Shown in pieces: positions 1 to 25,529 of a DNA stretch of 25,529 bases; positions within the stretch are counted from its first letter, which is position 1, and each line of letters begins with the position of its first letter. Source of the DNA: Gammaproteobacteria bacterium. Its GTDB lineage: Bacteria; Pseudomonadota; Gammaproteobacteria; BMS3Bbin11. The DNA lies in assembly GCA_030597275.1 (NCBI GenBank), contig JAUVSB010000001.1:1-25529 (forward strand), read 5' to 3'. The notes under the pieces were generated by a model. That model was not told where the DNA came from. It worked only from the letters and a program-made list of their open reading frames with translations, and searched no databases. Both the position numbers and the translations under genes were made by a program.

Positions 1-10
1 GCAGAGCTTG

Positions 11-1153
11 CTATTCAGAGAGTTGCCAGGCAATGACATCACCTTCCAGTGTCTGTATCCATACTGAGCGACCGCGAGTAACGGGTTGGGAAAGAAACTC
101 ACTGCCTGTTTTTGCCCTTCCTTCAATCTCGCCTGTCGCGGAATTAATAATATGAACAAAACCCTTACTGTCTCCAACGACGATATGCTGACCTATTACA
201 GCTGGTGGCGTCAATTTTCTATTTAGAAGTTTATCCTGCTCCCATACGGTCTCACCATTTTCACGGTCTATCGCATAGACAATGTCATTTTCACCAACGA
301 CGAATAGATATCTTTCATCGGCATCCATGTCCTTATTCGTAGAAATATCATTTTCCCAGATCATTTTTGCAGAAGGAGCATCTATTGCTATGATTCTTGA
401 CTGGTAAGCGGCCGAATAGACTGTTTCATTAATCAAAATAGGTCTTGCATCGACATCAGCCAGCCGTTCGATTTCAGTTTTTCCGATGGAATCTCCTACT
501 CGGACTTCCCACAGGCGCTGTCCATTATCTAGTCGAATCAACATCAGCTTGCCGTTATCAAAACCAGCCAGCACAACATCACTTACAACCAACGGGCGAC
601 CTCTGCCCCGAAGCAGCAAACGTGGTGTGGATTCTGACAAAGTCCAGATAATTGTGCCATCGGTTGCTGATAAACCAATAAGTCTATCCCCGGAAGTGTG
701 TACGACAACAACATTCTGCCCCCCTGCAGGACTGGCAAGCACCCCTCCCTTTACATCACCAACCCATGCCGGGTTGCCATTGCTGGCATACAGTGCAACG
801 ACTTCACCATCTTCTGTTCCAGCCAGCAGCAAACCATCACCATAACCTATGCCGGCAGTAAGGGTCAGTTTCAGTTTCCGATTCCAGAGTTTATTTCCAG
901 TCTCAGCATCAAATGCCGTAATCACCCCTGATGTGGATGCGGTATACAGGGTTGTATCAACCAGAATGGGTTGAATCTGCCGGTTATTTTTTTGTATTTT
1001 CCCACTTGATGCTTTCCATACTCTACTGAGCTGTACATTTTCAGAAAAAGCCTCCAGTTTTGCCGGTGGATTCTGCTCTTCCTTGCCTCCAAAGCTCGAG
1101 CATCCTGCGAGGATAATCAGTGCAGAGGAAAGAAGTAAAAACTTGAATTTCAT
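11..1153 (-). CDS. bamB: Outer membrane protein assembly factor BamB (lipoprotein, PQQ-like beta-propeller)
   Basis: 380 aa. Lipobox LAGC after a hydrophobic signal peptide, and repeated beta-propeller motifs ending in G..(L/I)W. Canonical position after yfgM, with an ATGA overlap at 1150-1153. Confidence 0.95.
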   Translation of the reverse strand: MKFKFLLLSSALIILAGCSSFGGKEEQNPPAKLEAFSENVQLSRVWKASSGKIQKNNRQIQPILVDTTLYTASTSGVITAFDAETGNKLWNRKLKLTLTAGIGYGDGLLLAGTEDGEVVALYASNGNPAWVGDVKGGVLASPAGGQNVVVVHTSGDRLIGLSATDGTIIWTLSESTPRLLLRGRGRPLVVSDVVLAGFDNGKLMLIRLDNGQRLWEVRVGDSIGKTEIERLADVDARPILINETVYSAAYQSRIIAIDAPSAKMIWENDISTNKDMDADERYLFVVGENDIVYAIDRENGETVWEQDKLLNRKLTPPAVIGQHIVVGDSKGFVHIINSATGEIEGRAKTGSEFLSQPVTRGRSVWIQTLEGDVIAWQLSE

Positions 1154-1797
1154 AATTTACTGCCAGATGCAATTGCATCCAGTTTCATTTTCAACACAGG
1201 CTCGTACATAGAACCGGCAGCCAGTCCATCTATGGCTGCGCGATAGGCATCTCTCGCTTTCTCCGGCTGGCCAAGATCCTGATAAATATCTCCGCGCAAC
1301 TCATAATAGTGCGATTCAAAACCATCCATATGTTCCACACTTAACAGATCAAGGGCTTCAGCTGATTTTTTTTCAATCACCAGGATAGTAGCAAGCCTTA
1401 AGCGCGCAGCATGCACAGTTTCAAATTGTTTTGAATTATCAATCGCCCAGTTAAGCTTCTCTTTCGCTTCATCAGCATTCTTATTATCAAAGGCAATACG
1501 TGCCAGTATCAGTGCGGCTTTACCTGAATAGCTGGTGTCAGCGTAATCGTCAATGATTTTTTGTCCCGCACTGGTGGCTGCAATGGCCACCCGATGATTA
1601 GCTTGATCATTATTTATCATTTCCTGGTAGAGTTTTGATGCAGATTCCGCTCTGCCTGTTTGATACTCACCCCACCAGTTAAAACCGATAATAATAGATA
1701 ATCCGAGAACGACTCCGGATATTATGGGGAATCGATTTTCCAGCCACCATTTCCTTGCCTTTTCCTGCTCGTCATCTTCCACTAGATTAAGATCCAC
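1150..1797 (-). CDS. yfgM: YfgM family TPR membrane protein (ancillary SecYEG translocon subunit)
   Basis: 215 aa, GTG start. N-terminal DDEQE..KWW..N motif, one TM helix and TPR-like helices (ARLRLA, ELRGDI). Lies between hisS and bamB. Confidence 0.9.
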   Translation of the reverse strand: MDLNLVEDDEQEKARKWWLENRFPIISGVVLGLSIIIGFNWWGEYQTGRAESASKLYQEMINNDQANHRVAIAATSAGQKIIDDYADTSYSGKAALILARIAFDNKNADEAKEKLNWAIDNSKQFETVHAARLRLATILVIEKKSAEALDLLSVEHMDGFESHYYELRGDIYQDLGQPEKARDAYRAAIDGLAAGSMYEPVLKMKLDAIASGSKL

Positions 1798-1803
1798 TAT
1801 TTT

Positions 1804-3078
1804 TCACTCCTTTGTAGTGAGATATTTGTTCACTTCTGCAACAAAATTTTCACTGGAAAGTGAAAACTGTTCACCATCATCCAGCTGTTTCACTGTTATT
1901 GAACTGGTTTCCAGTTCATTTTCACCAATAATTAGCGCCATTCGTACATTACAGCGGTCGGCCTTTTTTAGCTGGCTTTTAAAACTTGTGTCACCAACGT
2001 TAGCTGTTACTGAGTATCCTGCATCGCGTATTTGCATGGCCAGGGACAGGCCAGTTTCCCTTGCTGCACCAGGTGTCTGGACAATATAGAAATCCTGTCT
2101 TTTTTCAGGCTGGCATAATTGCTCGATTTTCATTAATTCGATAAGACGCTCCATGCCAATGGCAAAACCTGCCGCAGGGACTCTCTTCTTTCCACCTAAC
2201 TTCTCAACCAGCTCGTCATATCGACCACCGCCACAAATGGCGCTCTGGGCACCCAACTTATCTGTAGTCCATTCAAAAACTGTTCTACTGTAATAATCAA
2301 GACCACGCACAAGTTTCGGATTCCTGACATACGGTATACCCAGATTATCCAGCAACTCCTTAACATGCTGAAAATGCTGACTGGATTCATCATCCAGATA
2401 TTCAAGTATATCAGGCGCGTTTTTATTCAGCTCGATTACAGCTTCATTTTTACTGTCCAGAATGCGTAAGGGATTTTTTTCCAGACGTCTTAATGAATCC
2501 TCATCCAGGCTGTTACGATTAGCCTGGTAATACTCGACCAGGGCTGAACGGTAGGCCAGTCTTGAATCAGACGCGCCCAGAGTATTTATTTCAAGTACTG
2601 TACTTGTTAGACCGAGTTGCTTCCATAGCTGACAGGTCATTGAAATGATTTCAACATCAAGCTCAGCTTCGGTCATACCAAAAGCTTCAACGCCTATCTG
2701 GTGAAACTGGCGATAACGCCCCTTTTGAGGTCGTTCATGTCGAAACATTGGACCGGTATACCAGACGCGCTGAATGGCATTATGCAGTAAACCATGCTGC
2801 AGCATTGCCCGTACTACACCGGCGGTGCCTTCAGGTCTTAGCGAAAGCTGGTCGCCATTACGATCCTGAAAACTGTACATCTCTTTTTCCACTATATCAG
2901 TCGCCTGACCGATTGAACGAGCGAACAGTTCTGTTTTTTCAACGACAGGTAAGCGGATCTCCTGATAGCCAAACAACCTGAAGACTTCAGCAGCGATCTT
3001 CTCCAATTGCTGCCAGCAAATTAAATCTCCGGGGAGCTGATCATTCATACCCCGAATAGCCTGTATAGAATTTGACAT
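1804..3078 (-). CDS. hisS: Histidine--tRNA ligase
   Basis: 424 aa. Motifs IRGMND, LRPEGTA, FRHERPQKGRYRQFHQ, LVRGLDYY, GGGRYD, GFAIGMER. Confidence 0.99.
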   Translation of the reverse strand: MSNSIQAIRGMNDQLPGDLICWQQLEKIAAEVFRLFGYQEIRLPVVEKTELFARSIGQATDIVEKEMYSFQDRNGDQLSLRPEGTAGVVRAMLQHGLLHNAIQRVWYTGPMFRHERPQKGRYRQFHQIGVEAFGMTEAELDVEIISMTCQLWKQLGLTSTVLEINTLGASDSRLAYRSALVEYYQANRNSLDEDSLRRLEKNPLRILDSKNEAVIELNKNAPDILEYLDDESSQHFQHVKELLDNLGIPYVRNPKLVRGLDYYSRTVFEWTTDKLGAQSAICGGGRYDELVEKLGGKKRVPAAGFAIGMERLIELMKIEQLCQPEKRQDFYIVQTPGAARETGLSLAMQIRDAGYSVTANVGDTSFKSQLKKADRCNVRMALIIGENELETSSITVKQLDDGEQFSLSSENFVAEVNKYLTTKE

Positions 3079-3080
3079 GA

Positions 3081-4094
3081 TTACGGGTTCACCGCATCGC
3101 CTACAGTAAAACGGGCATATACACCTCTGGTATGTGCTGAAACATCAACTTCAACGCCATTGAATGTAACTTTAACACCCTGTGCAAACCCAAAAAATAA
3201 TGTCATTGGAAGTTTTCCTGCGACGGCAATCTTTTCACCCTTCTTAACCGTGCGGTAGAGAAGTTTCTTACCATTAGCATCACGTACATCTGTCCAGCTG
3301 TCTTTACTATATTTAATAAACAAAGTGCCGTCATTGGTGATAACTGGATCATTACTTGTTTCGGATGTATCAACAACGGGCGCAGACACTTCAGATTGAA
3401 CCTGGCCAGTCTCTGGCGAGACAACAGCAACACCCAGTTCCATACCATTATCAGACTGACTCGTACCAGTTTGAGTAGCCAATCCATTTTCTGATTGTGT
3501 GTCTGAAACAGATTCTGACGCGGGTTCCATGGCCTCTTTAGAAACAAGCGAACTTTCATCTACTACTGCTTTTTCAGCTGACTTATTCAGATTCAGTTTA
3601 CTCGCTCCAACAGGTACTTCTGTAAGAACTGGTTTCCCCACTGCTACTGCCGTCTCAGTTTTATTCTCTTCGATAGCTAGTTTGTCGTAGGGTTTCAATA
3701 CCCATACAGCGCTTAAAATAATTACGACAGCCACAATACCCACGGCCAGCCAATAAACACTTTTGTTACTTTTATCTAAATCATCGCCACTTGCAGGCAA
3801 AACTGCTTGAGTATTCTTCTCAGTGCTACGGCTTAGTCTGGCAAATGACATTAGAATATCATTTTCAGCAACGCCGACCAGTCTTGCGTAGTTTCTCAAA
3901 TATCCCCTGACATAGGTTTCTTCAGGCATTCTGGAATAATCATTTTCTTCCAGAGCCAGCACCTGTGTTGGTGTCAGGCGTATTTCATAAGCAACATCCT
4001 CAGGACGGAGATTTTTTTCCTCGCGTGCTGTCTGCAGAAGCTTACCTGGTCCATTTACCGTGCTATCCTGGTCTTGAAACATCTCTTCGTTCAC
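3081..4094 (-). CDS. rodZ: Cytoskeleton protein RodZ (HTH, TM helix, DUF4115)
   Basis: 337 aa, GTG start. N-terminal HTH (G..L..ARE, ALEE, YVRGYLRNYARLVG), a TM segment, a low-complexity linker and a C-terminal SWTDVRDANG domain. Located downstream of pilW. Confidence 0.9.
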   Translation of the reverse strand: MNEEMFQDQDSTVNGPGKLLQTAREEKNLRPEDVAYEIRLTPTQVLALEENDYSRMPEETYVRGYLRNYARLVGVAENDILMSFARLSRSTEKNTQAVLPASGDDLDKSNKSVYWLAVGIVAVVIILSAVWVLKPYDKLAIEENKTETAVAVGKPVLTEVPVGASKLNLNKSAEKAVVDESSLVSKEAMEPASESVSDTQSENGLATQTGTSQSDNGMELGVAVVSPETGQVQSEVSAPVVDTSETSNDPVITNDGTLFIKYSKDSWTDVRDANGKKLLYRTVKKGEKIAVAGKLPMTLFFGFAQGVKVTFNGVEVDVSAHTRGVYARFTVGDAVNP

Positions 4095-4113
4095 TGCTTT
4101 TATTCTCTAATAA

Positions 4114-4860
4114 TTAACGAGTAAGCTTTTTCGCCTGGCTGGAGCCAGGATATTTACTGCGTAGTTTCAGGGCGTAGGATGCCGAGGTATTTTTATCGCC
4201 CAGAGTCTTTTCAGTCATAGTGGCAATATATAAAATTTCCGGTCCACCTTTAGCGCCCAACTGGAAATACCGCGAGTACCAGCCCCTGGTTTCCAGTGGC
4301 TTGCCCTTTATAAAACTAATCCTGGCCATTAGTAACAAAGCATCCAGGGAATTTGGATTTAACCTCAGTGATTGCCTCAATGCATTTTCTGCTTCCCGGT
4401 ATTTTTCCTGTTTGAAGAAGCAGGCACCCACATTCGATAGTAATCTCGCCCTTGCTTTATAGAGGACATTGCCAAGTAAGTCTTTATACAGGTCCTCGGC
4501 TTTCTTATATTCACCATTCCGACATAACAGGTTTGCATAATCATGCTGGGCGCTAGTCAGGGGATCAGGCTCTTTGATGGCTTTCTTGAAATAAGCTTCA
4601 GCTTTCTCCGATTTCTTCAGCCTGATCTGAATCAAGGCCATTATATAATTCGCAGACTTGTTATTCTTATCAAGGTCTAGTGATATTTTAATTTCCTCAA
4701 AAGCGACATCAAGTTGACCACGTTGTAAGTAATTGGCTGACAGATCAGCATGAATTTTTGATCTTTCCTCTGCAGATTGTACTTCAGGATCAGGGAAGGC
4801 CTTCTCTGTTACGCAGCCTGCAAGCAGCGAGAGCATTAAAAGAGCCGCTAAAATTTTCAA
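4114..4860 (-). CDS. pilW: Type IV pilus biogenesis/stability lipoprotein PilW (PilF), TPR
   Basis: 248 aa, TTG start overlapping the rlmN stop. Lipobox LAGC, TPR repeats and a C-terminal L...YPGS motif. Canonical rlmN-pilW-rodZ synteny. Confidence 0.9.
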
Positions 4861-5990
4861 TGTATTTCCCCTGTTAGAGTAACTTGCTGCAAACGTTCTG
4901 TACGCCGTGTCCTATCGGTAAATTTTCCTGCCAGCTGCCCACAGGCTGCATCAATCTCATCACCACGTGTTTTTCTCGTCACCGTCATTATTCCTTTTTG
5001 CATTAAAATATCACGGAAATGATTGATACGAGTCAATGATGAACTGCTGTACCCACTGCCTTTAAAAGGGTTAAAGGGGATCAGGTTAAGCTTGCATGGC
5101 ACATTGCCGATGACTTTAGCCAGTTTTCTTGCCTGCGCATCAGAATCGTTTACACCTGCCAGCATAACGTATTCAAATGTTATTTTCTGGTGTGGCAGCC
5201 CCTTGGTGTACTCACGACATGCGTGCATTAACTCCTGAATCGGGTATTTCCGGTTGATAGGAACTAATTCATTTCTCAATTCATCATCGGGTGCATGTAA
5301 AGAAACGGCCAGGCTGACGGGACATTCCTTACTCAAGCGCTGCATTTCAGGCAACAGCCCTGAAGTACTGAGTGTGACGCGGCGTTTTGACAGGCCATAG
5401 GCAAAATCTTCCTGCATCAGTCGCATTGCCTGCACCACATTATCATAATTAAGCATTGGTTCACCCATGCCCATCATGACGACGTTTGTAACCGGCCGCT
5501 CATTATCTGGACGGACTAACAGCTGATTGGCAAGCCGCAGTTGGCCGACTATCTCAGCAGAGGTCAGATTACGATTAAAGCCCTGTCGGGCAGTAGCACA
5601 AAAGCTGCAATTTAAAGCGCAACCAACCTGTGAAGAGACACATAAAGTACCGCGCCCCGCTTCCGGGATAAAAACAGCTTCAATGCTGTTTCCATCTTCT
5701 AGTCTCAATAGCCATTTTCGTGTGCCATCTTCTGATGCCTGGTCATTAATGATTTCAGGCAATGTGAATGAAACCTGGCTGGCAAGCTTCAATCTCAGAT
5801 TCTTGCTCAGGTTCGTCATCTCAGAAAAATCATAAACACCCTGCTGGTGTACCCATTTCAGAACCTGCGTGGCGCGAAATGGCTTTTCGCCCAGTGACGC
5901 AAAATACTCCTCAAGTGCCAGACGGTCGTGTCCCATCAGGTTTTCCAGAGAAGCTTGAGATGTAGCAATATCAGTCACTGATAATTCCAT
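4857..5990 (-). CDS. rlmN: Dual-specificity 23S rRNA m2A2503/tRNA m2A37 methyltransferase RlmN (radical SAM)
   Basis: 377 aa. Motifs [15 protein letters not shown] (CxxxCxxC), [24 protein letters not shown]. Confidence 0.98.
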
Positions 5991-6126
5991 TTTCTTGGTC
6001 AGGGTTACTTATGAGGAAAGACGTGACAACAGGAACTATGGATTATGTCGAACAGCATCCAAAGTATTGAAATAGTTAATGAGTGTCTTTCACAAAAGCA
6101 GAATCAAGCACGCTATTTTACCTGTC

Positions 6127-7452
6127 TCAGACAGGTCGGGCAATCAATCTGCTGCCGTCTATGCCGGTTATTTGTACATTTATCAAGTTACCGGGCTCAA
6201 ATGTACCACCATGGACAATAATTGGGAGATATTCTGCTGATCTGCCTGTTACCCGGTGAAGGTGTTCCTTATCCACTTTTTCAACTAATACTATCGCTTT
6301 ATGGCAGGTTTCAAGCATCCGCTTGAATAACTCATCTCGTACTCTCTCGCCTGCATTGATCAACAGACGAGTTCGTTGTTTACGCAGCACATGCGGGACC
6401 TGATTGGGTATGCGTTCTGCCGGCACACCTGGCCTGTCTGAGTAACTAAAGACATGCGGGAATGCTATACCCAATTTTTCAATCATCGTGACACTATCTT
6501 CAAATGCCTGTTCTGATTCTGTTGGGAACCCTGCCATGATATCTGCACCAAAAACAACACCTGGCACTCTGGCAGATAACTCTGCAACCCTGTCATACAT
6601 CAATTCTGCTGTATAACGCCGCTTCATGCGCTTTAATATCAGGGCATTGCCACTTTGCAGCGAGAGATGAAAATGCGGGCATATTTTCTCTTCGTCAGCG
6701 AGAACATCAATCAATTCAGCATCAAGATAAGAAGGATCAATAGAACTGATGCGCAGCCTGAAGTCTCCATCCAGGCTACAAACTTCACGTAATAACCTGG
6801 CCAGATTGTACTGCTGCCCACCTGCCTCCAGTCCTTCCCCATAGCTGCCGATATCAACCCCGCAGAGAACTATTTCACGGTAACCATTCAATACCAGCCT
6901 TTCAATCTGGCGTCGAATCAGGGTTACAGGAAAAGAGCGTGAAGGCCCTCGTGCAGTGTGAATAATGCAAAAGGTGCAGCCCTGATTGCAGCCCTGCTGA
7001 ACCTGTACAAAAGCACGCGTGTGTCCTTCGCAGGTTTCAATTATGTCCTGTGGCCGGGAAACATGCTCATTCAGGTCCCCGACCAGCACAGGAGGCAGCT
7101 TGCCCTGCATAAGGTCAGGTAATAATTCATGTAAATCCAGTTTACGATCATTTCCCAGCACCAGGTCAACACCGGGTATTTCAGCACAGGCATCGGGAGA
7201 TATTTGTGCGTAACAACCTGTCACGACAATCAGAGACTGGGGGTTCTGCCTGATCAATCGGCGTACGGTTTGCCTGGCCTGGCGATCCGCCTCGTTAGTG
7301 ACGGTGCAAGTATTGACGATATACAGATCGGCATGATCAGTGTGATCAACCTGCTGCCAGTTGATATTTTGCAGCGAATGGCCGATCAGGCCGGATTCAA
7401 ACAGATTAACCTTGCAGCCAAGGGTCGTCGTCGCGAATGAATATTGCTTCAA
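6127..7452 (-). CDS. mtaB: tRNA t6A37 methylthiotransferase MtaB (radical SAM, MTTase family)
   Basis: 441 aa, TTG start. MTTase N-terminal cysteines in TLGCKVN, NTCTVT..AD and VTGCYAQ, which is the MtaB-type signature. Also QGCNQGCTFC, HFHLSLQSG and a C-terminal TRAM-like domain. Confidence 0.85.
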   Translation of the reverse strand: MKQYSFATTTLGCKVNLFESGLIGHSLQNINWQQVDHTDHADLYIVNTCTVTNEADRQARQTVRRLIRQNPQSLIVVTGCYAQISPDACAEIPGVDLVLGNDRKLDLHELLPDLMQGKLPPVLVGDLNEHVSRPQDIIETCEGHTRAFVQVQQGCNQGCTFCIIHTARGPSRSFPVTLIRRQIERLVLNGYREIVLCGVDIGSYGEGLEAGGQQYNLARLLREVCSLDGDFRLRISSIDPSYLDAELIDVLADEEKICPHFHLSLQSGNALILKRMKRRYTAELMYDRVAELSARVPGVVFGADIMAGFPTESEQAFEDSVTMIEKLGIAFPHVFSYSDRPGVPAERIPNQVPHVLRKQRTRLLINAGERVRDELFKRMLETCHKAIVLVEKVDKEHLHRVTGRSAEYLPIIVHGGTFEPGNLINVQITGIDGSRLIARPV

Positions 7453-7497
7453 AACTAGATCTGAATATCGTGATAAGGTTGTGATTATATTATGTTT

Positions 7498-7531
7498 TAG
7501 GTTTTACCTAACACCTAATACTTAAACCGTA
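7498..7531 (-). repeat. Degenerate heptamer tract and small hairpin downstream of iscX
   Basis: TTACCTA ACACCTA ATACTTA AACCGTA shows a 7-nt period at 7504-7531. TAGGT-TTT-ACCTA forms a palindrome at 7498-7510. Confidence 0.35.
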
Positions 7532-7539
7532 ATCCCTTC

Positions 7540-7734
7540 CTATTCCCTTTCTTCAATCCAGGCCATTTGTATGGCTTCGAGGATACGCTCACCACAATGT
7601 TCAGCCTCTTCTTCAAATCCATCGATGGCCATTACCATCTCCATCAACTGTGGAAAAGCGATGGTCAAAGGATCAATATCAGGATTGTTATCTGCCAGTT
7701 CAATGGCAATATCAAGGGTATCAGTCCATTTCAT
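7540..7734 (-). CDS. iscX: Fe-S cluster assembly protein IscX (YfhJ)
   Basis: MKWTD..IAI.L...PD.DP..ILEAIQMAWIEE motif. ATG at 7734 is preferred over the TTG at 7740 because AAGGA lies upstream. Follows fdx. Confidence 0.93.
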   Translation of the reverse strand: MKWTDTLDIAIELADNNPDIDPLTIAFPQLMEMVMAIDGFEEEAEHCGERILEAIQMAWIEERE

Positions 7735-7773
7735 TTCCAATTCCTTATCATTAATGGGTACTTTAGAGGTGCC

Positions 7774-8112
7774 TTAGTGAATTTCAGAAACCTGGTTAAT
7801 GGTATATTTTGGTATTTCGATGATCAAATCTTCATCTCCCACTACAGCCTGACACGAAAGTCTTGAATCAGGTTCCAGGCCCCAGGCCTTATCCAGCATA
7901 TCCTCTTCATCATCTGTCGGTTCGTTCAGTGAATCAAACCCCCGTTGAATAATGACATGACAGGTAGTGCAGGCACAGGCTTTCTCGCATGCATGTTCTA
8001 TATTAATGCCATTCTCTAAGGCTGCATTAAGAATAGTCACCCCCGGCTCAACTTCAATTTCCATTCCCTCAGGACAAACCTCATGGTGCGGCATGAATTT
8101 CAATTTTGTCAT
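7774..8112 (-). CDS. fdx: ISC system [2Fe-2S] ferredoxin
   Basis: 112 aa. Motifs HACEKACACTTCH, MLDKAWGLE, SRLSCQ. Located after hscA. Confidence 0.97.
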   Translation of the reverse strand: MTKLKFMPHHEVCPEGMEIEVEPGVTILNAALENGINIEHACEKACACTTCHVIIQRGFDSLNEPTDDEEDMLDKAWGLEPDSRLSCQAVVGDEDLIIEIPKYTINQVSEIH

Positions 8113-8115
8113 TTT

Positions 8116-9996
8116 TTACTCACTGAACTCGTTGATGTTGTGGCCTGCCATGACGCTGCGAATACTGGCATCCATGCGACGAGCAGCAAAGACTTCAGAC
8201 AGTTGATTGAGGTCAGAGATTGCCTGCTTTATAGATTCAGCATCGCCAGTATCGGCTAAAGCTTTTAATTCTTCCATGCCGGCAATTAGAGATGATCTTT
8301 CATCATTATCCAGTAATTTGTGCCCATCTTCTTCTAACGCGCTTTCAAGTGCCAGAATCGCCCGGTCGGCTTCGACTTGCTGTTCCGCCAGTTGTCGGGC
8401 GTGAACATCATCTCTAGCATGGGTGATTGAGTCTCTCAGCATTTGCTCAATTTCTGTATCCGTAAGGCCATAAGATGGCTTAACGTCAATCTGCGTCTCT
8501 ACGCCTGTTGTCGCTTCTCGGGCACTGACACTGAGCAGGCCATCTGCATCGACCTGGAAACTCACTTTGATCCGGCCATTTCCCGCCACCATAGGGGGGA
8601 TTCCATGTAATTCAAAACGAGCCAGTGAACGGCAGTCAGAAACCAGTTCTCTGTCGCCCTGAAGCACATGGATAGACATCGCTGTCTGACCATCTTTATA
8701 GGTTGTAAACTCCTGTGCACGCGTAACAGGGATGGTCGCATTTCGTGGAATAATTTTTTCTACCATGCCGCCCATGATTTCTATACCCAAAGATAAAGGA
8801 ATGACATCAAGCAGCAACATATCATCAGCTGAGCGATTGCCGATCAGAATATTCGCCTGAATCGCTGCACCGATAGCGACAACCTGGTCGGGGTCAACAC
8901 CGGTATATAGCCCTTTAGAAAAAAACTTTTCTACCTTTTGTTTCACATCAAGGACCCGCGTTGAACCGCCAACCATGACAATTCCATCGATATCCTCCTT
9001 ATCCAGGCCAGCATCGCGTAGACTACGTCGACATGGCAGTAAGGTTTTATCTATTACAGGAGCAATAAGCTCATTCATGGTAGAACGGTCAAGGACAATT
9101 TTTTTATTCGACCCATCAGGTAAACTGAGCTCTATATCTGTTGAATCATCCTCAGTCAGTGCTTCTTTGGCTGCACGCGCTGCGACCAGCGCCTGCCGTA
9201 GAAAATGGCTGTCGACGTTTAGATCATCGTTACCAATCTCGTCGAGCATCCATTCAGCAATCAACCTGTCCATATCATCGCCGCCCAGGGCAGAATCACC
9301 TGCAGTGGCAAGAACCTCAAAAATACCTTTATTGAGACGTAAGATGGAGACATCGAAAGTCCCTCCACCGAGGTCATAGATCGCATAGACACCTTCTGAG
9401 CCCTGATCCAGGCCATAGGCTACTGCTGCTGCAGTGGGTTCGTTGAGTAAGCGCATAACATTAAGCCCCGCCAGACGTGCAGCATCTTTTGTTGCCTGCC
9501 TTTGCGCATCATCAAAATATGCGGGTACTGTGATTACCACACCGCTCAGATCGCCACCCAGGGAAATTTCAGCACGTTTTTTCAGTGCGGTCAGAATCTC
9601 AGCACTAACCTCAATTGCACTACGGGGGCCGTCAGCGGTAATGATTCTGGGCACATTGGCAGACTCATCATCAAAGTTGTAGGGCATATGATCACGCAAT
9701 GATTTGATATCTGCCGTTTTACGGCCAATCATTCGTTTGGCCGATGCAATAGTATTCATTGGATCATTGACCACAGCGTTCAGCGCCAGGTAGCCTATTT
9801 GCGGGTCACCGTCAGCGCGATAACGTACAACGGAAGGCAGCAGGCTGCGCCCCTGCTCATCCAGTAGAACAACTGCTTCGCCACTTCGTACGGTTGCAAT
9901 CAGTGAATTGGTAGTACCCAGATCGATACCCACAGCCAGACGATGTTCATGTGGAACAGTAGATTTTCCCGGTTCGCTTATTTGCAGCAATGCCAT
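8116..9996 (-). CDS. hscA: Fe-S protein assembly chaperone HscA (Hsp70)
   Basis: 626 aa. Start [10 protein letters not shown], then [35 protein letters not shown] and [11 protein letters not shown]. Confidence 0.98.
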
Positions 9997-10035
9997 TGAT
10001 AATTATCTCGACGGTCTTATTCAGTATGTTTATTG

Positions 10036-10596
10036 TCAGAATAAAGCTTCTTCTGCGTCGTTTATCTCAGACTGCATGCGATTAAGAAACTGTAATTCAC
10101 GCACCAGGTGACGTGCTGTGTCTAGCCCTGATTCCTGAGCCGAACCTGACTCGGCCGTATTATCCAATATCTCAGCGATACTTGCTTCTCTTTTCGAGAA
10201 CTCATTGTTGACCTTAATAGCCAGTCGACCCAGTGCATCTAGTGCTGAGTCTGCTGAAGACTGAGCGGCTTCCATCTCTTCACGCAGTTCTATTTGCTGC
10301 ATCAGAAACTCAGGATCCATACGGGTATCAAGCTCTTCATCGGTACTTATGCCCAGCAATGAAAGCATGTAACGTCCACGCTGCATGGGGTCATTCAATG
10401 TTGTAAAGGCTTCGTTAATTAGTGCTGCATACTGCGCAGAGAGGCGGCGCTCCTGCTCGCTTGCACTGGCAAAGTTATCCGGATGAAACTTTTTCTGCAG
10501 ATCTCGAAAGCGGTCCCGCAACAGCTGGCGGTCGAGCGAATAGGCATTTTCAATCCCGAAAAGATCGAAGAAATTATTTTCTAACAATGTTTGCAT
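10036..10596 (-). CDS. hscB: Fe-S protein assembly co-chaperone HscB (J-domain)
   Basis: Start reassigned to the ATG at 10596 (MQTLLENNFFDLFGI), giving 186 aa. Has the J-domain HPD motif, INEAFTTL.DP..R and DPEFLMQQIELRE. The longer 224-aa ORF overlaps iscA. Confidence 0.95.
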   Translation of the reverse strand: MQTLLENNFFDLFGIENAYSLDRQLLRDRFRDLQKKFHPDNFASASEQERRLSAQYAALINEAFTTLNDPMQRGRYMLSLLGISTDEELDTRMDPEFLMQQIELREEMEAAQSSADSALDALGRLAIKVNNEFSKREASIAEILDNTAESGSAQESGLDTARHLVRELQFLNRMQSEINDAEEALF

Positions 10597-10639
10597 GATC
10601 AGGTTAGTATTGCAGGAAGACGCAACAGAAAAAGGGGCT

Positions 10640-10963
10640 TCAGACGGTAAAGCTTTCTCCACAACCGCAGGCATCTTTGACGTTGGGATTATTGAACTCA
10701 AAGCCTTCATTCAAGCCTTCACGCTTATAATCAAGCTCAGTACCATCCAGATAGATCAGGCTTTTCTTGTCGACAATAATTTTAACTCCAGCAGACTCAA
10801 ATACTTCATCTGTATCTTCAATTTCATCTACAAACTCAAGTACATAAGCAAGACCAGAACAACCAGATGTTTTAACCGCCAGGCGGAGACCGGCAGCCCC
10901 GCCTCTTTTTTCAATAAAATTAAGGACATGCTCTGCTGCTTTTTCTGTCAGACTAATTGCCAT
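10640..10963 (-). CDS. iscA: Iron-sulfur cluster assembly protein IscA
   Basis: 107 aa. Motifs [41 protein letters not shown] lies upstream. Confidence 0.98.
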
Positions 10964-11018
10964 TATATTACTCCACTACTTCACACTGATCATGGATGCT
11001 GTATCAATCCTGACTACG

Positions 11019-12230
11019 TCAGTGTGCAACCCATTCAACTTTATCCAGATCTACACCATCCTTATACATATCCCATAAGGGTGATAGCTCACGCAACCTG
11101 CCAATATTATCACGTACCAGCTGAATCGCCCGGTCTATGTCTTGTTCCGTCGTAAAACGCCCAATACTGAAACGTATGGAACTATGGGCCAGTTCATCAT
11201 TCCTGCCCAGAGCACGGAGAACATATGAGGGCTCGAGGCTGGCAGAAGTACAGGCTGAGCCTGAGGATACGGCGAGATCTTTGAGTGCCATTATTAAAGA
11301 TTCGCCTTCAACAAAGTTAAAGCTGATGTTTATATTTCCAGGGACACGATGCTCCAGATCTCCGTTAACATAAACCTCTTCCATGTCTTTGAAACCGTTA
11401 AGTAAACGATCACGCAGAGCAAGAATTCGTTCAGATTCACTGGCCATTTCTTCATTTGCTATACGGAACGCCTCACCCATGCCAACAATCTGGTGAACCG
11501 CCAGGGTACCGGAACGCATACCACGTTCATGACCACCGCCATGCATTTGCGCTTCAATTCTGATCCTCGGCTTACGTCGTACGAAAAGCGCACCGACTCC
11601 TTTTGGCCCGTAGATCTTATGGGCTGACAATGAAAGCATATCGATATCCATTGCTTTCACATCAATTTCAACTTTTCCAGCACTCTGGGCCGCGTCTGTA
11701 TGGAATATCACCTTGTGCTTATGCGCTATGCTGGCAATTGCTGCAACATCCTGAACGACACCAATTTCATTGTTAACATGCATAATACTGATTAGCGTAG
11801 TATCAGGGCGAATAGCAGCTTCAAGCTTGGCAAGATCAATCAAGCCATCGGCTTCAGGATCAAGGTAAGTGACCTCGAAACCCTCTCGTTCAAGCTGACG
11901 ACAGGTATCCAGAACGGCTTTATGCTCGGTTTTACAGGTAATGATGTGTTTACCTTTTTTACTATAGAAATGGGCAGCACCTTTAATTGCCAGGTTATCT
12001 GACTCTGTCGCTCCAGAGGTCCAGACTATTTCTCTTGGATCAGCATTGATCAAGTCAGCGACCTGCTTGCGTGCCTCATCTACGGCAGCCTCTGATGCCC
12101 AACCATAGGCATGAGAACGAGAGGCAGGGTTACCAAACTCTCCGTCCATCGTCATATATTGCATCATTTTTTCTGCCACCCGTTTGTCTATCGGGGTAGT
12201 GGCTGAGTAATCAAGGTATATCGGTCTCAT
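11019..12230 (-). CDS. iscS: Cysteine desulfurase IscS
   Basis: Start reassigned to the ATG at 12230 ([13 protein letters not shown]), giving 403 aa. PLP lysine in [10 protein letters not shown], catalytic SSGSACTS, and HSSIRFS. Confidence 0.98.
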
Positions 12231-12285
12231 CTTTTTCTGCTTCTTTATATTCGTGTTTACTATGAGTGGCGAAAGTATCGACACC

Positions 12286-12756
12286 CTACGTTGTTATTGA
12301 CTTAATAGTTGCTGTCACTGCAACATTATTCTGTCGACTGGCGACTTCCTGCACCTTTGGCTGGTTGACCAGGTCACCCAGTGTAATCCCGTATAAAAAA
12401 TCGTGAATGCGGTCACTCAAATCCTCCCACAAATAGTGGGTCAGGCAGCGGCCATCATTATCGCAATTCTTTTCTCCACCGCAGCGAGTCGCATCAACAG
12501 TTTCATTGATCGCTGTCACTATCTCCGCAACGCGGATATTTTCTGGCTCCGTGGCCAGGCGATAGCCGCCACCGGGCCCTCGGGTACTTTTGACCAGCCC
12601 TTTGCGACGCAAACGGGCAAATAGCTGCTCCAGATAAGAAAGAGAAATGCCCTGCCTGCCTGCAATGTCAGAAAGAGTCACGGCTCCCTTGTCATAGTGA
12701 ATGGCAAGATCTAGCATGGCAGTAACGGCATATCGGCCTTTTGTCGTCAGTCTCAT
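12286..12756 (-). CDS. iscR: Fe-S cluster assembly transcriptional regulator IscR
   Basis: 156 aa. Motifs [32 protein letters not shown]. The three cluster cysteines plus His are retained ([17 protein letters not shown]). Confidence 0.97.
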
Positions 12757-12801
12757 AGTGATAACTCGCGATTTGTGTGTTAGAAAATGTTACAATACGC
12801 T

Positions 12802-12830
12802 ATTATCAAATACCTGACTATTTTAGTCAA
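12802..12830 (-). promoter_or_regulatory. Sigma70 promoter of the iscR operon
   Basis: The minus strand reads TTGACT (12830-12825), a 17-nt spacer, then GATAAT (12807-12802). The -35 lies inside the IscR operator, consistent with autorepression. Confidence 0.75.
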
Positions 12831-12834
12831 GTAT
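12810..12834. promoter_or_regulatory. IscR type-1 operator
   Basis: ATACCTGACTATTTTAGTCAAGTAT matches all 25 positions of the E. coli type-1 consensus ATASYYGACTRWWWYAGTCRRSTAT. It lies 54 bp upstream of the iscR start. Confidence 0.9.
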
Positions 12835-13615
12835 TATCGCTGTTTTTATCTTCTTTCCTTTCTTCGCTGCCACTACTCAGTTCTTCGACATCAAGCTCAG
12901 GCAATTCATCTATTCCTTCAGCAAGACCCGCCTGTTCTAATTTCCCGTCAATCATGTTTATTCTTGAATCAACAGCATGTAAATGTTCAAGAATGAGATT
13001 GACTGCCTGTGCTACAGGGTCTGCAGAATCCTGTGTTTCACCATAGGCCGTAAAACCAATTTTTTTAGCCTGTTCCTTACGTTTACCCTCATTTTCGGTT
13101 TGTTGGGCATTGACGATGTGGCCAGGTATGCCTACCACTGTCGCCTGGGCAGGTACATCTTTAACGACCACTGAATTCGAACCAATTTTTGCACTTGCGC
13201 CGATGATTATAGGCCCAAGAACTTTTGCCCCGGCACCGATAACCACGTTATCTTCCAGTGTCGGATGGCGCTTGCCCTTATCCCAGCTAGTACCTCCCAA
13301 TGTCACACCATGATAGAGGGTGCAATCATTGCCTATTACTGCAGTCTCACCAATAACAACACCCATGCCATGATCGATAAAGAAGCGACAGCCAATAGTC
13401 GCACCAGGATGAATCTCGACACCGGTCAACCAGCGAAATATATGTGAATTCATGCGAGCCAGCCATTTAAGGTGGTGGCGCCACAGGAATGAGCTAAGAC
13501 GATGCCCCCAGATGGCATGTAGCCCCGGATAGGCAGTCAGTACTTCAAGCGTATTTCTGGCTGCAGGATCACGCTCGAATACACATTCAATATCTTCACT
13601 AATTCTTTGAAACAT
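12827..13615 (-). CDS. cysE: Serine O-acetyltransferase CysE
   Basis: 262 aa. Motifs [50 protein letters not shown] and hexapeptide repeats. Confidence 0.97.
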
Positions 13616-13616
13616 A

Positions 13617-15023
13617 TCAATTAACAGGGATTTTATTCCCGCCCTTATACCAGTTTAATTTCTCGTGTAGCTGAACCACCTGTCCCACTATAATCAACGT
13701 AGGAGCTTTGATTTCATTCAGCCTGACCAATTCCGGCAGGCTATCCAGATCACCGATGTATACCTTCTGCTGCGGTGTCGTTCCCTGTTGAATTAATGCC
13801 GCAGGAGTCGACGGTGGCATGTCATGGGCTATCAACTCTTTACAAATAACATTCACTGCCTGCAACCCCATATAGAAAACTATAGTCTGGTTAGGCTGCG
13901 CCAGCGCTGGCCAGTTTAGATTACAGGTGCCATCTTTCAGATGACCTGTAACAAAGATGCAGGCCTGTGAATAATCTCTATGGGTTAACGGTATACCGGA
14001 ATAGGTCGAGCAACCCGAGGCAGCAGTAATTGCCGGCACCACCTGAAATGGAATACCCTCTTCCATAAGCCCCTCTATCTCTTCACCGCCGCGACCAAAA
14101 ATAAACGGATCACCACCCTTCAGGCGCAAGACTTTTTTCCCTTCTTTAGCCAGGCGGATTAACAACAGATTGATATCTTCCTGCTGGATAGCGTGATTAT
14201 CTCTCTCCTTGCCAGCATAGATTCGCTCGGCATCACGGCGCACCATATCCAGTATCGGCTCAGATACCAGTCGGTCGTAAACAACGACATCTGCCTGTTG
14301 CATCATTCTGAGAGCCTTAAAGGTAAGCAGATCAGGGTCACCGGGACCCGCACCAACAAGAAATACCTGCCCAACAAGGCTTGTATCGTCGTCACTGCGG
14401 TTAATTTCATCATTTAGCGCAGATCTTGCTTCATCATCATGGCCCGCGTAGACCAGCTCCGCAATATGACCCTGTAAAATACGCTCCCAGAAAAAACGAC
14501 GGGATTCTACATTTGAGAACCGTTTTTTCACTGAGTCACGGTATTCTTCAACAATGCTTGCCAAACGACCACAGGCTGACGGGATAAATGATTCGAGTCT
14601 TCCACGAAGCAGGCGTGCCAATACAGGAGATGCACCTCCAGTTGAGACAGCAATCTGTACCGGGGAACGATCAATAATAGAAGGCATAATAAAACTGCAA
14701 AGATCCGGATTATCCACTACATTGACAGGAATTCCCCTGTTACGGGCTGCCACTGATACAGACTCATTGATATCACGTTTATTTGTGGCCGCAATGATCA
14801 CAGCCTGGTTGGTGATATCAGTTTCATTAAATTCTCGTTGCAGATGATTAATATCGTTGCTTATGGCCAATAACTCGAGCTCTTCACATAGAACTGGCGC
14901 AATAACTGTAACCCTGGCACCTGCTTTTCTAAGCAGCGCAATTTTACGAGCAGCAATCTGCCCCCCACCTACTACCAGGCAATCTTGCTCTTTTATATTT
15001 AGAAATATGGGTAAAAAATCCAT
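13617..15023 (-). CDS. cysG: Siroheme synthase CysG (precorrin-2 dehydrogenase/ferrochelatase plus uroporphyrinogen-III methyltransferase)
   Basis: 468 aa. Motifs [58 protein letters not shown]. Its stop is 1 nt from the cysE ATG. Confidence 0.97.
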
Positions 15024-15056
15024 CGAGACCCCTGCTTACCTGTTTATTCATCATTA

Positions 15057-15217
15057 AGGAACCTCTGATTAATTCTGGACGAAGTAGATTGCGTTCTAAA
15101 ATATTCAGGTTTGAGGCGAAAACCGCACGTAATAGCTAGCTATTGCGAAGGTTTACAACGAAAAAACTGGATATTTTAGGCGTAAGATACGAGTTCATGA
15201 ATTGATCAGAAGCTCCT
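15057..15217. mobile_element. ~160-bp imperfect palindromic MITE-like element
   Basis: Terminal inverted repeats AAGGAACCTCTGATTAATTC (15056-15075) and GAATTGATCAGAAGCTCCTT (15199-15218) match at 17/20 positions. There is an inner inverted pair CTAAAATATTCAG / CTGGATATTTTAG and a perfect central palindrome AATAGCTAGCTATT (15131-15144). TTA direct repeats flank it at 15054-15056 and 15218-15220. It has no coding capacity. Confidence 0.65.
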
Positions 15218-15290
15218 TTAGCCAAATTACAACGAAATATTACCAAATACTTATCAAATACTATAGAGAACTACTACTATTCATAAGCAT

Positions 15291-15827
15291 TCAGGGCAGC
15301 TGGCGACAATTAGTTACTTCAATACTTTCAAAATGTTCATTAAGCCAGCGGAAGACAAGGTGAGAGGTGTAGCGCTTGAGGTCTTTTTCCACTTCGTCAC
15401 GGTTAACAATTCTTGCTGTCAGTTCCAATCTGACTTTATTCGGCGTCAAATGCTGTATGAGTTTTTCTGTCGAACCGGGTTTGCCTGGACGGGCTTTGGG
15501 CATCGTGTACATAAGGTTTTGCATGGTATCAAATCGTAAGCTGGAGAAGATGGGGCGCAGACGCTTGCGTACTTCTTCACGTACCAGTCGCGTCGCAAGC
15601 CAGGCGAGACTATCCGCTGCATCGAGTAAATCTGCATCAACAGTGGTCCTGGTTTCCTGAAAGAATTCCATGGCTGGGAAATAGCCTAGCTTTTTATCTT
15701 TTTCATAATTTGCAATCTGCCTGGCAAGCTCTTTACCAACCACCTCAGCTGCGGCAGATGAATGACTATCCAGATCTTCAGGCTTGACTGTTATAATCAA
15801 CGATATAGCTACATTTGTGACTTTCAT
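15291..15827 (-). CDS. Hypothetical protein (178 aa), last gene of the dsrS operon
   Basis: ATG ORF starting 41 bp after the dsrS stop on the same strand. Soluble-protein composition with an LGYFPAMEFF motif. No family recognised. Confidence 0.75.
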   Translation of the reverse strand: MKVTNVAISLIITVKPEDLDSHSSAAAEVVGKELARQIANYEKDKKLGYFPAMEFFQETRTTVDADLLDAADSLAWLATRLVREEVRKRLRPIFSSLRFDTMQNLMYTMPKARPGKPGSTEKLIQHLTPNKVRLELTARIVNRDEVEKDLKRYTSHLVFRWLNEHFESIEVTNCRQLP

Positions 15828-15868
15828 GAATTTAATTTTCAGTTTTCGGACCTGGAACGTGGGGCGGT

Positions 15869-17005
15869 TTAATCTTCAAGCCGACTCACCATCTCCAGCA
15901 GCGGTTCACTGACGGGTTTTATCCGTTTACGCAAAACGGATCCCAGGCAGTCGTTACCCCCGCATATCGGGTCTAGCAGTACTTCACTGAGCTGTGCGAG
16001 TCCCAGTAGTGCATGGACACGTTCTTCACTATCAGGGATGTGGCGGAGTATCCATTCAATTTCGGTTGATAGTTGCTGACATGTTTTTTCACAATCACCA
16101 TTGCAAATGCCCGCATTGAATGATTGTAAGTCCTCGATTGTTCGAAACCGTCGAGTGAGCCCAAGATCTGCAAAGTAAAAACCTATAGCATTGAATAAAG
16201 CCACAACTACATCCTGTTGCGAAGGACGCTTTAAAGCCAGGCGTATCGTTTGCAGGAACGCCCTGCCCCTGCTGCTATGTATCCAGAGATATAACTCAGC
16301 GGCTTTATTGCCGTCACGTATTGCTGAATCAAGCTGCTGACGCAGTTCTTCATAACTACGATGTGGCTCTGCCTGGAGCGGTAGATTATCGGCGCTAGAT
16401 ATAAGAAAACCGGGATAATACGCTGATTTATGGGCCGCTTTTTTCCACAGTGACTGGCGATCTTCTTCAGATAAGATACCGGGCTGAAGCAATAAACCGA
16501 CCGTTTCAACAATACGTAAAGCCTCCGCTTCAAAGGGCAGAAATTCCATCAGGAACACCGCCAGTTCCTGCCCCAGCGCATCATCAATAACGCTCTGATG
16601 ACGCAGTAGAGTACGTGCATTTTCTTCAGTTGGAAGAGCCCACCAGGCATGCCTGGCAACCTCAACCGGCAGGTTTTCTGAGTGCGCAACAGCAACGACA
16701 GCCTCAGGTTCACCGAGTTTCAACAGGTTCTGCAAACTTTCTTTTTTTCTTGTCTGCCCCATTCTTGCCCAGCGGTGAATGTAGACAGGATAACCGATAG
16801 GCGAACCGAGGATATGGGTGGAGATCAATTCTTTTACCATGCCTATGTATTTTTCATCACGGCAATTGGAATTCAATACTATCCGCCCCTCACCCCTTTC
16901 TGTCAGTGCATCGATAAGCATTTTAGATTCATCAATACGCAGGGCATATAAATTCTGCCGGAGCAATACATTCAATCGTAGATTGTCTTCATTTGTCAGT
17001 GACAT
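15869..17005 (-). CDS. dsrS: DsrS family protein (reverse-Dsr sulfur oxidation accessory/regulatory protein)
   Basis: 378 aa. The N-terminus MSLTNEDNLRLNVLL..RIDES..NCRDEKY..LGSPIGYPVY..RWARMGQ..LL.LGEPEAVVAV..ARHAWWA resembles Allochromatium vinosum DsrS as I recall it. Not confirmed by search. Confidence 0.85.
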   Translation of the reverse strand: MSLTNEDNLRLNVLLRQNLYALRIDESKMLIDALTERGEGRIVLNSNCRDEKYIGMVKELISTHILGSPIGYPVYIHRWARMGQTRKKESLQNLLKLGEPEAVVAVAHSENLPVEVARHAWWALPTEENARTLLRHQSVIDDALGQELAVFLMEFLPFEAEALRIVETVGLLLQPGILSEEDRQSLWKKAAHKSAYYPGFLISSADNLPLQAEPHRSYEELRQQLDSAIRDGNKAAELYLWIHSSRGRAFLQTIRLALKRPSQQDVVVALFNAIGFYFADLGLTRRFRTIEDLQSFNAGICNGDCEKTCQQLSTEIEWILRHIPDSEERVHALLGLAQLSEVLLDPICGGNDCLGSVLRKRIKPVSEPLLEMVSRLED

Positions 17006-17023
17006 ATCTGATTTATAGTCGTT

Positions 17024-18301
17024 TTAATTCAACTGTACACGAGTACCAAAAGGCACTTTGTTCTTACCTTTAATCAGCCATAATACATCCGTGGCTGGCT
17101 CCTGCTGAGGGAATTCACCTTCTGCATCGGTAAAATAGACTAACAAATCAGGCTGAATATCCCGCCCTTCCAACCATTGAAAAGGAGGCAAGAAAGAAGT
17201 CCCTCCACCACCCTGCAGTTTTTCCGGCAACTCAACCTCTTCCCAGGGCTCATACACCCATGGGCAGGACTCTGCAATTTTGGCATCACAGGCAAGCAGG
17301 GTAATGCGGGCGGACAATTGTCCTTTAATAGCATTTATCTCACTCAGGAACTCGCTCACTTCAGAGCTACTGATTGAGCCGCTGGTATCAACGACTACAA
17401 CAATATTAACCTCTGTACTGCGTAAGCTGGGGTATATAGCCGGCCCGTCTCTGCGGTTAGACGGGCGCATATAACTGTAATCATTTCGTGCGGTGTAACT
17501 GAGGTAACGTGCCAGCAGCATCCTCCATGGCAAGCTTGGTTGCAGCATGTGATCGACCAGACGCGCCAGGGAGCCATCCATTTTTCCTGCCTGAATCGCC
17601 TGTTGTGCAGCTCCAGCCAGTCTTTGTTGCCATTGCACAGCAAGGTCTTCGCGCTGCTGCCCGCTCAATGGACGTGGACGCTTTGCACCTCCGGCATCGG
17701 TATCGGACTCGGCTTTAGCGCCAGTTTTTCCTTTGACATCACTGCCGCCCCCTTTATCTGTGACTTCGCCATCATCAGCAGAAAGGTCGCCATTTGCAGG
17801 CATTTCACCCGAGCCCTCGCCCTGATCGCCATCATCTTCTTCTGCATCATATATGTGCTGGTCTATCGTCTGATCAGCCATTTTTTTATCCAGATAGGGA
17901 TAAATTTCTTCAGCCGTCATTTCGGCAAAACCTTTGTCATAGAGTATGCCAAAAGGCGCCGTCAGGCCTTCGTCCAGCAGCAAAGGGTTAATGGCATAAT
18001 CACAGGCAATGTCCCAGCGCCATTTAACCCGGTTATTTCTTCGCGCAAAGTGCGCCAGGCCGCAGTGCAGGGCTTCGTGAGCCAGCATGAATTCTGTTTC
18101 CGCTAGCGAAAGACCGTCAATAAACTCAGGATTGAAGTAAAGCTTCCTGGCATCCGTCGCTGTGGTTTTGCACCATTTGCGATCAGCCGCCACAAGCGGC
18201 AGGCGTAATACCAGGGCACCAAGAAAAGGTCTGTCCAGGATAAGTCGGGTACGAGCAGTAGCGAGCTTCTGTTCTATACCCGCGAGATCCATTTCAGGCA
18301 C
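17024..18301 (-). CDS. DUF2201-type putative metallopeptidase plus C-terminal VWA domain protein
   Basis: 425 aa. The GTG start overlaps the ATPase stop (TAGTG); an alternative ATG is at 18292. Contains HEALH (HExxH, 18065-18079), WDIACDYAIN, an acidic Gly-rich linker, and MIDAS elements DTSGS, GGGGTSF and FTDAEG. Confidence 0.88.
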   Translation of the reverse strand: MPEMDLAGIEQKLATARTRLILDRPFLGALVLRLPLVAADRKWCKTTATDARKLYFNPEFIDGLSLAETEFMLAHEALHCGLAHFARRNNRVKWRWDIACDYAINPLLLDEGLTAPFGILYDKGFAEMTAEEIYPYLDKKMADQTIDQHIYDAEEDDGDQGEGSGEMPANGDLSADDGEVTDKGGGSDVKGKTGAKAESDTDAGGAKRPRPLSGQQREDLAVQWQQRLAGAAQQAIQAGKMDGSLARLVDHMLQPSLPWRMLLARYLSYTARNDYSYMRPSNRRDGPAIYPSLRSTEVNIVVVVDTSGSISSSEVSEFLSEINAIKGQLSARITLLACDAKIAESCPWVYEPWEEVELPEKLQGGGGTSFLPPFQWLEGRDIQPDLLVYFTDAEGEFPQQEPATDVLWLIKGKNKVPFGTRVQLN

Positions 18302-19347
18302 TAGCGACTAAAGATCATCAGGTCAGCAATTGAATCCGCCCACTGATCAAACTCAGGAACTGAGAACATTTCCTCTCCCAGGGCACGATTCATATCAGAG
18401 ACCATCATTACCCCCATTTCACGCTGCGGGAAGCTACCGGCAAAGCTCAAAATATTGCCGATTACACTGGCTGCATTATCACTTCCCTGTTCCCGTATCG
18501 CCCTGCCCACCAGTGCTGTGGCCACGGCATATTGTAGGTCTACTTCAGCGGGTACCGGCACATCTTTACCAGCAATGATTTCATCCAGGTCTGGCATATT
18601 TGTCAGGTTCTCAATATAGGCCTTTAATTCAATTCCAGTAGCCGGACCAACACAGGCCTGCAGGGTTTCCGTAAGCAATTCAGGCTGATCTTCAAATTTC
18701 TGTATTGCATTGTTAGCAAATTCCCACGAGCGAGGGGTAGGGAATGCCACAGGGTTGTGCGCCGGGTCAAATTCAAACAGTTTTTCAGGACGAAAGCGTA
18801 GAAAGGCTATCAAGCGGTCGTCTATGCCATGAGAATACGCCCAGCTGACCCAGTCATCGAGGTTAATATCAACATCATAATGTGAGAAACGATTGGCTAA
18901 TGGCGACGGCATGGTATAGGTTACACCACGATCCCCCTGACGATTACCTGCAGCAAATATCGCCCAGCCGGGAGGTACCCTGTATTCTCCCAGGCTGCGG
19001 TCCAGAATTAACTGATAAGCGGCAGCCGAGACGCTGGGTGGCGCTGAGGTAATTTCATCCAGGAACAGGATTCCCGTATCGCCGTGACGTTCGATATTCG
19101 GCAACATTGATGGAATGGCCCATTCGACGTAATCATTCACCCGCATGGGAATGCCGCGTAAATCACTCGGTTCCATTTGTGAAAGGCGAACATCAATCAC
19201 CGCGACATCGTGTGAACTGGCTATCTGCTGCACAATCTGGGACTTGCCGACACCGGGAGCGCCCCAGAGCATAACAGGCGTATGCAGCCCCTCACTGGCA
19301 CTGAGGAACTCACGTTCCAGGACTTTTATCAGGTGAGCTGGACGCAT
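18301..19347 (-). CDS. MoxR-type AAA+ ATPase
   Basis: Start reassigned to the ATG at 19347 (MRPAHL), which overlaps the Sel1 stop as TAATG; 348 aa. Walker A GAPGVGKS, Walker B ILFLDE, plus AAGNR, LANRF and PTPRSWE. Confidence 0.92.
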   Translation of the reverse strand: MRPAHLIKVLEREFLSASEGLHTPVMLWGAPGVGKSQIVQQIASSHDVAVIDVRLSQMEPSDLRGIPMRVNDYVEWAIPSMLPNIERHGDTGILFLDEITSAPPSVSAAAYQLILDRSLGEYRVPPGWAIFAAGNRQGDRGVTYTMPSPLANRFSHYDVDINLDDWVSWAYSHGIDDRLIAFLRFRPEKLFEFDPAHNPVAFPTPRSWEFANNAIQKFEDQPELLTETLQACVGPATGIELKAYIENLTNMPDLDEIIAGKDVPVPAEVDLQYAVATALVGRAIREQGSDNAASVIGNILSFAGSFPQREMGVMMVSDMNRALGEEMFSVPEFDQWADSIADLMIFSR

Positions 19348-19772
19348 TAAAACCCCGCCTTCGCATACCATTCTTTGGCCAGTTCAGGATCTTTCTCAAC
19401 GCCATTGCCTTCTTCATACATCATAGCCAGTGTAGTTTGTGAACCGGCGAGACCCTGCTCTGCCGCCAGGGTAAACCATTTAACCGCCTGTTCCATGTCT
19501 TTGTCGACACCATCGCCTTCCATATACATGAATCCCATGCCGTGCTGCGCGATAGCATGGCCATCTTCTGCGGCTTTAAGCATCCATTTAACCGCTGACT
19601 CCGGATCACGCCCTACACCCAGACCATTTTGATACATAATGGCCACTCTATGCATTGCTTCATTATTCCCTTTCTCAGCTAAAGGCGACAGAAATCGCAT
19701 TGCTGTTGAAAAATGTTTGGCTTCGAAAGCCGACATGCCACTGGTGAAATCCATGTCATCATGCTCGCTCAT
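19347..19772 (-). CDS. Sel1-like repeat protein (three repeats, no signal peptide)
   Basis: Start at ATG 19772 (MSEHDD) with a GGAG RBS upstream; 141 aa. Three repeats of the type A...(L/M)..MY..G.GV..D...A..W...AA..G. Confidence 0.9.
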   Translation of the reverse strand: MSEHDDMDFTSGMSAFEAKHFSTAMRFLSPLAEKGNNEAMHRVAIMYQNGLGVGRDPESAVKWMLKAAEDGHAIAQHGMGFMYMEGDGVDKDMEQAVKWFTLAAEQGLAGSQTTLAMMYEEGNGVEKDPELAKEWYAKAGF

Positions 19773-20073
19773 AAATCTACTCCACACTAATCCAGTTAAT
19801 CAAAAGCTTAATAATACCAGATTGTGCTAGTAGGATATGCCCAAAAGACGTATGGCCACTATGGCTAAAGTTAAAAATTAAGCTAAAAAATACAGTAAAT
19901 TTATTGATTAATTCAACACGCTTATTTCACCTTTACGGAGAAACATGAACTGGACAAAACTACTAAACTGGGCCAAAATGAGGGATTAATTATTTACCGA
20001 ATCTTGAGATGCCTTTATATAGTCATCTCAGCATTGTTTGACAAAGTATTTAAAGACATTTAGGGGACTTTAC

Positions 20074-20268
20074 ATGAACAAAGAATATTATGATGCAGTA
20101 GTCAAGATGGAAGAAATGGGTGTTGACAATGAATACATCCAGGGCTGGCAAGGCGGCTATTTGTGCAACGTCAAACGTGAAGAACAGCGTCTAACTGAAG
20201 CCTATGAAGCAGGTTATGACGATGGCCTCGAAAAAACTCAGGACAACTTTGGCAACTGGACGAATTAA
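20074..20268 (+). CDS. Alvin_2107-like sulfur globule oxidation protein
   Basis: 64 aa from the ATG at 20074, with GGGGA upstream. The pattern MNKEYYDAVVKMEEMGVDNEYIQGWQGGY..KREEQR.TEAYEAGY.DG is recognised from memory as the Alvin_2107 family. Confidence 0.8.
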   Translation: MNKEYYDAVVKMEEMGVDNEYIQGWQGGYLCNVKREEQRLTEAYEAGYDDGLEKTQDNFGNWTN

Positions 20269-20300
20269 TCTCGATTCAGCAAAACTGGGCATCAAAGAAA

Positions 20301-20333
20301 AATAAAAGGGCGCGCATTGCGCGCCCTTTTATT
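20301..20333. terminator. Bidirectional intrinsic terminator
   Basis: AATAAAAGGGCGCGC-ATT-GCGCGCCCTTTTATT is a perfect 15-bp inverted repeat with T-tracts usable on both strands, located between convergent genes. Confidence 0.9.
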
Positions 20334-20402
20334 GTCTGCGCTCTCCGCCACCGTCATCTCTAGTCTTCGATAACAAAAACTGAAATATGCCCCCTGAGCT
20401 TT

Positions 20403-20981
20403 TCAGGTTTTGTCTTTTTCCTCATCCTCATCATCCGGCAACAAATTAGCAATACCGCGCTTTAATGTCTTGATAGCATCCGGGGCCTCAATATCAATGA
20501 TTTGTGTGGTGATCCATTTCTTCTGTCGTTCACCCATCACGGCCGTAACACATTCACCGAAGTAGCGTAGCATCGGGAAGGATGGGCCACTTTCATCGCT
20601 ATAGCCAAACTTGGAGTATTCGTTCATACGTATATTTAGTGTATTGATCAGATCTGGCTTGTAAAAGCCGTTGCCGAGGAAATCTTCCATGTTGTCCTGC
20701 ATGGTTTGCGCCATTGCTTTTGCCATGGCAGAGATAAACACAGCTCGTTCCTCTTCATCCATACGGTCGTACATCATGCGGTCGGTGACATGTATCAAAA
20801 AAGCAGCAAATTCCCAGATAATTGCCAGCCGCTGCACCTGGGTGTCAGTTTGAAAATTGTTATTTTCCAGCTCAAGTACAGCCTGGGTACATATACGCCA
20901 GGCAATAAAACCTACGACGCCCGCTATCTCTTCAGGTGTACGATCACGATTTTTTGCGCTCCACTTGCTACGAATTCTCAA
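20403..20981 (-). CDS. Hypothetical protein (192 aa)
   Basis: TTG start with GAGAG upstream. Helical globular composition (MRIRSKW, PEEIAGVVGFIAWRI, IDIEAPDA) and an acidic tail. No function recognised. Confidence 0.8.
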   Translation of the reverse strand: MRIRSKWSAKNRDRTPEEIAGVVGFIAWRICTQAVLELENNNFQTDTQVQRLAIIWEFAAFLIHVTDRMMYDRMDEEERAVFISAMAKAMAQTMQDNMEDFLGNGFYKPDLINTLNIRMNEYSKFGYSDESGPSFPMLRYFGECVTAVMGERQKKWITTQIIDIEAPDAIKTLKRGIANLLPDDEDEEKDKT

Positions 20982-21068
20982 AATAGACTCTCTTGTAGGG
21001 GTTATTTCAGTATTACTGTATTCTACAATAAGTCATGTCACAGATGAGAATACTGCTACGGGTTGTGT

Positions 21069-22112
21069 ATGGAATTTAAATTATCAGAACTGCAGAGACA
21101 TGTGCAGCACAATTGCCATATATCTGATGCATCGCATGCGGGTAACTATACCCTCTGCATCTACCTGTTAAAGATGCGCGAGTACTATCGTTGGGAACAT
21201 GCTATGGGCTTTGATGACCGTATTGATAATGACAGCATCGGTAGCTGGCTGACTGAGCGTGAATCATTCTGGGAAACGCTTGAGGAAACCCCGATCAAAC
21301 CAATTAGCATTGGTGAAGAGGAATTTGAGCCGTTTGATATCGATGGCATCAACAATGCCATAGAAAAAGAGAACCTCATTTACAGTGCCGGTTATATTCT
21401 GCGTGGCAAACCACACTTTTTTCTTGCTGACATCAAACAGACACAGGATCACGATGAATATCGTATTATCGTCAGCGGCAAAGAACATGCACGTGAACTG
21501 TCTGCACCACCCGCACTGAGCCAGGGAAACACAATTTTTATCCGCAGTGAGTCTTTGCGCCGCACAGTATGGGAGAAGGTTGAGGAAAGCCTCTGGAATA
21601 AGGGACAGTCGCCCCTGGTGCGCGCCATATCCTGTTATGATTTTGAAAACGAGCTGGAACAAAGCCTGGCGCAATTGTGTGACAGAGAAATAGAAACCCT
21701 GGTTGCCCATGAGATAGGTGAAATCATGGCAGGTAAAAAGCTTGGGGATACCTGGCAGAAAATGATAAGCGCTGCTGACCATGCACCACTAGAACTGATG
21801 TTGCGCGCCATCAGGGATAACCTGGCTGATTGCATTAATACCATCCCCAATATCATCGAGAACCTGGAGCCTGCCCGCCTGCATTTTTATATTGCCAATA
21901 TTGGGCATATGCGAAAAGTTCTGTTCCCTGCTCTGCGTGAGGCCTATGACAAATGGTTAAATGATAATTCATCAGAGCACTTTGAAAAGATTGCCAGTGA
22001 AGGTGGAATACACTGGTTATCAGTGGCTAAAGATCTTCAGGAAATGTTCAGGAAAGAAGGTAAAATAGACCGGAAGCAATTTCAGGACTTCATTGAATCC
22101 CGAACCCTGTAA
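21069..22112 (+). CDS. Sfum_1244-like protein of unknown function
   Basis: ATG at 21069 (alternative TTG at 21063). The motifs VQHNCHISDASHAGNYTLCIYLLKMREYYRWE, GKPHFFLA and LVAHEIGE are recalled as typical of the Sfum_1244 family. Confidence 0.7.
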   Translation: MEFKLSELQRHVQHNCHISDASHAGNYTLCIYLLKMREYYRWEHAMGFDDRIDNDSIGSWLTERESFWETLEETPIKPISIGEEEFEPFDIDGINNAIEKENLIYSAGYILRGKPHFFLADIKQTQDHDEYRIIVSGKEHARELSAPPALSQGNTIFIRSESLRRTVWEKVEESLWNKGQSPLVRAISCYDFENELEQSLAQLCDREIETLVAHEIGEIMAGKKLGDTWQKMISAADHAPLELMLRAIRDNLADCINTIPNIIENLEPARLHFYIANIGHMRKVLFPALREAYDKWLNDNSSEHFEKIASEGGIHWLSVAKDLQEMFRKEGKIDRKQFQDFIESRTL

Positions 22113-22155
22113 GTATTTTTAACAAAGCCACCAAAATCCAGATAAAGAAATAAGC

Positions 22156-22761
22156 ATGAACGACAAACCTGCCAGCACTGAACTGAAATCAATCAGGGAA
22201 ATCATCCCTAATACTTTTATCTTTGAAAAAAAGAACGCACTACCGGATGAGCTGTGCGATGAGATGATTCGGCGCTTCGAAGCCAGCGAACAGGATCAGT
22301 ACCCCGGCCGGATTGGCCAAACGGTAAGCAGCAATCAAAGTATTAAAAAGACCACGGATCTTGTAGTGAGCGGAAAACCTGATTGGAAGGACATTGATCG
22401 TGCCCTGTTTCAGTCACTGGGCCGAGCTGTGCTTGAATTCCGGGAGAAATATAGTTACTTCAAGGGCCCCTTCAAGGACATGGGCTACAATTTGCAACGT
22501 TATTCCCCTGGCGAATATTATCACTGGCACATCGATGGTGGCAGCCATGACTTCAGTCAGCGGCAACTGGTTGCTCTCTGGTACCTGAATGATGTGGAAG
22601 GCCCTGGTGGTGAAACAGAGTTTCTATTTCAAAATGCAAAAATAAAACCTGAACAGGGAAAACTGGTGTTATTCCCCCCTTTCTGGACCCATGAGCACCG
22701 GGCCGTCAAGCTTGAGAAAGGTGTTAAGTATATTGCCACGACATGGGTTGTTTTTGCTTAA
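22156..22761 (+). CDS. 2OG-Fe(II) oxygenase (prolyl-hydroxylase-like)
   Basis: 201 aa. Facial triad HID...H (YHWHIDG, WTHEHRA), YLNDV.GPGGET.F, GKLVLFPP, and the 2OG-binding K in KYIATTW. Confidence 0.92.
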   Translation: MNDKPASTELKSIREIIPNTFIFEKKNALPDELCDEMIRRFEASEQDQYPGRIGQTVSSNQSIKKTTDLVVSGKPDWKDIDRALFQSLGRAVLEFREKYSYFKGPFKDMGYNLQRYSPGEYYHWHIDGGSHDFSQRQLVALWYLNDVEGPGGETEFLFQNAKIKPEQGKLVLFPPFWTHEHRAVKLEKGVKYIATTWVVFA

Positions 22762-22823
22762 AGCAGGTTAAAGAGGAAAGGTAAAAGGAAACCCAAAAGC
22801 AATCCTCATTTACCTATTACCTA
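22762..22823. repeat. Degenerate heptamer tracts in inverted orientation between convergent genes (possible terminator)
   Basis: The plus strand reads CAGGTTA AAGAGGA AAGGTAA AAGGAAA, then TCCTCAT TTACCTA TTACCTA, whose reverse complement is TAGGTAA TAGGTAA ATGAGGA. Confidence 0.4.
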
Positions 22824-25529
22824 AAATCCTAAAGTATCTGCGCCTAGTGTCCCATTTAGTTTCACCAGATAGTCGTCGCTTTGAACATAACTTAAGCGCT
22901 CATGCGCTGCGGTTATCTTATGTGCAATATCCAGGTCTTCTATCACATCGGCATAACCATTTTTTTCGGTAAAACTAGTCAGATAAGCTATATGCCGCTG
23001 CCAAAGCCTCGTTTCTCGATTCTGCTTGGTCTTGAGTCGTTCATGATACCAGTCTGATTGCAGCAGGTATTCACGAGTAAACATAGAACGGATATCCTGA
23101 TGCTGGATATCCTTACCCAGATATTCCCCTTCAGCCATAATATGTAGCAGAGCCTGTAATGGCGGGCAGGCATCTTCTATGCTTCCGTCATCAATATATT
23201 GCTGAGCAACTATTTTTTGCGCCTCAACAATATTGTTTATTCCATCAACGAAAACCTCCAGGCTCTGAGTTTCAGGTTTAAGTATTTCTTCAGTGAAAAC
23301 CGCATTGGGATTATCAAATATTTTACCAAGGAAGCCATGAACGAAACGATCGGTTATACGGTAGCCAAGCCGACTAGCGAGAATGGTACTACCTCCATGT
23401 TCAAAGTCTTCAAGCTGCTCCAGGTAGCCTTTTTCGATCATTACTTCAGGCTTACGCTGCTCTACAGATAAACGAGACCAAATCTCAGGTATCAACAGGC
23501 TAATGTCATGATCAACCTGTACATTTGGCCCGACATGACCCGCCGAGCTGGAGTAACCGGCGTAGCCAGTCAATATGTAGGAAACCAGCGCATTGTTCAG
23601 ATCTACTGTAGGCCGCAGGGCATTGAATGGTCCCTTGGTCAGAGCACCTTCACTGCCCGCACCGGTAGTCGATGGAGACTTACCTGTCAGGCTACAGACA
23701 AAGTCCATAAACAGTTCCGGCAACTCCTGATAATGGATGGGATTATAAACAGCTAAGGGTCGAATACCCGGCTCAGGCGGGTTGTTGCGACGACCAGTCA
23801 ATACGGCATCAACAGGATGGCAAATCGGTTGCCCCAATGGGACTTTCCGATGGAAGCGGGCACCCATTTCAGCGATATAACTTCGCACTGGATCGACCAG
23901 GTCCTGACGATCCTGAAGATATCTTGGGTTTTTACTGGGTAAACCATCAACAAGCCTTGGATGTGCCGATGAAACAACAAAACTGTCACCTTCATCATAG
24001 GCTTGCTGCAGACGTTTTTTCATTGGTGCTGAATAGTTATTAAATGTCAGTACATCCTCAACAACAGCTGCCAGATTTTCACCTTTTAATGGTTCATAGT
24101 TAGCAAGAAAATTGCCAGGCTTGGCAATATCTGATTCCGCCTGACTGTCAAAACCCGGAATGATGGCATCATCGGGGCGCTGAAATAAACGGTACTCACA
24201 ATTGCTAACCAGCTTTACGCTATGCTCCCCTTTTATGCTTTCCTGACAGCCTTCAAGGCAGCTGGGCGGTACAACAATGGAGACAGTGATATCATCTTCT
24301 TTCTGTATCTTTTCTGTGGCAATAAAGTCCTGTCTGACTTTGAAGATTCGCCATTTCCCAGCTTCATCGAAACCCATACGAAGATACGAGGCAATGATGC
24401 GCCGGTCATACAGTTTTATCTCATGGCCTGCCGCGCCATCAATTTCATCAACAGAGATATAGTCACGCCAGTTCTCACCCCAGGAATCACGATAGAAACG
24501 CTTGATGAGGAACACCAGCGCAAGGATCCTTGGTGGTATGGTCATTAACCATTCATTGTACTCATCTTTATAACTTGGCGAAGGTGTCAGTAATTTGATC
24601 ACTGAACCAAGACTTCGCTTTGGACTGACGGGCCTGCGAGAAGGATCTCTGTCTTCATCTTCAAATCCCGGTTTGAAGCGGTCACGGTAGTCTGCCCGGT
24701 ATATCTCTTCCACACGATCCAGATCAGTCTGCAAATCATCCACGAATAAAGGACCATAAATCACTGTGTCGTCGATTGATTTGGAAATTTCAGACTTGCC
24801 ACCACCTGATACTGTGCTGGGTTTGTGACAAAACGTCCCTTCAGGGTCAGTACCGATCAAACGCCAGGAAGGTGCACTGGGATGCTTATGCATCTCAACC
24901 TTGTAACCATTGGGCTGGATATAGGTCTTTCCCGGCTGCAGGCGTATAGTCCTGGTGTCACCGTCGTCTTCCCATTGTATGGTTTGCGCCTCCAGGTCCA
25001 TGCGTAAATCCTGATGAACATAGACCACCTCAGGATATTTCTTGTCAATACCATAACCCTCTGGTTGCAGATCCATTATGTGACCATAACGTTCTACAAT
25101 ATCCTGAAATTTGTAGCCTGGCTCACGTGTTACAGAGTCAACACCAAACTCAATACCATGATTTCTTCGTGGGAAAGCCAGCGCCCCACCGGCATGTTCC
25201 TCTTCGGCAAGGCCAAACAGGTTGGCTGAAAATCCAATCTGCGTTTTGACCTCTTTTTTGCAGTATCCATAATAGTTATCAGCAAGAATAGTTACGATTA
25301 CACCACTTTCATCACGTGCTGTTATTTTGAATGGCATGCCATTGTTATAAAGCTCTGCCTTCTCATGCCAGCACATGCCTTCTGCTATTTGTCGTTCATT
25401 AGCATCATCAATATGTGGCAAGCCAACAGATTTTTTTGTTAATTGAGGCAGGTGTGGAGCAAGGATGACGCAGCCGGTATGGCCCGTCCAGTGTGTTACA
25501 TCCAGTCCAGCATCAAATTCTGCCAGGAA
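22821..25529 (-). CDS. Pyrophosphate-type phosphoenolpyruvate carboxykinase (PPi-PEPCK), 5' end outside the window
   Basis: The frame stays open from 25421 to the window edge (translating FLAEFDAGLDVTHWTGHTGCVILAPHL). Motifs NYYGYCKKEVKTQ, EEEHAGGA, FCHKPSTVSGGGKSEISKS, CEYRLFQRPDDAI and SLTGKSPSTTGAGSEGALTKGPFNAL are recalled from Propionibacterium/Entamoeba PPi-PEPCK. Confidence 0.8.
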   Translation of the reverse strand, partial: FLAEFDAGLDVTHWTGHTGCVILAPHLPQLTKKSVGLPHIDDANERQIAEGMCWHEKAELYNNGMPFKITARDESGVIVTILADNYYGYCKKEVKTQIGFSANLFGLAEEEHAGGALAFPRRNHGIEFGVDSVTREPGYKFQDIVERYGHIMDLQPEGYGIDKKYPEVVYVHQDLRMDLEAQTIQWEDDGDTRTIRLQPGKTYIQPNGYKVEMHKHPSAPSWRLIGTDPEGTFCHKPSTVSGGGKSEISKSIDDTVIYGPLFVDDLQTDLDRVEEIYRADYRDRFKPGFEDEDRDPSRRPVSPKRSLGSVIKLLTPSPSYKDEYNEWLMTIPPRILALVFLIKRFYRDSWGENWRDYISVDEIDGAAGHEIKLYDRRIIASYLRMGFDEAGKWRIFKVRQDFIATEKIQKEDDITVSIVVPPSCLEGCQESIKGEHSVKLVSNCEYRLFQRPDDAIIPGFDSQAESDIAKPGNFLANYEPLKGENLAAVVEDVLTFNNYSAPMKKRLQQAYDEGDSFVVSSAHPRLVDGLPSKNPRYLQDRQDLVDPVRSYIAEMGARFHRKVPLGQPICHPVDAVLTGRRNNPPEPGIRPLAVYNPIHYQELPELFMDFVCSLTGKSPSTTGAGSEGALTKGPFNALRPTVDLNNALVSYILTGYAGYSSSAGHVGPNVQVDHDISLLIPEIWSRLSVEQRKPEVMIEKGYLEQLEDFEHGGSTILASRLGYRITDRFVHGFLGKIFDNPNAVFTEEILKPETQSLEVFVDGINNIVEAQKIVAQQYIDDGSIEDACPPLQALLHIMAEGEYLGKDIQHQDIRSMFTREYLLQSDWYHERLKTKQNRETRLWQRHIAYLTSFTEKNGYADVIEDLDIAHKITAAHERLSYVQSDDYLVKLNGTLGADTLGF

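Follow-up and report, generated by a model that had tools for sequence, protein, structure and literature searches.

In E. coli and Pseudomonas, the genes of the ISC system for Fe–S cluster assembly are arranged as iscRSUA-hscBA-fdx-iscX, with iscU between iscS and iscA. The scaffold protein IscU is the client of the co-chaperone HscB and the chaperone HscA (PMC8593673). In E. coli, the Rrf2-type regulator IscR in its holo form represses Type-1 sites, whereas cluster-free IscR binds only Type-2 sites (PMC8593673, PMC12594620). The IscR of Rhodobacter sphaeroides is an example of an Rrf2 regulator whose cluster ligands are missing or altered (PMC4618611). The genome described here resembles the E. 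coli/Pseudomonas system in that it encodes all eight genes, an IscR with four ligands, a predicted Type-1 box over the –35 element, an IscU with the LPPVK motif, and HscA and HscB with their binding motifs. In contrast to that system, iscU resides at a second locus, which has a predicted IscR box, an internal promoter and a terminator of its own, and neither a SUF back-up nor NfuA was found in the congeners searched.

Layout of the isc genes

The stretch of DNA analyzed (25,529 nucleotides, hereafter the window) represents one whole contig of a 1.15-Mb bin that is 60% complete (genome G000). Its minus strand carries, in this order, cysG, cysE, iscR, iscS, iscA, hscB, hscA, fdx, iscX, mtaB and rlmN. 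All seven isc genes are full-length, in agreement with the earlier note, which had called them intact: iscR (12286..12756), with the cluster ligands C92, C98, C104 and H107; the cysteine desulfurase gene iscS (11019..12230, 403 aa; TIGR02006, 739 bits against a cut-off of 643); iscA (10640..10963; TIGR02011, 169 bits); the co-chaperone gene hscB (10036..10596); the chaperone gene hscA (8116..9996); the ISC ferredoxin gene fdx (7774..8112; TIGR02007); and iscX (7540..7734; TIGR03412). The latter six passed their NCBIfam cut-offs, and iscR, canonical by its Cys positions, scored just below (TIGR02010, 206.2 against 207.55 bits). At the usual place of iscU, only 55 bp (10964..11018) separate iscS from iscA, just as the note had described, and a tblastn search with the genome's own IscU bore out that this gap holds no iscU remnant, with matches solely on contigs C61 and C26. 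A plus-strand ORF across the junction (10595–11155, 186 aa) was discarded as a shadow ORF without likeness to IscU. Comparison of synteny in the closest genomes revealed the same iscU-less junction in nine congeners, with gaps of 43–60 bp, and in the sister genus, where the gap measures 15 bp; the contig of a tenth congener stops at iscA. Apart from the conserved ribosome-binding site of iscA, the gap sequences diverge among congeners. Since the junction is common to independent assemblies with different gap sequences, we consider it old and real.

A search of the genome for NifU_N domains returned two matches, a SufU on C26 (see below) and a canonical IscU on C61. The latter gene (C61:9837-10235; TIGR01999, 222.7 bits against a cut-off of 192.4) encodes a protein that carries C37, C63, C106 and the LPPVK motif and aligns end to end with IscU structures of E. 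coli and of the H. influenzae type. It lies downstream of a gene for an Rrf2 protein of 162 aa (C61:9264-9752), about 40% identical to IscR, which we named IscR2. In all ten congeners iscU is single-copy and follows IscR2, with truD next wherever the contig extends, and a dN/dS of 0.02 across the genus indicates strong purifying selection. A sister-genus bin (81% complete) gave no match to iscU. Given a normal iscU elsewhere in the genome, the outcome that the earlier note itself had named as refuting, the pathway is rearranged rather than scaffold-free; of the two options raised there, relocation holds and use of another scaffold is not supported. Because the operon and the C61 iscU lie on separate contigs of a 60% complete bin, the link between the two loci rests on the congeners.

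The observation behind the note was real, and we are confident that the ISC pathway is ordinary and complete, with a layout rearranged over two loci that are probably still co-regulated by IscR. Locus 1, in the window, comprises iscR-iscS-iscA-hscB-hscA-fdx-iscX; locus 2, on C61, consists of a predicted promoter and IscR box, the cluster-less IscR2, a predicted internal extended –10 promoter, iscU and a terminator, followed by truD. IscU from locus 2 would be the scaffold that serves IscS, Fdx and HscB/HscA. We infer this role, together with the IscU–IscS and IscU–HscA/B contacts and cluster assembly from the split loci, from the intact motifs on both sides and from the fact that no other scaffold was found.

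The congeners, labelled Arenicellales or Gammaproteobacteria, are MAGs from marine sediment, and dsrA was present in both of the two that were tested. Since dsrA in Gammaproteobacteria points to sulfur oxidation, this points to a marine sulfur-oxidising bacterium as the source organism.

Distribution and origin of the split layout

We surveyed 200 gammaproteobacterial genomes by comparing the positions of iscU and fdx and then inspecting the loci. IscU was present in 75 genomes outside the genus, and in nine of these iscU had been relocated from the isc operon; related genomes being non-independent, the counts are descriptive only. A split operon with a Cys-less paralogue before iscU was seen in six other families, including the cultured strain Thiogranum longum, whose genome is closed. 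In two genomes (G020 and G200) iscU stands alone, still accompanied by IscR-like boxes; in another, iscR2-iscS-iscU lies away from the chaperone genes. G132 and G168, one of which is Ectothiorhodosinus mongolicus, combine a complete operon with an intact duplicate iscR2-iscS-iscU, and a further genome has, besides its full operon, a second iscU next to a paralogue that is partly degenerate. Of 39 genomes with a canonical operon that were checked, about half carry an orphan paralogue, with or without the cysteines. Apparent splits in G148, G105, G206, G040, G192 and G118 were due to contig breaks or to other genes moving and were left uncounted. The unpublished genome G050 is the basis of no claim, and a search for related loci with the genus alignment returned only congeners.

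Gene neighbourhoods connect these states. The intact duplicates of G132 and G168, the Cys-less iscU unit of G167 and many orphans all have a DUF1249 gene upstream. In T. longum and G187, IscR2-iscU is followed by a RibD-like gene; in G112, where iscU stayed near the operon, such a gene comes directly after IscR2. The shared neighbours thus tie the intact-duplicate, orphan and Cys-less states together. In the regulator tree, the IscR2 proteins form a moderately supported clade (SH-aLRT 82–91) that is separate from the operon IscRs. The IscU tree was unresolved. The split state is scattered over the HscA tree, requiring about five changes, at least two of which are forced by strong branches.

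As judged from these sequences, an old duplication with reciprocal loss fits best: iscR-iscS-iscU would have been duplicated, after which the main operon would have lost iscU, and the duplicate copy iscS and the cluster ligands of its regulator. Intact iscR2-iscS-iscU duplicates elsewhere suggest just such operon duplication and reciprocal loss. It is also possible that translocation occurred repeatedly, with iscU recruited time and again beside an orphan IscR2. This possibility gains from the second iscU copies (L074, L076 and L077 compared with L102–L104; genomes G168, G132 and G166), which are identical or nearly so to the operon copy of the same genome. Near-identical iscU copies next to divergent regulators suggest gene conversion or recent recopying.

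Some isc genes in other genomes were unusual in themselves. The in-operon IscU of G033, a genome of another family (L052:1498-2919, plus strand; 473 aa), is split by an intein-like insert that starts with Cys, ends with His-Asn and shows weak HINT-domain matches (E 5e-5, below the cut-off). The insert directly precedes the cluster ligand Cys63, so that the scaffold site would form only after splicing. A literature search found no IscU intein, and this case is possibly more novel than the relocated iscU. In several genomes (L083, L087, L088, L105, L108 and L109), a gene between iscR and iscS encodes an additional, divergent desulfurase with about 40% identity to IscS. The isc clusters L094 (G218) and L078 (G078) encode an IscU that lacks LPPVK, with no hscA seen in the stretch examined.

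Predicted regulation and the cluster-less paralogue IscR2

A scan of the minus strand placed the isc promoter upstream of iscR (–35 at 12830-12825, –10 ending at 12802), and a predicted Type-1 IscR operator (12810..12834) extends over its –35 element with 0 mismatches to the consensus (0.01 expected by chance). A predicted Type-1-like box (C61:9211-9235; none expected in 200 shuffles) precedes IscR2-iscU, with a sigma-70 promoter (11/12 matches) directly upstream of the box. When a position weight matrix (PWM) trained on 29 iscR upstream regions, all from outside the genus, was used to rank 1.15 million genome positions, the two top-ranking sites were, in this order, the window box (33.4 bits) and the C61 box (30.2 bits). 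The corresponding boxes in 11 of 11 genus genomes reached at least 21 bits, against a 99th percentile of 8.3 in the background; the box of T. longum scored 26.6, and those of the stand-alone iscU genes in G020 and G200 scored 16–19. By the same matrix, no IscR box was detectable before the Cys-less IscR2-iscU unit of G167. An extended –10 element between IscR2 and iscU was present in all 11 genus genomes, a pattern not found in other families, and a terminator lies 3′ of iscU in G000. Further IscR-like sites of 19–22 bits in G000 (C2:12542, C83:4574, C13:3715, C21:5329, C42:4249 and C5:5108) precede, among others, mrp/apbC, a TusE/DsrC-like gene and a rhodanese gene, the names resting on sequence inspection only. 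They delineate a candidate IscR regulon that may extend to sulfur-transfer genes; a high-scoring site before mrp/apbC, which encodes an Fe–S carrier, supports the matrix.

The paralogue itself has C92, C98, C104 and H107 all replaced, and its sole cysteine is C129. Most residues of the recognition helix and wing are kept (S38, S40, Y41, E43, Q44, R50 and R59), and R8/Y9 are changed to Q/I in the genus. IscR2 falls below the TIGR02010 cut-off (117 against 207.55 bits) and passes the Rrf2 superfamily model (103.5 against 73.3). Its dN/dS of about 0.06, in the winged helix as well as in the segment that replaces the cysteines, demonstrates that it is under purifying selection and not decaying. 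The best structure matches were the E. coli IscR variants C92A/C98A/C104A (PDB 4HF0 and 4HF1; E 1e-24), with which IscR2 shares the winged helix, E43 and the absence of cluster ligands. It departs from these variants in that the loss is natural, fixed and selected, that H107 is gone as well, and that it coexists with a normal IscR. Like CymR and the IscR of R. sphaeroides, it has an Rrf2 fold without the C92/C98/C104 set, but it scores higher with IscR models than with that of CymR (117 against 71 bits), and it is a paralogue beside a canonical IscR rather than the sole regulator of the operon. IscR2 probably functions like apo-IscR.

With Type-1 boxes at both loci, an E. coli-type feedback loop would survive the split: holo-IscR from the window would repress both promoters through these boxes, and the window IscR probably still governs the detached iscU. 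The internal promoter would provide a basal, IscR-independent supply of iscU. An unlikely alternative is that iscU has left IscR control, the C61 box serving autoregulation of IscR2 and iscU being either constitutive through its own extended –10 element or controlled by IscR2 in response to a signal other than a cluster. The largely preserved recognition helix and wing of IscR2, under purifying selection, are in line with this idea, as are the divergence of the left half of the genus box from the operon box and the conservation of the internal promoter throughout the genus. However, the score of the C61 box is like that of genuine operon boxes, comparable boxes lie ahead of iscU in G020 and G200, two genomes in which no IscR2 was found, and cluster-free E. 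coli IscR binds Type-2 instead of Type-1 sites (PMC8593673, PMC12594620). More tentatively, and with some doubt on our side, IscR2 might be a natural, permanently apo IscR whose level depends on how strongly holo-IscR represses the IscR2-iscU promoter and which provides a second output upon Fe–S shortage, through Type-2-like targets or IscR-titrating heterodimers.

Scaffold, chaperones and consequences

As an alternative to relocation, the earlier note had suggested another scaffold (SUF, NifU/NfuA-type or an unrecognised protein), which HscA/HscB would then have to serve. What might speak for such a replacement is contig C26 of the G000 bin (L004:1-6552), which carries sufS-sufU-sufT along with a second ndk-rlmN-pilW-rodZ block. 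Its RlmN shares only 61–62% identity with that of the genus, and the four congeners examined for rlmN have one copy each, so that C26 is probably a contaminant; tetranucleotide distance, an uninformative measure here, did not flag it as foreign. We rejected its SUF genes as a replacement scaffold for this reason. Searches yielded no sufB in G000 or in four congeners of 95–99% completeness, with positive controls detected, no SufU above the cut-off in five congeners, and no NfuA/NifU-C domain (PF01106) in G000, G001 and G003. With one IscU and no sufB, SufU or Nfu in the genomes searched, ISC is the only assembly system found, and with a canonical, strongly selected iscU in every congener, a replacement scaffold is highly improbable.

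The note had also considered, speculatively, contributions from an upstream MoxR/VWA module or hypothetical proteins. No link between these genes and ISC emerged, and a pathway that has IscU does not require them; they were also unseen in the short isc flanks of other families, a weak test. The cluster (15291-20981, minus strand) encodes a Sel1 protein, an AAA_5 ATPase, a DUF2201 (metallopeptidase-VWA) protein and two hypotheticals, and Pfam searches of the module and hypotheticals matched only DUF2201, AAA_5, Sel1 and DUF6866. The 378-aa hypothetical at 15869-17005, without a Pfam match, presumably resembles DsrS. Both hypotheticals and cysG are syntenic in congener G003. An 866-aa ORF running from the contig end (22821-25421, minus strand), likewise without a Pfam match, is what we take to be a PPi-type PEP carboxykinase-like protein.

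That the IscU-specific chaperones are retained, as the note had stated, was substantiated at the level of their binding residues. The substrate-binding domain of HscA aligned to that of E. coli HscA (PDB 1U00; E 9e-80), with M401 and M433 kept and F426 replaced by Tyr, a residue that also occurs here in canonical-operon genomes; all three positions are ones we take to serve IscU-substrate binding. HscB retains HPD and the IscU-binding helix FLMQQIELRE, and its core is under purifying selection (dN/dS about 0.08). The IscU-binding motifs of both proteins match those of canonical-operon genomes, as would be expected if IscU is still their client. Loss of iscU from the junction through an assembly artefact, conceivable in a fragmented, 60% complete bin, can practically be dismissed, as ten further independent assemblies from the family share the junction with different gap sequences and the closed T. 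longum genome has it too.

The apparent paradox has thus disappeared, as the client of HscA/HscB is still encoded in the genome. When genomes of marine Gammaproteobacteria are annotated, the absence of iscU from the isc operon is usually a sign of relocation, not of a new scaffold. A literature search, which covered few subscription papers, returned no relevant paper on a split isc operon or an IscR paralogue, and we regard the cluster-less paralogue as the modestly new part of the finding. It is the regulatory side that merits follow-up: a scaffold gene keeps its predicted IscR box outside the operon and is accompanied by a widespread, selected, cluster-less paralogue. If IscR2 indeed acts as a permanently apo IscR, scaffold supply would be tunable separately from IscS, and the two roles, holo and apo, that IscR combines in E. 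coli would be divided between two proteins across many non-enteric Gammaproteobacteria.

Follow-up and report, generated by a model that had tools for sequence, protein, structure and literature searches.

The operon described here places dsrS, whose product has gone unexplained since the dsr gene set was defined, with a MoxR-class AAA+ ATPase and its VWA-domain partner, and its link to sulfur oxidation is strongly supported. That Dsr-based sulfur oxidation is linked to an AAA+/VWA machine of its own is well supported by the sequence comparisons. On balance, we judge it probable that the ATPase, its DUF2201 VWA partner, DsrS and a Sel1-repeat protein work together as a remodelling or maturation machine dedicated to the reverse Dsr pathway.

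The window analyzed is a complete contig of 25.5 kb, from a MAG that is 60% complete; the organism is a cold-seep sulfur-oxidising bacterium. The operon comprises the following genes:

19347..19772, minus strand: Sel1-repeat protein gene, 141 aa from ATG 19772
18301..19347, minus strand: MoxR-class (AAA_5) AAA+ ATPase gene, 348 aa from Met9
18301-19371, minus strand: longer ORF of the ATPase, 356 aa from an upstream ATG at 19371
17024..18301, minus strand: DUF2201 zincin-like/VWA gene, GTG start
15869..17005, minus strand: DsrS homologue gene, 378 aa
15291..15827, minus strand: gene of a conserved 178-aa protein that accompanies DsrS

The first-pass annotation had described five co-oriented, tightly coupled genes, and this layout holds. 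The ATPase start at 19347 lies one base inside the Sel1 stop (TAATG), and base 18301 is common to the ATPase stop and the DUF2201 GTG start (TAGTG). The DsrS gene follows the DUF2201 gene after 18 nt and is itself followed, after 41 nt, by the 178-aa gene. We set the ATPase start at 19347 because the consensus of the orthologue alignment begins at Met9 of the window ORF. The Sel1 ORF has a further open start, a GTG at 19787, upstream of ATG 19772. No strong terminator-like site was found on the coding strand inside the operon, and the neighbouring transcripts end at a strong bidirectional terminator (20301-20333). All five operon proteins are soluble by hydropathy.

Profile searches agreed with the family assignments made earlier, each score exceeding its cut-off. 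The Sel1 protein, which is acidic and without a signal peptide, matches Pfam Sel1 (PF08238) with 120 bits (cut-off 30.7) over three tandem repeats, and the ATPase matches AAA_5 with 35.7 bits (cut-off 22). The Walker A (GAPGVGKS), Walker B (ILFLDE) and MIDAS (DTSGS...T...D) motifs, said to be intact, can indeed be read in the sequence. Among 53 ATPase orthologues, Walker A, Walker B, the sensor-1 Asn (AAGN) and LANRF are invariant, and mean column identity is 81%. The protein thus has the core features of the AAA_5 group, namely Walker A, Walker B and sensor-1, and its gene adjoins that of the MIDAS/VWA partner, a pair kept in 55-58 of 80 loci. It falls outside the described MoxR subfamilies (MRP/AAA_3, CbbQ-GvpN-NorQ, RavA and bpMoxR): its scores lie below the cut-offs for AAA_3 (20.7 vs 27) and bpMoxR (16.3 vs 27), a CbbQ_C domain was not found, and no NCBIfam model matched. 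When its profile was compared with the PDB, midasin AAA domains ranked best (4e-15), with CbbQ (9e-5) and NorQ (9e-4) following as weak matches only.

The DUF2201 protein combines an N-terminal zincin-like domain with an acidic, Gly-rich linker and a C-terminal VWA-like domain; scores were 158.7 bits for DUF2201_N (cut-off 23.2) and 78.9 bits for the DUF2201 VWA-like model (cut-off 26.4), and a sequence search of the PDB gave no match. Its MIDAS site reads DTSGS, GGGGT and FTD in the window, and the D-x-S-G-S, T and D positions are invariant in 58/58 orthologues. Also invariant are H79, C80, H84, C44, C100 and C338.

Full-length alignment of the 378-aa ORF, which had been taken for DsrS, with proteins named DsrS by their sources gives 43-49% identity. 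A canonical dsrAB-E-C-M-K-L-O-P-N-R cluster ends in a further homologue, L091:13538-14668, with which the ORF shares 39.7% identity over residues 3-367; in that cluster dsrS comes after dsrN (CobB-like amidase) and dsrR (IscA-like). These alignments bear out the identification. No Pfam or NCBIfam model matched it, and neither did any PDB sequence. Its AF2 model (pLDDT 90.7) consists of a small N-terminal beta-sheet and an alpha-solenoid; among AFDB clusters it matches DsrS clusters alone (TM 0.71-0.91), and Foldseek on the PDB returned nothing above noise. The genome paper of A. vinosum left the function of DsrS unresolved (PMC3368242), and elsewhere dsrS was noted simply as "located elsewhere," its neighbours unnamed (PMC5328954, PMC5024460).

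The evidence for a working partnership is genomic. It had been predicted that the ATPase pair would adjoin dsrS in other genomes, and MoxR-DUF2201 lies immediately upstream of dsrS in 53 of the 64 informative loci (DsrS loci with enough upstream DNA), 46 of them with the Sel1 gene immediately upstream of the ATPase gene. Where the ATPase pair is missing from this position, seven loci have Sel1 directly upstream of DsrS. Unbiased ORF clustering over 80 loci returned DUF2201, MoxR, Sel1 and the 178-aa protein as the top neighbours. Co-occurrence extends beyond adjacency. Of 401 genomes sampled evenly across the class (~240 families), 107 have DsrS, 108 a DUF2201 orthologue and 105 both, so that the two occur together in 105/110 genomes with either gene. 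As read from coordinates, they are adjacent in only about 53 of these 105 genomes and unlinked in the others, and five of five further genomes with unlinked DsrS still have the DUF2201 orthologue. Within the window's own order, the same eight genomes carry both; G006, in which DsrS is broken and DUF2201 absent, was counted as co-loss.

The module is also almost confined to genomes with dsrA, which accords with the expectation that it would depend on rDsr: dsrA is present in 97/107 DsrS genomes vs 24/294 genomes without DsrS. Both DsrS and DUF2201 are missing from 24 of the 121 dsrA genomes (about 20%), including the close relatives G007, G014 and G015; the module is therefore dispensable for Dsr. 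Conversely, it is present in G182 (100% complete) and G352 (93%), which have neither dsrA nor dsrB, and G182 also is without aprA. Both observations count against our preferred explanation. The assembly of the window's own 60% complete MAG lacks dsrA, and close relatives in its order carry it. Where dsrA and dsrS share a contig, whole-genome coordinates put them mostly 9-26 kb apart, and dsrA falls within the 10-kb flanks in 2/80 loci only. Some lineages have the module fused to the dsr operon, either ahead of dsrA or behind dsrR. L092 and L095 show the contiguous order MoxR-DUF2201-DsrS-dsrA, and L093 and L096 have dsrAB...MoxR-DUF2201-DsrS on one strand. In a 351-genome sample of the phylum, DsrS occurred in three genomes, all of the same class, and was not found outside it. 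Of the earlier proposal of a dedicated Dsr-linked AAA+/VWA machine, comparative genomics therefore sustains the genomic tie; beyond it, a complex of these proteins, DsrS as its adaptor, the identity of the client and a non-proteolytic mode of action are inferences.

Conservation continues into the flanks of the operon, where the following features lie:

13617..15023, minus strand: cysG (siroheme synthase; NF007922, 644.9 bits), after a 267-nt gap behind the operon
19773..20073, no strand: intergenic region, presumed to hold promoters, separating the Sel1 operon from the divergent 64-aa gene
20074..20268, plus strand: 64-aa acidic protein, divergent from the operon, conserved neighbour
20403..20981, minus strand: 192-aa conserved hypothetical protein, extended conserved neighbourhood
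21063-22112, plus strand: DUF6866/Sfum_1244-family protein (Pfam/NCBIfam match), conserved neighbour
22156-22761, plus strand: 2OG-Fe(II) oxygenase (Pfam/NCBIfam match), conserved neighbour

The 178-aa gene belongs with DsrS and not with the ATPase pair: it follows DsrS immediately in 29/61 loci, about half, some of them without the pair. Its product matched nothing in Pfam, NCBIfam or PADLOC. In the AF2 model (pLDDT 93.2), helices are inserted into a ferredoxin/ACT-like core, and Foldseek on the PDB, VIA-align wide and AFDB clusters gave no relative specific to this structure. Reading function from the DsrS and 178-aa models was given up, since these same searches returned generic folds (helical-repeat or ferredoxin-like) or the protein's own family; such folds are uninformative on the client, which counts against our preferred explanation. 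Downstream of DsrS, cysG lies within 2.5 kb in 22/61 loci. On the other side, the intergenic region probably serves as a promoter, and its sigma-70-like matches are weak. Among the 42 loci with at least 9 kb of upstream DNA, the 64-aa gene is present in 35, the 192-aa gene in 27, the DUF6866 gene in 27 and the oxygenase gene in 26; in L094 the last two sit between dsrA and the ATPase pair. No family match was found for the 64-aa protein, nor, with PADLOC included, for the 192-aa protein.

By analogy with CbbQ/CbbO and NorQ/NorD, a cytoplasmic ATPase hexamer would supply mechanical work, and the MIDAS site of the VWA protein would take hold of a partner protein by an acidic residue. DsrS, with its helical repeats, and Sel1 are both repeat scaffolds and may select or present the client, for which DsrAB during siro(haem)amide-[4Fe-4S] insertion, or another soluble Dsr protein, would be the most likely candidate. 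Such a machine would most likely be non-proteolytic and act through DsrS, possibly on siroheme-containing DsrAB. A more specific version, which we advance only tentatively, is a four-part machine of a kind not described before, made up of Sel1, the MoxR ATPase, the zincin-like/VWA protein and DsrS, by which the siro(haem)amide-[4Fe-4S] of reverse DsrAB would be loaded or repaired, the invariant His/Cys cluster of the N-terminal domain being a metal or cofactor site rather than a protease centre. Cofactor loading would explain why dsrS lies beside dsrN and dsrR or cysG, as well as the "post-transcriptional" view of the dsrS deletion defect.

The zincin-like domain raises the alternative of a split ATP-dependent protease, in which the ATPase would unfold or present a Dsr-related protein for cleavage, a regulated turnover that would resemble post-transcriptional control of Dsr proteins. 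Annotation labels DUF2201_N a putative metallopeptidase domain, the window protein has HEALH with an invariant His five residues further on, HExxH is kept in 48/58 orthologues, and the surroundings of HEALH weakly and non-significantly resemble the minimal gluzincin MJ1213 (E 0.09). The dsrS deletion phenotype, reportedly described as post-transcriptional by Grimm et al. in 2011, would fit as well. However, the motif reads KQALH or QQALH in the remaining 10/58 orthologues, so that the first His is replaced along with the catalytic Glu, and yet these loci keep the ATPase, an intact MIDAS site and linkage to DsrS. The conserved function can therefore do without catalysis. A third zinc ligand was not found, and none of the characterised MoxR/VWA pairs (CbbQO, NorQD, RavA/ViaA) is known to be a protease. 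We consider proteolysis unlikely. Somewhat less likely still is that DsrS is itself a regulator, an RNA- or protein-binding helical-repeat factor for dsr translation that the MoxR/VWA pair switches between states. Grimm, Franz and Dahl are said to have assigned DsrS to post-transcriptional control of dsr in 2011, and an alpha-solenoid, as modelled, would be compatible with RNA or peptide binding. The dsrS gene of A. vinosum also has its own promoter (PMC3368242). Against this, DsrS matched no RNA-binding family and has no significant structural match, its PUF-type matches being noise (E about 1), and the closeness to cysG, dsrN and dsrR better suits cofactor handling. Failed maturation, moreover, would also be expected to give less protein at an unchanged transcript level.

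The module might instead serve general thiol, siroheme or Fe-S housekeeping in sulfur-oxidising Gammaproteobacteria and share its ecology with Dsr without acting on Dsr proteins. Its presence in G182 and G352 speaks for this reading, as do its neighbours, which include cysG-cysE-iscRSA-hscBA-fdx in the window and, after DsrS and the 178-aa gene at other loci, glutaredoxin (10 loci) or EgtB/EgtD (9 loci). Direct fusion to dsrA or the dsr operon in four lineages, the skew of DsrS toward dsrA genomes and its confinement to one class within the phylum sample argue the other way, and we regard a housekeeping role as improbable. Finally, a role in biological conflict has been proposed for MoxR-vWA ternary systems (PMC7159879), and the sub-cut-off bpMoxR score points faintly in that direction. 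We rejected defence, to which we attach almost no weight: PADLOC gave no match for the VWA protein, DsrS or the 178-aa protein and, for the ATPase, sub-threshold P-loop matches (best E 2e-5, 21.7 bits); the synteny is chromosomal, free of mobile genes and stable over many families; and conservation of the ATPase is very strong.

The annotation had held that no system of this composition has been characterised, and a literature search agrees, finding no paper that describes an association of DsrS with a MoxR/VWA pair. Because the same genes travel together in many sulfur oxidisers, DsrS gains testable working partners, and a near-obligate AAA+/VWA partnership makes the DsrS question experimentally concrete in an existing genetic system. 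More broadly, these results suggest a dedicated assembly or repair factor for the main sulfur-oxidising enzyme of many environmentally dominant Gammaproteobacteria of sediments, seeps and symbioses, which would parallel those of Rubisco, NO reductase and CO dehydrogenase. DUF2201, a large and uncharacterised family of zincin-like plus VWA proteins, would gain its first defined physiological context.

It is useful to compare this module with known systems. Class I chelatases (BchI/BchD, CobS/CobT) are AAA+/VWA machines that act on tetrapyrroles, and a possible likeness lies in a pair beside a tetrapyrrole gene, here cysG. However, no sequence match to class I chelatase families was found for the window proteins, and the large substrate-binding subunit (BchH/CobN) is absent from the window neighbourhood. 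Midasin/Rea1, the closest solved relative of the ATPase, likewise joins an AAA_5 motor to a MIDAS domain that grips a partner, but it is one giant polypeptide of ribosome biogenesis, whereas motor and MIDAS reside here on separate bacterial proteins. The DsrS of A. vinosum, encoded by the last gene of dsrABEFHCMKLJOPNRS, is a homologous soluble protein of 370-380 aa; in the window and in most sampled relatives, by contrast, dsrS does not close the dsr operon but comes fourth in a Sel1-MoxR-VWA operon. CbbQ/CbbO is a Rubisco activase and NorQ/NorD inserts FeB into cNOR. Like them, the window module has an adjacent, translationally coupled AAA_5-type ATPase and MIDAS VWA protein with a genomic tie to one metabolic enzyme system. 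Unlike them, its ATPase stands outside the CbbQ/NorQ subfamily, and its VWA partner carries an N-terminal zincin-like DUF2201_N domain, which CbbO and NorD are not known to have. The module also differs from both pairs in possessing two more fixed partners, Sel1 and DsrS.

Five genes on the minus strand, spanning 15291–19787 in the ORF list, occupy the middle of the window, which is a complete contig of 25,529 bp (C36) from a 1.15-Mb MAG estimated at 60% completeness. DNA resembling the window is present in cold-seep and marine-sediment metagenomes. In order of transcription, the genes are as follows.

19347–19772, minus strand: Sel1-repeat protein (Sel1, 120 bits)
18301–19347 or 19371, minus strand: AAA+ ATPase (AAA_5, 35.7 bits)
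17024–18301, minus strand: zincin-like/VWA protein (DUF2201_N, 158.7 bits; DUF2201, 78.9 bits)
15869–17005, minus strand: 378-aa ORF, no family match in Pfam or NCBIfam
15291–15827, minus strand: 178-aa ORF (hyp178), no family match in Pfam or NCBIfam

The consensus of the ATPase orthologue alignment begins at window Met9, and the TAATG overlap with the Sel1 stop proposed in the first-pass annotation follows from this start. Its TAGTG overlap between the ATPase and DUF2201 genes was likewise recovered, base 18301 belonging both to the stop codon of the former and to the GTG start of the latter, as were the gaps of 18 and 41 nt at the remaining junctions and the intact motifs (Walker A GAPGVGKS, Walker B ILFLDE, HEALH, and MIDAS DTSGS...T...D). 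All five products are predicted to be soluble and to lack signal peptides.

The 378-aa ORF, annotated earlier as DsrS, indeed belongs to that family. Its homologues number more than 2,000, and full-length relatives at 46–49% identity bear the name DsrS in NCBI or UniRef. In one sampled genome (G035), a 376-aa homologue with 39.7% identity closes a dsr cluster ordered dsrA, dsrB, DsrE, DsrC, DsrM-like, DsrK-like, DsrL-like, DsrO-like, DsrP (NrfD), DsrN (CobB-like), DsrR (IscA-like), DsrS, in agreement with the canonical dsrABEFHCMKLJOPNRS of A. vinosum (PMC3368242). The AF2 model of DsrS (pLDDT 90.7, pTM 0.83) has a small sheet at the N terminus and then an alpha-solenoid; it matched only other DsrS clusters in AFDB, and its PDB matches did not exceed the background that helical repeats are expected to give. 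The modeled fold suggests a binding scaffold and carries no catalytic signature.

The association of DsrS with the ATPase pair extends well beyond this contig. One genome per species was scanned, and the best 80 of 471 DsrS relatives were taken as loci. Unbiased ORF clustering ranked DUF2201 (58 loci), MoxR (55), Sel1 (42), and hyp178 (40) highest among the neighbors, followed by DUF6866 (34), a 64-aa gene (32), a 192-aa gene (31), a 2OG oxygenase (28), and cysG (25). Upstream order was read from the 64 informative loci with at least 3.6 kb 5′ of dsrS. Sel1-MoxR-DUF2201-DsrS occurred in 46 of these and MoxR-DUF2201-DsrS without Sel1 in 7, upholding the expected linkage in other genomes, with the linked fraction biased upward because the query's closest relatives make up the 80 loci. 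Seven others had Sel1-DsrS, one carried an insertion, and three had none of Sel1, MoxR, or DUF2201 upstream. Of 61 loci read downstream of dsrS, 29 had hyp178 as the next gene and 22 had cysG no more than 2.5 kb away. The hosts were Thiohalophilus, Thiohalobacter, Thiotrichaceae, Ectothiorhodospiraceae, Thioalkalispiraceae, Thiohalomonadales, Arenicellales, and many other Gammaproteobacteria. After DsrS-hyp178, 10 loci have a glutaredoxin gene and 9 have ergothioneine genes of the EgtB/EgtD type (for example, L046:11140–13990, L064:11138–14704, and L007:11697–13360), a possible link to low-molecular-weight thiol chemistry.

Co-occurrence was profiled by counting strong matches in 401 genomes spread evenly over the class (∼240 families). 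DsrS was present in 107, a DUF2201 orthologue (51–65% identity) in 108, and dsrA in 121. The suspected tie to rDsr emerged clearly: DsrS and DUF2201 occurred together in 105 genomes, and 97 of the 107 DsrS genomes had dsrA. The two genes are adjacent by coordinates in only ∼53 of the 105 genomes holding both and lie at separate sites in the rest; in five of five further genomes with unlinked dsrS, a DUF2201 orthologue was found elsewhere. Within the window's order (12 genomes), both are confined to the same eight genomes, and three others (G007, G014, and G015) have dsrA and lack both. In G006, a dsrA-bearing congener of 99% completeness, DsrS is reduced to its C-terminal half, which contains an internal TAA (G006:C9:131436–132074), and there is no DUF2201 orthologue; this looks like co-loss of the module. 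In G095, DUF2201 sits beside a truncated DsrS-like remnant. Fisher P values overstate the significance of these counts because related genomes are not independent; the pattern nevertheless remains strong, given its spread over many families and the instances of co-loss. DsrS is absent from 24 dsrA genomes, and the module is dispensable in about one-fifth of dsrA genomes, in agreement with a dsrS deletion phenotype reportedly described as "important but not essential." The ten DsrS genomes without dsrA are mostly incomplete, but G182 (100% complete) and G352 (93%) have DsrS and neither dsrA nor dsrB. G182 departs most cleanly from the link to Dsr: DUF2201 adjoins DsrS (G182:C40:265747–268154), aprA is absent as well, and a single NIR_SIR-domain gene lies 160 kb away.

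On contigs carrying both dsrS and dsrA, the distance between them is mostly 9–26 kb. Four arrangements were verified at the sequence level. In the first, a canonical dsr operon closes with dsrS and MoxR-DUF2201 is at another site; in one such locus (L094), the pair is divergent, ∼8.5 kb upstream of dsrA, and adjoins the 2OG, DUF6866, 192-aa, and 64-aa genes. In the second, the module is divergent from dsrAB. In the third, dsrAB and MoxR-DUF2201-DsrS are co-stranded (L093), with Sel1 included in L096. In the fourth, MoxR-DUF2201-DsrS immediately precedes dsrA and shares its strand (L092 and L095); tblastn found no dsrB 3′ of that dsrA (L092:4900–7726, L095:6765–7970), and the large ORFs that come next gave no Pfam match. 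Such fusions to dsr genes, repeated and independent, are better explained by a functional connection than by shared ecology. They also weigh against a thiol, siroheme, or Fe-S housekeeping role that is not Dsr-specific, a reading that draws on the two dsrAB-less genomes and on the glutaredoxin and EgtB/EgtD neighbors and that we regard as quite unlikely. We give the same low credence to DsrS being a regulator switched by the ATPase.

We lean, by a little better than even, toward the module being a non-proteolytic remodeling or maturation machine. DsrS and Sel1 would serve as adaptors of the ATPase/VWA machine, whose client would be one of the soluble Dsr components, with DsrAB at the stage of cofactor loading the most plausible candidate. 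The cytoplasmic location fits this reading, as do the ties to cysG, dsrN, and dsrR. Regulated proteolysis through the zincin-like domain is unlikely, if slightly less so than the housekeeping and regulatory readings: HExxH is intact in 48 of 58 DUF2201 orthologues, but the first His and the Glu are both replaced (KQALH or QQALH) in the other 10, in modules that are otherwise intact. Thus, the classical zincin active site is not required for the conserved function. The nucleotide-binding and MIDAS residues are all invariant. C44, H79, C80, H84, C100, and C338 of the DUF2201 protein are also invariant, even in orthologues lacking HE; they may form a metal or cofactor site distinct from the zincin center, and a metal- or cofactor-binding role of the N-domain is possible. 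Mean column identity is 81% for the ATPase versus 63% in the DsrS alignment, which includes much closer relatives; judged from these alignments, the ATPase is unusually constrained. A defense function was rejected as highly improbable, since no PADLOC model fits the module.

After 267 nt on the 3′ side of the operon come cysG, cysE, iscR, iscS, iscA, hscB, hscA, and fdx. In this isc operon, iscS (11019–12284) is followed directly by the iscA-type gene (10640–10963), and the ORF list contains no iscU-sized ORF between them (10640–12284). On the 5′ side, the 64-aa gene (divergent from the operon), the 192-aa gene, and genes for a DUF6866/Sfum_1244 protein and a 2OG-Fe(II) oxygenase occupy 20074–22761 and are kept in 26–35 of 42 loci. 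The same four genes lie between dsrA and the ATPase pair in L094, so the conserved sulfur-oxidation neighborhood exceeds the five-gene operon. Beyond them, an 866-aa ORF (22821–25421; 902 aa if open-ended) has no Pfam match and is 85% identical in a congener locus (L004). The MAG also encodes aprA (G000:C94:36–1892, 949 bits), so the organism has the APS-reductase branch of sulfite oxidation; dsrAB is not assembled.

Genome papers remark only that dsrS sits elsewhere than the dsr cluster (PMC5328954, PMC5024460). Full-text searches turned up no publication that connects DsrS to MoxR, AAA, or VWA proteins, nor any that characterizes DUF2201. By profile, the ATPase matches midasin AAA domains best (4e-15), then CbbQ (9e-5) and NorQ (9e-4); in the Pfam search it fell below the cut-offs of AAA_3 and bpMoxR and had no CbbQ_C domain. 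It is thus an AAA_5-type motor of the MoxR class that falls in none of the described subfamilies. CbbQ/CbbO and NorQ/NorD each comprise an AAA+ motor and a MIDAS adaptor serving one enzyme, and they are the closest functional analogues of the ATPase and DUF2201 pair.
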